IMG/VR virus record: IMGVR_UViG_3300037470_000488
Length of the DNA stretch: 64,000 nucleotides
Strand: one strand, 5' to 3'
From: an uncultured virus (IMG/VR IMGVR_UViG_3300037470_000488)
Taxonomy: Duplodnaviria; Heunggongvirae; Uroviricota; Caudoviricetes
Part shown: piece by piece, positions 1 to 64,000 of the stretch
Layout: each line of letters starts with the position of its first letter
Position numbering within the stretch: the stretch's first letter is position 1
Program-made: the position numbers and the translations under genes
The notes under the pieces: model-generated
What the model was told of the DNA's origin: nothing
Databases searched by the model: none
What the model saw: the letters and a program-made list of their open reading frames with translations, nothing else

Positions 1-65
1 GAGGCGACGCCCGCCACCGCTGACCACCGGAAGCCGCCGCCCCCGCCACCGGTGACAATCCGCCC

Positions 66-1466
66 ATGGGCACCAACGACCGGGCATCTGTAGCGGCACG
101 CGCCGCCGCCCTCCTCGGCGCCCAACTGAAGCCACGGTGGACGCCGCTCCCGCACCAGATCCCACCACCCGGCGACTTCTACGGCTGGGCCATGATCGCC
201 GGACGTGGCGCCGGCAAGACGGACGCCTGCGCCGAGTACGTTGCCCGACACGTCAAAGGCCCCGCCTGCCTGCCCGGCCCCGTCCCCCACTGGATCGGCA
301 TCATCGCGCCCACCCTCGGCGACGCGGCCACGGCCTGCGTGGAAGGACCGTCAGGGATCCTCGCGCACGACCCTTCGGCAAGGGGGCCGATCTCCGCACC
401 GGGCGGCTCGGTGGTGCGGTGGACGAACGGCTCACAGGCGAAGCTGTTCGGCACGGACTCACCGGGCGATGTGGAACGTTTGCGTGCAGGTGGCAACACT
501 TGTCTGATTTGGGCCGAAGAGTTGGCGGCGTGGCGCCACCTCGACGCCGCATGGGACCAGATGCGATTCGGCCTCCGCTCCGGACCGCGCCCCCACTGGA
601 TCGCCTCCACCACCCCGAAGCCCAAGCCGCTCATCAAGAAACTGGTGGCCGGGCAGGTCAGCAACACCGTCCTGACCACCGCCACCACCTACGACAACCC
701 GCACCTCCCCGAGCACATCCGCCAGGCGCTCGAAGAGTCCTACGGCGGCACCCAGCTCGGCCAGCAGGAACTCCTCGGCCTCATCATGGACGAGGACGAA
801 AACGCCCTATGGACACGGAAGATGATCGACGCCGCCCGCGTCCGCCCAGAAGACGTACCAGACCTCGCGCGCATCACCGTCGGCGTCGACCCCTCCGGCG
901 GCGCAGGCGAGCAGGGCATCGTCGTGGCCGGGAAGTCCGGGCTCATCCTGCCGACGCTGCACGCGGTACCGGACAGCGTGGCACCGAGCGGGCCGGCGCG
1001 GCCGGAGCATCACGGGTACGTCCTCGATGACCGAACCTGCCATCTGTCGCCGGACGGATGGGGCCGGCGGGCGGTGCAGGCCGCTATCGACTGGAGCGCC
1101 GATGACCTGGTGGTGGAGACGAACTACGGCGGGGACCAGGCCGTCGCCGTGCTGCGCACTGCGGCTGAGGCGTTGGGCGTGAACATCCCAATCAGGAAGG
1201 TTACAGCGACGCGCGGCAAGGCTGTGCGGGCGCAGCCGGTGAGTGCGTTGACGGCGCAGGGGCGCTGGCACCACGCGGGGACGTTCCCGGAGTTGGAGGA
1301 TCAGATGTCGACGTGGTACCCGGAGATTGGCTGGTCACCGGACCGTGTTGACAGTGCTGTGTGGACCGCATGGCACTTGAAGCTGGTGCGGACGACGTCC
1401 GGCGGGCACGGTTCGTTGGGTGGGGATCTGGCCAGAAAGCAGATCGTTGGCGGGCGGCTACGGTGA
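66..1466 (+). CDS. terL: Terminase large subunit
   Basis: Walker A AGRGAGKT, Walker B IWAEE, coupling motif STTPKP, TTYDNPHL, nuclease motifs VGVDPS and SPDRVDS. Confidence 0.95.
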   Translation: MGTNDRASVAARAAALLGAQLKPRWTPLPHQIPPPGDFYGWAMIAGRGAGKTDACAEYVARHVKGPACLPGPVPHWIGIIAPTLGDAATACVEGPSGILAHDPSARGPISAPGGSVVRWTNGSQAKLFGTDSPGDVERLRAGGNTCLIWAEELAAWRHLDAAWDQMRFGLRSGPRPHWIASTTPKPKPLIKKLVAGQVSNTVLTTATTYDNPHLPEHIRQALEESYGGTQLGQQELLGLIMDEDENALWTRKMIDAARVRPEDVPDLARITVGVDPSGGAGEQGIVVAGKSGLILPTLHAVPDSVAPSGPARPEHHGYVLDDRTCHLSPDGWGRRAVQAAIDWSADDLVVETNYGGDQAVAVLRTAAEALGVNIPIRKVTATRGKAVRAQPVSALTAQGRWHHAGTFPELEDQMSTWYPEIGWSPDRVDSAVWTAWHLKLVRTTSGGHGSLGGDLARKQIVGGRLR

Positions 1467-1471
1467 CGGGC

Positions 1472-1738
1472 ATGAGCATCTGGATCAGTGCCAGCGACGG
1501 CGACGAACGCGACCTCATGGCGCTGTACAACGACGGCGACGCGGCGAACTACCGAGGCGAGGGCACCCCGCGCGTTCACATTGACGTCGCGGTCACCGGG
1601 TCCGGGTTCCATGATTTGACTCGGCTTGCCCTGTGGAGTGACCGCGAGCCCGCCGTTGACACGGATGTGCTGCTCACCCGCGAGGCTGTACGGAGGCTGC
1701 GGGACCGGCTGACTCGGGTGCTTGGGGAGGCATTGTGA
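1472..1738 (+). CDS. Hypothetical protein
   Basis: Fills the gap after terL; stop overlaps next start (GTGA). Start could be GTG 1463. Confidence 0.6.
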   Translation: MSIWISASDGDERDLMALYNDGDAANYRGEGTPRVHIDVAVTGSGFHDLTRLALWSDREPAVDTDVLLTREAVRRLRDRLTRVLGEAL

Positions 1739-2172
1739 ACGCGTGGCTGCTGCTGATTGTGATGGCGCTGGCGACCTACAGGGGTACGCGCTTGGTCGTG
1801 GCTGACACGTTCCCGCCGGTGCTGTGGCTGCGTGACCGGCTCGTCGGCGGGTGGCGGCCGTTGACGGAGAAGGAGCAGGGAAAGTACGTCACCGACGTGG
1901 CTGCTGTGGTGGAGGGCCCGCTGGCCCGCCCGCATCCGAAACTCGGTGCGTTGATGCGTACTGACGGTCAGGTGAACCGGTATGTGCGGCGGGTCAAGTG
2001 GTCGCCGTTCTGGTTGGCCGAGTTGCTGTCGTGCCCGTGGTGCGCGTCCGGTTGGGTAGCCGTCGCAGTGACGGTGGGGGTGTGGGCTGTGGCTGGTCTG
2101 GCGATGCCAGTGCTGGTGTGGTTCGCGGTGTGGGCGGTGGGGGGCCTGTTGGCGGCGCAGGAGTGGGCGTGA
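1735..2172 (+). CDS. DUF1360-like membrane protein
   Basis: LATYRGTRLVVADT and ELLSCPWCASGW motifs with hydrophobic helices; typical position next to terminase/portal in actinophages. Confidence 0.75.
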   Translation: MNAWLLLIVMALATYRGTRLVVADTFPPVLWLRDRLVGGWRPLTEKEQGKYVTDVAAVVEGPLARPHPKLGALMRTDGQVNRYVRRVKWSPFWLAELLSCPWCASGWVAVAVTVGVWAVAGLAMPVLVWFAVWAVGGLLAAQEWA

Positions 2173-2254
2173 CGCCGGAACGCGGGTGGGTGGCGGGCCC
2201 GTAGTGTTTGGGGTGTGGGTGCTGGGGCCTTCGGGTTCTGGTGTGGTGGCGCAC

Positions 2255-2289
2255 AGGGGCCGTCCGCAGTGGGCATGCGGACGGCCCTT
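2255..2289. terminator. GC-rich hairpin between convergent genes
   Basis: AGGGGCCGTCCGCA-GTGGGCA-TGCGGACGGCCCTT inverted repeat. Confidence 0.6.
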
Positions 2290-2354
2290 GCTGCTGCTCG
2301 GGGTACGGGTGGGGGCCGTCTCCGTAGAGACAGCCCCGCTGGGAGGTGCTGGGT

Positions 2355-3512
2355 TCAGGTGGTTTCGTGGATGCGTTTGGATTCGCGCCAGAGGTCTTTG
2401 AGGATTTCTTTCATGACGAGGCGCATGGCGCGGGCGTGTTGGTGTCCGGCGCTGATCGGGGTGCCGGTGGCGGCGGGTTTTCCGGAGGGTCCGCAGCGCT
2501 TGCAGGGCGTCTGGTGTACGGCGTCGGCGTACTTGGTACGGCCGTTGTCGTAGACGGCGCGGTACGGGGAGCGGGCTTGTTTGATGCAGGACTCGGCGAC
2601 GAGGTAGGCGCGGGTCTTGGCCACGGTGGACCAGTTGGCGCGTTGTCCTCGTGCACGGGTGGGAGCGACCCCGGCAGTCGTCCTCTGGGCTGCGAGACCA
2701 TGATGGCCGGGGTCGCCCTGCTTGCCCCCGCCGCCGCTGACCGCGTGGGCATCGGCAGCGCTATGGGCGGCGGGGTGTACGTGGAGGCCGCAGTACGCCC
2801 ACAACTCCGAGACGAGACGCGGCCTGTCGTGCAGGGTATTCCAGTACGGGTCACCGATGGCGGCGAGGAGGCGGCCGCCCTGCTTCTCGCCGACGCCGAC
2901 GGTGGCTTTCACCCACGGGCCGAGCGGGTGCTTCCGCACGGCGCGCTGAAGGTTGAGGGTCGACTGGTGCTCCAGCTTGCCGAGCGCGGTGACGACGTCT
3001 GCGAGTGCGGCTACCTGCGGTTGGTCGAGGGTGAGGCCGAAGCCGCGTTCCTCGCCGTCCTTGTCGGGTTCGTTGCGGGTGAGTTGGCGGAGTCGGTTTT
3101 CGTTGGCGATGCGGGTGCGTTCGAGGTCGTCGAGGACGTCGGCGAGGAGTGCGAGGAGTGGGGCGTTGGAGTCGGCCCACGGGGTGAACGCCAGCACCGG
3201 CGAGTAACCATTGGATGCCGTGACATGCTTGGCCGGTGCTGGCGGGTTGTGCTCCCCGACGGCGGACAGGTCATGGGGACCGTCATCCGTCTGGCCGTCG
3301 GGGAAATCTGACCCAGCCGACGTTCCCGATATGGGCGTCGGTGCCACCATGGTCGGCTGGGAGTCGTGCTCCCCGACGGCGGTACACCTCTGGGAGCCGT
3401 GAGTGCATTGGCCGTCGGGGAAGTCTGCGGCACCAGCAGCAGCAAGGTGGTCATGGGCTTCGTGCCGGGGGTGGCCGCTGCGGGTGCCTGTGGTGAAGTC
3501 TACGACCGTCAC
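2355..3512 (-). CDS. tasA: TasA-like RNA-binding protein (IS110 C-terminal/Nop-like domain, no RuvC/HNH)
   Basis: Coiled coil LDDLERTRIANENRLR, HPLGPWVKATVGVGEKQGGRLLAAIGD, SELWAYCGL, RARGQRANWS, YRAVYD, GHQHARAMRLVMKEILKDLW; no DEDD domain; contains TIGR-like units; GTG start overlaps upstream TGA. Confidence 0.8.
   Translation of the reverse strand: MTVVDFTTGTRSGHPRHEAHDHLAAAGAADFPDGQCTHGSQRCTAVGEHDSQPTMVAPTPISGTSAGSDFPDGQTDDGPHDLSAVGEHNPPAPAKHVTASNGYSPVLAFTPWADSNAPLLALLADVLDDLERTRIANENRLRQLTRNEPDKDGEERGFGLTLDQPQVAALADVVTALGKLEHQSTLNLQRAVRKHPLGPWVKATVGVGEKQGGRLLAAIGDPYWNTLHDRPRLVSELWAYCGLHVHPAAHSAADAHAVSGGGGKQGDPGHHGLAAQRTTAGVAPTRARGQRANWSTVAKTRAYLVAESCIKQARSPYRAVYDNGRTKYADAVHQTPCKRCGPSGKPAATGTPISAGHQHARAMRLVMKEILKDLWRESKRIHETT
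2665..2775 (-). ncRNA. Two intragenic stem-loop TIGR-like guide units
   Basis: Minus strand CCCCGCCGC-CCA-TAGCGCTGC-CG-ATGC-CCA-CGCGGTCAG-CG-GCGGCGGGG and GCGACCCCGG-CCA-TCATGGTCT-CG-CAGC-CCA-GAGGACGAC-TG-CCGGGGTCGC. Confidence 0.85.
3189..3488 (-). ncRNA. Stem-loop TIGR-like array, 5 units with paired 9-nt spacers
   Basis: Five hairpins (3429-3488, 3370-3421, 3312-3361, 3253-3304, 3189-3244), each enclosing a 32-nt CCA-N9-CG-N4-CCA-N9-YG core; period 58-63 nt. Confidence 0.88.
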
Positions 3513-4147
3513 GCCGCAGCACCCCCAGCCTGTGCGAGAACCGACGCAGGCAAATCCCGAACCCGATCCACACCGTGCGCCCGAACCAACTCGGCGAGAC
3601 CTTCAAGCCGTTCAGCGACCGCCGACGTACGCGCCGCCTGCTCCCGCCGCTGCCCCGCCGCGAACATCAACTCCGAGAACCCACAGTCACCCAACCGCTT
3701 CCACTCACGCGGATCCGCGCCCACGTTGTACCGCTCCTCCAGCCACTTCGGCCCGGCCGCGCGGATCGCCGCGACCTTGGCTGACCTACCCGGCTGACGA
3801 ATCGGAGCGGGCGCCGACTTAGCCACCGGGCGTGGCACTGGGCCCGGAGACTCTGCCATGACCTGTGGCTGGCGATGCAGCGTGAGACGAGGACCAATCG
3901 GAGGGCCTGAGAACGGGGGCGCGGAGGGCAGCGGAGGGAGACCGCCGCCCCGGTGGCTCCGGATCTCCTCACGGACCATGCTCGCGAGCACCTGCCCCAA
4001 CGCAGGCCGCAGGTCACAGTCGGCGATGCGGTCGAGGACCTCACCCGCCAGCGCATGAGGATCGGCCAGGTCACTGGTCGCCAGCACATCACGGACGAGG
4101 CGGCGGAGGTTGAAGTCGGTCTCATCGGCGGAACGAGCGCGATCCAT
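3509..4147 (-). CDS. Hypothetical protein translationally coupled to the TasA-like gene
   Basis: 212-aa ORF, AAGGGAAG RBS, stop overlaps tas start (GTGA). Confidence 0.75.
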   Translation of the reverse strand: MDRARSADETDFNLRRLVRDVLATSDLADPHALAGEVLDRIADCDLRPALGQVLASMVREEIRSHRGGGLPPLPSAPPFSGPPIGPRLTLHRQPQVMAESPGPVPRPVAKSAPAPIRQPGRSAKVAAIRAAGPKWLEERYNVGADPREWKRLGDCGFSELMFAAGQRREQAARTSAVAERLEGLAELVRAHGVDRVRDLPASVLAQAGGAAA

Positions 4148-4215
4148 CAGCTACTTCCCTTCGCGGCAATGCGCGGCGACGGAATGAGTATGGTCAGAGG
4201 GTTCCCTCGCGGAAC

Positions 4216-4244
4216 AGAATGCATTAGCCGCACCGATATTGCAA
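4216..4244 (-). promoter_or_regulatory. Putative sigma70-type promoter for the tas cassette
   Basis: TTGCAA-17 nt-CATTCT on the minus strand in an AT-rich gap. Confidence 0.45.
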
Positions 4245-4290
4245 AAAGCAATTAGGTTCACCGGTCCGCCTAATTCAATTCCGCATTCAC

Positions 4291-4327
4291 CCCGGAATGA
4301 TCACCTAGATACGCCACCTACCCTCCC
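4291..4327 (+). promoter_or_regulatory. Putative phage late-promoter motif (copy upstream of portal)
   Basis: CCCGGAATGATCA-N13-CCTACCCTCCC; near-identical copy at 16092-16128. Confidence 0.55.
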
Positions 4328-4354
4328 GTGCAGACCGCACCGAGGAGGAACCCC

Positions 4355-6139
4355 ATGGCCTGGTGGAGCGCCTTCACACGCCGAGGCGTACCCACACCCA
4401 CACCCACGCCCACCCCCGCACCCGACCAACCCAACACCCTCACCGCCGCCGCAGCCCCCGTCTCCAGCCCCCGCACCGGCCTCATCCGCAACACCGAAGG
4501 CTGGCAAGAAGAAGCCTGGGCCTACCACGACACACTCGGCGAATTCCGGTACGCCACCGACTGGGAAGCCAAACGCCTCTCCCGCGTCCGCCTCTACGCC
4601 GCCAAACTCGAACCCGGCGCCGACGAACCCGTACGCGCCAAAGCCGGAATGGCCGTCGACCTCCTCACCGCGTTCGCCGGAGGCCCCGGCGGACAAGCCC
4701 AGATCATGGGCGGCCTCGCCACCCAACTCAGGGTCCCCGGCGAGGGCTACCTCATCGTCGAAAACGTCAGCGGCATCGAGCAGTGGTCGGTCCGCTCCAT
4801 CGACGAAGTCCGTGCCGCGCGCGAGCGGTATGAGGTCATCGACGAGAACAGTCCCCGGTCCGGCAACAACTGGCGCCCCCTCGCCCCCGACTCAATGGCG
4901 CCCATCCGGGTGTGGCGGCCGAACAAGCGCTGGCACCACCTCGCCGACAGCCCCACCCGCGCCGCCCGCGCCACCATGCGCGAGCTGGAGTTGGTCAACC
5001 GGCACATCGTTGCTCAGTACCTGTCGAGGCTTGCCTCTGCTGGCGTCGTGCTGATCCCGAGCGAGGTCAACTTCCCCGAGAAGGAGGAGTTCGCGGACGC
5101 GCCGGACCCGTTCGTCGCCGAATGGATCGAGATCGCGGCAGAGGCGATCCGAACCCCGGGCACGGCCAGCGCCGTAATCCCCATGCCGATCAAAGTTCCG
5201 TCCGAGTACGTCGACAAGATCAAGCACGTCGACTTCACCCTGAAGATCGACGAGAAGATCATCGAGAAGCGGGACTCGGCGATCAGGCGGCTCGCCTCCC
5301 AGCTCAACGTGCCTTCCGAAGTACTCCTCGGCATGGGCGATTTGAACCATTGGAACGCCTGGCTCAGCGACGAGACCTCCCTGAAAGTGGACGTCGCCCC
5401 AGACGCGGAACTCATCTGCCAGGCCATCACCACCGGCTACCTCCAGCCCCGCCTGAAAGCCAGCCACGTCGAAGACTGGGCGAACTGGGTCACCTGGTAC
5501 GACATGTCAGAACTCACCCTCCGCCCCGACCGATCCGACGACGCCATCGCCCTGTACGACCGCCTGGAACTCAACGGCGCAGCCCTCCGCCGCGAAACCG
5601 GATTCAACGAAACAGACAAGCCGACCGACGAGGAACTCAAAGAGCAGGCCCTCAAGGTCATCATCCACACGCTGCCGTCCGGCGCTGGTAGCGCGCTCAC
5701 CGAACTCATCGGCGAACAGGTCACCATCGCCGCGACCGCACCCATCGCCCCCGGCGAACAACCCGAGCCGGAGCCCCCGCCAGAAGACCGCACACCACCC
5801 AACCCCGACACGACACGGGAAGCAGCAGCAGCAGCCCGATCGGACCGGATGCGGCAGCAGGCACAAGCCCTGCACGCCCTGCGCTTCACAACGGGCCGAT
5901 CACCAGAGTTGATGCACCCCACGCTGTGCACACAGCACGCCTACTCCTGCCCGTTCACACACGCCGCGGTGAAGCTGGACGGCCTGCCACGGCCAGGGAC
6001 GTCGGGCACGTATGAGGCGCGCCTCGACGCGTTCGGCCGGCTGTCGATCGGCAGGCTTTCCCCGCATCTGGATACGAGCGGGTTCCTGACCACTCTCTCT
6101 CCTCGGAGTAGTAATGGATTCGCTCGCAGCCGCGGCTGA
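4355..6139 (+). CDS. Portal protein
   Basis: GAGGAGG RBS; WQEEAW, RVWRP, ADSPTRA, SRLASAGV, PSEVLLG..NHW motifs of actinophage portals; position after terminase. Confidence 0.9.
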   Translation: MAWWSAFTRRGVPTPTPTPTPAPDQPNTLTAAAAPVSSPRTGLIRNTEGWQEEAWAYHDTLGEFRYATDWEAKRLSRVRLYAAKLEPGADEPVRAKAGMAVDLLTAFAGGPGGQAQIMGGLATQLRVPGEGYLIVENVSGIEQWSVRSIDEVRAARERYEVIDENSPRSGNNWRPLAPDSMAPIRVWRPNKRWHHLADSPTRAARATMRELELVNRHIVAQYLSRLASAGVVLIPSEVNFPEKEEFADAPDPFVAEWIEIAAEAIRTPGTASAVIPMPIKVPSEYVDKIKHVDFTLKIDEKIIEKRDSAIRRLASQLNVPSEVLLGMGDLNHWNAWLSDETSLKVDVAPDAELICQAITTGYLQPRLKASHVEDWANWVTWYDMSELTLRPDRSDDAIALYDRLELNGAALRRETGFNETDKPTDEELKEQALKVIIHTLPSGAGSALTELIGEQVTIAATAPIAPGEQPEPEPPPEDRTPPNPDTTREAAAAARSDRMRQQAQALHALRFTTGRSPELMHPTLCTQHAYSCPFTHAAVKLDGLPRPGTSGTYEARLDAFGRLSIGRLSPHLDTSGFLTTLSPRSSNGFARSRG

Positions 6140-9035
6140 TGGCTCGCACATGTCGGGCGCGATGATCGCTTTGATGCCGACCGTGGAGGATGCGGCCCGG
6201 TTGGCGATCGAGGGCGGCGAGGTCGCCGAGCAGCTGCATTTGACGCTGTACTTCCTCGGCGACGACGGCACTGCGTGGACCGATGACCAGCGCAAGGAAT
6301 TGGAAGGCATCGTTCGGGAACGGGTTGCTCTGTTCCCCCCGGTTGCCGCCCGCGTCTTCGGCGCGGCGCACTGGAATGGCGACGGGGACGATCCGGCCTG
6401 GGTCTGGTCCGTTGGGGACGGAGTTCCTGGGGAGGGTTTTCCGCTGGCGGCGGTGCACGAAGAAGTCGCGGATGCTGTGTTCGATGGGGCGCCGATCGGA
6501 GTAAAAATCCCAGCGCAGCACACGCCCTGGCAGCCGCATATTTGCGCCGCGTACTCCGACGAGCTGGACCTGATCATCGCGTTGGAGGAGCGCCTCGGTC
6601 CGGTCGCGTTCGACCGCATTCGGGTGGCGTTCGCCGGAGAGCACACCGACATCCCCCTCGGCGGCAGCATGACGGCTGCGGCCGGTCCGTTGCGTCGTCA
6701 GCCCACCGATTTGGAGCTCGCCTCCCGCGTCGACTTCGCCGAGATGGACAAGGCATGGCGCGACGCCGTCAACGCCACCATCGACGCCTGGACGGACATC
6801 CAGACCGTCCAGCGCGAGCAGATCACCGCCGCCGTACAAGCCGCAGCCGAGGCCGACGACCTCGACCGTCTCGACACTTTCACCCCGGACACCGGCGACG
6901 CCGAACGCCTGCTGATCGCCCGGATGATCGCCTACGCGCGGGAGGCCGGAGAGCAGCAGCAGGCCGAGGCCGAAGCCCAGGGCGTCAGCGTGCCGGAGTG
7001 GTCGCTGGACGATGAGGCGATCACTGCGGCGGCGATCCGGGACCGGCTGCGGCAGATCGGCCGGACGGCCGCGCGAGTGCTGGGTGTGGGGCTGGTGCAG
7101 TCGGCGGTGCGGCAGGCGATGCGCGTGTGGGGCTCCGGTACGGCCGCGCAGGTCGCCGCTCAGGTCGATGAGCATTTGGCCGGGCTGTCGGGTGCGCAGG
7201 TGGAGGAGCAGGTGGGTGCGGCGATGACGGCTGCTCAGAACGAGGGCCGCATGGCCGTCCTCGCGGTCGCCCCGCCCGCCACGTACACAGCTTCGGAAAT
7301 CTTGGACAAATCGTCATGTAAACCCTGCCGGGACATCGACGGCACCAAGTACGCCGACCTCACCGCGGCCCGCGTCGCGTACCCGTCCGGCGGCTACACG
7401 GGCTGCCTCGGCGGCTCCCGCTGCCGAGGCACCCTCGTCACCGTGTGGCCTCAGGGTAGCGAGCAGGCAGCAGCCGGAATGATCTTGGCGGCGAGTGCCA
7501 ACACAATGCCGCAGACCAACGAGCAGGGAGGCACCGTGCCGTACAGCATCGTGCAGGACCACCCGGACTGCGGTGCCGATACGCCGTGGGCCGTGGTGAA
7601 AGAGGCCGACGGCGAGCTGATGGGCTGCCACGAAACCGAAGCGCAAGCCCAGGAGCAGCAGGCCGCCCTCTACGCCGAGGAAGGCGACGCCAACCCCGGC
7701 GACGACGGCGACGAGGACATGGACTACGCAGGCAAGACCGCCCCCTGGCGTGGCCCCCTCGCCGTCGAAGGACAGGTCACCGGCGACGGCCGCGAGTTCG
7801 CCCCGGACGCGCTCACCTGGGCCGAACTGCCCGTGCCGCTCCGCTGGAACAAAGAGGACTCCCACGGCGGAGAAGCCCGCACGATCGCGGTCAACGTGGG
7901 CCGCATCGACAAGATCTGGCGCGACGGCAGTCTCATCATGGGCGAGGGCGTCCTCGACCTCTCCGACGACGACGGCCGCCGCGTCCACGCCAAGATCGAA
8001 GGCAAGTTCCTGCGCGGCGTGTCCATCGATGCCGACTCCATCGCTGACGCCGACGTCGAGTTCGTGTGGCCCGACGACGTCAACGCCGGGACGGAGGAAG
8101 CCGACGAGGGCGACCTGTTCGAGATGCTCTTCGCGCAGCCCGAGAAGATGATTTTCCACGGCGGACGCATCCGCGCCGCCACGTTGGTCGACATCCCCGC
8201 GTTCGCCGAGGCGTACATCGCCCTCCTCGACGAGGCCGGCGCTGTCGTGGCCGGCGGCCAGCCCGTCGGCGAGGCTGTCGTGCAGGCGGCACAGGAAGAC
8301 GCTCGGAAGGCGAAGGAGTCCACGCGTCCGCTGCGGGTTGTCACGGCAGGGGCTGCCGCCCACCCGGCGATGGGCGACCTGTGGAAGCCGCCCGCCGAGT
8401 GGTTCAACAACCCGGCACTTCCCTTCTACTGCGGCATCGTCGTCACCGACCAGGGCCGCATCTACGGACACGCCGCACCGTTCGGGTCGTGCCACATCGG
8501 GATCGACGGTGAGTGCGTCACGGTGCCCCGAGAGAACGAGCACTCGCACTACATGACCGGTGAGACCGTCTGCGACAACGGGACGCGGGTGCCGATCGGC
8601 CAGATCACCGTCGGCACCGGGCACGCCCCCCTGCACTACGGGGCGCAGGCGGCGGCGGAGCACTACGACAACACCGGTTCTGCGGTCGCCGATGTGGCGG
8701 TGGGCAACGACAAGCACGGCATCTGGGTGGCGGGTGCGATCCGTCCGAACGCCGATCCGTTGAGCGTGTACGAACTGCGGGCGTCGGGCCGGGTGTCGGG
8801 TGACTGGCGTCGTATCGGCGGCCAGTTGCGGATGGTGGGTCTGCTGGGTGTCAATGTCGCCGGGTTCCTGGAGGAGGCGAAGATGCGGACGCTGGTCTCT
8901 GCCGGGCAGCCGCAGGCCCTTGTTGCGGCTGGTGTTCCGAGGCAGCAGTGGGCCATGTCGAAGGATGAGTCGGAGCGTCAGGCTGTGCGGGTCGTGATGC
9001 GGATGCTGTCCCGCCGAGTCCACCCGGGGAGGTGA
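6114..9035 (+). CDS. Fusion of 2H-phosphoesterase-like domain, MuF-like minor head domain and capsid maturation protease
   Basis: HLTL and PHIC 2H-type motifs; SEILDKSSCKPC...CLGGSRCRG MuF-like motif; protease-like TGDGR, VGRID, RGVSID, ATLVDIPAF; C-terminal SGDWR domain. Confidence 0.75.
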   Translation: MDSLAAAADGSHMSGAMIALMPTVEDAARLAIEGGEVAEQLHLTLYFLGDDGTAWTDDQRKELEGIVRERVALFPPVAARVFGAAHWNGDGDDPAWVWSVGDGVPGEGFPLAAVHEEVADAVFDGAPIGVKIPAQHTPWQPHICAAYSDELDLIIALEERLGPVAFDRIRVAFAGEHTDIPLGGSMTAAAGPLRRQPTDLELASRVDFAEMDKAWRDAVNATIDAWTDIQTVQREQITAAVQAAAEADDLDRLDTFTPDTGDAERLLIARMIAYAREAGEQQQAEAEAQGVSVPEWSLDDEAITAAAIRDRLRQIGRTAARVLGVGLVQSAVRQAMRVWGSGTAAQVAAQVDEHLAGLSGAQVEEQVGAAMTAAQNEGRMAVLAVAPPATYTASEILDKSSCKPCRDIDGTKYADLTAARVAYPSGGYTGCLGGSRCRGTLVTVWPQGSEQAAAGMILAASANTMPQTNEQGGTVPYSIVQDHPDCGADTPWAVVKEADGELMGCHETEAQAQEQQAALYAEEGDANPGDDGDEDMDYAGKTAPWRGPLAVEGQVTGDGREFAPDALTWAELPVPLRWNKEDSHGGEARTIAVNVGRIDKIWRDGSLIMGEGVLDLSDDDGRRVHAKIEGKFLRGVSIDADSIADADVEFVWPDDVNAGTEEADEGDLFEMLFAQPEKMIFHGGRIRAATLVDIPAFAEAYIALLDEAGAVVAGGQPVGEAVVQAAQEDARKAKESTRPLRVVTAGAAAHPAMGDLWKPPAEWFNNPALPFYCGIVVTDQGRIYGHAAPFGSCHIGIDGECVTVPRENEHSHYMTGETVCDNGTRVPIGQITVGTGHAPLHYGAQAAAEHYDNTGSAVADVAVGNDKHGIWVAGAIRPNADPLSVYELRASGRVSGDWRRIGGQLRMVGLLGVNVAGFLEEAKMRTLVSAGQPQALVAAGVPRQQWAMSKDESERQAVRVVMRMLSRRVHPGR

Positions 9036-9041
9036 AAGCGA

Positions 9042-9104
9042 ATGTGCAGTTGCAATAAGAGGCGTCGCCCGACACCTCCGCCGCCGCCCCCTCCGAGCGC
9101 CTGA
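9042..9104 (+). CDS. 20-aa Cys/Arg/Pro-rich micro-ORF (MCSCNKRRRPTPPPPPPPSA)
   Basis: Strong GGAGGTGA SD ahead of ATG, between protease and capsid genes; not in ORF track. Confidence 0.55.
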   Translation: MCSCNKRRRPTPPPPPPPSA

Positions 9105-9227
9105 CCTTTACTTATGCGGACCGGCGAAGTTAATTGACTCTTTGCCGGTCCGTGTGCTATGCGCTAACCTCCGTGATCAAAGGGCGCCAACACCGCAGGC
9201 GCACACCCCTTCACACCGGAGGACAAC

Positions 9228-10985
9228 GTGCCAGCCGAGGAACTCTTCAGCGCCCCCACCGACCTCACCCTCGTCGGCGACGACGACCTCTCCGCCCTCG
9301 AAACCGAAGGCACCGCCGAGTTCGACCGCGTCCACGGCTCCGACAACGTCGACCCCGACACGCTCCAGTACGCGATGCGCCTCGCCAACGACCTCGACCG
9401 CATCCGCGCCGAACTCTCCGTCCGCGAAGTCCGCGCCCAGCGCAACGCCGACCTCGAACAGGCCCGCACCGCCGAGCAGCTCACCGCACTCCAGCAGCGC
9501 GTCCACGGCCCCACCGACGCGACCGCCCAGGCCGCGACCTCCGCGATCGACCCCGAAGCGATCGCCGCCGCCGCCGCGCGGGGCGTCACCGCAGGCATGA
9601 TCGCCATGATGGGCGAACGCCGCGGCAACCTCGACCCTGAGGCCCTCGCACGACGGGCCACCGCGTCCCTCGCCGAGACCGCCCGGCACGCCCCCGCACC
9701 GAAGGTCCCCAGCGCGAAGCTCGCGGTCACCGCGTCCGTCGACATCCCCGGCGTCGCCCACGGCGGGACACTTCCCACCCTGCGCTCCCTCGCCGAAGTG
9801 GTGTCGCGCAAGGCCAAGTCGATGCCGGTCACGCAGAACAACCCGAACCACCAGCTCGTGGCCAGCATTCGCAACGACTTCTCGCACACCATCGACGACC
9901 GCACCAGCCCCGGACAGGTCAAGGACCTCATCGAGTTCCTCACCGGCCCGGACAAGCAGCAGGCGTTGGTGGCGGGCGGCGGATGGTGCGCCCCCTCCGA
10001 GATCCGCTACGACTTCTTCAACATCGCCTGCGAAGACGGCATGATCGACCTGCCCACCTTCGGCGTCAGCCGCGGCGGCATCCAGTTCCCCGTCTCCCCG
10101 AGCCTGGCCGACGCACTCGGCGGCGGCACCGCCTTCGCCGGATTCGCTGCCACCCTCTCCAACACGTCGACGCCGTTCCTGTGGACCGAGGCCGACGACA
10201 TAGCCGCCGCCACCGGCACCCCGACGAAGCCATGCATCAGGGTGCCCTGCCCGGACTTCGACGAAGCGCGCCTGGAGTGCTACGGGTACTGCCTCACCGC
10301 AGGCAACCTCACCGACGACGCGTACCCGGAGGCGACGCAGCACATGCTGCAACTCCTCATGTCCGCGCACGCGCACGTCATCAACGCCCAGTTGATCGCG
10401 CAGATGCTCCTCGCCTCCTCCGCGACCACCACCATCGGCGGCGTTACCACCGACGCCGCCGCGCCCCGCATCTACAACGCGGTCGGCATGGCAGCCACGG
10501 ACTACCGCGCCCGCTACGGCATGTGCATCGACGACGTCCTCGAAGTCGTCCTCCCCTACTGGGTCCGCGAGACGATCCGCGCCGACCTCGCCTGGAAGCA
10601 GGGCGTTGAACTCCAGGCCGTCACCAACGCGGAGGTCGACTCCTACTTCGTCGCCCGCAACGTCCGCGTCCAGTGGGTCAACGACTGGCAGGTCCGCGGC
10701 GCCTCACAGTTCGGCAACGCGACCCCGATGACCGCCTGGCCGACGACCGTGGACTTCCTCATCTACGCGGCCGGCACGTTCATCCACGGCAACGGGCTGT
10801 CCCTGGACCTCGGTGTGATCCGCGACTCGGTTCTCAACGAGACCAACGACCACACCGCGGCCTGGTCCGAGGAGTGCCACCTCGTCGCCCGCGTCGGCCA
10901 CGAGAGCAGGCGGTACACCGTCGCGTTCAACGTCAGCGGCCAGTCCGGTGGCACCGTGGCCACCCCCAACGGCGCCCACGTCTGA
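9228..10985 (+). CDS. Major capsid (hexamer) protein with N-terminal scaffold-like region
   Basis: GGAGG RBS; coiled N-terminus; GGWCAPSEIRYD, RGGIQFP, KPCIRVPCP, LDLGVIRDSVLNETND. Confidence 0.88.
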   Translation: MPAEELFSAPTDLTLVGDDDLSALETEGTAEFDRVHGSDNVDPDTLQYAMRLANDLDRIRAELSVREVRAQRNADLEQARTAEQLTALQQRVHGPTDATAQAATSAIDPEAIAAAAARGVTAGMIAMMGERRGNLDPEALARRATASLAETARHAPAPKVPSAKLAVTASVDIPGVAHGGTLPTLRSLAEVVSRKAKSMPVTQNNPNHQLVASIRNDFSHTIDDRTSPGQVKDLIEFLTGPDKQQALVAGGGWCAPSEIRYDFFNIACEDGMIDLPTFGVSRGGIQFPVSPSLADALGGGTAFAGFAATLSNTSTPFLWTEADDIAAATGTPTKPCIRVPCPDFDEARLECYGYCLTAGNLTDDAYPEATQHMLQLLMSAHAHVINAQLIAQMLLASSATTTIGGVTTDAAAPRIYNAVGMAATDYRARYGMCIDDVLEVVLPYWVRETIRADLAWKQGVELQAVTNAEVDSYFVARNVRVQWVNDWQVRGASQFGNATPMTAWPTTVDFLIYAAGTFIHGNGLSLDLGVIRDSVLNETNDHTAAWSEECHLVARVGHESRRYTVAFNVSGQSGGTVATPNGAHV

Positions 10986-11026
10986 CCATCCCCGTGCAAC
11001 GAGCAGCAGAAGGGTGGTGAGCGCCG

Positions 11027-11908
11027 GTGGCCGGAGCACGCCAGATCATTGCACCGCCGACGTTCACCGCCCTGTCGTACGGGCTGTGGGAAACCATCCA
11101 GCACCCCGCCCCGCCGCCGCACTGGCAGCAGGGCGTCACCTGGATCGAGCACTGCCCCACCGCAGACACGACGTACGACGAATGCCTCGCCGTCACCGGC
11201 ACCGGGGGCGCACCGCCCGAACCGCCCGCCAAGACCAGCAACGTCGAGCAGACGTTCCGGGGTGCTACCCCGTTCACGGTGTACGCCGAGTTCGAATGCT
11301 CCCCGGTGGGTGTGGGCGAGGCGGGGTCGGTTGCCGCTGATGCGCTGGCCCGGGTGGAGCAGCAGCAGGTAGAGGCGGCGTTCTGGACGGGCACGGCCGG
11401 CGGGCAGCCGGTGGTGTTCCCGCATCTTGCGGCGGACGCCGAGGTGCTGGACTCGCAGGACATTGTGCTTCAGCCCGTCGCTTCCCCAGTTGTGACGGGC
11501 GCTGATGTGGCGCATGCGCTCGGTGAGCTGGAGCAGGATCTCGCCGCCTGCTACGCCGGGCAGGGCCTCATTCACGTCCCGCGTCTGGCGCTGCCGACCC
11601 TGGCTGCCGCCTATCTGGTTGTCGAGCGGGACGGGCTGCTGTACACCCCGGCCGGGAACCGGATCGTGGTCGGCGGCGGCTACACGGGCACGGGCCCCGA
11701 CGGCGCCGCGCCAGCCGCCGGAACGGCGTGGATCTATGCGACCGGGAGCGCGTTCGGCTACCGCTCCGATGTGTTCTTCACCGAGGTCCGCGACTCCCTG
11801 GACCGGTCCGCGAACACGATCCGCATGATCGCCGAGCGCACCTATCTGCTCGGCTTCGAGTGCTGCCATCTGGCTGCGCACATCGTCCTGGGCGTGCCCA
11901 CCGAGTAG
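11027..11908 (+). CDS. Second capsid protein (pentamer-type/minor capsid)
   Basis: HWQQGVTW, PFTVYA, TPAGNRIVVGGGY, WIYATG, IAERTY; directly follows the major capsid gene. Confidence 0.65.
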   Translation: MAGARQIIAPPTFTALSYGLWETIQHPAPPPHWQQGVTWIEHCPTADTTYDECLAVTGTGGAPPEPPAKTSNVEQTFRGATPFTVYAEFECSPVGVGEAGSVAADALARVEQQQVEAAFWTGTAGGQPVVFPHLAADAEVLDSQDIVLQPVASPVVTGADVAHALGELEQDLAACYAGQGLIHVPRLALPTLAAAYLVVERDGLLYTPAGNRIVVGGGYTGTGPDGAAPAAGTAWIYATGSAFGYRSDVFFTEVRDSLDRSANTIRMIAERTYLLGFECCHLAAHIVLGVPTE

Positions 11909-11920
11909 GAGTAGATCACC

Positions 11921-12598
11921 ATGGCAGCTACGTCGACGTGCGCGACTCCCATCAAGGGCACGCACCTGAGGGTCATCGCCCTGGACGCCTGCGGCGTTCC
12001 CGTCACCGGCACACCGGGTCTGGTCGGTGTCTCGTCCGGGTTCGTGCAGGTCGAGATGGAACCGGACTACGAGGACGGCGAGGAGTTCTTCGAGCGGACC
12101 GCCTCAGGCGAGCCGTGCGTAAACCAGAAGGACGACCCGACACTGAAGCGGTTCATGCTGACCGTTCAGTGGTGCGAGATCAACGTGTCCCTCTCCTCCT
12201 ACATGATCTCGGCGACCGAACTCACCACCGGTACCCCCACGACCGGAACCGGCTTCGGCGTCGACGAAGGCAACCCCACCAACCGGTACAGCCTGGAAGT
12301 GTGGCAGGAAGTAGCGGGTGCTGGGGCCTGCGACGAGTCCGGGAATCAGCGGTACATCTACCACGCGTGGCCCAACGTCGGCGCAACCCAGCTGGGTTCC
12401 TACACGATCGAGAACGCCCGCTCCACGCTGGAGTTCACTTCCGAAACCCGGGGTGCCGGAACGAACTGGCTCAGTCTTGTCGGCGCGGACTGGCTGCCGG
12501 TGGGGATCACGGTGCCTGCCACCAGGCACTGGATGTACAACGTCACCACCACGCCGCCGCCGGACGCGGCGTGCGATCCCACCGTCCTCGCCGCGTAG
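11921..12598 (+). CDS. Major tail protein
   Basis: LRVIALDACG, YEDGEEFFERTASGEPC, YSLEVW; size and position. Confidence 0.75.
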   Translation: MAATSTCATPIKGTHLRVIALDACGVPVTGTPGLVGVSSGFVQVEMEPDYEDGEEFFERTASGEPCVNQKDDPTLKRFMLTVQWCEINVSLSSYMISATELTTGTPTTGTGFGVDEGNPTNRYSLEVWQEVAGAGACDESGNQRYIYHAWPNVGATQLGSYTIENARSTLEFTSETRGAGTNWLSLVGADWLPVGITVPATRHWMYNVTTTPPPDAACDPTVLAA

Positions 12599-12613
12599 GG
12601 ATTCGCCGTGGCC

Positions 12614-13141
12614 ATGACACTGCTCCAGGCACACAGTGCGGTCTCCGATCCTCACGGAGACCGCGCTTACGCCGATACGAAATTCGTTCCCCTCGAAGGG
12701 GACGTCATCAGCAAGACACGCACCGTGGACAAGCCCACGGACGAACCCAGAACATCAACCACCCTCGAGGCTGACACCAGCCTGACAGTTGAGGTCGCCG
12801 CGGACGCCAGGTACGCCGTGGACGCCTTCCTCATCGTTGACGGTGACCTCGAGGCGGCCATGAGCCTGACGTTCACGGCCCCGGCCGACGCCTCGGGTTC
12901 GTGGACCCCCATGGCTCCGGCGACGGCCGGTGGAGCGGAGGTGCAGTTGAAGCAGCTCTCCTTCGGTGAGGCTGCCACCGTCGGCGTCACCGCCGAGGGC
13001 GTGATCATCCCCCCGCGGGGTGCCGTCGCCACCGGCGCCACCGCGGGGGCACTCACGCTCCGATGGGCGCCGGCCACTACACCCGCCGGGCCGCTCACCC
13101 TGCGGGCCGGGTCCTGGCTGCTGCTGACACGCACGGGGTGA
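12614..13141 (+). CDS. Putative virion structural protein (beta-rich)
   Basis: In structural operon; C-terminal LRWA...TLRAGSWL. Confidence 0.55.
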   Translation: MTLLQAHSAVSDPHGDRAYADTKFVPLEGDVISKTRTVDKPTDEPRTSTTLEADTSLTVEVAADARYAVDAFLIVDGDLEAAMSLTFTAPADASGSWTPMAPATAGGAEVQLKQLSFGEAATVGVTAEGVIIPPRGAVATGATAGALTLRWAPATTPAGPLTLRAGSWLLLTRTG

Positions 13142-13147
13142 GGCGGC

Positions 13148-14326
13148 ATGGCTCTGGCGCAGTACACCGACACCTTCTGGTTCCCCAACGGCAGTCCTGC
13201 GGTGAACATCGCTGTCCGGGTGTTCCCGCGCAACTCCAGCATCCCGGCCACTTTGTACACCGACGCCACCGGTACCACCCAGATCGTCAGCCCTGCCACC
13301 TCCGGCACTGGCCTGCTGTCGTTCTGGGCCGAGTCGGGCGACTACTGGGTGCACCTGGACACCGAAACGTTTGATGTCACGGTGGGCATGTCGCAGGAGC
13401 AGGCCGACCTGTCCACCGGTGTTGCATCCGGTGGCGAGATCTCCGTCAACGCCCTGAACTCGTCTGCGGTGGACATCACCGCGATGGACGGCTACATCGT
13501 CGACTACATCGCGGGGAACCAGGCAGAGCCGGTGATCACGCGGGTGAAGACGCCTGCGCAGACGATCCCGATGGATGCTGCCGCGCTGGCGAGGGCGGTG
13601 ACGTGGTGGGTTGCCGACAGTAGCGGGAGCATCATTCAGCAGGCGGGCAAGCCGGATCCGGTGCAGCGTCGTACGCACATTCTGCTGGGTGTGACCGCGC
13701 ATACCGGTGGTGTGATCGGTGTGGATCAGACGTTGCCGGTGATCCTGCCGTGGGTCGGGAATCAGCTCGTCGATTTGATGGAGGCGTTGGGGCCGTTCAG
13801 TGTCTCCGGGAATGTGATCACGGCGAACGGTGCGAACCTGATGCTGAATCACAGTGCGGGCACGATGTTCGCCCGCGCGTTCAACCACTACTCCAGTGGT
13901 GTCCTCACCCGCAATCCGCACATTTCTGCGACGCAGGCGCAGACACCGGCCACGTTCATTCAGATCACCGGGTCGGCGACCGCCGCTCCGGCGCTGACAC
14001 AGACGGTCAATGTTGCGAACTGGGACAACGCGGGAGTGATCACCCCAGTGGGTGGGGGTGCCAACCAGTCCACCATCCTGCGTGTCTTCCTGTTCGCCAA
14101 CAACAACGTCAACTTCCAGTTGATCATCCAGTACGGGCAGGCCACCTACAGCAGCCTCTCTGCTGCGGTGACCGCGATCGGCGCGGAGCCGTTCGTGATC
14201 AACCCGACTTTCAACCCGGGCACCGGCACCCTGATCGCGTGGATTGCCGTGACCCGCACGGCAACCAACCTGTCCGACATCACGCAGGCCGTGATTGTGG
14301 CGCCCGCCAAATTCGCGACACCCTAG
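13148..14326 (+). CDS. Putative virion fibre/decoration protein
   Basis: N-terminal YTDATGTT..GLLSFWAESGDY module, Thr/Gly/Asn-rich beta region. Confidence 0.55.
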   Translation: MALAQYTDTFWFPNGSPAVNIAVRVFPRNSSIPATLYTDATGTTQIVSPATSGTGLLSFWAESGDYWVHLDTETFDVTVGMSQEQADLSTGVASGGEISVNALNSSAVDITAMDGYIVDYIAGNQAEPVITRVKTPAQTIPMDAAALARAVTWWVADSSGSIIQQAGKPDPVQRRTHILLGVTAHTGGVIGVDQTLPVILPWVGNQLVDLMEALGPFSVSGNVITANGANLMLNHSAGTMFARAFNHYSSGVLTRNPHISATQAQTPATFIQITGSATAAPALTQTVNVANWDNAGVITPVGGGANQSTILRVFLFANNNVNFQLIIQYGQATYSSLSAAVTAIGAEPFVINPTFNPGTGTLIAWIAVTRTATNLSDITQAVIVAPAKFATP

Positions 14327-14335
14327 GAGGCTGCG

Positions 14336-15175
14336 ATGCCGGTCATCAACCCGACGCCGCAGACCGTCCCCGGCGGCACCGGCGACATCACGGGCCCGTG
14401 CGCGGACTGGCCCGTCACCTGGACCTGCGACGTCGACACACTGAACCCGGCCGTGACCGGGCTGGCTGTGTCGATGGCCACGGAGACCCTGTGGTCGCTG
14501 ACCGGCATGCGGTTCGGGGTGTGTCAGGTGACGCTCCGCCCGTGCGCCCGCTCGTGCGACAACGGCCGCTTCTACGACGACTTCGGGCCCCCGTGGGAAG
14601 GCGGCCGCTCCTACCCGCAGCCCGCACTGATCGGCGGCCTGTGGTTCAACCTGACGTGCGGCTCCTGCGGCGGTGGCTGCTCCTGCTCCACCGTGTCCGA
14701 GGTACTGCTGCCGGCGCCCGTCAACACGATCGTCGAGGTACTGATCGACGGCACGCCGATGGTGTCGGGCGCCTACCGGGTCGACAACAACCGGCTTCTG
14801 GTGCGCACGGACGGCGGCGTGTGGCCGCGCTGCAACGACCTCAGCAAGGACGACACCGAGGTGGGTACGTGGTCGGTGACGGCGACGTACGGCGAGGCGT
14901 TGCCGGAGGGTGCGTCGCTGGCTGTCGGACAGTTGGCGTGCGAGATCGCGAAGGCGGCGGCGGGTGGGGACTGCAAACTGCCAGCGGGGTTGCAGCAGTT
15001 GGTGCGGCAGGGTGTGACGATCTCGTATCCGGATGTGGGGGAGCTGTTCCGGCAGGGCCGCACGGGCTTGTACCTGGTGGACATGTTCGTGTCGACGTGG
15101 AATCCGTATGGGTTGCGGCAACGCTCGCGGGTGTACAGCGTGGACCGGCCGACGGTACGTAGGGCGGGGACTTGA
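14336..15175 (+). CDS. Head-to-tail adaptor
   Basis: LWSLTGMRFG.C..TLRPC, WPRCNDL, C.LP, RQGVT, TGLYLVD..NP motifs; AGGAGG RBS. Confidence 0.7.
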   Translation: MPVINPTPQTVPGGTGDITGPCADWPVTWTCDVDTLNPAVTGLAVSMATETLWSLTGMRFGVCQVTLRPCARSCDNGRFYDDFGPPWEGGRSYPQPALIGGLWFNLTCGSCGGGCSCSTVSEVLLPAPVNTIVEVLIDGTPMVSGAYRVDNNRLLVRTDGGVWPRCNDLSKDDTEVGTWSVTATYGEALPEGASLAVGQLACEIAKAAAGGDCKLPAGLQQLVRQGVTISYPDVGELFRQGRTGLYLVDMFVSTWNPYGLRQRSRVYSVDRPTVRRAGT

Positions 15176-15176
15176 C

Positions 15177-15683
15177 ATGCCGATGATCTCGGGCCCGTTG
15201 AAGTGGTACACCGTCGCCTCCACGCTGGAGCAGGCGGTGTATGCGGAGCTGACCACGAAGCCGGACCGGCATTCGGTGGTGCCGGGTGCGATCGCCTGGG
15301 ATGCCTGCGACTGCGGGCTCCTCGCCGTGTCGGTGGCGCAGGTGTTCCTCACCGAGACGTTCCCCGACCAGCTCGCCCGCCGTGTCGGCAACGCCTGCGA
15401 CGCCCCGTGGGAAGTCGCCGAACTCGTCATTCAGGTGGTGCGCTGCGCCCCGAACCCTGACGACCCCATGACGGCGCCCACCACAGCCGAACTCGACGCC
15501 TCCGCACAGGAGGTTCTGCGCGACGCCTACGAGATGCTGCTGGCCGTATCGGTGAAGCTGTGCGAGATGAACCAGGCCCGGGACATCTCCGACTTCATGA
15601 TGCGCCCCCTGACCGCACAGGGACCGTCCGGCGGCTGCGTCGGCAACGAACTCCGCGCCTACGTCTCCCTCCCCAGGAACTGA
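15177..15683 (+). CDS. Tail terminator-like protein
   Basis: PGAIAWDACDCGLLAV, VVRCAP, GPSGGCVG. Confidence 0.6.
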   Translation: MPMISGPLKWYTVASTLEQAVYAELTTKPDRHSVVPGAIAWDACDCGLLAVSVAQVFLTETFPDQLARRVGNACDAPWEVAELVIQVVRCAPNPDDPMTAPTTAELDASAQEVLRDAYEMLLAVSVKLCEMNQARDISDFMMRPLTAQGPSGGCVGNELRAYVSLPRN

Positions 15684-15695
15684 GAGGGGCGCGCC

Positions 15696-16088
15696 GTGTT
15701 CACCGTGTCGACCAGCTTCAACCTCGACCGCACTCGCGTGCAGCGGATGCTGCGCCTGCCGGGTGGCATCGTCTACCGCGACATGGAACGCAGGCTGCGC
15801 CGTGTCGAAGCCGAAGCGATCCGCCGCGCGCCCGGAAGCATGAAGCAGGGCATCCGCGTGAGCATCGGGCCCGGCCCCGGCGGCGACTTCCGGGGCACCG
15901 TGCGCTCCACTCACCCAGCCAGCATCTATGTGCTGAACTCGACGAGGCCCCACCGTATTGAGCCTCGACGGCCGGGCGGCGTGCTCCGGTTCACGGTAAA
16001 CGGGCAGGTCGTATATGCGAGGTTCGTCAACCATCCTGGGACGAAGGCTCAGCCATTTTTGCAGGAAGCGTTGCGCGCGGCTCTCTGA
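15696..16088 (+). CDS. Neck/tail-completion protein (HK97 gp10-like)
   Basis: TRPHRIEP, VNHPGTKAQPFLQEAL. Confidence 0.65.
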   Translation: MFTVSTSFNLDRTRVQRMLRLPGGIVYRDMERRLRRVEAEAIRRAPGSMKQGIRVSIGPGPGGDFRGTVRSTHPASIYVLNSTRPHRIEPRRPGGVLRFTVNGQVVYARFVNHPGTKAQPFLQEALRAAL

Positions 16089-16132
16089 CCGCCCGGAATG
16101 ATCATGCGCGGGGGCGACCTACCGTCCCCACC

Positions 16133-16585
16133 ATGACCGAGCCCACCGCCAGCGCGCCGCCCGTCAAGGACTTCAGCCGCCCACACCGGCAACTCCAGTT
16201 CCGCATCGACGACGACCTGTTCGAAGCCGCACGCGCACTGCCCGGGAAAACCCTCGCGCGGTTCGCCGCCCGCTTCTCCGACATCGACGAGAAGACCCCC
16301 GTCGACAAGCAGCTCGACGTCTTCACCGAGGCCCTCGGCATGGTCCTCCTCCCCGAGTCCAACGTCCGCTTCCAAAAGCGGCTGGACGACCTGGAACAGC
16401 CCATCGAACTGGAGCAGGCCAGCGACGTCATCACCTGGCTCCTGGAGGAGTACGGCCTGCGCCCTACCGAGCCGTCCTCGGAATCGTCCAGTGGGCCGTC
16501 CAGCCCGGCATCTGGCACGAACTCGACGGGCGTGCAGCAGCCGCAGGCTTCGATCCCGGCGACCTTCCAGCCGACCGCTTCCTGA
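16133..16585 (+). CDS. Tail assembly chaperone (G)
   Basis: Acidic 150-aa ORF before tape measure, with Ser/Pro-rich tail overlapping a -1 ORF. Confidence 0.75.
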   Translation: MTEPTASAPPVKDFSRPHRQLQFRIDDDLFEAARALPGKTLARFAARFSDIDEKTPVDKQLDVFTEALGMVLLPESNVRFQKRLDDLEQPIELEQASDVITWLLEEYGLRPTEPSSESSSGPSSPASGTNSTGVQQPQASIPATFQPTAS

Positions 16586-16812
16586 ACTGGATCTACGCCG
16601 AAATGGTCCAGCGCCTCAGCGTCCGCGAGAACGAAAAGCCCGAGACCGCCCGCAAGCGGTTCGACGGGCAACTCTCCGTGCGCGCATGGACCACCCCGGG
16701 CACCCGCGACAAGACGCCGGACCAGCGTGACCCGAAAGCCCCCTACTGGTGGGACGGCGAAGAGGACGCCAGCCAGTCCTTCCTCCGCTCGATGGGGGTG
16801 AACCTCACATGA
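16462..16812 (+). CDS. Tail assembly chaperone frameshift extension (GT)
   Basis: -1 frame reads PYRAVLGIVQWAVQPGIWHELDG...DLPADRFLNWIYAEMVQRL to stop at 16812. Confidence 0.6.
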   Translation, partial: PYRAVLGIVQWAVQPGIWHELDGRAAAAGFDPGDLPADRFLNWIYAEMVQRLSVRENEKPETARKRFDGQLSVRAWTTPGTRDKTPDQRDPKAPYWWDGEEDASQSFLRSMGVNLT

Positions 16813-19604
16813 GCACCCCCGCAGGCGACGGCCTCATCGGCGGCGCAAGAATCCGCATCGACGCCGACACCGACCCCGCGCTCCTCGCCCTCAACGGCTT
16901 CTCCCGCGACGCGCAGGGCCGCATCCGAGACCTGCGCGGCCGGTTCGTCGCCGACGGCACCGTCATCACCCGCTCCCTCACCACCGCGGCCGGAGGCGGC
17001 AACCGCTTCAGCCTCAGCCTGCGCGGCTTGGCGAGCGTTGCCGGCAGCGCCGGCGCGGTGCTCGGCCGGGTGGGTCTGGGGCTTGGTGCCGTAGGCGCGG
17101 CGGCCGGAACAGCGGCACCCCTGCTCGCAGGGATCGTGACTACCCTGCAGAACGTCGCTCCCGCCGGCGCGGTCGCGGTCACCGGAATGCTGGCCGTGAC
17201 GCAGGCTTCGGCCGCCATCAAGCTAGGCATGATCGGCGTGGAGGACGCCGTCACCGCCGCGTTCGACACGTCGGAGGACGGGGCTAAAAAGTTTGACGAG
17301 GCGCTGAAGAAGCTGGCGCCCAACGCGCGCGCGTTCGCCCTCCAGGTCCGCGAGTTGCAGCCCGCGTTCCAAAAGTTGCAGCAGGGTGTTCAGAACCGGC
17401 TGTTCGCCGGGTTCGCCGGCGAACTCAAGGGCCTGTCTTCCACCGTGCTGCCGGTGGTGGGGAAGAACCTCAACCAGACCGCGGGCACGCTGAACAAGAT
17501 GGCGCTCGGCGCCAGTTCAGCTGCCCGCACACTGGCCACGGACGGCACTCTCGGCAAGGCGATGGCGGGCGCGAACAAGGGCCTGTCCAACCTGCGGACG
17601 GTCCCCGGGCAGGTCGTGACCGCGCTGGGCCAGCTTGCGGCGGCAGGCTCTCCGGCATTCGACAGGCTGACTGCCGGAGCAGCGTCGGTGGCTACGAATG
17701 TCAGCGGGCGGCTGTCGAAGGCGTTCAAGTCCGGGGCGCTGGAGAAGGCTGTCGATACGGCGGTCGGTCTGCTGAAGGATCTGGGCACCGTAGCCGCGAA
17801 CGTGTTCTCCACTCTCGGAAACATCATGGCTCCGGTTCAGGCGGCGGGCGGCGGTCTGGTTGGCACGCTGGTGCAGATCACGGGCGCTCTGAAGACGGCG
17901 ACGGGCACTGAGCAGTTCCAGGCCGCCATCAAGTCGCTGGCCAACGTCATGGGCACGCTGGCCCGCACGGTGGGGCCGCTGCTCGGGCAGGCGCTGGCCA
18001 GTATCGCCCCGATCTTCATTGCGCTCGGTCCGCCCGTTCAGCGCTTGATCCAAAATTTGGGTGCCGGGCTTTCACCGATCATCGTTGGGCTCGGCCCTGT
18101 CCTGGCCGCTGCGGCGGATGCTTTCGGGATCCTCATCGACGCCGTGTCCCCTTTGCTACCGATCGCCGGGAACTTGATCGCGTCACTGCTGCCCCCCTTG
18201 GTGCCGCTTCTGACTGCCGTCGGTGACGCCTTCGCCCAGGCCGGACCCGTCGTCCAAATACTCGGCAATGCCTTGCAGTCCGCGTTGCAGCCCGTCCTGG
18301 CGAAACTGCCTTCCCTGGTCGCGCCGTTGGCTGCGCACTTCTCGACCATGGCGTCGCAGGTCTTCCCGATCCTGGCCAAGACCGCTCTCGCCCTGGCCCC
18401 TTCCCTCCTCCAGATAGGTCAGGCGTTCGGGAAGGTTGTGGTGGCGTCCGGTCCCCTCGTCGCAGCCCTGTCTCAACTCACCGTGCAGCTGCTGCCCGCG
18501 CTGCTGCCCCTGCTCACCCCGCTGATCAACACCGTTGTTGCCCTGGCGTCCGCGCTCGCAGGACAACTCGCCTCCACCATGACCAACCTGGTCGTCCCCG
18601 CCCTACAGCTCGTCACCAACCTCCTGCGCGGAGACTTCACCGCAGCCTGGAACTCCCTGAAAACACTGGTCTCCGGAGTCGCCGCACACTTCACCGGCAC
18701 CCTGTCGAGGATCGCCAGCGTAGTCGGCTCCATCCTGCGGGGCATCGTCGACCGCTTCACCTGGCTGTACAACGTCCTCATCGGCAACAGCATCATCCCG
18801 GATCTGGTGCGCGGCATCCTGTCCTGGTTCGGCCGTCTGGCCAGCATGATCCTGGCCCCTCTGGAGCGTTTCCGGTCTTTCGTCGTCGACAAGTTCACCG
18901 CGGTGGTGAACTGGGCCCGCGGGTTCCCGGGTCGCATGGTGGCCGCTCTCTCGGCGCTCGGCGGCCAACTCATGTCGCTCGCCAGCAGCGCCCTGTCCCG
19001 CTTCCGTAACGCCGTCGTCTCGGGCGGCAACTCGGCGCTGTCGTGGATACGCGGCCTGCCTGGCCGGGCGCTAAGCGCGCTCGGCAACCTCGGCGGCTAC
19101 TTGGTCAGTTCCGGGCGTTCGCTGATCAGCGGATTCGTGCAGGGCATCCTGAGCAAGATCGGCGATGTGACGAGCGCGGTCGGCAGCGTCGTCAGCAAGG
19201 CACGTGATCTCCTCCCCTTCAGCCCCGCGAAGGAAGGCCCCTTCTCGGGACGCGGATGGACGCTCTACTCCGGGCGTGCGATCAGCGAGTCCATCGCAGA
19301 AGGCTTGGTGCAGCGGGCGGCTTTGGTTCAGCGGGCTGCGGCTGCGGTGGCGCAGTCGGCGCGGGATGCGGTCGCATTGCCAATGTCGGGCAGTTCGGCG
19401 TTGTCGGGGCGCTCGGCCGGGGCGTCTCTCGGCTTGAACACCATGCGGACCTCGGCGGGCGGCGCGCCCACAACAGTGATCCTGAACGTGAACCTGACCA
19501 ACGCTGGACTGATCGGTTCGCAGCGGGACCTGAAGAACTGGCTCGTCACATCGCTGGATGAACTGCGCCTGCAAGGACGCCTCCCCACGGGATCCGCCGC
19601 ATGA
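16809..19604 (+). CDS. Tape measure protein
   Basis: About 930 aa, Ala/Leu/Gly-rich helical, LIGNSIIPD and LPFSPAKEGPFSG motifs. Confidence 0.92.
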   Translation: MSTPAGDGLIGGARIRIDADTDPALLALNGFSRDAQGRIRDLRGRFVADGTVITRSLTTAAGGGNRFSLSLRGLASVAGSAGAVLGRVGLGLGAVGAAAGTAAPLLAGIVTTLQNVAPAGAVAVTGMLAVTQASAAIKLGMIGVEDAVTAAFDTSEDGAKKFDEALKKLAPNARAFALQVRELQPAFQKLQQGVQNRLFAGFAGELKGLSSTVLPVVGKNLNQTAGTLNKMALGASSAARTLATDGTLGKAMAGANKGLSNLRTVPGQVVTALGQLAAAGSPAFDRLTAGAASVATNVSGRLSKAFKSGALEKAVDTAVGLLKDLGTVAANVFSTLGNIMAPVQAAGGGLVGTLVQITGALKTATGTEQFQAAIKSLANVMGTLARTVGPLLGQALASIAPIFIALGPPVQRLIQNLGAGLSPIIVGLGPVLAAAADAFGILIDAVSPLLPIAGNLIASLLPPLVPLLTAVGDAFAQAGPVVQILGNALQSALQPVLAKLPSLVAPLAAHFSTMASQVFPILAKTALALAPSLLQIGQAFGKVVVASGPLVAALSQLTVQLLPALLPLLTPLINTVVALASALAGQLASTMTNLVVPALQLVTNLLRGDFTAAWNSLKTLVSGVAAHFTGTLSRIASVVGSILRGIVDRFTWLYNVLIGNSIIPDLVRGILSWFGRLASMILAPLERFRSFVVDKFTAVVNWARGFPGRMVAALSALGGQLMSLASSALSRFRNAVVSGGNSALSWIRGLPGRALSALGNLGGYLVSSGRSLISGFVQGILSKIGDVTSAVGSVVSKARDLLPFSPAKEGPFSGRGWTLYSGRAISESIAEGLVQRAALVQRAAAAVAQSARDAVALPMSGSSALSGRSAGASLGLNTMRTSAGGAPTTVILNVNLTNAGLIGSQRDLKNWLVTSLDELRLQGRLPTGSAA

Positions 19605-21802
19605 CCTGGTCCCCGTGCGTGACCGGCGCCGCCTACCAGATCGCCGTCGACTGGGCAGCAGACGGAGACTTCATCGACCCATTCGACAACGTCACCGACG
19701 ACGTCCTGCGCCGCGGCATCAGCATCGCCTACGGCCGCGACCAGGGACGCCAACTGTCCCCAGGCCGCGTCGGCAGCGCAGCCTTCGTCCTGTGCAACGT
19801 GGAACGCCTGTACTCCCCGGAAAACACCGACAGCAGCCTGTACGGGGACCTGGAACCCGGACGCGAGACCAGCATCCAAGCAACCTTCCAGGGCACCACC
19901 TACCCCCTGTTCTACGGGCGCCTCAACGACTTCACCGTCAACGCCGACCGCACTAACCGCAGCGTCGACTTCACCGCCCTCGACGGCCTGTCCACCCTCC
20001 AAGGCGTCAAAATCTCCACCGCCCTCTACCAGGCACTACGCACAGGACAGATCGTCAATCTCATCCTCGACGAAGCCGGATGGCCTGCCGACCGCCGAGA
20101 CATCGACGCCGGCTCTTCCTTCACGCACTACTGGTGGGAAGAGGGCACCACCGCGTTCGATGCGCTACAGAAAGCCGTCAACGCCGAAGGCCCGCCGGCG
20201 ATCGCCTACGTCGCACCGGACGGAACGTTCACCTTCCGCGACCGGCACCACCGGCTACTGCGCTACGCCTCGCAGCAGCCACAGGCGGTGTTCATCTCCC
20301 CCCGGGAGACCTGCCTGACCGTGCAAAGCATCGCCGGACCCCCCGAGCTCCTTGAGGTATCCGACAGTGATGGCGTCCTGGCGACGCTCACCGTCGGCGC
20401 GAAGACCGTCGCCATGCGAGGACCCGAGCGCACGTTCACCGAGAACAAACGGCCCTTCACCGATGCTTTCACCCGTACCGTCGCCAGCGGCTTCGGCTCC
20501 TCCGGCGGCGGCGGCAACTACTCCGTCACCGGAACCGCCTCCGACTTCAGCGTCGACGGCGCCGTCGGTGTGGCCAGCCTGCCCACAGCAAACGCCTCCC
20601 GCTTCGCCACCATCCTCGACAACCTGACCGACGTCAACGTCACCAGTACCGTCACCGTCACCACCACCCCGGCCGGGGCAGCCAGCTCGGTAGGCATGGT
20701 CTTCGGATACACCGACGTCGACAACAATCTCCGCGCCCGCCTGAACTTCCTCACCACCGGCGTAGTCCAGCTCATCCTGGAGAAGGAAGTCGCCAACGTC
20801 ACCACCACGCTGGGCGCGGCAACCACTGTCGGTACCGGCTTCACCGGCGGCGAACTGTGGCACATCCGCGCGCAGCGCGCCGCCACCACCATCCGCTGCC
20901 GGGCGTGGAAAGACGGCGACGATGAACCCGACACGTGGCTGCACTCGGTCACCGAAACCGACAACCCGTCCGGCCGGGTCGGCTTCCGTTTCCTGGCCAG
21001 CACGGGCAGCACCGGCCTGCCCCGCGTCTTCAACGTGGACAACTTGCAGGTCGTCTCCGGCACCTGGACCACGGTCCCCACCGTCACCCACACCACGTGG
21101 GTCCGCGTCCTTGAGGAACCGTTCGACGGGCAGTGGACGGACGAACTCGCCGATCAGATCCTCAGGTGGAGCATCGACCCGAGCCCTGACGTCCTCGCCC
21201 ACGCCATGCGCTACATCACCGGCGCGCCCGCCGTCGTCAACCCGACCCTGGGCGCCCAGGTCGCAGGGCAGTCCAGCTACGGGCCCCTGGACACCGACGG
21301 CACCCGCATCGAGGGCGCCGACTTCCACGACTACATGAGTCTCGACTGGACTTTCCCCAACGGCGAATTCCGTGCCGCCGACCCCGACGAGGCTCTCTGC
21401 CTGGACTGCTCCGGATTCGTCCGCATGGTGTACGGCTTCAACATGGATGTCCCCATGGTCTTCGATCAGGACATCGACGGAATCAACCTGCCTCGCCGCA
21501 CCCTGGACATCGGCCCGTCCGGGCCGGGCGTCATCGTCGCTCAAGCAGTCGGTACCGCACCGTCGCTGGCTGCGATCCAGATCGGCGACGTCCCTCACTT
21601 CGATGCCACATCCGACGGCGGCAGCTTCGGACAGATCGACCACAACGGCATCTATATCGGCGTCGACACCCTCGGCAACATGCGGTTCGTCAACTCCCGG
21701 AAGACACCGAACGGTCCGACGTTCGGAGACCTCGGCGGCGCATCGGTACTCAACGGCAGCGGCACCTACACCACGCGCCTGCGCATCATCCGACGGTTCT
21801 GA
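19601..21802 (+). CDS. Minor tail protein with beta-rich middle region and C-terminal NlpC/P60-like domain
   Basis: N-terminal VDWAADGDF/YGRDQ tail domain; CLDCSGFVRMVYG and DHNGIYIG. Confidence 0.65.
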   Translation: MTWSPCVTGAAYQIAVDWAADGDFIDPFDNVTDDVLRRGISIAYGRDQGRQLSPGRVGSAAFVLCNVERLYSPENTDSSLYGDLEPGRETSIQATFQGTTYPLFYGRLNDFTVNADRTNRSVDFTALDGLSTLQGVKISTALYQALRTGQIVNLILDEAGWPADRRDIDAGSSFTHYWWEEGTTAFDALQKAVNAEGPPAIAYVAPDGTFTFRDRHHRLLRYASQQPQAVFISPRETCLTVQSIAGPPELLEVSDSDGVLATLTVGAKTVAMRGPERTFTENKRPFTDAFTRTVASGFGSSGGGGNYSVTGTASDFSVDGAVGVASLPTANASRFATILDNLTDVNVTSTVTVTTTPAGAASSVGMVFGYTDVDNNLRARLNFLTTGVVQLILEKEVANVTTTLGAATTVGTGFTGGELWHIRAQRAATTIRCRAWKDGDDEPDTWLHSVTETDNPSGRVGFRFLASTGSTGLPRVFNVDNLQVVSGTWTTVPTVTHTTWVRVLEEPFDGQWTDELADQILRWSIDPSPDVLAHAMRYITGAPAVVNPTLGAQVAGQSSYGPLDTDGTRIEGADFHDYMSLDWTFPNGEFRAADPDEALCLDCSGFVRMVYGFNMDVPMVFDQDIDGINLPRRTLDIGPSGPGVIVAQAVGTAPSLAAIQIGDVPHFDATSDGGSFGQIDHNGIYIGVDTLGNMRFVNSRKTPNGPTFGDLGGASVLNGSGTYTTRLRIIRRF

Positions 21803-21815
21803 AGGGAGACCGACC

Positions 21816-22691
21816 ATGTCCCTCGACTACACGGCCCCTTTCATCTACCAGCACGGCTGGCGCGACATCGTCAACGATGTCCTCCAGGACGTGGAACAGC
21901 GCGCCCAGAACACCGACCTGTCCGCCGTGTGGAACACCGAGTCGCCGTTCTCCATCCTCACCGGCCAAACCGTCGAGATCAAAGCTGTCGCCTCCGATCC
22001 GTTCCTTGATGCCGTCGCCCCCACCACCTCGGGCAGCGAACCCGACATCGTGTACACCGGAACCGGCACCGTATCCGCAACCCTGTCCAGGGACTCCGGC
22101 CAGTCGACCATCATCCGCATCACCTCTATCGGCGGCCCCGCGACCATCCTGTCGATGCAGCTCCGCGCCCGCGCCGTACCCGTCGGCCGGACCATCCAGG
22201 TCCGTGAGCAGGACCCCGCGTCGATCACCGTGCACGGCCTGCGGACCTATCCGCAGGACATCGTCCTGGCCACCGCCAACGACGTTGAGGCCGTCGCCGA
22301 GGTCATCGTCGCCCAGTACGCAAACCGGCGCCCGCTGGTATCGATGCGGATCGTCGCACAGGACCCCACCCACCTTGAGCAGATCTTCTCCCGCACCCTG
22401 TCCGACCTCATCACCATCGGCAACGGCGAGCTGGGGCTGAGTGCCGGCTTCTATGTCGAGCAGGTCGAGCACACCATCACCCGGATCGACCCGCAGCAGC
22501 CCCCCATTCACGAGGTGGTCCTGGGGTGCGAGAAGGAACGCGACGCCCCGAACAAGAACCCGTTCACGTTCGACAAGTCGGGTGCCGGATTCGATGACGG
22601 GTTCTTCGACCCGATCGCCGCCGACGACCCCGACACGATCTGGATCTGGGACACGCAATCGGAGTTCGACGTCCACGAGTTCGGAACCTAG
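21816..22691 (+). CDS. Minor tail protein
   Basis: GGGAG RBS; SITVHGLRTY, FYVEQVEH, PFTFDKSGAGFDDG. Confidence 0.65.
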   Translation: MSLDYTAPFIYQHGWRDIVNDVLQDVEQRAQNTDLSAVWNTESPFSILTGQTVEIKAVASDPFLDAVAPTTSGSEPDIVYTGTGTVSATLSRDSGQSTIIRITSIGGPATILSMQLRARAVPVGRTIQVREQDPASITVHGLRTYPQDIVLATANDVEAVAEVIVAQYANRRPLVSMRIVAQDPTHLEQIFSRTLSDLITIGNGELGLSAGFYVEQVEHTITRIDPQQPPIHEVVLGCEKERDAPNKNPFTFDKSGAGFDDGFFDPIAADDPDTIWIWDTQSEFDVHEFGT

Positions 22692-22699
22692 GAGGCCCG

Positions 22700-23068
22700 G
22701 TGAACCTGATGACGAATGCTGCTCGCGCCTACGTCTACAACGGCATGTGGGTGGCGGACTGCCCGGCCTCCTGTGGGGGTGTGGAGCAGCTGTACGAGGC
22801 GAAGCGGAAGGGCGGACCGCGTGAGGTGCGGCGCACGTTGTTCCACTGCTCGTACTGCCATCACGCGACCAGCAACATCGACTGGCCTGCCGACGGGCAG
22901 GAGATCTGGGCCGTGTTGCAACTGCGGCCCGTCCCGCACAACCGGAACTGGTACCCGCAAGATCATCCGACCGCCGTGAAGTTCGGGATCGAACACGGGC
23001 AGAGCGTCCGAGACCTCCGAAACGAGAACGAAGCGCACGGCCTGCCCGCGCGCGGAAAGGCAGCGTGA
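22700..23068 (+). CDS. Hypothetical protein with Cys motifs
   Basis: AGGAGG RBS; WVADCPASC, CSYC, RNWYP. Confidence 0.6.
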   Translation: MNLMTNAARAYVYNGMWVADCPASCGGVEQLYEAKRKGGPREVRRTLFHCSYCHHATSNIDWPADGQEIWAVLQLRPVPHNRNWYPQDHPTAVKFGIEHGQSVRDLRNENEAHGLPARGKAA

Positions 23069-23071
23069 ACC

Positions 23072-23611
23072 GTGGCCTGGATAGCGCCAATGACAGCGGT
23101 CGCAAATACGGTATTCACCGCAGCACAGTTCAACACCCACATTCGCGACAACCTAAACGAGACTGCACCGGCGAAAGCCACCACCGCAGGAACCCTGTTC
23201 GTCGCGGACGGCGCCAACTCCATCGCCGAACGCGTCCCGTCGACAGCAGCCGTGACCACTTCCGAGTCGACGGGCGGCACCGGCTACGGCAACCTGGCGA
23301 CACCCGGACCGGCAGTGACGGTGACCACGGGCACGAAAGCAATCGTGATGGTGTCCTCGCTGGTACAGAACTCGACAGTAGGAGAAAACAGCTACGCCTC
23401 CTACGCCGTGTCCGGCGCATCCACGATCGCCGCCACCGACGACCGTTCCGTACTGATCACAGCCGCGTCCATCAACCAGACGCTGCGCGCATCAGCCGTC
23501 TACATGGAGACCGCACTCACCGCCGGATCGAACACGTTCACGATGCAATACCGCGTCACGGCTGGTACGGGCTCCTTCCAGAACCGCCGCATCACCGTCA
23601 TCCCCCTGTGA
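23072..23611 (+). CDS. Minor tail/fibre protein
   Basis: TAAQFNTHIRDNL N-terminus, LTAGSNTFTMQYR C-terminus. Confidence 0.65.
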   Translation: MAWIAPMTAVANTVFTAAQFNTHIRDNLNETAPAKATTAGTLFVADGANSIAERVPSTAAVTTSESTGGTGYGNLATPGPAVTVTTGTKAIVMVSSLVQNSTVGENSYASYAVSGASTIAATDDRSVLITAASINQTLRASAVYMETALTAGSNTFTMQYRVTAGTGSFQNRRITVIPL

Positions 23612-23620
23612 GGAGAACCC

Positions 23621-24553
23621 ATGGCCGGAACGGGACCGCAGCGCTATCCCAGCGCGTCCACCGCGCACTTCTACCAGGACGATTTCGGCGGCGACCGGAT
23701 GGAGGTCAACGTCGTCGTCCTGCACACCACGGAGGGGCGCAGCCTGCCGGATTACGGCGGGGGCGGGAGTGCCCCGAACTTGACTGCGGTGCCGGACTTC
23801 GCGGCGAAGAAGCTGAAGTGGTTCCAGCACTTCGACATCGACCGCTCCTCCCGCGCGCTCCGCAACCTCGCGGGCGGGGTGACGACGAACACGAACAACG
23901 TGGTGCAGGTTGAGTTGGTCGGCACCTGCGACCCGGCTACCCGCAGCACGTGGGTGAAGGCCGGACTCGTCCAGGACCGCAACTTCGTGTTCTGGCCAAA
24001 GGCTCCGGCCTGGGCGCTACGGGACGCGGCCGCTTTCCTCACGTGGGCGAACAAGCAGCACGGGGTGCCGCTGGTTGGCCCGTCGAAGTGGCCTGCCTAC
24101 CCGACGTCGTATGCCAATGGGGGCGGGCAGCGCATGAGCGGTGCCCAGTGGAATGCCTTCAAGGGCGTGTGCGGTCACATGCACGTCCCGGAGAACGACC
24201 ACGGCGACCCCGGCTCCATCAACTTCCCCGAGCTGCTCAAGCTCGCCAAGGGCGACGTACCTGTCGCCTCTGCACCGACCGAGGAGGTTCCTGTGGCTCT
24301 CACGGACGACGACATCAAGAAGATCGGCCGCCAGGTCGTGACCGGCGCGAACGGCATGAAGGCGCCCGACGACACGTCGATCGAGTGGGCGCTGTCCAGC
24401 TATGTCGGCCTCACCTACAAGGCGACCCGCACCATCGCGGCGGACCTCGCCGCCGTGAAGAAGAAGGTCGACTCCATCGCGGTCGGCGGCGTCGACGTCG
24501 ACGCCCTCGCAGAGAAGGTCGCTGACCTCCTCGCCCGAAGACTTGCCGACTGA
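23621..24553 (+). CDS. Endolysin, N-acetylmuramoyl-L-alanine amidase
   Basis: VLHTTEG, QVELVG, GHMHVPENDHGDPG. Confidence 0.85.
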   Translation: MAGTGPQRYPSASTAHFYQDDFGGDRMEVNVVVLHTTEGRSLPDYGGGGSAPNLTAVPDFAAKKLKWFQHFDIDRSSRALRNLAGGVTTNTNNVVQVELVGTCDPATRSTWVKAGLVQDRNFVFWPKAPAWALRDAAAFLTWANKQHGVPLVGPSKWPAYPTSYANGGGQRMSGAQWNAFKGVCGHMHVPENDHGDPGSINFPELLKLAKGDVPVASAPTEEVPVALTDDDIKKIGRQVVTGANGMKAPDDTSIEWALSSYVGLTYKATRTIAADLAAVKKKVDSIAVGGVDVDALAEKVADLLARRLAD

Positions 24554-24583
24554 CCATCCCATCCAACAGAAACGAGAACCGTC

Positions 24584-24766
24584 ATGAAGGTCTCCAGCAT
24601 CGCAAAGTCGATCGTCGCCGGACTGGCCGCAGGCGCGACCGCTGCCGTCACGGCTGTGCAGGACGGAACGCTCACCACCGGCGAGGGTGTCACTATCGTC
24701 CTCGCCGTACTCGGCGCGTGGGGAATCACCTACGCGGTCCCGAACCAGAAGGACGTGAACGCATGA
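24584..24766 (+). CDS. Holin
   Basis: 60 aa, two hydrophobic segments, ends YAVPN; follows endolysin. Confidence 0.7.
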   Translation: MKVSSIAKSIVAGLAAGATAAVTAVQDGTLTTGEGVTIVLAVLGAWGITYAVPNQKDVNA

Positions 24767-25014
24767 GCAGCCCACTGGACGGACGCATCCGCGCACTGGC
24801 CCGCGACGAAGCCACCATGCTCCTCGCCGGCGCATCAGCCGGATACGACGACATAAACACGGACCGGGTGACTGCGCTGGAGGAGGAAGTCACCAGCCTG
24901 CGCAACACACTGCTGCGCGTCGAGGCCCGCATCGGCGCCTTGGAGAAGGCGGCCGGTCAGGCGGAACAGGAGGCGCGGTCGGCCACGCGACGGACCAGGG
25001 GGTCGGCCGGGTGA
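24763..25014 (+). CDS. Hypothetical coiled-coil protein
   Basis: Overlapping start/stop on both sides. Confidence 0.55.
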   Translation: MSSPLDGRIRALARDEATMLLAGASAGYDDINTDRVTALEEEVTSLRNTLLRVEARIGALEKAAGQAEQEARSATRRTRGSAG

Positions 25015-26090
25015 AGGTCGTCGTGTACCCGGCCGATCGCTTCGGGTGCGGTTCGCTTCGCATGATCTGGCCTGGCGAGCAGTGTGCTGCTGACGGGCAT
25101 GACGTGCGTGTCGTCGGGCAGGATCAGCGGGCGGTACGTCTGGTCATGGAGCGTGACACGGTCCGTGATGTCCTTGTCGACGGCGTGGACGTCGTCGTGT
25201 TGCAGCGGGTCACGCACGCCTACATGGCGCAGGCTGTCAGCGTTCTCCGGGCGAAGGGCGTCGCGGTGGTGGTCGATGTAGACGATGATCTGTCGGCGAT
25301 TCATCCCTCGAATCCGGCGTGGGCGATGCATCATCCGGGCAATGAGGGCCGGCGGATGGCGGGGGGGCAGGTGAACCGGCATTCGTGGCGCAACCTGGCT
25401 ATGGCGTGCCGGGACGCCACGCTGGTGACGGTGTCGACGCCCGCCCTGTTGGATGTGTATGCGCGGCATGGGCGGGGTGTGGTGTTGCCGAACTATTTGC
25501 CGGATCACTACTACGGGCTGCCGCGCGCGGATTCGGATGTGATCGGCTGGCCTGGTTCGTTTCATTCGCATCCGAATGATCCGGAGGCGGTTGGTGGGGC
25601 GGTTGCCCGGCTGGTGGATGAGGGTGCCGAGTTTGTGATGCGTGGGGATCCGTCGGGTGCGGGGAAGGCGTTTGGTCTGGGGGCGGATCCTGCGGGTGGT
25701 GGGGTGCCGATCGAGGAGTGGCCGCGCGCGGTCGCCGAGCTGGGGGTGGGGATCGCGCCGTTGGCCGATACTCGCTTCAACAGCTGCAAATCGTGGCTCA
25801 AAATTTTGGAGCTCTCAGCGTGCGGGGTGCCGTGGGTGGCGTCGCCGCGCGCCGAGTACGTACGCCTGCACAGGATGGGTGCGGGTGTCCTCGCCGACCG
25901 GCCGCGCTCCTGGTATCGGGAGTTGAAGCGGCTGCGGGAGTCGGCTGCGCTGCGGGCCGAGTTGTCGGAGGCGGGGCGTGCGGTGGCGGAACAGCTCCGG
26001 TTGTCGCAGCATGCGTGGCGGTGGCAGGAGGCTTGGGGGCGGGCGTACGAGATGCAGCAGGCTACGCCGAAGGCAGCGGCCCTGGCGTAA
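25011..26090 (+). CDS. GT-B fold glycosyltransferase
   Basis: VVVDVDDDL, VTVSTPAL, VLPNYL, IGWPGS..H..D, IAPLADTRFNSCKSWLKILE..ACGVP. Confidence 0.85.
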   Translation: MKVVVYPADRFGCGSLRMIWPGEQCAADGHDVRVVGQDQRAVRLVMERDTVRDVLVDGVDVVVLQRVTHAYMAQAVSVLRAKGVAVVVDVDDDLSAIHPSNPAWAMHHPGNEGRRMAGGQVNRHSWRNLAMACRDATLVTVSTPALLDVYARHGRGVVLPNYLPDHYYGLPRADSDVIGWPGSFHSHPNDPEAVGGAVARLVDEGAEFVMRGDPSGAGKAFGLGADPAGGGVPIEEWPRAVAELGVGIAPLADTRFNSCKSWLKILELSACGVPWVASPRAEYVRLHRMGAGVLADRPRSWYRELKRLRESAALRAELSEAGRAVAEQLRLSQHAWRWQEAWGRAYEMQQATPKAAALA

Positions 26091-26314
26091 CCTGAGGACG
26101 CTGGCACCCTCTAGCCGACGGAGACACTCAATGGCTTGGACAGAACCCCGGTGGTCTAACTGCCACCACCTCGTCGTTCGTCCGGACGCGCGTACGTCTG
26201 AAGAGGACGAGTGTGGATGTCCCGCGACTGAGACGCCGTGGCCGATGCAGGGTCTTCGGGACGACATGAGGCAGTTGTCTGAACGCCTTCGATCGGCAGC
26301 TCAGTAGCTTTCTG

Positions 26315-26728
26315 CTACGCCGCGGTCGCGGGTAGGGGTGTAGCGGCGATCGGTTCCTCGCGCACGTCACGGATCCACGAGATCCCGCAGCCCAGGCACA
26401 GTTCGTGCGGATCGTCGTACACCAACGCGGTACCCAGGCAGAGCGGGCACTTCGCGCGGGTGCGGACCCGGCGTAGCTGGTTGCGCTGATAGGTGGTCGT
26501 GCCACCCCAATACCCTTCCGCTCCATGGAGCCTGGCCCAGGCGAGACAGGTCGTGCGGACAGGGCAGGTACGGCACCACTGCTGTGCGACGTTCACGCCC
26601 TCCTCGGTCTCGGCATCAGGGACGAAGTCGAAGTCAGCGGTGGCGCAGGGCGCGCCGGTCTGCCATTCGGTGCCCTCAGCACTGACGGCGTCAAGGACGC
26701 GCTTCTCGATCACAGCTTCCCCATCCAT
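26315..26728 (-). CDS. whiB: WhiB-family regulator with C-terminal Zn ribbon
   Basis: WQTGAPC...CRTCPVRTTC...GYWGG, then CPLC..CLGC. Confidence 0.8.
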   Translation of the reverse strand: MDGEAVIEKRVLDAVSAEGTEWQTGAPCATADFDFVPDAETEEGVNVAQQWCRTCPVRTTCLAWARLHGAEGYWGGTTTYQRNQLRRVRTRAKCPLCLGTALVYDDPHELCLGCGISWIRDVREEPIAATPLPATAA

Positions 26729-26943
26729 GCGGGATCTCCACGCCCGGACCGTGTACAGACTGGGCAGATGCCGCGCCACATGCCCGGCCTGTCCGGATCG
26801 GGAATCGCGGAAGATTTTCCGTCGCGGTCCTTCCACTCGTGGCCGCCGGACTCCCTGCCGCACAACGTGCACGGAAGCCAGAAGTACCCAAACGTGCCTG
26901 CGTACCAGCGGTGCAGGAACCGGGGCAACACACTGATCTTCAC
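26710..26943 (-). CDS. Small Cys-motif protein
   Basis: GAGGAG RBS, GTG start; FWLPCTLCG and CPVC. Confidence 0.5.
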   Translation of the reverse strand: MKISVLPRFLHRWYAGTFGYFWLPCTLCGRESGGHEWKDRDGKSSAIPDPDRPGMWRGICPVCTRSGRGDPAWMGKL

Positions 26944-26953
26944 GGCTCGCTCC

Positions 26954-27205
26954 TCAGGGGCATGGGGTGTTGTCGGCGACGGACCACACGATCGTGTCCG
27001 CGAGGCACTTCCTGATTCGGCCGGCCCGGTGGAGGCGTTGGCATGAGAGTTGGATGGTGGATCGGTCGAGGCCGGTTGCCTGGGCGAGGGCGCTTCGGGT
27101 GCCGGTGCCGTCGGCGATGAGTCGGTAGACGTGTTCGTCGCGGGCTGCGACTTCGGGGCTGCGGGGTCGTCCGGGGCGTCCTGTGTGGTGAGCGGTCTGC
27201 TGCAT
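26954..27205 (-). CDS. Small winged-HTH protein
   Basis: TRSALAQATGLDRSTIQLSCQRLHRAGRI. Confidence 0.6.
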   Translation of the reverse strand: MQQTAHHTGRPGRPRSPEVAARDEHVYRLIADGTGTRSALAQATGLDRSTIQLSCQRLHRAGRIRKCLADTIVWSVADNTPCP

Positions 27206-27356
27206 GCGCGTCTCGCATTCACTTGGCCGGTTTACTGAATACCATTATGCAGAGGGGTGCAAGTCAGCCACTGGCCGGAATGTGCCACACGAGCATTGTG
27301 TGACACTCCAGTTCGAACGGCCCACACCACCAGGGCCCGCACCACGGAGGCCCCCC

Positions 27357-27638
27357 ATGGACCTGCTCATCTACCTCGGCGCCGGAGCTGCCGCACTCAT
27401 CGCCATCGGCGCACTCGCCCGAGGCATCTGGCGCATCAACCGCCGCATCGTCGTCATCGTCAACGCAGTCAAAGAACTCGCCCCCAACGGCGGCCGCTCC
27501 ATCAAAGACACCGTGACGCGCACCGAACGAAAACTCGACGAAACCGCCTGCAAAGTCGATGCGACCACCGAAGGACTGCGCCAGTTGAGAGAACAGTTTG
27601 ATGCGCACATCGCCGACGGTTCCGGGGGCGGGAACTGA
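27357..27638 (+). CDS. Small membrane protein with coiled coil (possible lysis accessory)
   Basis: GGAGG RBS; N-terminal TM, PNGGRSIKD motif. Confidence 0.6.
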   Translation: MDLLIYLGAGAAALIAIGALARGIWRINRRIVVIVNAVKELAPNGGRSIKDTVTRTERKLDETACKVDATTEGLRQLREQFDAHIADGSGGGN

Positions 27639-27651
27639 CGGCACGTGTGAC

Positions 27652-29079
27652 TCATTCCGGTCCGGACTCGATCGTCACTGCGCTCGCCGGCGCCCAGTAG
27701 CCGGTGAGTCCGCCGGCGGTGATCTGGAACATTGGTCGGCCGTTGACGATGGCCCGCCGGTCCGCAGGCGCGTTCGATGGGCTGGCGAAGGCGACGGTTT
27801 TCACGCTGGTGATGGTGCCGTCCGTGGCGACCTTGTACGTGTCGACGGGGACGCTGCCGCCGGGGAATGTGACGGTGCGGTCCGGCCGGTAGAGGGTGGC
27901 GAGGTGTATGCCGCGCAGGTAGGCCCGCGACCAGGACTCTCCGACCCACCAGCCGGTGTAGGCGCCGGCGCTGATGAGGTAGTAGATGCCGCGGTCCTGG
28001 ATGCGGCGCCGCATGGATGCGGGCGCGGCTGTGTCCTGCGAGAAGCTGACGGTCTTCTGTTCCAGCAGCGCATCGCCTTTGGCCGACGACCACGCCCCGG
28101 AGGCCGCGGTGTCGAAGCGGTACAGGGTGTGGCTGCCGGACTCGAACGCGATCGTGCCGCTGACCCCGGGGACCGGGTAGTCGTCTACGAGCCGGTCCGT
28201 CATGTCCGCGAAGTCGGGGCTGCCGGTCTGCCAGTGCAGCTGGCGGAACAGGTTGATGTGGTGCTGGTGGTAGGTGGGGGCGGGGATCCGGTGCGTCTGG
28301 CAGTAGAAGCTGTGCCAGCGCACGTTCCGCAGCAGCGGGAAGTAGCGGGCGATCGTTGTCGCGCACCCGTCGTACAGGTCGGCCGCCGTCTGACTGCCGG
28401 TGGCGCACGCGTAGTCGTACAGCCCGAACATGGCGAAGATCATGCCGTTGTACGTGTAGTCCCCGGTGCCGGGCTGCCCGCCGGGGTACTCCTGGATCCA
28501 GACGTAGCCGTCGCTGTCGATGTTGACGGCCCACGGATAGCAGTCGTCCGCCACGAGCAGGGACGCGAACGCCGCGTCGGCGGCATCGCCGTACCGGGCC
28601 CGGTCGGTGTCGCTCACCGCGTCCAGCTCGGCCAGCTGCACGAACAGGGAGAGCACCTCGCCCTGCGCCATGCCGGAGTACCAGGGCGCCGTGTAGTCGA
28701 CTCCGCTGTGGACGGTGTGGGTGAAGTCGAAGCCGTAGCCGAACCACCAGGCGCCGCGGTCCTCGGTGTGCCGGTCGATGAGCCGCTCCGCCTGCGCGCG
28801 GGCCCGCGTGAGGAAGAGCGTCTTGCGGGCGGGGTCGGTTTCGGTGCGGTAGCTGGCGATGCAGCCCAACCCGAACTGGGCCTGCCCGACCGGATGGTCG
28901 AAACCGACGGTCCCGCCGTCGGGGTAGTACAGGTACTCGCCCGCTGCGTTGAGGTGATACGGGCCGGTCGTGGGCGACACGTTCGCCCAGGCGGTGGGCC
29001 GGTCACGCCAGGGCCGCATGCTGTCGGGGAGGTCGGTGGCGAGCTGGTAGCCGGTTTGGTTGTACAGGGGGAGTGCCAT
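27652..29079 (-). CDS. D-glucuronyl C5-epimerase-like (alpha/alpha toroid) protein
   Basis: PWYSGMAQG, WIQEYP, YNGMIFAMFGLYDY, YHQHHI; start MALPLYN inferred. Confidence 0.7.
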   Translation of the reverse strand: MALPLYNQTGYQLATDLPDSMRPWRDRPTAWANVSPTTGPYHLNAAGEYLYYPDGGTVGFDHPVGQAQFGLGCIASYRTETDPARKTLFLTRARAQAERLIDRHTEDRGAWWFGYGFDFTHTVHSGVDYTAPWYSGMAQGEVLSLFVQLAELDAVSDTDRARYGDAADAAFASLLVADDCYPWAVNIDSDGYVWIQEYPGGQPGTGDYTYNGMIFAMFGLYDYACATGSQTAADLYDGCATTIARYFPLLRNVRWHSFYCQTHRIPAPTYHQHHINLFRQLHWQTGSPDFADMTDRLVDDYPVPGVSGTIAFESGSHTLYRFDTAASGAWSSAKGDALLEQKTVSFSQDTAAPASMRRRIQDRGIYYLISAGAYTGWWVGESWSRAYLRGIHLATLYRPDRTVTFPGGSVPVDTYKVATDGTITSVKTVAFASPSNAPADRRAIVNGRPMFQITAGGLTGYWAPASAVTIESGPE

Positions 29080-29223
29080 ACCGCCAGTGTGTACGAAACG
29101 GCAAAGTCGGCGTGGACCATGCACCGATATGGACAAGGCGACGGGACCTGGACGGCACTACGCCGCGACACCCATCTCCGCCCGCCGCGCCTCCCGGCTC
29201 CCCACGGGAGGCACGCGGCTGCC

Positions 29224-29958
29224 CTACTCAGGCAAGAATCGGTTGATCGTGGACCGGGACACACTGGTGATCTGCTGTACCTGCGTCCGCTTCACGCTCG
29301 CCTTCTGTACGGCCCAGGTGATCAGCGGGTCACGCAGGTCTCGGGCTACGGCCCACGCGGCGAGCAGCTCCCGGGCCATCACCTGCGCGGTGCTGACTCC
29401 GCTGACGCCGTACAAGGCCGGCTGCTCCCATGCGGGATGGATCGGGTGTGCCGTCACGTCCGGGGCCGCGGCGAGCAGGGCCAGGAGACGTGCAGCCAGC
29501 TCGGTGCGCCAGCGCGCAGTGACGAGCCGGGCCAGCGGCAGCCCCGCCCACTCAAGGGCGTCGCTGCGCTTGGCCTGGGACACCTCGTCTTCGGTGGCGA
29601 GGGCGAGGAGGTCGTCGCGGACGTAGTCCTCTGGCGGCCACCCGTTGGCGTCGGCCTCCATGGCCGCCGCGGTCAGCGTGACCAGGCGTGTCATCTGCGC
29701 ACGCGCGTCAGCTACCGCGGCCAGCCTCACCAGGGCCTGACCCCAGGGCTCGATCTCCTCGGCGACGGCGCGGGCCCGGTCGTTGGCCTGCGACTGGGGC
29801 ACTTCCAGCTTGCAGAGGGCGAGCGGCCGGGTGCCGTCCATGAGGTCGAGGAGGACGCCGTGTGCCTGCCAGGTGCCGTGGTCCTCGGCCCACTTCTGCA
29901 TGCCGGTGTGCTGGATGACGTAGAGGCCGGTATCGCGGGCCTCGGTGGTGATGTCCAT
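29224..29958 (-). CDS. Hypothetical protein with C-terminal HTH
   Basis: VKRTQVQQITSVSRSTINRF. Confidence 0.6.
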   Translation of the reverse strand: MDITTEARDTGLYVIQHTGMQKWAEDHGTWQAHGVLLDLMDGTRPLALCKLEVPQSQANDRARAVAEEIEPWGQALVRLAAVADARAQMTRLVTLTAAAMEADANGWPPEDYVRDDLLALATEDEVSQAKRSDALEWAGLPLARLVTARWRTELAARLLALLAAAPDVTAHPIHPAWEQPALYGVSGVSTAQVMARELLAAWAVARDLRDPLITWAVQKASVKRTQVQQITSVSRSTINRFLPE

Positions 29959-29981
29959 GGCGGGCTTCTTCCTGGTTGTGG

Positions 29982-30476
29982 TCAGGCGGAGAGCTGGGCG
30001 TGGATCTGCTCGGCCAGGTCGAGGACGTCGGAGACGGTGACCTGCGGGACCTCGCCGCGATAGGTGGTGCGGAACTGGCCGGCGTTGCGGGCGTTGGGCT
30101 CCTGGTCCCAGCCCTCGTCGGGGGTGTCGCAGATGACGATGCTGACCCTGTCGAGGACGGTGGCGGCGTGGGCGCGGTCGCCAGCGTCCGGGATGCGGTC
30201 CAGCTTGTCGGCCAGGAGTGCGGACAGGATGGTGACGCGGGTGATGGTCTCGCCGGAGGGGCGGGTGCGGGTCTTGATGGTGGCGGTGGAGAGGTCGAGC
30301 ACGGCGGCCTTCTTCCTGGAGCGCATGGCACCGATGGTGAGGCGGTGAGCGAGGGAGGCGGTGTCGATGATCCAGCGGCCGGCCTGCTTGACGGCGGCGA
30401 TGATGCCGCGGCGGCACCAGGTGCGGATGGTGGCGGTGGTGACGTTGGCCTGGATGGCTGCGGCGGTGGTGTTCAT
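29982..30476 (-). CDS. MerR/Xis-like HTH protein
   Basis: MNTTAAAIQANVTTATIRTWCRRGIIAAVKQAGRWII. Confidence 0.7.
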   Translation of the reverse strand: MNTTAAAIQANVTTATIRTWCRRGIIAAVKQAGRWIIDTASLAHRLTIGAMRSRKKAAVLDLSTATIKTRTRPSGETITRVTILSALLADKLDRIPDAGDRAHAATVLDRVSIVICDTPDEGWDQEPNARNAGQFRTTYRGEVPQVTVSDVLDLAEQIHAQLSA

Positions 30477-30793
30477 CGGATCCCCCTGTATCGAATAGTT
30501 CGACTCTAGCGTATCGAACGATACGAAGGCAAGGGGGTAGGGCATGCCACCTTGCCACCAGCGGCAAAGCAATAAATACCGGCAGCTCAAGACCACCTGC
30601 CGCTCCCCGCAGACCGGCCACCACCCACGGAAACCCACACGGCCCCGCCCCCACACAGGGGCGGGTCCGCTTCGTCATGTCCGGGGTCAGGCAACGAGCA
30701 ACTATGGCCCCCCTGCCATTGACAACCTATGGTGGGGATGCCATAGTTGTCCTATCGGAGGGCGAGGCGCCCTCCCGAACCAAGGGGGACCCC

Positions 30794-31306
30794 ATGCGAC
30801 CGATCACCGGCACCGACATCATCGACTTCTACAACACCCGCTACGACCTGCTGATCCTCACCGCCGAAGGCGAGTTCGATCACATCGACTACAGCAACGT
30901 CGAGAGCAGCCCCTACGAGGACAACCGCGCGACCGCCTACGACTACGTGACCCTCGACAACGACACCGAAGTGCAGGTCCTGCTGGAGCGGTCGGCCATC
31001 GACGAGGGCGAATGGTTCCCCGACGCCCTGAGCGACGACGGCGACCTGACCCCCCGCGCCGCCGACGAGATGGCCGCCATCATCAACATGGACGGGATCC
31101 TTCCCAGCCGCGCGACGAAGGCAGTCGAGGCGAGCAAGCAGTGGAAAGCCGCCGAGCAGGAGACCAACCGACTGGCCATCGAGAGGGCGAAGGCCGTGGC
31201 CGAGGTCGTGGCGTACTGCGGGGGCAACCAGTCGCGGGCTGCGGGCGCCTTGGGGCTGGATCAGTCCACGGTGAACAAGCTGGTGAAGAAGGTCAAGTCC
31301 GCCTGA
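30794..31306 (+). CDS. Acidic protein with C-terminal HTH
   Basis: GGNQSRAAGALGLDQSTVNKLV; TTGACA-17-CATAGT promoter at 30719-30747. Confidence 0.7.
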   Translation: MRPITGTDIIDFYNTRYDLLILTAEGEFDHIDYSNVESSPYEDNRATAYDYVTLDNDTEVQVLLERSAIDEGEWFPDALSDDGDLTPRAADEMAAIINMDGILPSRATKAVEASKQWKAAEQETNRLAIERAKAVAEVVAYCGGNQSRAAGALGLDQSTVNKLVKKVKSA

Positions 31307-31348
31307 TGCCACGCCCTGAGCCCCGCCATCGTGCGGGGCTTCGGCACG

Positions 31349-31537
31349 TCACGCCGCGTCGGCGACCGCAGCCTCAGCCCGTACCGCCGCCGCCCACTCC
31401 ACCACCAACGCCGCATACACCGCCCGCTCCCCGGCCGTCGACGGCCTGCCACCCGCCCGCAGCCAAAGGGCACGAATCTCGGCGTTCACGCAGGCAGCAG
31501 ACCGCACGGAACCACAGACGGGAATGGAGGGGGGCAT
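31349..31537 (-). CDS. Small hypothetical protein downstream of integrase
   Basis: 62-aa ORF, RSAACVNAEIRALW. Confidence 0.45.
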   Translation of the reverse strand: MPPSIPVCGSVRSAACVNAEIRALWLRAGGRPSTAGERAVYAALVVEWAAAVRAEAAVADAA

Positions 31538-31555
31538 GCAGACATCCTACGGCGA

Positions 31556-32449
31556 TCAAAGATCACCCAAATTCAGCCCCCGCGCCTCATCAGCAGCACG
31601 CTTCGCCGCAGTCGCCCGCGTATACCGATCAATCATGTCCCGCCGCGACCACCCAGCCACCGCCATCAACCCCCCCTCCGACCCACCCCGCTGAAGCCAC
31701 CTCCCAGCCGCCGTATGCCGCAGAACATGCGGATGAAAATCAGGGATGCCAGCCAGGAAAGCGCGCCGCACGAGACTGTCGTACAGGCCCGAATAGCCGA
31801 TGGTCTTACCCCGGTCCCCGAGCCACAGATCCGGAGTGGAAGCAAGCCGGTGGGCCCGACGCAGACGCAGGTACCGGTCGACCGCACGACACGTCTGCGG
31901 GCCGACCGGAATGGTGCGCCCCTTTCCTCCCTTGCCGCGGCGCACGATCGCGGTGCCGGCGGACAAGTCGATGTCGTCGGTCGCCATCGCGACGACTTCG
32001 CCGATCCTCGCCCCCGTCTCCAGCATCAGGCGGATGATCGCTTCGTCGCGGCGTTCCCAGAAGTCTTTGCCGGCGCACGCCTTGATCAACGCGCGGAGCT
32101 GGTCGTCGGATAGTTCAGGGATAATTTTGCTATCAAGCTTGGGCGGTTTCAGGCCCACCAGCGAGTCGCTGTCGAGTTCTCCCTCCTCGGTCAGCCATGC
32201 GGAGAACCGGCGCAGGGACAACTGCCGGGAGCGGGCTGTGGCAGCCTCTGCGCCCTCGTCGAGGAGGTCGGCGATGAAGGCGTTCACTACGGCTCGTGTG
32301 AGGTCAGGGGCGCGGTCGGTGCGCTCGCACCAGGCGATGAAGCGTTTGATGCCGTCGGTGTACGTCTTCACGGTCTGCGGGCTTTTGCGTTCGGCGCGTA
32401 GGTGGAGGGTCCAGGAGTCGAGGAGGCCGCGCATGTCGTCGGTGGTCAT
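31556..32449 (-). CDS. int: Tyrosine integrase
   Basis: SAM-like N-terminus (KSPQTVKTY), catalytic TGARIGE, GKGGKGR, HVLRHT, GWS...RY. Confidence 0.93.
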   Translation of the reverse strand: MTTDDMRGLLDSWTLHLRAERKSPQTVKTYTDGIKRFIAWCERTDRAPDLTRAVVNAFIADLLDEGAEAATARSRQLSLRRFSAWLTEEGELDSDSLVGLKPPKLDSKIIPELSDDQLRALIKACAGKDFWERRDEAIIRLMLETGARIGEVVAMATDDIDLSAGTAIVRRGKGGKGRTIPVGPQTCRAVDRYLRLRRAHRLASTPDLWLGDRGKTIGYSGLYDSLVRRAFLAGIPDFHPHVLRHTAAGRWLQRGGSEGGLMAVAGWSRRDMIDRYTRATAAKRAADEARGLNLGDL

Positions 32450-32566
32450 GGCCGCCCCCTGCGCATGATCTTCCGTGTGGTATTTCCACTGGGAGCGCCA
32501 TGCTTCGGACAGCAAAGCGCCCCCGACCGTGTTTGTAAAGGTCAGGGGCACTTTCCGTGCTGCTGA

Positions 32567-32586
32567 TCAGTCGAGGTAGTCGCGCA
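32567..32586 (-). other. Putative attP core matching the 3' end of a principal sigma factor gene (..RDYLD*)
   Basis: Minus strand TG CGC GAC TAC CTC GAC TGA next to int, flanked by CGCCATGCTT repeats. Confidence 0.65.
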
Positions 32587-32628
32587 CTACACCTCTCCCA
32601 ACGCCATGCTTTACCTGGAAAGATGAGG

Positions 32629-32871
32629 TCACACGCTACCGCCATGCTTTGCAATACCCTCGACTGAACTCATCCGTAGATCATCCGCCGTACACACCTC
32701 CAGCACGTCCGGGCAGCCATCGGCAATCAGTCCGATCACTCGGACCGCGTCTGCCTCGCTGATCTGCGCCGGGTCGTACGACGCGTACAGGCCGCAGTTG
32801 CCGGGGTGAAGCGCGACAGCTGTGCCGGGCGTATGTTCGCGCGCCTCAAGGCTGAGTGTCAGCGCGCCCAT
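32629..32871 (-). CDS. Hypothetical protein
   Basis: AAGGGG RBS, between repressor and attP. Confidence 0.5.
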   Translation of the reverse strand: MGALTLSLEAREHTPGTAVALHPGNCGLYASYDPAQISEADAVRVIGLIADGCPDVLEVCTADDLRMSSVEGIAKHGGSV

Positions 32872-33033
32872 TTGTCCCCCTTGTCTCGTGTGTGCTGGCC
32901 GCACAACGTCCGAAAGGACCGCACGCACGTCCGTCGTCGAGCCAGAAACTGTACGCCGCACCGTCCGCAACAGAACCCGCAATGCATAAATGCATGCCCT
33001 TTCAACACGTATCGGCTGTATTTAAACAAACGG

Positions 33034-33402
33034 TCAGCGCGAGTCGCCCTCCCCATCATCCCGCGCGCGCTCGGCCTGCCGCTGCACCGCATCCTCGTCC
33101 GGAGCACTGGTCCCGGGCGCCGTGAGCGCGATCCCTTCGCCGGTCTGGGTGACGACCAGGCCGAGGAACTGGTAAGCCGCCGCGGCCTGTACCGGGGCGA
33201 CAGGGAGGCGTAGGCCGGCTGCGATGGCCCGGATGAGGGGCGGGTCGATGTGTACGGTCTTGCCGTTGGCGATCTTCCATAGGACTCCTCTGCTGGGCCG
33301 GTATCCGGTGCGTTCGTCGATGGCCTGCTCTTCGAACTTGGCGTAGGTGAGTGGCCTGCCTGCGCCGACGCGTTCGGCGACGAGGTCGGTGAGGGTCTGC
33401 AT
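33034..33402 (-). CDS. Putative immunity repressor (XRE-like)
   Basis: GAGGA RBS; IDERTGYRPSRGVLWKIANG..LIRAIAAGLRLP; divergent from Cro-like gene. Confidence 0.7.
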   Translation of the reverse strand: MQTLTDLVAERVGAGRPLTYAKFEEQAIDERTGYRPSRGVLWKIANGKTVHIDPPLIRAIAAGLRLPVAPVQAAAAYQFLGLVVTQTGEGIALTAPGTSAPDEDAVQRQAERARDDGEGDSR

Positions 33403-33643
33403 GGTGGTGTCCTCGCTTGTGGGGGGTTGGCGGGTTGATCGACATAGGGGGCGAACCTGCGCCCGAGTCAGCGTCATTGTCCACGTTCAAGAACACTCAC
33501 GCGCCCTGGGCCTCGAATGTTCAAGCCGAACGTTACGGAAAACGGGGACAGCATCGGGTGATTCCCGCACAGCACTGGACAGCAGAGCAACGCCATGCTT
33601 AGCTTGTTCATGTTCACGAACGTGGACGCCACGGGAGGAACTG

Positions 33644-33925
33644 GTGCCCGACACCGAACCCATCTACCGCCTCACAAACGCCCCACTCCTGAAACGGCTC
33701 ATGCGAGGCCCGACCGAAAACGGCCGCCGCCACACAGCGCGCAGCCTCGCCGACGCCACCGGCATCAGCAAAAGCAAAATCTGGCACATGATCCACGGAC
33801 GACAGCCCAAGCTCCCCCGGAGCAAAATGCACGCCGTCCTCAACGAAGTCGACGCCGAACAGGGCTGGCTTTTCACACCCATCACATACACGTTCAAGAA
33901 CGCGAACACGGAGGAAGAGAGATGA
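33644..33925 (+). CDS. Cro-like HTH protein
   Basis: GGAGG RBS; TARSLADATGISKSKIWHMIHG. Confidence 0.75.
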   Translation: MPDTEPIYRLTNAPLLKRLMRGPTENGRRHTARSLADATGISKSKIWHMIHGRQPKLPRSKMHAVLNEVDAEQGWLFTPITYTFKNANTEEER

Positions 33926-34179
33926 ACGCCGAGGAACGCCGGCTCCGCGCCCAGCTCGGCGCGGAGATGAGCTGGGCGAAAACCCCCGACCGCACCGCCC
34001 GCACCGCACCCGGCAGCCGCGCCGCCGAAGCCCGCTTCGAGACGCAGGCCCGCGAGATGCACCCGGACGCCGGCGACGAGTTCATTGCGAAGGTCGCCGA
34101 GAACCTGCGGCGGGCGCACTTCAGGCGCATGGGGCTGGAGTCGGCGCGTAAGCGCCGGGAGCGCATGTCGGCCGCCTGA
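33922..34179 (+). CDS. Hypothetical protein
   Basis: ATGA overlap; SWAKTPDRTARTAP. Confidence 0.65.
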   Translation: MNAEERRLRAQLGAEMSWAKTPDRTARTAPGSRAAEARFETQAREMHPDAGDEFIAKVAENLRRAHFRRMGLESARKRRERMSAA

Positions 34180-34259
34180 CCAAAAGAAGCGGGGCCGCCC
34201 CGGACACGACCCGGATGCGACCCCAGACCCACTGAAGCACGAAGCAAGGAGTGGACCTC

Positions 34260-34661
34260 ATGAACAAGCCTACCGGCCTTCCCGGCACCAGCGTCCCTGT
34301 GATGACGCTGCCGAAGGCCCCCCTCCCGGACGCGGCGATGGCCCGCGCTCTGGCCAAGCAGAAGAACGCCCGCACAGTCGACTACCTGATCGACGGCGCG
34401 AACCTTCCGGCGCCGGTGCGGATTCCGCGGCCGGAGTCGGTGCACGTGATGGTCGCGGACGTCGACGACCTCGGCGAGTGGCTGCGGGAGCTGGGCGGCG
34501 AAATCCATGTCAGTCCGGAGTTTGAGGGTGTGGAGTTGTGGACGCTGCATGCGTCGACGGAGCCGCGTGAGGACGGCAGCAGCACCGCGGTGTTGGTGTC
34601 GGTGCCGGTCCCGTCGGGCGAGCTGGTCATGGAGTGGATCCGCGCGGCGGTGGCCCGATGA
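34260..34661 (+). CDS. Hypothetical protein
   Basis: AAGGAG RBS, early operon. Confidence 0.6.
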   Translation: MNKPTGLPGTSVPVMTLPKAPLPDAAMARALAKQKNARTVDYLIDGANLPAPVRIPRPESVHVMVADVDDLGEWLRELGGEIHVSPEFEGVELWTLHASTEPREDGSSTAVLVSVPVPSGELVMEWIRAAVAR

Positions 34662-35470
34662 GCGCCCCGAAGCTGGTGGAGCCCTACGGCTGCGGTCGCT
34701 GCGGGATTCCGCTGCCGCACGGTCAGCAGACTGGTCCGGGTGGCCTGCACGGCTGGGAGCGGCCGTCGGATGTGCAGATCTTGGCGCGGATGAAGGCGCG
34801 TCGTTTGGCGCGGGTGGTAGCCCGGCAGGGTGCGCTGCCGGTGCCGGTGGCGTCCGTGCCTGGGCTCCTGCCCGAGGACCTGGCCACGATCGCCGCCTTG
34901 ATCGGCGGCGCGAAGCCGGCTGTTCCGGGGCTGCTGGTTCAGCTCGGCGAGTCGGTGCGCGATGTCCGGGCGCACGACCATTCCACGCAGTGCGAGGACT
35001 GGTACTGCCTGAACTTGACGTCGTTCATGGGTGAGCGGATGGGGCCGGTGCTGCGCCGTCTGGTGGACGCGGAGGCCCGTGTCGCTGAGTTGGAGGCGCA
35101 GCGTGAGCGGCGTCGGGTCCGGCTGGTGGCGCTTCAGAACGACGCGTTGAGCATGCGGGGTTCGCTGTCACCGATGGGCGAGGACCGTAAGGTGCCGTTC
35201 CCTCTCGGGGAGACGCTCACTCCGGCGGTCGAGTGGCTGATTGGTCGGGTCGCCGAGTTGGAGGCCGAGCGGCACGAGACGAACGAGTCGCTGTCGCTGG
35301 CGGCGGAGTCGTTGCGGGAGAACCGGGACCGGATCGCCGAGTTGGAGGCGTTGGAGCCTGCCGCGATCCAGATTTGCCGGAAGTGCGGTGCGGGTTACAC
35401 GTACAGAGAGCCGTGCTCGGTGTGCACCTTCAAGGCACGGATGGCCGCCGAGTTGGGCGGTCAACGGTGA
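34658..35470 (+). CDS. Hypothetical coiled-coil protein
   Basis: ATGA overlap; RVAELEA repeats, CxxC motifs. Confidence 0.6.
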   Translation: MSAPKLVEPYGCGRCGIPLPHGQQTGPGGLHGWERPSDVQILARMKARRLARVVARQGALPVPVASVPGLLPEDLATIAALIGGAKPAVPGLLVQLGESVRDVRAHDHSTQCEDWYCLNLTSFMGERMGPVLRRLVDAEARVAELEAQRERRRVRLVALQNDALSMRGSLSPMGEDRKVPFPLGETLTPAVEWLIGRVAELEAERHETNESLSLAAESLRENRDRIAELEALEPAAIQICRKCGAGYTYREPCSVCTFKARMAAELGGQR

Positions 35471-35778
35471 GCGCCGTGTCGCCGTTCGAGTGGGTGGCTG
35501 CCGGGTCTGTCGGCCTGTCGGCGATCAGCCTGATCGGTCTGGCGCTCGCGTTCGTTGACGCGGATCTCGCGGACTTCGACCTGCGGCCGGCTGTGCGCCG
35601 GGCGGTGGAGTCGGGGCGTCTGGACTGGCTGCTGATCGGGATCGCCGCCGCCCGGTTTGACGCCCGCGAGTTGGCCGCTGACGCCCGCGCCTTCGCCCGC
35701 CTGTCCTTGCGTGAGGCCGCCCTGACGGTGGCCGCGCTGTACGCCCTTCTCACGATCACTCCGGGAGACGCCCGATGA
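35467..35778 (+). CDS. Hypothetical membrane protein
   Basis: GTGA overlap. Confidence 0.5.
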   Translation: MSAVSPFEWVAAGSVGLSAISLIGLALAFVDADLADFDLRPAVRRAVESGRLDWLLIGIAAARFDARELAADARAFARLSLREAALTVAALYALLTITPGDAR

Positions 35779-36038
35779 AGACCGTCTACGTCGCCATGAT
35801 CGGCGACCGCCCGACCGCCGTCGCGCCGAGCCTCGAACTCGCGCAGGCCCACGCGCTCACCGCCCAGACCGAGTACCAGACGGCTGGCGAGTGGGAGCAC
35901 CGCTGGGACGAGCACTCCTACGACGGACTACGGCTGATGCAGCGCCGCCGGGGCCCGGCTGGCTCGGGGCGCCGGTTCTCGTGGACGCAGCGTTCGGTGC
36001 GCCCCGTCGACTACATCACCGAGGAGAACGCCCGATGA
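35775..36038 (+). CDS. Hypothetical protein
   Basis: ATGA overlap with RBS. Confidence 0.55.
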   Translation: MKTVYVAMIGDRPTAVAPSLELAQAHALTAQTEYQTAGEWEHRWDEHSYDGLRLMQRRRGPAGSGRRFSWTQRSVRPVDYITEENAR

Positions 36039-36403
36039 CGTACCGCGTTGAGGGCCCGTTCCCTCTGACTGTCCGCCCGACCGAGTCGGGTGCCGACCTC
36101 GACGTGTCCCGCTTCCTGGTCCGTGCCGTGTTGGTGCAGCTGTTCGCGGACGCGGCGGAGGACCCGGACGGGTTCGGTGAGGAGTTCGCCGACCTGCACT
36201 TCCTGTCGCAGTCGGCGCAGATCCAGGGCCGCGACTCGCATGCCCGGCATGAGTTCGACGAGCGGGTCGACAAGATGCTTGGCGGATTCGGTGACGGCCG
36301 TATCGACCTGTACACGACGGGGCTCCGGCAGTTGCGGGATGCGTTGGACGAGGTGCTGAAGCCCCGCGAGATCCCCGCGCAGCAGGACCGGAGGGCGGCA
36401 TGA
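36035..36403 (+). CDS. Hypothetical protein
   Basis: ATGA overlap, GAGGAG RBS. Confidence 0.55.
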   Translation: MTYRVEGPFPLTVRPTESGADLDVSRFLVRAVLVQLFADAAEDPDGFGEEFADLHFLSQSAQIQGRDSHARHEFDERVDKMLGGFGDGRIDLYTTGLRQLRDALDEVLKPREIPAQQDRRAA

Positions 36404-36987
36404 GCTTCGCGACCATCACCGCAGTGTCCCTGCCGCCGCAGGTGTACTCCCACACCGCCGAGCACGACGTCACGCTCACCGCTGACCCGGCCCGCTTCCG
36501 CCCGGTCGTCAGCAACAAGGCTCCCGGCTGGGTCAAGCCCACGCCCGGTACCGGACTGTGGACTGCTCCGGTCACCGCCCGCACCGACGACGGCCAGCCC
36601 ACGGACAGTGCGTGGCTGGAGTGGTGCCGAGCCGAGATGGACGCGGACACCAGCGGGCTGTTCCTCACCGAGATCACCCCGAGCCGGGATGCCCGTCTGC
36701 TGCTGATCGACAGTCAGGAGCACCTCGCCGCGATCGTGGACGCCTACCCCGCCGATCTGGGCCCGTTGGACTACCTGAAGCGCCACTACCCGGATTGGGG
36801 TGCGCTCGCTGCCGCCGGGTGGGATGGCGTGTATCTGACGGATCGGGGGCAGTGGGCGACGCGTCTGCCTCGGTCGGGTCCGGATCTGTACTCGTGGGAT
36901 CTGGAGTCGATGCTGTGGCTCCGGCACGCGTACACGGTGGGACGGACGGTGCGCTCTGCGGTGCGCACCGAAGCAGGTGCGACGTGA
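36400..36987 (+). CDS. Hypothetical protein
   Basis: ATGA overlap; KP..GLWTAP, WDGVYLT, YSWDLES. Confidence 0.6.
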   Translation: MSFATITAVSLPPQVYSHTAEHDVTLTADPARFRPVVSNKAPGWVKPTPGTGLWTAPVTARTDDGQPTDSAWLEWCRAEMDADTSGLFLTEITPSRDARLLLIDSQEHLAAIVDAYPADLGPLDYLKRHYPDWGALAAAGWDGVYLTDRGQWATRLPRSGPDLYSWDLESMLWLRHAYTVGRTVRSAVRTEAGAT

Positions 36988-37292
36988 ACGCCCGTGCCCG
37001 TATCCACGCCATGTTTCCGCTGACGGAGTTGGCTGAGCGCGAGTTGGACGCCCGGCTGGACGACCTCGTCCGGCAAGCGTTCGCGGCGGGCCGTGAATCG
37101 GCTGGCGCGGACGGGTTCCACCTCGATGACTTCCGGGCGGTGTGGACGCGGAGCGACGGCAGCGACACGCCCGTCTCCGAACTCCGCTGTACGTGCGGCG
37201 CCCTGCTCCAGTGTGTCGGCCCGACCTCGCTGCTCGACCTCCTGATCGCCGCCACCCTCCACAACTGCCCGCCCACCGGTGCCGCCGCATGA
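36984..37292 (+). CDS. Hypothetical protein
   Basis: GTGA overlap. Confidence 0.5.
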   Translation: MNARARIHAMFPLTELAERELDARLDDLVRQAFAAGRESAGADGFHLDDFRAVWTRSDGSDTPVSELRCTCGALLQCVGPTSLLDLLIAATLHNCPPTGAAA

Positions 37293-37636
37293 GCGCCGGT
37301 CAGCGGTCCGAGATCGACGTCCTGCGCAGCCTCGTCCACGACATCCGCACCGCCGCCCACCGGGGCGACGTTACTGAAGTCCGACGCCTCCTCGACGTCC
37401 ACGCAACGAAGCCCACCGCACGACGTGGCGCCCTGCTGGCTGCAATCCGTCGCAGTCCGGCCGGGCGGTGGAAGTCGGGGCGCGCAGTGACCGTGCTGCG
37501 GCCGCTCGGCTTCCACCCCATCAGCCCCGGCACTGCCGGACACGACCTTGCGGCGCTCGCCATCCAAGGCCACCTCATCCGCCATGACGAGCCCGGCTGC
37601 ACCTGGTACGAGCTGCACAGGGAGGCGACCCGATGA
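37289..37636 (+). CDS. Hypothetical protein (possible winged helix)
   Basis: ATGA overlap; HDLAALAIQGHL. Confidence 0.5.
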   Translation: MSAGQRSEIDVLRSLVHDIRTAAHRGDVTEVRRLLDVHATKPTARRGALLAAIRRSPAGRWKSGRAVTVLRPLGFHPISPGTAGHDLAALAIQGHLIRHDEPGCTWYELHREATR

Positions 37637-37830
37637 CGTACCGCCTCCTCCTCGCCGCCTACATCACCGCGGTCCTGGCCATCGCGTGTGCGGCCGTCGC
37701 CGCCACCGCAGTCCTCCCGATCGCCAATCCGTACACCGCGCAGGGTCTGCGGATCGTCGCCGGCGTCATCGCCGGATGGGCCGCAAGCGAACTCATCCCC
37801 TGCCCCACCCGAAAGGACCACCTGTCATGA
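37633..37830 (+). CDS. Small membrane protein
   Basis: Two hydrophobic segments, GGAGG RBS. Confidence 0.55.
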   Translation: MTYRLLLAAYITAVLAIACAAVAATAVLPIANPYTAQGLRIVAGVIAGWAASELIPCPTRKDHLS

Positions 37831-38087
37831 CCGGCCCCGAGCACTACACCCGCGCCGAGCTTCTGCTCCGCGAGGTCCGCGACGGCCACCAGGAAGGCAC
37901 CGACGTGGCCGCGATCCTCGCCGCCGCGCAGGTACACGCCACCCTCGCCAGCGCCGCTGCCACCGCCCTGTCGGAGCCAAGCCGTTCCGCGTCCCGCGCC
38001 ACCATCCCCGAGTGGGACGCGTGGCAGCAGGCCGCTGGCGTTCCGGCCCCGTCAGATGACTACGACGTGACGGAGAGCTTCGCGTGA
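37827..38087 (+). CDS. Hypothetical protein
   Basis: MTGPEHYTRAELLL..AQVHATLA. Confidence 0.6.
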   Translation: MTGPEHYTRAELLLREVRDGHQEGTDVAAILAAAQVHATLASAAATALSEPSRSASRATIPEWDAWQQAAGVPAPSDDYDVTESFA

Positions 38088-38971
38088 CGACGACCGTTCC
38101 GGCCGAGGCCACCACCTCGGCCGCCGGCCCGGCCATCACCGAGCCCGGCATCCACCAGATGACCAACGAGGAGTACCACGCCGCCCGCGGCTCGCTGTCC
38201 TCGTCTGGTGCCCGCATGCTCCTCCCCCCGTCCTGCCCCGCCCTCTTCCGCCACGCACAAGACACCCCCCAGGAACCGAAGAAGACGTTCGAGCTGGGGA
38301 CCGCCGCACACAAGCTGGTCCTCGGTGAAGGACCGGACCTCGTCCAGGTCGACGCTGACAAGTGGACCACCGCCGCGGTCAAGGCCGAAGTCGCAGCGAT
38401 CCGCGAAGAGGGCGCCATCCCCCTCAAGTCGGCCGAGTACGAGCAGGTCCACGCGATGGCCGACGCCCTTCGTCGCCACCCCATCGCATCCGTTCTCTTC
38501 GACCCGGCCCGCGGCAAGCCCGAGCAGTCCCTGTTCTGGCGCGACCGGCCCACCGGTGTGATGCGGCGGGCGCGGTTCGACTGGCTGCCCGATGCCCGCT
38601 CCGGCCGGCTGATCATCCCCGACTACAAGACGTGCCGCTCGGCCGAACCCGCTGCTCTGGCGCGGGCGGTGCAGGAGTTCGGCTACCACCAGCAAGACGA
38701 CTGGTACCGGGCCGCCGCCCGCGCCCTCAACCTCGCTGACGACAGCGCTGCGTTCGTCTTCGTCTGCCAGGAGAAGACCGCCCCCTACCTGGTGACCGTC
38801 GTCGAGATGGACGCCGAGGCCCGCCGTATCGGCGCCGCCCGCAACCGGCGCGCGCTCGAAGTCTTCGCCGAGTGCACTGAGACCGGGATCTGGCCCGGCT
38901 ACAGCAACGAAATCGCCTACCTCTCCCTGCCCACCTGGGCCGCCATCCGTGACACCGAGGAGTACCTGTGA
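38084..38971 (+). CDS. RecE/exonuclease VIII-like PD-(D/E)xK nuclease
   Basis: YHA..LSSSGA, GTAAH, EQS, RARFD, DYKT, YHQQ..WY, QEKTAPY. Confidence 0.85.
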   Translation: MTTTVPAEATTSAAGPAITEPGIHQMTNEEYHAARGSLSSSGARMLLPPSCPALFRHAQDTPQEPKKTFELGTAAHKLVLGEGPDLVQVDADKWTTAAVKAEVAAIREEGAIPLKSAEYEQVHAMADALRRHPIASVLFDPARGKPEQSLFWRDRPTGVMRRARFDWLPDARSGRLIIPDYKTCRSAEPAALARAVQEFGYHQQDDWYRAAARALNLADDSAAFVFVCQEKTAPYLVTVVEMDAEARRIGAARNRRALEVFAECTETGIWPGYSNEIAYLSLPTWAAIRDTEEYL

Positions 38972-39840
38972 ACTACCCCGTCGAGCGCCCTGCCCCGGCC
39001 GCAGGGCCGGCCCGCATCGGCCAGGGCACTGCCGTCGAGCAGTCCCGCGCCGTGGCCGAAGTGCAAGCCGCGATCGTTGTCGCCCAGCAAGTCCCGCGCG
39101 ACATCAACGCCGCCATCTCCGAGATGCGCCAGTCCTGCCAGCAGATGTTCCTCGCCGAGCGTGCGTTCTTCCGCTACTCCCGCGGCTCCGGCAACATCAC
39201 CGGCGCCTCCGTCCACCTCGCCCGCGAGCTGGCCCGCTGCTGGGGCAACATCCAGTACGGCCTCGTCGAGATGCGCCGCGACGACGAGTACGCGCAGTCC
39301 GAGATGCAGGCCTTCGCCTGGGACGTCGAGAAGAACTCGCGCAACTCCAGCACGTTCATCGTGCCGCACAAGAGGGACCAGAAGGGCGGCCCGAAGCAGC
39401 TCACCGACATGCGGGACATCTACGAGAACAACGCGAACAACGGTGCCCGCCGTGTCCGTGAGGCGATCTTCGCGATCCTCCCGCCGTGGTTCGTCGAGGA
39501 GGCCAAGCAGATCTGCACGAAGACGCTGGCCGACGGTGGCGGCAAGCCGCTTCCGCAACGCATCGCGGACGCCATCCGCGCATTCGAGGGCATCGGCGTG
39601 GTGCAGGACCGCATCGAGACGAAGCTGGGCCGGCCGTCGGGGAAGTGGACGGAGCACGACGTGGCGCAACTGCTGGTGGCGTTCCAGTCGATCCAGCGCG
39701 GTGAGGTGACGGCGGACGAGGAGTTCCCGCTGCCGCGGGTGACGGTCGACGAGATCACGCAGCAGGCGAAGCAGCAGCCGGCCGGTGAGCGTGCCGCTGC
39801 CGACTGGCCCGAGCCGACACAGCCCGGCGGTGGCGCGTGA
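38968..39840 (+). CDS. Putative single-strand annealing/recombination protein
   Basis: Coupled to the exonuclease gene; GASVHLARELARCWGN, AWDVEKN. Confidence 0.55.
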   Translation: MNYPVERPAPAAGPARIGQGTAVEQSRAVAEVQAAIVVAQQVPRDINAAISEMRQSCQQMFLAERAFFRYSRGSGNITGASVHLARELARCWGNIQYGLVEMRRDDEYAQSEMQAFAWDVEKNSRNSSTFIVPHKRDQKGGPKQLTDMRDIYENNANNGARRVREAIFAILPPWFVEEAKQICTKTLADGGGKPLPQRIADAIRAFEGIGVVQDRIETKLGRPSGKWTEHDVAQLLVAFQSIQRGEVTADEEFPLPRVTVDEITQQAKQQPAGERAAADWPEPTQPGGGA

Positions 39841-40139
39841 GCGACCACACCGAAACGGAGGCCCTCGACGTGGCCGCCTACCGGGCCGCGTTCGGCACCC
39901 TCCGCCAGATGCTCGCCGAGTACATGTCCGACGCTCTGGTCCACGGAGACGACGACGAACACCGCCGCGCCACCCGCCTCGCCAGGGGTCTTGATGAGGC
40001 TGGCCTGAATCTCGACGAGCTGATCAACGCCTACGTCGAACAGACCTGGGACGCGCAAATCGGGTGGGCGTGGAAGTCGCCGACCGCCCGCAAGGAACCG
40101 GCCTTCGACAGCCCATGGGACGACACCCCGCCTTTCTAA
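39837..40139 (+). CDS. Hypothetical protein
   Basis: GTGA overlap; acidic DDTPPF tail. Confidence 0.55.
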   Translation: MSDHTETEALDVAAYRAAFGTLRQMLAEYMSDALVHGDDDEHRRATRLARGLDEAGLNLDELINAYVEQTWDAQIGWAWKSPTARKEPAFDSPWDDTPPF

Positions 40140-40225
40140 CCCGCGCATGCAGGTGGCCGCCCCCGCGGGTATCGGGGGCGGCCGGCACCCAGCACACCAC
40201 ACAACCCCTTGAACGGAGTACCGCC

Positions 40226-40627
40226 ATGGGATGGCCTTTCGTCTCCCGCCGCCGCTACGAGGCTGACCTCGCGGCCGTAAACGCTGATCGGGAGCGGGTG
40301 CGCGGGGAGCGCGACCAGTTCCGTCAGGACCGCGACGCACACAAGACGGCTGCGAAGACCGCGGCCGAGAAGTACACCGACGCCTGCATCGTCAACGAGT
40401 GCCTCGCCGAGGAAGTCGGCACGCTCAAGGAACAGCTGGCCGAAGCCCGCGCGCAGGCCGACGACAGCCTGGCAAGCCAGCTGCGGGCACAGCTGAAGCG
40501 GGAGAAGCGCCGCGCCGACCGGTTGCAGAAGCAGTACGACGACGCCGTCGGCATGGGTGCCGGCCGGATCGAGGACAGCGGCCGCTGGCAGCCGGGCTAC
40601 AAGGCGTCGCAGGGGGTGGCGTCGTGA
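40226..40627 (+). CDS. Hypothetical coiled-coil protein
   Basis: GGAG RBS, heptad pattern. Confidence 0.55.
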   Translation: MGWPFVSRRRYEADLAAVNADRERVRGERDQFRQDRDAHKTAAKTAAEKYTDACIVNECLAEEVGTLKEQLAEARAQADDSLASQLRAQLKREKRRADRLQKQYDDAVGMGAGRIEDSGRWQPGYKASQGVAS

Positions 40628-40878
40628 TTCCGGAGGTCACTGTTGGTGCCGCGTCCCTGATGGGCGCCCTCATATTCGCCACCGCGGCTGTCCGGTACGC
40701 GGTCGCTCCGGTGCCAAAGCCCGGCCAGCACCGCGCCCGCCGCCCGCAGCGTGTCCGCCCGGTCGAGGAGTACGTGCCCGCCTACCTCCTCGTGCCCGCC
40801 CAGCAACTGACCGCGTCGTGCCCCGACTGCGGCAGCCACATCACCATCACCACCACCACGGCAGGGGGCCAGCGATGA
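40624..40878 (+). CDS. Small membrane protein
   Basis: GTGA overlap, TM and CPDC. Confidence 0.45.
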   Translation: MIPEVTVGAASLMGALIFATAAVRYAVAPVPKPGQHRARRPQRVRPVEEYVPAYLLVPAQQLTASCPDCGSHITITTTTAGGQR

Positions 40879-41255
40879 GCCGCTACGACTGGATGGCCCA
40901 AGCCCTGTGCGCCCAGGTCGACCCCGGCCTGTGGCACTCCGACCAGGGCGCCAACTACACGACAGCCAAACGCATCTGCGGCGCATGCCCCGTCAAGGTC
41001 GCGTGCGCCAACCACACGGCCCGCCTCGACACCGACACCCACAGCCGGCACGGCATGTGGGCCGGCCAGACCCGAAAGCAGCGCGAAGCGAAACGCGCTC
41101 ACGCCGAACGGCAGGCACGCCGTACCGAGATCGTCCGGCTGCTCGAGCGGGGCGGCATGGACGCCGAACAGATCGCCGACCACGTCGGATGCAGTGAACG
41201 CACCGTCTGGCGCGTACAGAAAGCCCACCGCGCCCAGATGGGAGTGGCCGCATGA
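40875..41255 (+). CDS. whiB: WhiB-family protein with C-terminal HTH
   Basis: WMAQALC..AKRICGACPVKVAC..GMWAG; AEQIADHVGCSERTVWR. Confidence 0.85.
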   Translation: MSRYDWMAQALCAQVDPGLWHSDQGANYTTAKRICGACPVKVACANHTARLDTDTHSRHGMWAGQTRKQREAKRAHAERQARRTEIVRLLERGGMDAEQIADHVGCSERTVWRVQKAHRAQMGVAA

Positions 41256-41737
41256 ACGCCCTGTTCACCCCCCCTGACGGCGACTCGTGGATGGCCCAGG
41301 CCGCCTGCCGCAGCGAAGGCATCAACCCCGAGTGGTTCTTCCCCGCGCAGGAGAACGGCCCGTCCCTGTCGACCGCCCGCGGTGTCTGCGCCGGCTGCAG
41401 GGTCAGGCAGTCCTGCTACGACGACGTGATGGCCGCGGAGGCCGGTAAGGGCGAAGGCTCCCGGCATGGCGTGTACGCCGGTCTGACGGGCAACCAGCGC
41501 GCCCACCTGTACAAGCGGGCCGCGAGCCGCGCCAGGCGGGAACGGGCCGCCGTCGAAGCGCCTGCGGCGCCTGCCGAGCCGAGGCCGTCCAGGCCGAAAC
41601 TCGCGCCGTGCGGCACCCGGTCCGCGTACCAGCGGCACATCAAGAAGGGCGAGCCCGTCGACGACGCGTGCCGGAAGGCGAACACGGACGCGGACAACCG
41701 GCTGCGTCGGACCGGCAGCACGAAGCGCGCGGCCTGA
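41252..41737 (+). CDS. whiB: WhiB-family protein
   Basis: WMAQAAC..WFFP..VCAGCRVRQSC..GVYAG; C-terminal CGTRSAYQRH. Confidence 0.85.
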   Translation: MNALFTPPDGDSWMAQAACRSEGINPEWFFPAQENGPSLSTARGVCAGCRVRQSCYDDVMAAEAGKGEGSRHGVYAGLTGNQRAHLYKRAASRARRERAAVEAPAAPAEPRPSRPKLAPCGTRSAYQRHIKKGEPVDDACRKANTDADNRLRRTGSTKRAA

Positions 41738-41962
41738 TGTCGGGCTGGCTCGGTGGTCTGCAAGTGCGTGCAGGTCAGGTCCCGGTCGCGGACTGGCTGT
41801 GCGCCGCCTGCCTCCTGCACCGCCGGGCCACCGGCAAACGCCGCGTGATCGACCTCGTCACCTCCGACCCCACCACCATCCACCGCAACCAATGCCCGGC
41901 CCGCAAGACCACCTGGCAGCGGCCCGCCGCAACCTGCGGCGGGCCACCCACCCAAGGAGAAC

Positions 41963-43318
41963 ATGATGAGTACGAGACTGACGGAACTGTCGCCAGAGCA
42001 GGTGGCGGCTCTCGCCACTACCCGCGAAAGATGGCTCGCCCACGGTCTCGCGACCGGCCCCGCCGACCGTGCGGAGGCGGAGGCGGGGGTGCGTGATGCA
42101 TATCGTGCTGCTGGTTTGGAGCCGCCGCAGGCTGTGATCTGGCTTGACTCGCCGATGGCTGGCGCGATTGCTGCCTGGATGCTCACGACTGCTCAGGCTC
42201 AGGTCCGGGCTCAGGTCTGGGATCAGGTCTGGGATCAGGTCTGGGATCAGGTCCGGGATCAGGTCTGGGATCAGGTCTGGGATCAGGTCGGGGCTCAGGT
42301 CGGGGCTCAGGTCGGGGCTCAGGTCTGGGATCAGGTCTGGGATCAGGTCGGGGCTCAGGTCGGGGCTCAGGTCGGGGCTCAGGTCGGGGCTCAGGTCTGG
42401 GATCAGGTCTGGGATCAGGTCCGGGCTCAGGTCGGGGCTCAGGTCTGGGATCAGGTCGGGGCTCAGGTCTGGGATCAGGTCTGGGCTCAGGTCGGGGCTC
42501 AGGTCGGGGATCAGGTCCGGGCTCAGGTCCGGGCTCAGGTCTGGGATCAGGTCTGGGATCAGGTCCGGGATCAGGTCCGGGATCAGGTCCGGGCTCAGGT
42601 CCGGGATCAGGTCCGGGCTCAGGTCCGGGATCAGGTCCGGGCTCAGGTCCGGGATCAGGTCTACAAGGCCGTACCCGGACAACACGACGCCGGATGGCTC
42701 GCCTTCTACGACTACTTCCACACCCACTGCACCATCCAAGAAGCAGACCGCCTCACCGGCATGATGCGCGTCGCCAAAAGCGCAGGCTGGTGGTGGCCGT
42801 TCGCCAACGCCGTCATCCTCACCGAACGCCCCACCAGCCTCCACCGCGACAGCCAAGGCCGCCTCCACCACGAGACCGGCCCCGCACTCGCCTACCCCGA
42901 CGGATTCGCCATCTGGGCATGGCACGGCACCCGCGTCCCCCGCGACCTCATCGAAACCGGCTGGGACCTCAAGCAGATCTTCGATGAACCCAACGCGGAA
43001 ATCCGTCGCTGCGCCATCGAACGCATCGGCTGGGACCAGTTCATCCAGGACTCCGGCCTGAAGAAAGTCGCCTCCGCCCCCGACCCGGGCAACGCCCCCT
43101 ACCACCTCGCACTGTATGACCTGCCCGACGAACTCTCCGACCTGTACGACGACGAGGCCCGCATCCTCCTGTGCGTCAACGGCACCGAAGAACGCGACGG
43201 CACTCGCCACCGTTTCGGGCTCCCTGTCCCCGCGCACCACACAGACCCCGTCGAAGCCGCAGCCGACCTCTACGGCTGGCCCGTCGCCGCCTACCGGCAG
43301 ATGGAGGTGCGCCGCTGA
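41963..43318 (+). CDS. DUF6745-like protein with tetrapeptide repeat
   Basis: [47 protein letters not shown]. Confidence 0.75.
42200..42661 (+). repeat. 38 x 12-bp tandem repeat CAGGTC(T/C/G)GGG(A/C)T encoding QV[W/R/G][D/A]
   Basis: Read directly from the sequence. Confidence 0.97.
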
Positions 43319-43372
43319 CCTCGCGGCGCACCCGGCACCCACACCACCCAACAGAAAGAGAAGGAAATCATC

Positions 43373-43774
43373 GTGGCAACTCTCGCTCAGATCGAGCAGC
43401 AGACCGGCGTCAGCGTCTTCGACTGGCTGGCCCGCGAAGCCGAAGTCCCCGTCGTAACCCGTGCGGCCTGCCAGGGCGACGTCAGCGTCCTCCGCGTCAC
43501 CACCGCCCCCGCAACCCTGCCGCTGCCGCAGGCCGGTGTCGCCGTGGTCCGCGGCGAGGCAGGCGGCAACACCCACTCGCTTCACGGCCCGGTCTTGTGG
43601 GACACGGCCGACGGCCGGGACGGACAGCTCGTCCTGGGCACGCTGACCGTCCCCGAGGGCGAGCAGGCGGTCCTCGCGCACCCGGAGCACGGATTCCTCG
43701 CCATCACGCCCGGCACGTACCGGGTCGGGCGTCAGCGGGAGTACGCGGGTGAGTGGCAGATGGTCGCCGACTAG
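43373..43774 (+). CDS. Hypothetical protein, partner of DUF6745-like gene
   Basis: QGDV, GEAGGNTH, HPEH, YRVGRQREY. Confidence 0.7.
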   Translation: MATLAQIEQQTGVSVFDWLAREAEVPVVTRAACQGDVSVLRVTTAPATLPLPQAGVAVVRGEAGGNTHSLHGPVLWDTADGRDGQLVLGTLTVPEGEQAVLAHPEHGFLAITPGTYRVGRQREYAGEWQMVAD

Positions 43775-43899
43775 TAGCACCCCGAGAAACCGGCGGCCGG
43801 CCGACTTCCCCCAACAAGCCGGCCGCCACCCGGTCCCGTCCGACCTCACCCCCGGAGGCGGGCGGGACCGGGCCCCAACCACCAGCAGAAAGGCACACC

Positions 43900-44112
43900 G
43901 TGACCAGCAGCCGCACCCTCTACGCCCGCCTCGTCGACCCCGAACGCGCCACCACCCGCAAGACGGCCGCCCGCCTCTACACCCAAGGCGCCACCATCCA
44001 ATCCGTCGCACGCGAGATCGGCGGCTCGTACTGGCTGGCCTGCACGTTGCTCCTCGAAGCCGACGTGCAGCTGCGCGGGCGCGGCGGCGGCATGCGGAAG
44101 GCGGGTGCCTGA
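43900..44112 (+). CDS. Small HTH protein
   Basis: YTQGATIQSVAREIGGSY..LLLEADVQLRGRG. Confidence 0.65.
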   Translation: MTSSRTLYARLVDPERATTRKTAARLYTQGATIQSVAREIGGSYWLACTLLLEADVQLRGRGGGMRKAGA

Positions 44113-44744
44113 TGGCCCGCACACTGCCCGCCCCGCCGCCACGCATCGCCCGACTCCCACGCAACCACGCCGGATACCCCGTCCCCTGGTTCGTCGCCTT
44201 CATCGACGGCACCCCCGACTTCCGCATCATCGGCGAGAACAAGCTCAACGACGCCGTCCGCTTCCGCTGCTGCTGGCTGTGCGGCGACCCGCTCGGCGCG
44301 AACGCCGCGTTCGTCCTCGGCCCCATGTGCGGCATCACCCGCACCTCCCCGGAGCCGCCCTCGCACCGCGACTGCGCCGACTACGCGGCGCGCGCCTGCC
44401 CGTTCCTCGCCACCCCGTCGATGCGCCGACGCGAGAACGGCATCCCGGAGGACGCGCGGGAACCGGACGGCATCATGATCCGCCGCAACCCCGGAGCCAC
44501 CCTCGTCTGGGTCTCCCGCACCTGGACACGGCAGCCGTACCTCCGCCTCTGGGAGGTCGGCGATCCGATCGAGACCCGCTGGTACGCCGAAGGCCGGGCC
44601 GCCACCCGTGACGAGGTGCTCGCCTCCATCGACTCCGGCCTCCCGCTGCTCCGCGCAGAAGCCGAACGGGATCCGCGCCCGACCGCGGCGCTCGCCGAAC
44701 TGGATTCCCAGCACGCCCGCGCGATGGCGCTCCTGCCGAACTGA
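44112..44744 (+). CDS. Hypothetical protein with Cys/His motifs
   Basis: GYPVPWFV, CWLCG, EPPSHRDCA..ACPFL. Confidence 0.65.
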   Translation: MARTLPAPPPRIARLPRNHAGYPVPWFVAFIDGTPDFRIIGENKLNDAVRFRCCWLCGDPLGANAAFVLGPMCGITRTSPEPPSHRDCADYAARACPFLATPSMRRRENGIPEDAREPDGIMIRRNPGATLVWVSRTWTRQPYLRLWEVGDPIETRWYAEGRAATRDEVLASIDSGLPLLRAEAERDPRPTAALAELDSQHARAMALLPN

Positions 44745-44801
44745 CCGCAGCACGAAGCCCCGCACCACACGGTGCGGGGCGGGAGGAGAGGAGGGGTGAT
44801 G

Positions 44802-44993
44802 TCAGGACTCGGCGATGGTGCGCGCGGCGCCGGCGTCACGTTGACGCTTCTTCCACGCCGTGATCTGCCGGTGGATGTGACGCCGGAGGTCGTCGGCTCG
44901 CGTCGTCCCCAGGTCCTTGCACGCCTGCTCGTAGGCGGTCCACGTCTCGCTGTCGACGCGGATCACGCGACCGGGGGTTCCCTTCGTCGTCAT
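44802..44993 (-). CDS. Ribbon-helix-helix-like protein
   Basis: GTPGRVIRVDSETW..TTRADDLRRHI. Confidence 0.6.
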   Translation of the reverse strand: MTTKGTPGRVIRVDSETWTAYEQACKDLGTTRADDLRRHIHRQITAWKKRQRDAGAARTIAES

Positions 44994-45185
44994 GTCGACA
45001 GCGTAGCTGACCGGACACGCGATGGGCACCACGCCTCCGCTTTCAATCACTCGGTGCCCGTGCGGTGTAGGGGCACCCGGGGTAGTATGGGACAAGCCGG
45101 AAGGGCGATCACCGCCCCGACGAAGCCGCCATGAGCGCTGCCCAAAACCAGGCCATGACCAGCAACGACGGCGAGAGAAGAGCAC

Positions 45186-46124
45186 GTGAGTACAGAGGCC
45201 ATGAAGTGGGCGGTGGAGTTCGCCCCACCCATGCCTGCCCAACTGGTCGCCACCCTGACCGGGCTGGCCTACCACGCGGACACCAAAGGGCGCGGCGCGT
45301 ACCCGTCGCTGGCCCGTCTCGCCGCATACACCTGCAAGTCCGAGCGATCCGTACGCCGTGATCTGCGGGATCTCGAAGAGCTCAAGCTGATTCGCCAGGG
45401 CGACCAGGACAAGGCCGGCCACATCACGGCCGACAAGCGCCCGACGGTCTACGACCTGGCGGTGGAGAACCGCGTTCCGAAGGGCCGCGCGGGCGACGAC
45501 GAGGGGACGCGGACGTCCGCCCGGACGCTGGCGTCCGCCCGTGCGCGGGGCGCTGAGGCACGCAGGGCAAAGAAGGCCAGCTCAGAGCGCGAATCAGACT
45601 CGGAGCGGGAGGACGTGGACGTCCGGGGGGACGTCGGCGTCCGCCCGGACGTGGACGTCACAGCGGGGGGACGTCCACGTCACAGCGGGGGGACGTGGAC
45701 GTCCGCCGAACCAAAAGATGAACCTCAAGACGAACAACTACCTAAAGACTCTTCTTCGCCTGCGGCTCAGGCAGACGAGCCAATCGAGCAGCCGCACCTC
45801 GAAGCCTTCGGTGCCTTCTGGTCCAACTACCCGAAGAAGAAGGCCCGCGAAGAAGCCCGCAAGGCGTGGATCGCCGCCATCAAACGCGGAGCCGACCCCC
45901 AGCACATGGTCGAACGATCCCAGGCCTACGCCTACGAGCGTCGCGGCCAGGACCCCAAGTACACGAAGTACCCGGCGACCTGGCTCAACAAGGGCTGCTA
46001 CGACGACGAACCCGACCCCCAGCCGGCCCCCGGCAGCAGGCCCAAGCTGCGCGCCGTCGGCGACTGGGAGCCCTGGCGGAACCCCACCAACCAAGACGAC
46101 TACGACCAGCCCTTCTTCGACTAG
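45186..46124 (+). CDS. Replication initiator (N-terminal wHTH)
   Basis: LAYHAD..AYPSLARLA..SERSVRRDLRDLE; FWSNYPKK..ARKAW..YPATWLN. Confidence 0.8.
   Translation: MSTEAMKWAVEFAPPMPAQLVATLTGLAYHADTKGRGAYPSLARLAAYTCKSERSVRRDLRDLEELKLIRQGDQDKAGHITADKRPTVYDLAVENRVPKGRAGDDEGTRTSARTLASARARGAEARRAKKASSERESDSEREDVDVRGDVGVRPDVDVTAGGRPRHSGGTWTSAEPKDEPQDEQLPKDSSSPAAQADEPIEQPHLEAFGAFWSNYPKKKAREEARKAWIAAIKRGADPQHMVERSQAYAYERRGQDPKYTKYPATWLNKGCYDDEPDPQPAPGSRPKLRAVGDWEPWRNPTNQDDYDQPFFD
45606..45707 (+). repeat. Iteron-like repeats within initiator gene (putative origin)
   Basis: Clustered GGACGT(G/C), including two CACAGCGGGGGGACGT copies. Confidence 0.6.
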
Positions 46125-46132
46125 GACCCGCC

Positions 46133-46819
46133 ATGAACGAGAAGCCCATCGACCTCACCAACTGGCTGCCCATCCTCGAAGCCCACAACATCGACCCCGA
46201 ACTCATCAACAGCGACCCCGCCACCTGGGTCGGTGAACCCGGCTTCCACACCCGCCGCGGCATCCTCACCGCCGAAGCCAGCGTCCCCTTCATCTACCGC
46301 ACCGCACTCCCCACCCTCCCCGACGTCCGCGCATGGGCAGACAGCTACCTGACCGCCAACCAGGACATGAACAGCAAGAGCACACCCCACCACCGCTCGC
46401 TGCTCCTCCTCGGCTCCACCGGCGTCGGCAAAACCCACCAGGCCTACGGCGTCCTGCGCTACCTGTCCGCCGCAGACATCCACACCGCGTGGAAGACGAC
46501 CAGCGCCGCAGACATGTACGCCTCCCTCCGGCCCCGGCACGGCGTCGACTCGGAAACCGAGTTCCGCAAGTACGCGCACACCCAACTGCTGATGATCGAC
46601 GACCTTGGCGCAGCCAAACCGTCCGAATGGACCGAAGAGATCAACTTCCGGCTCGTCAACCACCGCTACGAAAACCGGCTCCCCACGATCATCACCTCGA
46701 ACGTCCTCCCCAAGGAACTCACCGAACGCGTCGGCGAACGCGTCGCCTCCCGCCTCGTCGGCATGTCCGACCGCGTCGTCCTCCGCGGCACCGACCGCCG
46801 AAACGAGGAAGCCGCATGA
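46133..46819 (+). CDS. DnaC/IstB-like AAA+ helicase loader
   Basis: GSTGVGKT, LMIDDLGA, RYENRLPTIITSN, RVASRL..GTDRR. Confidence 0.88.
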   Translation: MNEKPIDLTNWLPILEAHNIDPELINSDPATWVGEPGFHTRRGILTAEASVPFIYRTALPTLPDVRAWADSYLTANQDMNSKSTPHHRSLLLLGSTGVGKTHQAYGVLRYLSAADIHTAWKTTSAADMYASLRPRHGVDSETEFRKYAHTQLLMIDDLGAAKPSEWTEEINFRLVNHRYENRLPTIITSNVLPKELTERVGERVASRLVGMSDRVVLRGTDRRNEEAA

Positions 46820-47154
46820 ACCTCTCCGAAGCCGACGTCCGCGACCTCCGCCAACAAGGCGACCTGATCACCCTCATCAAGCAAGCCCGCGCCGCCGGCG
46901 CAGCCGAGAACGCACGCCGCCGCGCCCTCGTCCTCAAACACCGCGACCTCGCCGCCCAACTCTGCGAACCACCCCTGCAACACACCCTCCCCGAGCACTG
47001 GACCGGCTACATCCCGCCCGCCCACGACGCACCCGGAGTCGGCGGCGACCTCCCCCTCAACACCAGCCCCGCCCGCGCCGCCCTCGTTGCGCTCCTCGCC
47101 GAAGCCGAACGACGAGCCGCCACCCCGTCCGCGCTCGAACAGCGCACCGCCTGA
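46816..47154 (+). CDS. Hypothetical protein
   Basis: ATGA overlap. Confidence 0.55.
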   Translation: MNLSEADVRDLRQQGDLITLIKQARAAGAAENARRRALVLKHRDLAAQLCEPPLQHTLPEHWTGYIPPAHDAPGVGGDLPLNTSPARAALVALLAEAERRAATPSALEQRTA

Positions 47155-47257
47155 CCGCCGGCACCCGCTGCACCAGCCCCCGCGGCCGACGACTCGCCAT
47201 CGACACCCACGACGCACGCACCACCGCATGGAACCGACGACCCCAGGAGACCAAGCC

Positions 47258-47485
47258 GTGAGCGCCCGGATCACCCTCCACTGCGACACCCAATGGCAAT
47301 ACGGCGGATGCCCCCGCCAACTCCTCACCGACGCCGACACCGTCGCCGAAGCCCGCACCGCAGCCCGCGCCCAGGGCTGGGTCACCCACTCCAACGGCCG
47401 CGACATGTGCGCCGCCTGCTCCGGCCGCGGACCCCAGCCTGCTGGCGCCGTGGTCGCCGTGCTCCACCCGGAGCGCACCCCGTGA
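47258..47485 (+). CDS. Small Zn-finger-like protein
   Basis: AGGAG RBS; HCD..C, GW..DMCAAC. Confidence 0.55.
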   Translation: MSARITLHCDTQWQYGGCPRQLLTDADTVAEARTAARAQGWVTHSNGRDMCAACSGRGPQPAGAVVAVLHPERTP

Positions 47486-47688
47486 CGCCGTACGAACGCC
47501 TTATGCAGGAGGCCATCCCCACCCGACCCCCAGCCAAGCCCGCCCACGAGCCCTGGACGCCCGAAGAACAAGCCCAACACCGCGCCGACCTCAACGCCGC
47601 CATAGCCGACTGGCACTGGCACGACGACACCAGCGTCGGCCAACGACGCCGCCACCTCCGACTCATCCGCCAGCAAAACGCCGCCTGA
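47482..47688 (+). CDS. Hypothetical protein
   Basis: GTGA overlap; YERLMQEAIPT. Confidence 0.5.
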   Translation: MTPYERLMQEAIPTRPPAKPAHEPWTPEEQAQHRADLNAAIADWHWHDDTSVGQRRRHLRLIRQQNAA

Positions 47689-47712
47689 CCCCGCGACCCG
47701 AAAGGCCACACC

Positions 47713-48081
47713 GTGACCAGCCCCCGCCACCTCTGGGAAGTGGATCACCCCTACTACTGCCAGGAGGGCAACTACTTCAAAGCCGGGCAGCACACGCCGT
47801 TCTCCTCCTGGGCGAACTTCACCGAGAACACCGTCTTCGTCACAGCCGACCGCGATCAGAACTTCCTGATCCGCTGGGACTGGCGCAAGCCCGGCTTCCA
47901 CGACTGGAACGGCGAGGAGTACCTGCTGCTGTTCTTCGTGCTCCAGCGCAAGGCGTGGCTCTGCTCCGTCGAAATGCCCGTCACCGAGGCCGACGAGCCC
48001 GCCATCCGCGCCTTCCTGGACGACTGCGCCGCCACGATGCGTGCCACCTGGGAACCGCTCCTCGCCAACACCCCCGCCTGA
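47713..48081 (+). CDS. Hypothetical protein
   Basis: HLWEVDHPYYC, RWDW, LQRK. Confidence 0.65.
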   Translation: MTSPRHLWEVDHPYYCQEGNYFKAGQHTPFSSWANFTENTVFVTADRDQNFLIRWDWRKPGFHDWNGEEYLLLFFVLQRKAWLCSVEMPVTEADEPAIRAFLDDCAATMRATWEPLLANTPA

Positions 48082-48111
48082 CCGCCGTCCACCCACCACA
48101 CCGGAGACGCC

Positions 48112-48381
48112 ATGACCCAGCCCACCGCCCAGCAGCTCGACGAAATCCAGGCCCGCGCCGCCCACCTCACCGAGTACGCCACCCTGACCGACCAGCCTCT
48201 CCAAGCCGACGCCGACCAACTGACCGGAGAGGACGTGCCCGCCCTCGTCGCCGAAGTCCGCCGCCTCACCGACCGCGTCACCGAGCTGGAAAACGACTCG
48301 GCCATGCTCTCCGCCCTCTACGCCGCCGGAGTCGACAGCTGGGACGGCTACGACGAAGCCCGCGACCGGCTACACGCCTGA
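48112..48381 (+). CDS. Hypothetical protein
   Basis: GGAG RBS; AGVDSWDGY. Confidence 0.6.
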   Translation: MTQPTAQQLDEIQARAAHLTEYATLTDQPLQADADQLTGEDVPALVAEVRRLTDRVTELENDSAMLSALYAAGVDSWDGYDEARDRLHA

Positions 48382-48480
48382 CCCGCCCGTGATCACTACC
48401 GCGAACCCGCCGACACTCGGACGCCCATCACAACACGCACCGTCTCGTCAGGCGGACGCCACACACAGCTTGGAGACGAC

Positions 48481-48786
48481 ATGACCGACATCCAGAACCC
48501 CACCGCCTGGTCCGACTACGACTTCCTGGAGTTCGAAGCCTTCGTCTCCAAGGTCGAAAACGAGGGCTTCACCTACGCCGCCGAGGAGTACACCCCCGAG
48601 TTCGAGAGCCCGGAACTCCAGGCCATCGCCGACGACCTCGGGGCGCTGCGCAGGCTCTACCTGGAGCACGAGGCCAAGGTCGACGACTGGTACACGCAGG
48701 TCGGCGGTGAGCGCGCCTGCGACCTCCACAACGCCCACGTTGACGAGGCCCGCCAGCGCCGCAGGGCCGCCCGCCTCGCGCCGTGA
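48481..48786 (+). CDS. Hypothetical acidic protein
   Basis: GGAG RBS. Confidence 0.6.
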   Translation: MTDIQNPTAWSDYDFLEFEAFVSKVENEGFTYAAEEYTPEFESPELQAIADDLGALRRLYLEHEAKVDDWYTQVGGERACDLHNAHVDEARQRRRAARLAP

Positions 48787-48892
48787 CCGCAGAAGGCCGC
48801 CCGGAGTCGAGTTCCGGGCGGCCGGCCCCACCATCCCACGCCCACCCCCCTGCCGGCCGTCTCGTGCGGCCGGCCCTACCCCTGGAGACCCG

Positions 48893-50131
48893 ATGACCGA
48901 CCAGACCCAGCACACCCCCGCCGAAGCCGTGCAGTACTGGTACGACGCCGCCGCCGAGCGGCGTGAGGAGCGAGACCGACTGCGTGCCGTCGTCGCGCGG
49001 ATCCGGCAGATGGCCGACTACTGGGAGCAGCAGCTCCCGGAGGTGATCCGGACTCCGGCTGTCGTGTCCGCGCTCCGTGCCGCGATGGAGCCTGCCGTGT
49101 CGTCTGTCGGGCAGGCGCCCACCACCAAGCAGCCCACCCTGCCGGCCGCCGCTCAGCCTCCGCTCCTCGCAGCCGCCTTCGCCCTGGAAATGGACCGGAA
49201 AGAATCCGTCGGGGAGGGCACCAACTACCGGCGGGGCATGGCGCGCGCCATCAAGCTGCTGCGCCTGCTGAACGAGGAGGCGCCCACCGCGCCTGCCGGG
49301 CAGGCGCCCGCCCCCGACCGCGTCAAGGCTGTCGCCGAGGCGCTGGAGTTCGGCTCGGTCTGCTGCCCGCTGTGCCGGGGCACAGTTGTCCTGCACACCC
49401 CGAACGGAGCGCGCGCCCACTTCACCGCCGTCCACCCCGACCAGCGCATCACCGGCCGAGGCCCTGGCCCGTGGCCGCTGTTGGTGGCCAGCGAAGACGA
49501 GGCGCTGCCTGCACTCACCGACCCGACGGCCGTGGATGTCGTCCGCGCGCTGCACCAGCCAGACGACCTGGGCGAGTGCCGTGAATGCCGCGCCTCCTCG
49601 CCCTGCCCGACGCTCCGCACGCTGGACGGCAGCGCCACTGCCGTCGTGTCGGGCCGGACAGCCGACGAGACGGGGGACGATCTGCCCGCCGTCTCGTCGG
49701 CCGGGCAGGCGCCCACCCCCGACCGGACGGCCGTCCTGTCCGACGCCGAGCGGCAGATGCTGAACTACGCCCTCAACCAGGCCCAGGTACGGATGTGGTC
49801 GGTGGGCGGCTTCACCGACGAGGACCAGGCCGCCGTCGTTTCGCTGCGCCGCCTGGCCGACGAGCCTGCTGCCGTCGTGTCGGGCCGGGCGGACGACGAG
49901 ACGCGACCCCGCTGCCCGGACTGCCAGATGCCGCACGACCTCACGCCCGGCAGCCTGCCCGTGACCGCATGCCAGAACATCCGCAGCCGCATCGCCGAGG
50001 CTGAACGACTCCACGCCGAGGACGATCACAGCCTCTGCTGCCGGGCCGACTGCGACGTGATCCGCCAGCGCTACGCCGACGCGCCTGCCGTTGGCGGGGC
50101 GCAGCCGCCGAAGGAGACCGGTCGTGGCTGA
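48893..50131 (+). CDS. Mosaic hypothetical protein with repeated linkers
   Basis: GGAG RBS; repeated GQAP and AVVSGR linkers, several CxxC. Confidence 0.6.
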   Translation: MTDQTQHTPAEAVQYWYDAAAERREERDRLRAVVARIRQMADYWEQQLPEVIRTPAVVSALRAAMEPAVSSVGQAPTTKQPTLPAAAQPPLLAAAFALEMDRKESVGEGTNYRRGMARAIKLLRLLNEEAPTAPAGQAPAPDRVKAVAEALEFGSVCCPLCRGTVVLHTPNGARAHFTAVHPDQRITGRGPGPWPLLVASEDEALPALTDPTAVDVVRALHQPDDLGECRECRASSPCPTLRTLDGSATAVVSGRTADETGDDLPAVSSAGQAPTPDRTAVLSDAERQMLNYALNQAQVRMWSVGGFTDEDQAAVVSLRRLADEPAAVVSGRADDETRPRCPDCQMPHDLTPGSLPVTACQNIRSRIAEAERLHAEDDHSLCCRADCDVIRQRYADAPAVGGAQPPKETGRG

Positions 50132-50426
50132 GCCCTACGACATCTGCATCTGGTGCCCCGACCGACCGACGATCCCCAGCAGTCGGTTCGACGAGCACCT
50201 CGACCGCATGCACCCCGCCATCTCCAACCCCCGCAACTCCACGTCCTGCTGGGCGCGCGCCGAGGTCTGCACCCCCGACGGCATCATCCGCGAGGTCGCC
50301 TGCAGCCGAGGACGGCACCGGTGGGGGAAGCACCGCAACCGGCACGTCCGGTGGGCGTGCCCGCCTCGCTGCGGCTGCATCCGCCACGTCCGTACCGTGC
50401 AGCAGCCGACCGAGGCCCGGCCGTGA
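50124..50426 (+). CDS. Cys/His-rich hypothetical protein
   Basis: AAGGAG RBS. Confidence 0.45.
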   Translation: MAEPYDICIWCPDRPTIPSSRFDEHLDRMHPAISNPRNSTSCWARAEVCTPDGIIREVACSRGRHRWGKHRNRHVRWACPPRCGCIRHVRTVQQPTEARP

Positions 50427-50677
50427 CGGAGGCGTGGGAGGTCGGTGACCTCGTCATCACGGCGCTCATCCTGTGGCTGATCGCGGGCGCGCTCCTCGCG
50501 GGGCTGCTGTGTGCGGCTGTCGGGAGCGGGGTGGTGTGGGCGTGGAGGCGGATCCGCGCTCGGGCCGGAGGAGGGGCGAGAAGGGGCCTGAGGGGGCCTA
50601 GAGGCGCCTCAATCCCCGCATTGCGACTCTCGCGTCGCCGGAGGTGCGCTCAGGACCGCAGCGGGGCGCCTGCGGCT

Positions 50678-50884
50678 TCAGTCCGCCTGCGGCTTCCGGC
50701 GGCTGCGCGCTGGGTGTTTGGCGCGCCACTCGTCCACGGGCGCCTCGGGCCAGAGGGAGGCGCGGCCGACCTTGACCGGCTTGGGGAAGTCGGCAACCCG
50801 ATTGACCAGGTTGTAGACGCTCTGCCGGGCGATGCCGAGACGTGCTGCGACCTGGTCAGACGTGAGGTAGCCGGGGATCTGCAT
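50678..50884 (-). CDS. AlpA/excisionase-like HTH protein
   Basis: YLTSDQVAARLGIARQSVYNLV..FPKPVKVGRASLW. Confidence 0.75.
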   Translation of the reverse strand: MQIPGYLTSDQVAARLGIARQSVYNLVNRVADFPKPVKVGRASLWPEAPVDEWRAKHPARSRRKPQAD

Positions 50885-50968
50885 GTTTCCACAGTAGCGG
50901 CTTTGAGTAGTCCGTCTACTGGTAGGGTTGGAGTAGTTCAACTACTCCAATCTGGAGGTTCGGAGAGA

Positions 50969-51520
50969 GTGCCAGCAAGGACGATTTGCAACAGGGACGG
51001 CTGCGTCAGCCTCGTCAAGCGAGACAGGAATGGTCGCGGGATGGGTTACTGCGACGTTCACTTTCGGCTCATGCCGACGACGGTCAAGCCGAAGCGCGAC
51101 ACGAGCATTTGCAAAGTCGATGAATGCGGCCTGCCCGTCAAAAGAAACCGCAAGGGCGGTGGTATGGGACTTTGCCAAGATCACTGGGACACCAGCGGTG
51201 CTCGCCGCCGACGCCTCGAAAGCCGGTACTACAACTCGCAGGGCTACGTCATCCTCAAGCTGGAGGACGGCCGGTCACTCGGCGAACACCGATACGTCAT
51301 GGAGCAGCACCTCGGCCGCCACCTCCTCCCCGGCGAGACCGTGCACCACATCAACGGCGTCCGCGACGACAACCGCCTGAAGAACCTGGAGCTCTGGTAC
51401 TCGCCGCAGCCCTACGGCCAGCGCGTTGAAGACCTCCTCCGCTACGCCGTGACCACACACCGCGCGGTGCTGGAAGCCCTGCTGAAGGAATCTGTTACCG
51501 ATGCGGAGCCAGCCGCGTAA
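50969..51520 (+). CDS. HNH endonuclease
   Basis: EHRYVMEQHLGR..ETVHHINGVRDDNRLKNLEL; two N-terminal Cys/His modules. Confidence 0.85.
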   Translation: MPARTICNRDGCVSLVKRDRNGRGMGYCDVHFRLMPTTVKPKRDTSICKVDECGLPVKRNRKGGGMGLCQDHWDTSGARRRRLESRYYNSQGYVILKLEDGRSLGEHRYVMEQHLGRHLLPGETVHHINGVRDDNRLKNLELWYSPQPYGQRVEDLLRYAVTTHRAVLEALLKESVTDAEPAA

Positions 51521-51651
51521 AGCCGAAGGGGCGCCCCCGCTGCAATCGGGGGCGCCCCGCCCGCATCAAACCACGGGCTCGCACCACCCGAGCCCCGAAC
51601 CCGACACCACAAGCCGCCACACGGCCACACAGACCCCGAGAAGAGGCCCCA

Positions 51652-51921
51652 ATGACCACGAACCTCGAAGCCCTCTACACAGCACCCGCCGCCAACATCG
51701 GCCCCACCAGCCCACGCGCCGAACTCCAGGCCGCCGCCGAAACCCTGCGCCGACGCGACGGCTGGCTGAACAGCGAACTCTTCCTCTGGCTCGCCGACAC
51801 CGCCATCCTCCACGGCCCCGACGAGACCGGCCGCCACTGCCACCGCGACGGCGACACCTGGCCCTGCGACGACGTCCACGCCGCACAGAAAGTCGCCTTC
51901 GCCGTCAGCTACACCGCCTGA
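51652..51921 (+). CDS. Hypothetical protein
   Basis: RBS; WPC motif. Confidence 0.55.
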   Translation: MTTNLEALYTAPAANIGPTSPRAELQAAAETLRRRDGWLNSELFLWLADTAILHGPDETGRHCHRDGDTWPCDDVHAAQKVAFAVSYTA

Positions 51922-51975
51922 CCGTGCCCGCCGGCCGCCCCCACCCCGGGGCGGCCACCACCCGAAAGGCCACCC

Positions 51976-52236
51976 GTGACCCTCGCTGAACTCCGCGCCC
52001 AACTCGCCGCCCTCAACCTCCCCGACGACACCCTCGTAGTCCTCGCCAAGGACGCCGAAGGCAACCGCTACTCGCCGCTCGTCCAAGCCGAGCACGCCAT
52101 GTACGCGGCCGAGACCACCTGGAGGGGCGAGCACTACCTCACCGAGGATCAGCGCCAGGCCGAGACCGACCCCGACGACCACAGCGAAGCCCCGGACGAC
52201 GCCGTCCTCGCAGTCTTCCTCTGGCCCACCAACTGA
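51976..52236 (+). CDS. Hypothetical protein
   Basis: KDAEGNRYSPL..LWPTN. Confidence 0.6.
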   Translation: MTLAELRAQLAALNLPDDTLVVLAKDAEGNRYSPLVQAEHAMYAAETTWRGEHYLTEDQRQAETDPDDHSEAPDDAVLAVFLWPTN

Positions 52237-52349
52237 CGGCTCCCCCACCCCATGACCCTCGCCACCGCGCTCGGCCTCGCATGCCCCGGCATCAGCCTTC
52301 TCGCCGCACTCGCACTCGCCATCCACGCCAACCGCAACCGGAGGAAGAA

Positions 52350-52712
52350 ATGACCGACCAGCCCTGCCCCTTCTGCGAGATCGTCGCCGGACGCGCACCC
52401 GCCACGTTCGTGCACGAGTGGTCCGACACGATCGCGATCGTCCCGCTGAACCCTGTGGTCGAGGGGCACATTCTCGTGATCCCCAAGCGGCACGTCCGCG
52501 ACTTTGCGAGCGACCCGGCCGTCTCCGCGGACACGATGCGGCGCGCCGCTCAACTCGCCCAGGGCCCACAGCCCATGAACCTGATCACCAGCCGAGGCCG
52601 AGAAGCCACGCAGTCCGTCTGGCACCTCCATCTCCACCTGGTTCCGCGAGCGGCAGGCGACGGCCTCGCGCTGCCCTGGTACAGCGGAAACGCCAAGGCA
52701 GGCACCCCGTGA
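52350..52712 (+). CDS. HIT-family nucleotide hydrolase
   Basis: CPFCEI, GHILVIPKRH, QSVWHLHLHLVPR histidine triad. Confidence 0.9.
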   Translation: MTDQPCPFCEIVAGRAPATFVHEWSDTIAIVPLNPVVEGHILVIPKRHVRDFASDPAVSADTMRRAAQLAQGPQPMNLITSRGREATQSVWHLHLHLVPRAAGDGLALPWYSGNAKAGTP

Positions 52713-52896
52713 CCGCCGCCCTGCTCGCCGTCCTCGCCCTCCCCGCCGTCTGGCATATCGGCCGGCGCATCCGAGCCAGCCTCCGGCGCGCAGCCGTGAC
52801 CGTCGAACGCCTCGCCCGGCCCTTCCCCGACCCGCAGCCGATGCCCGACTGGGAACGCCTCGCCGAACAAGCCGCCATCGACACGCGTTCGACGAC

Positions 52897-53235
52897 ATGA
52901 TCAGCCACTGGAACGAGGAGACAGCCGTGACCGGCCGGCACACCGTCAACACGATCACCAGCAACGCACTCGACGCCCTATACGAGCAGCTGGAAGCAGC
53001 CGAAGCAGGAGAGGCGCAGCGGCAACTCGCCACCGCGCGGGAAGCCCTCGCCTCGGCCACGACACGCGCCGCACGCGCCGAGGCCGCTCTCGCCCGCGCC
53101 CGCGAGGAAGCAGCCTGGATCCGCCACAACTACCCCGCCCTCACCCACGCCAACGACCGTCTCACCACCGCCCTCGACCAGCCCCCGCCCGGCCCGGCAG
53201 CGACCCAAGCGACCGACGACCCGAAGGAGATCTGA
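52897..53235 (+). CDS. Hypothetical coiled-coil protein
   Basis: TVNTITSNALDALY; start may be GTG 52927. Confidence 0.55.
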   Translation: MISHWNEETAVTGRHTVNTITSNALDALYEQLEAAEAGEAQRQLATAREALASATTRAARAEAALARAREEAAWIRHNYPALTHANDRLTTALDQPPPGPAATQATDDPKEI

Positions 53236-53237
53236 CC

Positions 53238-53453
53238 ATGGGATGGGGCTCCGCCTACAGCCTGTTCAACACCGTCGCCGACGCCCTCCGCGAAGCCGGC
53301 GCCCCCGACGACATCAAGGAACGCGCCCTCACCAAAGTCATCGCCCGACTCCAGGAAGACGACTGGGACACCGAACTCGACAGCCTCCAGTCCTACCTCG
53401 ACGACCCTGCGATCGTCCGCGCCTTCGAAGCCAACGGCATCACCTGGGACTGA
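53238..53453 (+). CDS. Hypothetical protein
   Basis: AAGGAG RBS; MGWGS..DWDT. Confidence 0.6.
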   Translation: MGWGSAYSLFNTVADALREAGAPDDIKERALTKVIARLQEDDWDTELDSLQSYLDDPAIVRAFEANGITWD

Positions 53454-53551
53454 CCCGGCTTGACGCCCATGCCACCATGAGACCGCTGCCCGAGTCGCAC
53501 AAGCTGGCGCGGCCCGGGGACGCATGTGGTGCCGGTGATGCAACAGCGCAA

Positions 53552-53578
53552 AGGCCCCGACCGTGACGGTCGGGGCCT
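53552..53578. terminator. Hairpin between convergent transcription units
   Basis: AGGCCCCGACCGT-G-ACGGTCGGGGCCT. Confidence 0.6.
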
Positions 53579-53593
53579 CGCTGCATTCCGGGG

Positions 53594-54088
53594 TCAGGGC
53601 CGCCACGACTCCAGGTAGCCGGGCCGGTCCGCGTAGGGCAACGCGAGCAGGTGCAGTACCCCGTGCAGCGTGTCGCGCCTGTGGACGGCAGACTCTTGTT
53701 CAAGCTCCGTCATGAGCACATCTTGGCCTCTGGCGTGCAGCTGCTGGCGGACGGTGGCGAGTTCTTCAACCGCCTGAGCAGCGCCGACGTAGCGGTCGAG
53801 GACCTGCCGCTTGGCGTCGATCTCCCGCAGCACCCGCGCCGGATCATGCGCAGCAATGTGAGCTGCGTCAGCCCACACGTTGCGGGTCTCGTCCCACGAC
53901 TCCTGACTCATGGACGGCAGCCACGCCCTCAGATCGGTGTCGTTGCCTTCACCGGACAGGACGGTCGCGGTGTGCCCGTACTGGCCGAGGTGAGTGTCGT
54001 GATCGCGCCACGGCCCGGACGTCGCCGACCGCGCGATCCGCTCGTCCTCGTCGATCTGGGCGCGCAGCCACTGCGCAAGATCATCCAT
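53594..54088 (-). CDS. DUF6221-like protein
   Basis: MDDLAQWLRAQIDEDE, HIAAHDPARVLREIDAKR, LALPYADRPGY..WRP. Confidence 0.75.
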   Translation of the reverse strand: MDDLAQWLRAQIDEDERIARSATSGPWRDHDTHLGQYGHTATVLSGEGNDTDLRAWLPSMSQESWDETRNVWADAAHIAAHDPARVLREIDAKRQVLDRYVGAAQAVEELATVRQQLHARGQDVLMTELEQESAVHRRDTLHGVLHLLALPYADRPGYLESWRP

Positions 54089-54593
54089 GCTCCTCCTCCC
54101 GGTCCGCCCACGCCAGCAGCACCGCCGCCAGATCGCGGGCGTACTGCGTGTCATCCACGACACGAAGCCGGTTGAAGCGGATCGACTTCCCGCGCCCCTG
54201 GACGATCACGTAGGCGTCGCCGCCGTCCGGGTAGTCGGCGATGAGCATGCGGGCGTACTGCCCGGCTTCGGTGCTCTCCAGGAGCGCGGCGAGATCCTGC
54301 CGGGTGTACTTCAACGGCACCCGCCAGTCGGCGTCGTTGACGGACTCGTTCTCGTCTTGGGCGACGGCAGTCATGGGCTCTCCTTGCTCGGCTTCCGGGG
54401 TGAGGTCGGTCCGCTTGCCCTGCTGCTTCGGGTTGGCCTCGAACCAGGCAGCCACCTCGTCACTGCGGAAGCGCAACTTCGTCTTCTCCATGCCTTCCAC
54501 CGGAGCAGGCCGGGGGAAGGTGCCGCCGCGCCGATAGGTGTGCACGGACGACCGACTGACGTCGTACTTCAGTGCGATCTCGCTGATGGACAT
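54081..54593 (-). CDS. AlpA-like HTH protein with C-terminal extension (candidate tra regulator)
   Basis: MSISEIALKYDVSRSSVHTYRRGGTFPRP; start uncertain. Confidence 0.6.
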   Translation of the reverse strand: MSISEIALKYDVSRSSVHTYRRGGTFPRPAPVEGMEKTKLRFRSDEVAAWFEANPKQQGKRTDLTPEAEQGEPMTAVAQDENESVNDADWRVPLKYTRQDLAALLESTEAGQYARMLIADYPDGGDAYVIVQGRGKSIRFNRLRVVDDTQYARDLAAVLLAWADREEEHG

Positions 54594-54647
54594 CAATCGT
54601 GGACTCCCCTCGCTCTCAGGGTTTTTGGGCACGGCAACATCCTCCCT

Positions 54648-54682
54648 GACTTCTTGACACTTGTCCAGAAGTCGGCCACTGT
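54648..54682 (+). promoter_or_regulatory. Promoter/operator of the transfer operon
   Basis: TTGACA-17-CACTGT overlapped by the inverted repeat GACTTCTTGACA-CT-TGTCCAGAAGTC. Confidence 0.55.
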
Positions 54683-55184
54683 GGAACAGCACCAACAGAA
54701 CGGCCCGGCGTGAGTTCGCACCTCACGCCGGGCCAGCCACCCTGATCTCACCAGGAGTGACCGTGCCGCAGTCTACGAGCACCACCCCGCAACAACCCAC
54801 CCCCACGCACGAGCGTGCCGGGCATGACCTCCCGCAACGCCACCCCGTCCCCACCCGCAGGACTCCCTCCCGCGCCGTGCGCCCGGCGGCTCCCTGTGAG
54901 TGACATCGACGCCGACATCGACGCCGCCTGGGCCCTCACCCAGCAACGCATCGCCGCAGCCACAGCCGCCGCCGAGGCCGCCGCCCAGGCCGCACGCGCC
55001 GCCGCCGAACAGGCGGCCACCCGATGACCTGCTGCGGCAAACCCATGCAAAAAGACGGCAACCAGTACGTCTGCCGCAAATGCGGCGCCTGGACCGACCC
55101 CGGCACCAACAACCCGACCACCCACCACTTCACCAACACCGAACAGAACTGACCAGCCACCCCAGACCCAGCCGAGGACACCCA

Positions 55185-55379
55185 ATGTTCGGACGCAAAA
55201 ACAGCGACAAGGCACCCACCGGCCGCGAGGCCGTAGCCCGCCGACTCCAGCAGGCCGGCCTCACCGTGGCCGGCGAACACGGAAGCCGGGCCGCCAACCG
55301 TGTCTCGCAGGTACTCGGCTGCGGACGCATCGAACTGTGCGACAACCCCACCTGCCAGAACTGCACACCCACCAGCTGA
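55185..55379 (+). CDS. Small hypothetical protein (plasmid/AICE-type)
   Basis: GAGGA RBS; MFGRK start, Cys-rich end. Confidence 0.5.
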   Translation: MFGRKNSDKAPTGREAVARRLQQAGLTVAGEHGSRAANRVSQVLGCGRIELCDNPTCQNCTPTS

Positions 55380-55465
55380 CCGACCGGCCGCCGGGCCCGC
55401 CTCGCACGGGCCCGGTCAAAGGGAACCGCGCCAGCGCTTCCAACCCGAACCCAAGAGGACACCCC

Positions 55466-55633
55466 ATGTCGAACCCGACCGCCGCCAACGTGGCCGCCGC
55501 CGCAGCCCACCACGCCCGCCAAAACCCCACCACCAACAACATCGCCACCGCCAACGCCATCTGCATCGACGCCATCCGCGCCGGCGCCACCGGCACCGAA
55601 ATCCAGCAAGCCACCCACACCCACCGCAGCTAA
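55466..55633 (+). CDS. Small hypothetical protein
   Basis: GAGGA RBS. Confidence 0.45.
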   Translation: MSNPTAANVAAAAAHHARQNPTTNNIATANAICIDAIRAGATGTEIQQATHTHRS

Positions 55634-56007
55634 CCGACTACCCAATCCGAAAGGACCCGCCATGGGCCTGATCAACCCCGAGACCGACAGCCAAGTCGAG
55701 GTGGAGGACGACGGCGACTACACCGTCACCTTCTCCATGACCCTCCCCCCCGCGCCCGCCGACGACGAGAGCTGACCGGTAGCCCGCGTCTCGCACGCGG
55801 GCCCTGGAAATCCGGCCAGCCCCCCACCCGAGAGGAGACCCGCATGCACCGCCCCTTCCACAGCCCACTCGCCAGATGGGGCTTCACCGCCTGCGCCCTC
55901 CTCGCCGCAACCACCGGCCAACCCTGGCCAGCCCTCATCACCGGAGCACTCGCCGCCTACGCCTGGCGCACCCCCCAACGCCGACGCCGCCGCACCAGGA
56001 GCAACCC

Positions 56008-56931
56008 GTGAAGACCCCCGCCGCCGCCCTCAAGGACAAGCCACCCATCCTGTACGGCGCCGTCGCCCTCGCCGCCCTCTCCCTCGCCTGGTCCGTCTAC
56101 TCGATCACCGACCTCATGAACTCCGGCCCCTACGGACTGACCGTCGCCCTCGCCGGCGACATCGGCTGGATCACCGTTCTGTGGGCCGAGGCACATGGCG
56201 TCACGATCGCCGGACGAACCTGGCCGGCCACGGTCGCAGGCTGGCTGATCGCTGTCGGAGTCGGAGTTCTCCTCGCCGTACACGGTGCCGCCGCCGCCGA
56301 GCACGCCACGGCGCAGGCGATTGCCGGCCCGTTCGTCGTCGCCGTGGGCAAGCTGGTCTGGCTATTTGCACTCGCCTCGATGCGCGACCCAGCCGCCCTC
56401 ACGACCGAGCAGGAGGCCGAGATCCACTCGGTGATGCGGGACTCCGAGTACGAGGCCCGGCTATACGGCGCAGAGATCAAGCGGATCGAGCGAGCGGCAG
56501 ACACGGAGATCGCCCGGATCAACGCCGAGGCGCGCACCGTGCTCGCCCGCGATGACGTCAACTTCGAAGTCGGTCTCGCGCGGGTCCGTAAGCGCGACGA
56601 GATCGCCCGCCGTACCCCGCTCGCGATCACGGCCGGATCTTCCCCCGAGCCGCCGCCCGAAGTGATCGGCGAGCAGAACGAACAGCCCCCGAACAACCTG
56701 ATCATGCTCGCGAACAACCCGGGCGAACACTCCGCGAACAACCCGTTGAACAGGACGAACGTTGTTCCCGACCGGCCGACCATCGCCGATCTCGTTCGCG
56801 AGCAGATCGCGAACACCGAGAACAACACCGACGCGATCAACAACGTCATGGCCGCCCGCCCCGACGCCAACCGAGACAGCGTCGCCGCCGCCGTCCGCCG
56901 AGCCCGAAGGAAGGCAGGGCCGTACCTGTGA
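56008..56931 (+). CDS. SpdB-like spread protein
   Basis: AGGAG RBS; about 4 TM helices (DIGW motif), coiled coil, C-terminal SVAAAVRRARR; upstream of TraB-like gene. Confidence 0.65.
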   Translation: MKTPAAALKDKPPILYGAVALAALSLAWSVYSITDLMNSGPYGLTVALAGDIGWITVLWAEAHGVTIAGRTWPATVAGWLIAVGVGVLLAVHGAAAAEHATAQAIAGPFVVAVGKLVWLFALASMRDPAALTTEQEAEIHSVMRDSEYEARLYGAEIKRIERAADTEIARINAEARTVLARDDVNFEVGLARVRKRDEIARRTPLAITAGSSPEPPPEVIGEQNEQPPNNLIMLANNPGEHSANNPLNRTNVVPDRPTIADLVREQIANTENNTDAINNVMAARPDANRDSVAAAVRRARRKAGPYL

Positions 56932-57227
56932 CCAAGCCGACGCTCCTCCTCACCGCCACGGCCGGCCTGCTCGCCGCGATCGTGGCCGTCTCCTGGTTCC
57001 CCACCAGCCCCCTCCTTGCCGCCGTGGTCGGCTACACGGCCGTCGTCGGGACGCTCGCCCACGGCATCGGCGCACCCGTCCTACGCACGATCGGCGCCAC
57101 CATCGTCGTCCTCGCCGCCGCCGTCGCCCTGCTGCTCCGCGCCCTGCGCCACACCATCGACGTCGCCCTCTGGATCCTCACCGCAGGCACCGGAGCCGCC
57201 GTCCACACCGCCAAGGCCACCGCATGA
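56928..57227 (+). CDS. Small membrane protein
   Basis: Highly hydrophobic, coupled on both sides. Confidence 0.6.
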   Translation: MTKPTLLLTATAGLLAAIVAVSWFPTSPLLAAVVGYTAVVGTLAHGIGAPVLRTIGATIVVLAAAVALLLRALRHTIDVALWILTAGTGAAVHTAKATA

Positions 57228-59161
57228 ACCAGACCCCGGTGTACACGCCGATCCCGATGACGATGACGACCGACGGCGCAACAAAGACCTACAAAATTCC
57301 AGGTCAAGGCGTTGCGAAGCCGTCGTCGTCATCGTCGTCGTCATCTGTCTGGCAGCAGTGCACCCTGTGCGCGGGCCGCCTCGGGCAGTGGATGTCGCGC
57401 CGCCGCTACGAACTCGCTCCCGCAGGAGCGACCAGCGCCCTCACCGTCCTCGGCCTCGCCCAAGACGGCATAGGGCCCGCCCTCACCTACGGTCTCCTGG
57501 CCGCAGGCTCCGGGGGCGCCGCCTTCCTCGGCCTCAAGCACAAGAACCAGGCCGTCACACACATCGGCGCCGGAGGATTCATCGCCCTGGCCGACATCAC
57601 CACCGCAGTCGCGGCTGGCTTCACGTGGCCGACCGCGACCGCGTGGGTCCTCTCCACTGGCGCCGCATATGGGGTGTACGCGCCGTGGCTGACGACGCAG
57701 CGCAACGCCCGCCTCAAGCTGCACGTCGACACCGTCAAAGCAAAGGGCGCCATCCCGGAAGCCCTCGGCCTGGAGGCAGCCGACCCCGGACTCACCGGCG
57801 CCAGCCCGGAAGAGACCGCGCTACGCCGCGGCTTCCACGCCCTCACCGGTGCGGTCCCGTTCGCAGTGACCGCCTTCCACCGGATGGCCGATGGCTCGTG
57901 GTCATGCATCCTCAAAACGCCACCCGGACGGAACAACGCCCCTACCGCCCTGGTGAAGCGGGCCGCACAGTTGCAGGCCAACATGGGCGTGCCCGGACGG
58001 CTCACCCTCGCCGAAGGACCGGAAGCCAACGACCTGATCGTCAAGGTCGCCATGGCGGACACCCTCGCCGCAACGCTGGAAGTCACCGACACCGGCGTCA
58101 CCACCTGCCGTAAGCCCGTCCTCCTCGGCCGCGACGAGGACGGCGCCGAATTCCTCCTCACGCTCCTGTACCGGCACACCCTCGTGGCCGGCGCCTCCGA
58201 CTGGGGAAAGTCCGGCATCGTCAACCTCATCCTCAAGCGCCTCAACAGGTGCGACGACGTCGACCTGTACGGCATCGACATGAAACCCGGCGCCCCCGAA
58301 CTCGGGCCGTGGCGCGACCGGATGAAGGCCCTCGCCACCAACGCCGAACAGTCGCGCGGACTGCTGGAATGGATTCGCGCCGAATGCGAACGCCGCGGCG
58401 CGATCCTCGCCGAACTGTCCCGCAAGGCCATGGCCGAAGGCCGCGGACCGGTCCGCAAGTGGGTGCCGGGGGAGCACGGCACCGCCATCTTCGTGGTCAC
58501 CGACGAGCTTGCCGAACTCGTCCGGCAGGACAATGACTTGGCCACCCTGTACGAGTCGCTGCTCGCGATCGCCCGCTTCCTCGCCATCCAGTTCGTGTCC
58601 GCCACGCAGCAGCCCTCCCGGAAAGTGTTCGGCGGATCCACGGACGCCCGCGGCAACTACGCCAACCGCCTCTCCACCCGCGCCGGCGAGGCCGGGCACG
58701 CCCCATTCATCTTCGGCTCCGGCTGCCAGTCCAAGGGCTGGCGGCCCGAAACCCTCGACCTGCCCGGCAAGTTCCTCGCACAGACCCCGGAGCACGACAG
58801 CCCGCGCGTGTACCGGGCCGAGTACGTGTCCGACACCGACATCGCCGCCGAGGTCGGCTTCTTCTACTCCGACGTACGCGACACCGAACCCCAGCCCGCC
58901 ATCACCGACGAGCCGTGGGTACAGGCGTTCGCACCGCTCTCCTTCCCCGACGGCAGCCAGGTCGGCAAGGACCAATGGCCCGACCTGTACCGGCTGTTCA
59001 CCGCCCTGGACGGCGGCGCCACAAAAAAGGAACTGGCCCAGACTGCGCGCGTATCCCGGGACACGGCGATGCGCGCGATCGAAGAGTGGACCCGGCACGG
59101 GGTGTACGAGCGCCGCGACGGCCGCGCCATCCGCTACTACCTGCCGACGGAGGAGTCGTGA
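57224..59161 (+). CDS. traB: TraB-like FtsK/SpoIIIE DNA translocase
   Basis: N-terminal TMs, HTLVAGASDWGKS, GIDMKPG, FVVTDE, ATQQP, C-terminal wHTH (TKKELAQTARVSRDTA). Confidence 0.8.
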   Translation: MNQTPVYTPIPMTMTTDGATKTYKIPGQGVAKPSSSSSSSSVWQQCTLCAGRLGQWMSRRRYELAPAGATSALTVLGLAQDGIGPALTYGLLAAGSGGAAFLGLKHKNQAVTHIGAGGFIALADITTAVAAGFTWPTATAWVLSTGAAYGVYAPWLTTQRNARLKLHVDTVKAKGAIPEALGLEAADPGLTGASPEETALRRGFHALTGAVPFAVTAFHRMADGSWSCILKTPPGRNNAPTALVKRAAQLQANMGVPGRLTLAEGPEANDLIVKVAMADTLAATLEVTDTGVTTCRKPVLLGRDEDGAEFLLTLLYRHTLVAGASDWGKSGIVNLILKRLNRCDDVDLYGIDMKPGAPELGPWRDRMKALATNAEQSRGLLEWIRAECERRGAILAELSRKAMAEGRGPVRKWVPGEHGTAIFVVTDELAELVRQDNDLATLYESLLAIARFLAIQFVSATQQPSRKVFGGSTDARGNYANRLSTRAGEAGHAPFIFGSGCQSKGWRPETLDLPGKFLAQTPEHDSPRVYRAEYVSDTDIAAEVGFFYSDVRDTEPQPAITDEPWVQAFAPLSFPDGSQVGKDQWPDLYRLFTALDGGATKKELAQTARVSRDTAMRAIEEWTRHGVYERRDGRAIRYYLPTEES

Positions 59162-59481
59162 ACCCCCACCTGCCCGCCGAGCAGCAGGTACAGATCGGCT
59201 ACGACATGGCCGGCCAGCCCATGTACGCGCCGCCGGTCCCGTACCAGTACCAGCCTGCGCAGTCGTACCCGCTGCCCCCGGTCAAGGCTCATCCTTGGGG
59301 TGCGTACGCGGGCCTCGGTTGCGTGGGCGTTCTTGCGCTCGGTTTTGTGGTGGTGTTGGTCGGGTTCGTGGTGTTCGGGTTCGCGATCCTGGCTGCGGTC
59401 CTTGCGTTGGCGGTGGTGGCGTTGACGATCTGCGTGCTGGTGCTGCGCGGCCTGTGGCGCGACTACCAGAGGACGAGTTGA
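59158..59481 (+). CDS. SpdD-like membrane protein
   Basis: Pro/Tyr-rich N-terminus followed by long hydrophobic hairpin. Confidence 0.6.
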   Translation: MNPHLPAEQQVQIGYDMAGQPMYAPPVPYQYQPAQSYPLPPVKAHPWGAYAGLGCVGVLALGFVVVLVGFVVFGFAILAAVLALAVVALTICVLVLRGLWRDYQRTS

Positions 59482-59522
59482 CAGTCCTGCCAGACTGGGG
59501 CGCCGGGACCGCCCGGCACAAC

Positions 59523-59557
59523 GAAGGCCACCAGACTCCCCCCGTCTGGTGGCCTTC
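59523..59557. terminator. Hairpin ending the tra module
   Basis: GAAGGCCACCAGAC-TCCCCCC-GTCTGGTGGCCTTC. Confidence 0.65.
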
Positions 59558-59573
59558 GCCCATTCCCGCCCGG

Positions 59574-59780
59574 CTACGCTCCGGGCCCCGCGCCGGGATT
59601 CGTGCGCTTGCTGTTCTGGGGCAGGAAGGCGGCGGCCACGCCGACGATCGTGCCTGGGATGACCGTGATGGCGATGAGCCACCACAGGGAGGGTTTTGGT
59701 CCTGCGAGTAGTGCGATGGCGAGGCAGGTGATGGTGGGGGTGATGGCGAGTAGGGCTATGAGGGTGCTGCGTTTACTCAC
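59574..59780 (-). CDS. Small membrane protein
   Basis: GAGGAG RBS, two TM segments. Confidence 0.5.
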   Translation of the reverse strand: MSKRSTLIALLAITPTITCLAIALLAGPKPSLWWLIAITVIPGTIVGVAAAFLPQNSKRTNPGAGPGA

Positions 59781-60262
59781 GTGGTCTCCTCGTCCAGGGT
59801 GATCGACACCTCCGGCCACGCCTTCCCATCCGACGGCATCAGCGTGGCCCTCCCCACGAGCCAGCCGCACATCACGATCTCGACATCGGATGGATCGGTG
59901 TCCAGCGGCAGATTGGCCATCTCCTGCTCGGTCACCTCGCGTCCCCGGTAGCGGTGCTTCGCTTCGCCGACGAGTCGGCCGAACGGAAGGGTGTAGGCAG
60001 CGTCGAGCATGCCGACGAGGCGCCCGGCTCGGATCTCGGCTGCGATCTCCTCGGCGTCTGGGTGTTCTTCGTCCAGGATCCCGGCGTAGCGGAGTAGATC
60101 GCCGTCGAGCCATACGCGGTCGATGCGGCCGATGCCGGGTTTGCCGGGGCGGTCGAGCGGGAGTGGCATGGGGCGAGTGAGTTCGGGATGTGGGTCGTCA
60201 AGTCGCCGGCCGTCTGCGGTGACGGTGTGGAGGACGGCGAGTACGCCGGTGAAGGTGGTCAT
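59777..60262 (-). CDS. Degenerate paralogue of the capsid maturation protease domain
   Basis: TADGR, PLPL, IGRIDRVWLDG, RATLM parallel the protease region of 6114-9035. Confidence 0.6.
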   Translation of the reverse strand: MTTFTGVLAVLHTVTADGRRLDDPHPELTRPMPLPLDRPGKPGIGRIDRVWLDGDLLRYAGILDEEHPDAEEIAAEIRAGRLVGMLDAAYTLPFGRLVGEAKHRYRGREVTEQEMANLPLDTDPSDVEIVMCGWLVGRATLMPSDGKAWPEVSITLDEETT

Positions 60263-60711
60263 GCGGTGGGCTCCTTGCTGGCCGTCGGGCGCTCCGGCGG
60301 TTCGGTCCCGCGCCAGTACTCGGCAGCTTCCTTCTGCATCTTGTCGATCCACGCAGCCGTCTGCTCCGGGTCGTCCTTGACGCTGACGGGGCCAGGGTCG
60401 GTGAACGGCTGGTTGATCGTCACGTCGGATGCCGACGGCTCGAACGTGGTGAGCAGCAGCTCACGCTCACGCTCACGGCGCAGCTTCTCCCGCTCCCAGT
60501 CGCTCAGACACACGCCCATGACACCGTCCAGCACCCGCCCTGCCGAGTCGTAGGGGATGTTCTCACGCTGCATCTCCGACTCCATGACGCCGAGCAGGGA
60601 TCGCAGCGTCTCCACCTGCGTGTGGAAGAACTGGTCGTGTTGGTGGGCGTGGCGTGCGCCGGGGCGCTGGTTGAGGTGGTGCTCGATGATCTGATCTGTG
60701 CGGTCGCTCAT
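60259..60711 (-). CDS. Hypothetical protein
   Basis: GAGGAG RBS, ATGA overlaps. Confidence 0.6.
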   Translation of the reverse strand: MSDRTDQIIEHHLNQRPGARHAHQHDQFFHTQVETLRSLLGVMESEMQRENIPYDSAGRVLDGVMGVCLSDWEREKLRRERERELLLTTFEPSASDVTINQPFTDPGPVSVKDDPEQTAAWIDKMQKEAAEYWRGTEPPERPTASKEPTA

Positions 60712-61001
60712 GCGGTCTGCTCCTCGCTGGGCACCGGGCGCTCCGGCTTGCGCAGTCGGTCGGCGCGGTCCTTGTAACGCGCGTCCGGCTCGATGCCAGC
60801 CTCCCGCGCCATCTTCCGCACATGCGCCGCAGTCCAGCCTGACGCCTTGGTGACATCGGTCGGCCGGTGCTCGCCATCCCTCAGCGCGGTGAGGACGAGT
60901 TCCTTCAGCGCGTCACCAGACTGCTTGAGGCGGTCGGCGTCTCGCTGGCGGCGTGCGCCGGCCGCTGCGATCTCGTCGAGCGTGGGTCCCTGGGTCGTCA
61001 T
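60708..61001 (-). CDS. Small HTH protein
   Basis: RPTDVTKASGWTAAHVRKMAREAGI. Confidence 0.65.
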   Translation of the reverse strand: MTTQGPTLDEIAAAGARRQRDADRLKQSGDALKELVLTALRDGEHRPTDVTKASGWTAAHVRKMAREAGIEPDARYKDRADRLRKPERPVPSEEQTA

Positions 61002-61110
61002 GAGAACAAGGTACCGCAACAGGGTTGCGATGCAATCCCCTCAGCGCTATGGTTTGAGTCAACGGCAGCGATACCGTCCATCGCTACCGATGATCCACAG
61101 GGGGACCACC

Positions 61111-61962
61111 GTGAACGCCGCCACCCGCACCCGCCGCAACACCCAGGGTCAGCAGTTCGCCCACGACATGCGCCACTTCCTCTCCATCGGCACCCGCACC
61201 CGCCGCGACCGCAAGGGCCTCGACCTCCACCGCGAAATCGCCGACTGGGTCCGCGTCGCCGCCATGGAACACGGCACCCTCGACCCCTCACAGGAGGAGT
61301 CCTTCCGCCCCGCCTACGACGTCGCATGCTCCTGGTTCAAGTGGATCAAGCTGGGGCGCGCCGACTACACCGTCTGCGAGTACATCAACAACCTCACCCC
61401 CTACCAGTTCTGCGCCTTCCTCGGCCAGATGATCGACGCCGGAATCACCAGCACCAGCCAAGCGGGCCAGTACTTCAGCGAAATGCGCACCACGCTCATC
61501 GGCGAGGCGCAGGGGGATGAGGCAGCGGGGCAGACTGAGGCGGTCGACACCAAGGCCGCCACCCCTACCGGTTCGATGCGTCGGGCACTCGCACGCACCC
61601 GCCGCAACACCCTCCGCACCGCCGCCCGCACCAGCCGCGCCCTCGGCTACCGCACCCTCTCCGGCCTCATCGCCGCAGCCGTCGAAGCCGGCCGCCTCAT
61701 TCGCACCGGGGACTTCCTCCAGCGCATCGGCGGTGGTGACCTCCCCGACGGACAGCAGTCCTGGTTCGGAAGGCACACGGCCAAGGCGTACCGCGCGGCC
61801 ACCGGCAGCGAGCCTCTCAAGGTGTGGGCGCGGCACCGCACCACCGGCCGTTTCATTCACGTCATGGTGTACGGCCCCATCGACGCCGCCCTGTACGCCG
61901 GCCTCCGCTCCTACAAGGCGACGCAGCACTTGCTCGCCGACATGTACGCGAGGTGCGCCTGA
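61111..61962 (+). CDS. Hypothetical two-module protein
   Basis: AGGGGG RBS, internal 19-bp direct repeat. Confidence 0.55.
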   Translation: MNAATRTRRNTQGQQFAHDMRHFLSIGTRTRRDRKGLDLHREIADWVRVAAMEHGTLDPSQEESFRPAYDVACSWFKWIKLGRADYTVCEYINNLTPYQFCAFLGQMIDAGITSTSQAGQYFSEMRTTLIGEAQGDEAAGQTEAVDTKAATPTGSMRRALARTRRNTLRTAARTSRALGYRTLSGLIAAAVEAGRLIRTGDFLQRIGGGDLPDGQQSWFGRHTAKAYRAATGSEPLKVWARHRTTGRFIHVMVYGPIDAALYAGLRSYKATQHLLADMYARCA

Positions 61963-62026
61963 GACCAACTCCACGACGCAGCAGACGAACCAGACCAGCA
62001 CCACCCGCACCGAGCGAGGGGCCCAC

Positions 62027-62422
62027 ATGCTCTCCACCACCGAACGTGCCGCCACCGCCGCCGACATCATCAAGCGGCTCACTGGCAGCACCTACCAGTC
62101 CACCGCCATCGACGCCCTCGGCTGGGGCATGGGCCCGGCCCAGCTCGGCATCGACCAGGCCGTCAAGGACGCCGAGTCCTTCGGGTACGTCATCGTCACC
62201 GAACTGCGCGGCAAGAAAATGGTCGAGCTCGCCCCGCTGTTCACCCTGGTCTACGAGACCAAGGACGGCATCAAGCGGCGCGAGCCCAGCCCGGCCCGCG
62301 CCGTGGAGACCGTCGGCCGCGTGGTGATGCGGATGGCAGATCGGGAGGCCGCTTGGAATATCCAGGTCTTCGACAAGGGTGGCGATGACGTCACCTTCGA
62401 CTTCGCCTGCTTCCGCGACTGA
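62027..62422 (+). CDS. Hypothetical protein
   Basis: GAGGGG RBS; DVTFDFACF C-terminus. Confidence 0.6.
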   Translation: MLSTTERAATAADIIKRLTGSTYQSTAIDALGWGMGPAQLGIDQAVKDAESFGYVIVTELRGKKMVELAPLFTLVYETKDGIKRREPSPARAVETVGRVVMRMADREAAWNIQVFDKGGDDVTFDFACFRD

Positions 62423-62546
62423 CCCGCCCGGCCCGGCCCTACAGGGTCGGGCCTCGCCACCGTCACCGTCCTGTACCCCGTCGACTGCCCCGCCCTCACC
62501 CGCATCCAGCTCCTCGCTGACGCCCTCGCCGCGTAAGGAACCCGCC

Positions 62547-62738
62547 ATGCAGATCGGCCCCCGCACCGTCATCTTCCACTCGCCCGACTCACACACCCTG
62601 TGGGACCGCAGCATCAACGGCATCACCTACCGCTTCATGGTGGTCTACGACGGCGAAGGGCAGCTCCAGGCTGCCGCCTGGCGCGTTGAGCGGTGGAACT
62701 CACTGACCGTGGCCCACCAGTGGGCCGCGACCGCCTGA
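62547..62738 (+). CDS. Hypothetical protein
   Basis: AAGGA RBS. Confidence 0.5.
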   Translation: MQIGPRTVIFHSPDSHTLWDRSINGITYRFMVVYDGEGQLQAAAWRVERWNSLTVAHQWAATA

Positions 62739-62835
62739 CCCCACCACGCCGAAGGCCCCGACCCCTCACGAGGTCGGCAGAGAAAACAGACCCGCCCACC
62801 CGAACACCCACCACACCACCGAAAGGCACAACCCC

Positions 62836-63231
62836 ATGACCAACGACCGCATCTCCATCGGCAACGCCGAAGACTTCACCCACACCCCCACCCGCGGCTG
62901 GTTCATCGGAAACTTCCTCGACCCCACCACCGCAGGCCCCCGCTCCACCGACAACATCGAAGTCAAATGGAGCATCCACCCCGTGGGCGACCACCGACCC
63001 GACATCGCACCCGGCGCCGACACCGTCACCCTCACCATCCTCATCTCCGGCGCGTTCGAACAAATCTTCCCCGACCAGCAGCCCGACAGCGTTCTCATGG
63101 AACGCCCCGGAGACTTCGCCCTCTACGGACCCGACGTCCCCCACACATGGCGGGCCCTCGCCGACAGCGTCATGCTCACCGTCCGCTGGAAGAGCCACAC
63201 TCCGGCCGGCGCCCGCCCGGAAAGCGGCTGA
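62836..63231 (+). CDS. Cupin-like protein
   Basis: RGWFIGNF, EVKW..HP.G, TLTILISG, GPDVPHTWRA. Confidence 0.65.
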   Translation: MTNDRISIGNAEDFTHTPTRGWFIGNFLDPTTAGPRSTDNIEVKWSIHPVGDHRPDIAPGADTVTLTILISGAFEQIFPDQQPDSVLMERPGDFALYGPDVPHTWRALADSVMLTVRWKSHTPAGARPESG

Positions 63232-63656
63232 CCGGGCGCCCCTTATCCTGCGCCCAACCCGAGGGAGGGCGTGGTGGCCGTAGGCGTCGACCCGTTCCAC
63301 GAGCAGGGCACCCATCACTGGATCATCGTCCTGGACGGTGTCGGCTGCCGCAGCGGCACCTGCTCCCCGGCGCCCGGTGAGACGCGGTACGACTGGTATC
63401 TGAAAATTCGGGCTCTGGTCCTGGACGAGGAAGGCATGTCTGACGGGCCGGTCCCGGTGACGCTCGACTTCGATATCCAGCTCAACAGCCTTGCGGCTGC
63501 CTGACATCTCTGAGGGGTCGTCTCCGGATCGCACCGGAGGCGACCCTTCACCCATTCCTCCCCAGGTCCGTAACAGGAACCCACCCGCCTCTTCACACCA
63601 CGCCCACATCCGATAACGTCCCCCATCCCACGACACACCACACCATGGGGGGATCC

Positions 63657-64000
63657 ATGAGCCAGCCCTACCCGCCCCAACAGCCCTACGGCTACAGCGC
63701 CCCGCCACCGCCGCCGAAGAAGACCAGCACCGGCAAAATCATCGGCATCGGATGCGGCGGCATCGTCGGCCTCATCATCGTGACCAGCATCATCGGAGCA
63801 CTCGTCAGCAGCGGCGACGACAGCAAGAGCGACACCGCCTCCACAGCCACGAGCAGCGCACCAGCCGACCAGAACACGGACCCCGCGCCAGACAAAACCA
63901 GCGAGGCCCCCGCCGCCGAGGAGCCCAAGGAAGACGCACCCGTCGCGATCACCGCGAAGAAGACGACGTTCGCGAAGAGCATCCTCGCCGACAGCAGCAA
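63657..64000 (+). CDS. Membrane-anchored exported protein, truncated by window end
   Basis: PPPPKK, TM (IIGIGCGGIVGLII), Ser/Thr/Ala linker. Confidence 0.6.
   Translation, partial: MSQPYPPQQPYGYSAPPPPPKKTSTGKIIGIGCGGIVGLIIVTSIIGALVSSGDDSKSDTASTATSSAPADQNTDPAPDKTSEAPAAEEPKEDAPVAITAKKTTFAKSILADSS

Follow-up and report, generated by a model that had tools for sequence, protein, structure and literature searches.

Stem-loop TIGR arrays are described by Faure et al. 2025 (PMC12045711) as series of units with two spacers of 8-12 nt and variable palindromic stems, in which CCA forms box C and UG forms box D. The closest relative of the arrangement studied here comes from Bifidobacterium longum. In a 2026 preprint (bioRxiv 10.64898/2026.09.09.750476), Xu et al. 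report that small-RNA sequencing of the purified TasA RNP of this organism recovered tigRNAs embedded in coding sequence. The wedge loop of the protein, BlTasA, is described there as overlapping two tigRNA coding regions, with the intragenic segment predicted to be disordered. The same preprint reports that a CUU motif marks the processing boundary of stem-loop tigRNAs and that a TasA acts as an RNA-guided repressor; it leaves the source of the intragenic tigRNAs open between the tas transcript and internal promoters.

Here we analyze a comparable locus in 64,000 nucleotides of DNA (the window) from an uncultured virus of the Caudoviricetes (IMG/VR IMGVR_UViG_3300037470_000488). The locus contains two hairpins that are probably stem-loop tigRNA units of an actinobacterial (Streptomycetaceae-type) phage or prophage TIGR-TasA system, in frame inside tasA. 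Because the 2026 preprint reports intragenic tigRNAs in a related TasA, the in-gene guide units are a further example of an arrangement already described, and the finding itself is not new.

The open reading frame encodes a nuclease-less TasA

The features of the locus are as follows.

66..1466, plus strand: phage terminase large subunit (Terminase_6N, E 8.3e-20)
2355..3512, minus strand: tasA, the longest ORF, 385 aa, with GTG at 3512 as candidate start
2664..2717, minus strand: putative in-gene tigRNA unit; perfect 11-bp stem 2665-2675/2706-2716, loop 2676-2705
2724..2777, minus strand: putative in-gene tigRNA unit; perfect 10-bp stem 2726-2735/2766-2775, loop 2736-2765
3190..3485, minus strand: array of five putative stem-loop tigRNA units upstream of the conserved tasA core (hairpin scan and covariance model)
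3432-3485, 3369-3422, 3310-3363, 3252-3305 and 3190-3243, minus strand: the five units of this array, the first with an imperfect stem and the other four with perfect ones
3509..4147, minus strand: conserved partner gene, adjoining the array on its upstream side; 212 aa, phrog_4604 (E 9.9e-19), no assigned function
4328..6139, plus strand: portal-like protein (Phage_portal, E 0.013, below the curated cut-off)

The tasA module runs on the opposite strand between the terminase and DUF1360 genes and the portal-like gene. The conserved Tas core covers residues about 111-385 of the ORF (nt 2355-3182), and the first ~110 codons are the five upstream units read in frame. The product matches the NCBIfam model TIGR_Tas_endo (NF052498.1) with an E-value of 2e-71 and 240.4 bits (cut-off 100) over residues 120-378 and profile positions 1-214 of 215, and it belongs with phrog_4285 (E 3e-99). 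A profile built from 46 homologues found TasR (9mty, E 7.9e-28) and TasH (E 3e-14) in the PDB. When the AlphaFold2 model (pLDDT 85.2) was searched with Foldseek, 9mty_A (TMq 0.63) and TasH chains (0.56-0.63) ranked above IS621 (8wt6/8wt9, 0.42-0.50) and Nop5 (0.28-0.31, E at least 0.3; 3id5_A at TMq 0.29, probability 0.98 and E 0.31).

The Nop-like domain that an earlier note on this DNA had claimed is thus the Nop-type, tigRNA-binding C-terminal domain of the TIGR-Tas family, with its coiled-coil, according to the NCBIfam, PDB-profile and Foldseek results. TIGR_Tas_endo was the sole NCBIfam match, and a Pfam search of the ORF came back empty at E up to 1, giving no sign of a known nuclease domain. 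With neither RuvC nor HNH, and with residues 1-110 made of translated hairpin units, the protein has the makeup of the TasA subtype. We conclude that the ORF product is a nuclease-less TIGR-associated protein, TasA.

Two stem-loop units lie in frame within tasA

Both a repeat finder and our own scan placed exactly 30 nt between the arms of each in-gene inverted repeat. The two loops start at 2765 and 2705 on the minus strand, a spacing of 60 nt or 20 codons. Together the hairpins encode a 37-aa insert, and the minus-strand translation reads ...WAYCGLHV-HPAAHSAADAHAVSGGGGKQGDPGHHGLAAQRTTAGV-APTRARGQRANW... across it. The loop of unit 2724..2777 consists, on the minus strand, of CA, a 9-nt spacer A, CG, the 4-nt linker ATGC, CCA, a 9-nt spacer B and C. 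Unit 2664..2717 has the same grammar with T as its final loop base, a position occupied by C in 185 of 199 units. RNA folding gave the expected hairpin for both units (MFE -33.8 kcal/mol, z -2.9 for 2724..2777; MFE -31.3 kcal/mol, z -3.7 for 2664..2717), and none of 200 shuffles of either was equally stable.

The earlier note had placed two hairpin units 60 nt apart, in frame between WAYCGLHV and APTRARGQRANW, and had read them as guide units with a CCA-N9-CG grammar. Translation and repeat scan bear out the geometry, the grammar is real across 199 distinct units from 67 sources, and the guide reading agrees with the TIGR grammar and the Tas family protein. The same nucleotides carry both the grammar of a guide unit and a 37-aa stretch that AlphaFold2 models at very low confidence.

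Neither in-gene unit has CTT at its stem base. Here the protein reads LHVHP, with CAC, and most homologues have LHVLP, with CTT. Within a 9-nt interval at the 5' stem base, which may differ from the one defined in the preprint, 28% of units overall have CTT: 75 of the 272 upstream ones and 13 of the 46 inside genes.

Further units upstream and a shared grammar

A count of perfect hairpins with arms of 9 nt or more over all 64 kb of the window gave six with a 30-nt loop and zero to three for each of the other loop lengths between 8 and 79. All six are confined to 2665-3421, and their stems of 10-13 bp have five different sequences. The remaining unit, 3432-3485, forms 10 of 12 stem pairs plus one G-T. 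Covariance model R1 recovered seven units over the full sequence. They all fall within 2664-3485 on the minus strand, which is the tasA strand, and lie inside or directly upstream of the gene. No eighth unit appeared in the 64 kb, the next best R1 match having an E-value of 0.56.

The model was built from 120 units, among them the window's six perfect ones, which accordingly match it by construction because they were part of its training set: 47.8 bits (E 1.4e-8) for 2724..2777, 40.6 bits (E 5.8e-7) for 2664..2717 and 47-50 bits for the four perfect upstream units. Unit 3432-3485 had been left out of the model and scores 30.6 bits, so that the upstream units span 30.6-50 bits and E-values of 1e-4 to 4.5e-9. 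The upstream loops start 63, 59, 58 and 62 nt apart, so these five units are out of phase with one another. Rfam returned chance microRNA matches alone over 2200-4300 of the window (E at least 1.6), and a scan of 2100-4400 for promoter and terminator consensus sequences found none.

The layout recurs at homologous loci. A unit consists of a variable stem, CCA (box C), a 9-nt spacer, YG (box D), a 4-nt linker, CCA, a 9-nt spacer, CG and the closing stem, and the consensus loop of the 199 distinct units is CA-N9-CG-AYRC-CCA-N9-C. The final stem base C completes the first CCA, and the opening 3' stem base G completes the second YG. Loop positions C1 A2, C12 G13, C18 C19 A20 and C30 are invariant or above 92% in these units, and positions 3-11 and 21-29 carry less than 0.12 bit each. 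Across the 67 sources, 261 perfect hairpins have a 30-nt loop, against 5-24 at most other loop lengths; among the 343 with loops of 29-32 nt, these 261 have exactly 30. An inner helix within the loop was considered and rejected: the 199 units have no nested helix, only a weak pairing excess (0.22) at positions 11:29.

The grammar is also strongly directional. R1 made 305 matches in 47 viral loci (263 kb), and one of the 300 matches listed was antisense. In 14 bacterial-genome loci outside the training of the model, all 73 matches were sense, and eight of these 14 independent loci have in-gene units with intact grammar. The locus as a whole thus has the marks of stem-loop TIGR systems: tandem two-spacer units with boxes C and D, variable palindromic stems and an array adjoining tas on the same strand.

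The units occupy a variable loop predicted to be disordered

Across the 46 homologues, the insert at this site measures 0-5 aa in 23, 19-20 in four, 34-42 in 15, 56-58 in three and 81 in one, and unit counts follow these lengths. Insert length is thus quantized, one step being about 19-20 aa, and the grammar is preserved, as the earlier note had predicted. That note had also expected a disordered loop at a site where the flanking motifs are normally joined by a short one. Both expectations hold: pLDDT is below 50 across the insert (residues 140-168 of the AlphaFold2 model), and 9-14 aa separate the motifs in insert-free homologues. The earlier note had likened this loop to the region of IS110 recombinases that carries the catalytic Ser; in these insert-free homologues it contains no conserved Ser.

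In-gene units all occur at one site, and 47 of 51 share one codon phase. Because of this common site and phase, a single embedding in an ancestor, with units later gained and lost locally, would fit the sequences better than repeated independent deposition through an acquisition route of the kind suggested in the earlier note. The insert loop, between ...WAYCG and RG..ANW, is probably the wedge loop, or insertion 1, of published Tas structures; we base this equation on the text of the preprint and on a sequence alignment to TasR.

Spacers are replaced faster than synonymous sites

We compared the window with a close relative (L007). Stems are 96% identical (77/80), other coding sequence 87% (656/756), third codon positions 73% (177/242) and spacers, in-gene units included, 38% (27/72). 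Within the two in-gene units, 7 of 18 and 5 of 18 spacer positions match, and the spacers make up six codons of each unit. Along the protein tree there are repeated changes in how many units occupy the presumed wedge-loop site. In-gene units behave like extragenic ones: stems and boxes are retained, spacer turnover outpaces that of synonymous sites, and unit number varies among relatives.

A target search over the 64-kb window, with both tandem-spacer geometries and gaps of 0-2, found no site with two or fewer mismatches for any of the seven units. Within about 0.5 Mb of loci, real spacer pairs gave 102 matches at two or fewer mismatches and shuffled pairs gave 77; there was no enrichment, and none of the matches was exact.

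Seventeen sequencing runs contain the locus or parts of it, and all are on record as DNA. Contigs from four DNA runs include near-identical ones that span the in-gene units, for example over 2300-2957 with six other letters. One contig connects 3264 with 3408 through 26 other letters, including the central box, and represents a variant of the upstream array. A joint that skips 2612-2847 was seen in one low-depth contig.

Genomic context and the partner gene

The nearest genome loci are in Streptomyces and Kitasatospora, at 76-78% identity. A genome-contig scan with one narrow peptide pattern gave no Bifidobacterium locus. By tblastn, 90 phage records matched, 83 from Mycobacterium and five from Gordonia. 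In these records tasA is labelled "transposase", "DNA binding protein" or "hypothetical", and the gap that contains the array has no annotation. The small RNA of the "63-64" gap of phage D29 (PMC5712189) was considered as a possible instance of this element and rejected, as the D29 stretch has neither tasA nor units.

The partner gene is a consistent neighbor. phrog_4604 lies upstream in all five annotated phage loci tested (E 3.5e-32 to 1.1e-77), and a homologue is present in 69 of 81 loci, 80 of which carry tasA. Its product matched neither Pfam nor NCBIfam families, a sequence search of the PDB found no relative (E 0.034 at best), and Foldseek gave no match at E up to 0.001; the best VIA-align hit (Z 4.8) covers a helical hairpin only. 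Since family, PDB relative and Foldseek match are all missing, it is not recognizable as the ParB-like "TasParB" of Faure et al. A complex prediction of TasA with the partner, run without controls, scored 0.00.

To our knowledge, no TIGR system has a known adaptation machinery. Spacer turnover might be an active, stem-anchored process that also operates inside the ORF, and the phrog_4604 protein could be a factor for spacer renewal or tigRNA processing, a conjecture that we consider unlikely.

Function of the in-gene units

By analogy with published related systems, the array and tasA would be transcribed from the minus strand, and an RNase may release each hairpin at or near its stem base. 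A TasA dimer would bind the C and D boxes. The two 9-nt spacers could base-pair with an adjacent 18-bp DNA site, one spacer on each strand. This nuclease-less complex might then serve as an RNA-guided DNA binder or as a transcriptional repressor.

The position of the two units, mid-gene and on the coding strand, would also suit the negative autoregulation proposed in the earlier note, in which guide excision would sever the tasA mRNA between the two parts that encode the Nop domain and couple guide output inversely to TasA synthesis. The insert is found in 23 of 46 homologues and was repeatedly gained or lost, which is in keeping with such a role and indicates that it is dispensable for the fold. 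As the main role of the units, however, autoregulation seems to us possible but doubtful. The intragenic tigRNAs could equally arise from internal promoters, as the preprint of Xu et al. allows, and CUU is missing at the stem base of both units. Moreover, the in-gene spacers turn over like those of true guides, which a pure cleavage cassette would not need. This turnover bears as well on a second alternative, that the units are decaying relics of an array swallowed by the ORF, in which selection keeps nothing but a flexible peptide linker in the wedge loop. The predicted disorder of the insert, its variable length and its absence from half of the homologues fit such an origin, as do the T for C at the last loop base of unit 2664-2717 and the lack of CUU in both units. 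Yet decay would hit stems first, and it is the stems (96%) that are better kept than third codon positions (73%) while the spacers are scrambled. Both in-gene stems are perfect (10 and 11 bp), the CA, CG and CCA boxes are intact, their scores (47.8 and 40.6 bits) fall within or close to the 47-50 bits of the four perfect upstream units, and intact in-gene grammar recurs in 8 of 14 independent bacterial-genome loci. We therefore regard decay as improbable.

The hairpins might instead act as DNA, as single-stranded or cruciform sites at which a "transposase" carries out replication, recombination or transposition. Several records do annotate homologues as transposase, Mycobacterium phages carry the gene among replication genes, and there is a distant relation to the IS110 C-terminal domain (NF033542 at E 0.015 for a mycobacteriophage homologue; IS621 at TMq 0.50). 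We nevertheless judge this reading very improbable. The Pfam and NCBIfam searches revealed no RuvC/DEDD domain, insert-free homologues lack a conserved Ser in the loop, and the closest solved relatives are RNA-guided Tas proteins. In their strict sense-strand bias and box C/D grammar the hairpins resemble the tigRNAs of related systems, where RNA was what was sequenced.

On the preferred reading, that of in-frame tigRNA units, one DNA stretch would be under double duty, as structured guide RNA and as an in-frame part of the protein that binds it. Such double coding has by now been documented for stem-loop TIGR-TasA systems. The clade is common in cultured actinophages with tractable hosts, so open TIGR questions could be tested in phages with their natural hosts instead of in contigs from metagenomes. 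These include natural targets, spacer renewal, the cutting of stem-loop tigRNAs and the balance between guide release and translation.

Comparison with known systems

The most distant likeness is to Nop5 and Nop56/58 of archaeal and eukaryotic box C/D RNPs, which share the Nop domain fold at long range. TasA is not a box C/D snoRNP core protein of this kind: it has no PF01798 match, and the structural likeness is distant. Going by the cited papers, it would have neither the fibrillarin-binding N-terminal domain nor a K-turn/L7Ae partner, and its target would be DNA, not rRNA. The IS110 bridge-RNA recombinases (IS621, 8wt6/8wt9) have a distantly similar RNA-binding C-terminal domain with a helix-hairpin-helix, and their two-segment guides are likewise held in RNA loops. 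TasA has no DEDD_Tnp_IS110 or Transposase_20 Pfam match, and the match of the mycobacteriophage homologue to NF033542 is weak and partial (14 bits against a cut-off of 140). An IS110 recombinase is ruled out because TasA lacks a RuvC domain; the system also has no conserved catalytic Ser, judging by the loop of insert-free homologues, and no transposon ends, and its guides are single hairpins rather than a two-loop bridge RNA.

Closer relatives are the dual-repeat TIGR-TasR and TIGR-TasH systems (TaTasR, 9mty; SpTasH, 9w04 and others), with a homologous Nop/CTD domain, CCA as box C, tandem spacers of 9 nt and a wedge loop that joins corresponding helices. They differ in that their proteins have a RuvC or HNH nuclease domain and their edge and loop repeats are conserved and give 36-nt tigRNAs, whereas the TasA of the window has no nuclease domain and its units have variable stems in place of edge repeats. 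PlTasA, from a Peromyscus leucopus gut contig, is likewise a solo Nop-domain protein, and it is reported to bind its units as a dimer, with every unit yielding a single hairpin RNA after processing (Faure et al. 2025, PMC12045711; Guan et al., bioRxiv 10.64898/2026.08.11.744272). Its units are described as lying in three intergenic subarrays, not within the gene; those of the window type have a fixed 4-nt central linker and mostly 9+9-nt spacers. Nearest of all is BlTasA. The copy in the window differs from it in its Streptomycetaceae-type phage context, in the lack of CUU at its in-gene units and in being known from DNA alone. The two share, as far as the preprint describes BlTasA, a nuclease-less TasA, an upstream stem-loop array, in-frame tigRNAs in the coding sequence and hosts among the Actinomycetota.

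Identity of the locus

The window has a G+C content of 68% and genes of phage type. Those around the hairpins are:

66-1466, + strand, terminase large subunit, a phage gene
1735-2172, + strand, DUF1360 protein, a phage gene
2355-3512, - strand, tasA, between the DUF1360 and portal-like genes
3509-4147, - strand, homologue of the PHROGs family phrog_4604, between the DUF1360 and portal-like genes
4328-6139, + strand, portal-like protein, a phage gene

PHROGs labels the protein of ORF 2355-3512 a 'transposase' (phrog_4285), and a Pfam search of it returned no match. NCBIfam model NF052498.1, 'TIGR-Tas system RNA-guided endonuclease', covers residues 120-378 (E 2e-71; 240 bits against a cut-off of 100). 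Compared with solved structures, a profile of 46 homologues matched TasR (9mty, E 7.9e-28) and TasH (E 3e-14). The AlphaFold2 model (pLDDT 85.2) is likewise closer to TasR (TMq 0.63 to 9mty_A) and to TasH chains (0.56-0.63) than to IS621 (0.42-0.50) or Nop5 (approximately 0.29). The Nop-like domain recognized in an earlier note on this DNA is therefore correct, as the family, profile and fold matches all indicate. Because this Tas protein lacks a nuclease domain, it is a TasA, and the locus is a stem-loop TIGR-TasA system.

The same note had described a peptide insert in this domain encoded by two stem-loop units. The peptide is identical in the translation of the minus-strand ORF, and the units are perfect hairpins at 2665-2675/2706-2716 and 2726-2735/2766-2775, each enclosing a loop of exactly 30 nt and embedded in frame. 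RNA folding returns the expected hairpin for both (z -3.7 and -2.9). Across the whole 64 kb, six perfect hairpins with arms of at least 9 nt have a 30-nt loop, compared to 0-3 for each of the other loop lengths between 8 and 79, and all six are confined to 2665-3421. Scanning for motif plus stem brings in a seventh unit (3432-3485), whose stem is imperfect. A covariance model built from 120 units finds seven units in the window, all on the minus strand and all within 2664-3485; the next match has an E value of 0.56. The observation holds and far exceeds what chance would produce.

In a contig from another sediment-metagenome run, 3264 is joined to 3408 through 26 different letters, among them the central box motif. 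This contig is a naturally occurring form of the upstream array that has fewer units, and other spacers, between the identical stems of units 3252-3305 and 3369-3422.

A family of strand-specific guide units

Searching 50,697 phage records with tblastn matched 90, from phages of Mycobacterium (83), Gordonia (5), Rhodococcus (1) and Arthrobacter (1). Hairpins of this kind lie on the gene's strand in all five phage loci that we examined, and a scan of viral contigs supplied 61 further loci. Over 67 sources, 261 perfect hairpins with arms of at least 8 nt have a loop of 30 nt, compared to 5-24 for most other lengths. Among 343 perfect hairpins with loops of 29-32 nt, 248 begin with CA on the sense strand, and the antisense equivalent occurs in 4. 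The covariance model identifies 305 units in 47 viral loci, with a single antisense hit among the 300 matches listed; in 14 bacterial-genome loci outside model building, 73 of 73 are on the sense strand.

Across 199 distinct units there is little or no variation at loop positions C1, A2, C12, G13, C18, C19, A20 and C30, whereas each of positions 3-11 and 21-29 has less than 0.12 bit; no covarying inner helix was found in the loop. The unit reads stem...C/CA, N9, CG, AYRC, CCA, N9, C/G...stem (slashes mark the stem ends), or, put differently, two CCA-spacer-YG halves with a 4-nt linker between them. In the available text of Faure et al. 2025 (PMC12045711), box C (CCA) and box D (UG) flank each of the two short spacers in a TIGR array unit. 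The units are bordered by conserved repeats or, in two clades, enclosed by hairpins with 'variable but consistently palindromic' stems. The unit pattern is this box C/D scheme, so the terms 'guide units' and 'CCA-N9-CG grammar' were apt for a stem-loop TIGR-TasA system.

The phage homologues matched by tblastn are annotated 'hypothetical protein', 'transposase' or 'DNA binding protein', names that tasA also bears in four cultured actinophages (L001, L002, L003 and L005) with two to four tigRNA units beside it. In the Gordonia phages (L001, L005) the annotation includes the units in the N-terminal region of a 418-424-aa protein, and in the Mycobacterium phages ConceptII (L002) and Gompeii16 (L003) they fill an unannotated gap of about 340 nt. 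A literature search for TasA or tigRNA linked to mycobacteriophages found no paper save one cited among the references of Faure et al. (PMC12045711).

Unit number at the insert site

The predicted stepwise variation in insert length, with the grammar kept, holds. In the 46-homologue alignment the insert measures 0-5 aa in 23 proteins, 19-20 in 4, 34-42 in 15, 56-58 in 3 and 81 in 1. Covariance-model matches within the gene track these classes: one in L021, two in the window and its close relative L007, three in L013 and four in L011. The host loop tolerates 0-4 in-frame units. Eight of the 14 bacterial-genome loci also contain in-gene units, one to three per locus. As anticipated, the insert peptide is predicted to be disordered, with AlphaFold2 pLDDT below 50 at model residues 140-168 and above 90 in the flanks.

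A tree of the TasA core, built without the insert columns, requires 15 changes of insert class; for the no-insert and two-unit classes, its well-supported branches alone require at least 4-5. The window and L007, for instance, have as their sister L009, in which a 5-aa remnant is left, and L017 and L053 have the insert-free L048 as theirs. Unit number at the site therefore changes often. The in-gene units occupy a single site and share one codon phase in 47 of 51 cases, compared to 133/58/124 across the three phases for upstream units. Site and phase together speak for a single embedding in an ancestor, with units gained and lost locally since then, and against repeated deposition from outside.

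Some TasA homologues have other insertions as well: a Cys-rich one after the conserved ...ESC.K helix (alignment A3, columns ~325-355; e.g. L009, L013, L055, L057, L062) and, in a few, one after DPYWN. The model matched no tigRNA units at these insertions (L009, L013, L018, L055, L057, L060, L062).

Spacer turnover between conserved stems

We aligned the nucleotides of the window and L007, its closest relative at 85% protein identity, and counted identity by site class.

Nucleotide identity between the window and L007 by site class
Stems: 77/80 (96%)
Other coding positions: 656/756 (87%)
Boxes and linker: 39/48 (81%)
Third codon positions of core: 177/242 (73%)
Spacers: 27/72 (38%)

In the units at 2664-3305 of the window (L007: 2507-3148), stems are more constrained than synonymous sites while spacers are scrambled, inside the gene as well as outside it; the two in-gene units retain 7/18 and 5/18 spacer positions. 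This pattern would be expected of working guides, unlike a decaying relic. Cluster A mycobacteriophages (L002, L003, L036-L047, ~2120-2640) behave alike: a stem that keeps its place in the array is combined with no fewer than seven distinct spacer pairs in closely related phages, some of which have spacer A in common and not spacer B.

CUU motif and reading frame

The CUU motif that Xu et al. (bioRxiv 10.64898/2026.09.09.750476) place at the stem base is absent from both in-gene units of the window. At the insert start (2776-2784, - strand), most homologues encode LHVLP with CTT at the first in-gene stem base; the window encodes LHVHP with CAC. CTT occurs in just 28% of all units within a 9-nt stem-base window, which may differ from the definition in that preprint. 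Both the absence and this share count against carrying the published model over directly.

Among the 27 distinct loci that have three or more adjacent units, the array adjoining tasA is stop-free in the tasA frame in 20, compared to 6 and 3 in the other two frames. Unit spacing in these arrays (3190-3512, - strand, in the window) is not a multiple of three. In many TasA ORFs, then, the N-terminal 'extension' runs through guide units that are either translated or held open. The open frame fits the available text of Xu et al. (bioRxiv 10.64898/2026.09.09.750476), in which arrays can make up the 5' end of the coding sequence.

A conserved upstream gene

A phrog_4604 homologue immediately precedes the array in all five annotated phages. 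By tblastn it is present in 69 of 81 loci, and tasA in 80 of 81. Its proteins have about 155-212 aa (3509-4147, - strand, in the window; L001:1533-2024; L003:1649-2110; others). For the modeled protein (AF2, pLDDT 81.6) we found no Pfam or NCBIfam family, no sequence relative in the PDB and no convincing fold match.

In the window, the phrog_4604-array-tasA module (within 2172-4328) sits on the opposite strand between the terminase/DUF1360 and portal genes. In Gordonia and Mycobacterium phages the same module lies in the early or immunity region, near genes for Cro, antirepressor, repressor, Cas4 exonuclease and DnaB-like helicase. Given these differing positions, the module moves as a unit between phage genome regions.

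Proposed mechanism and comparison with known systems

In the available text of Xu et al. (September 2026, bioRxiv 10.64898/2026.09.09.750476), TasA is an RNA-guided transcriptional repressor, and intragenic tigRNAs may originate from the tas transcript or from internal promoters. By analogy, the units here would be transcribed on the minus strand, and an RNase acting near the stem base may free each hairpin. A TasA dimer would bind the hairpin, its two 9-nt spacers could pair with opposite strands of an 18-bp site, and the probable outcome is repression without cleavage. We found no target site with at most two mismatches to any of the seven units in the 64-kb window, and no excess over shuffled spacer pairs across loci. 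Autoregulation by mRNA cutting and a route of unit acquisition, both proposed in the earlier note, are hypotheses.

The available text of the published TIGR papers names no partner like phrog_4604, solely a ParB-like gene in other TasA loci. Also absent from the available text of published TIGR-Tas accounts are the quantised insert classes with repeated gain and loss, in-ORF spacers that diverge faster than synonymous sites, and a conserved partner gene. The locus is a further example of the described stem-loop TIGR-TasA systems with intragenic tigRNAs.
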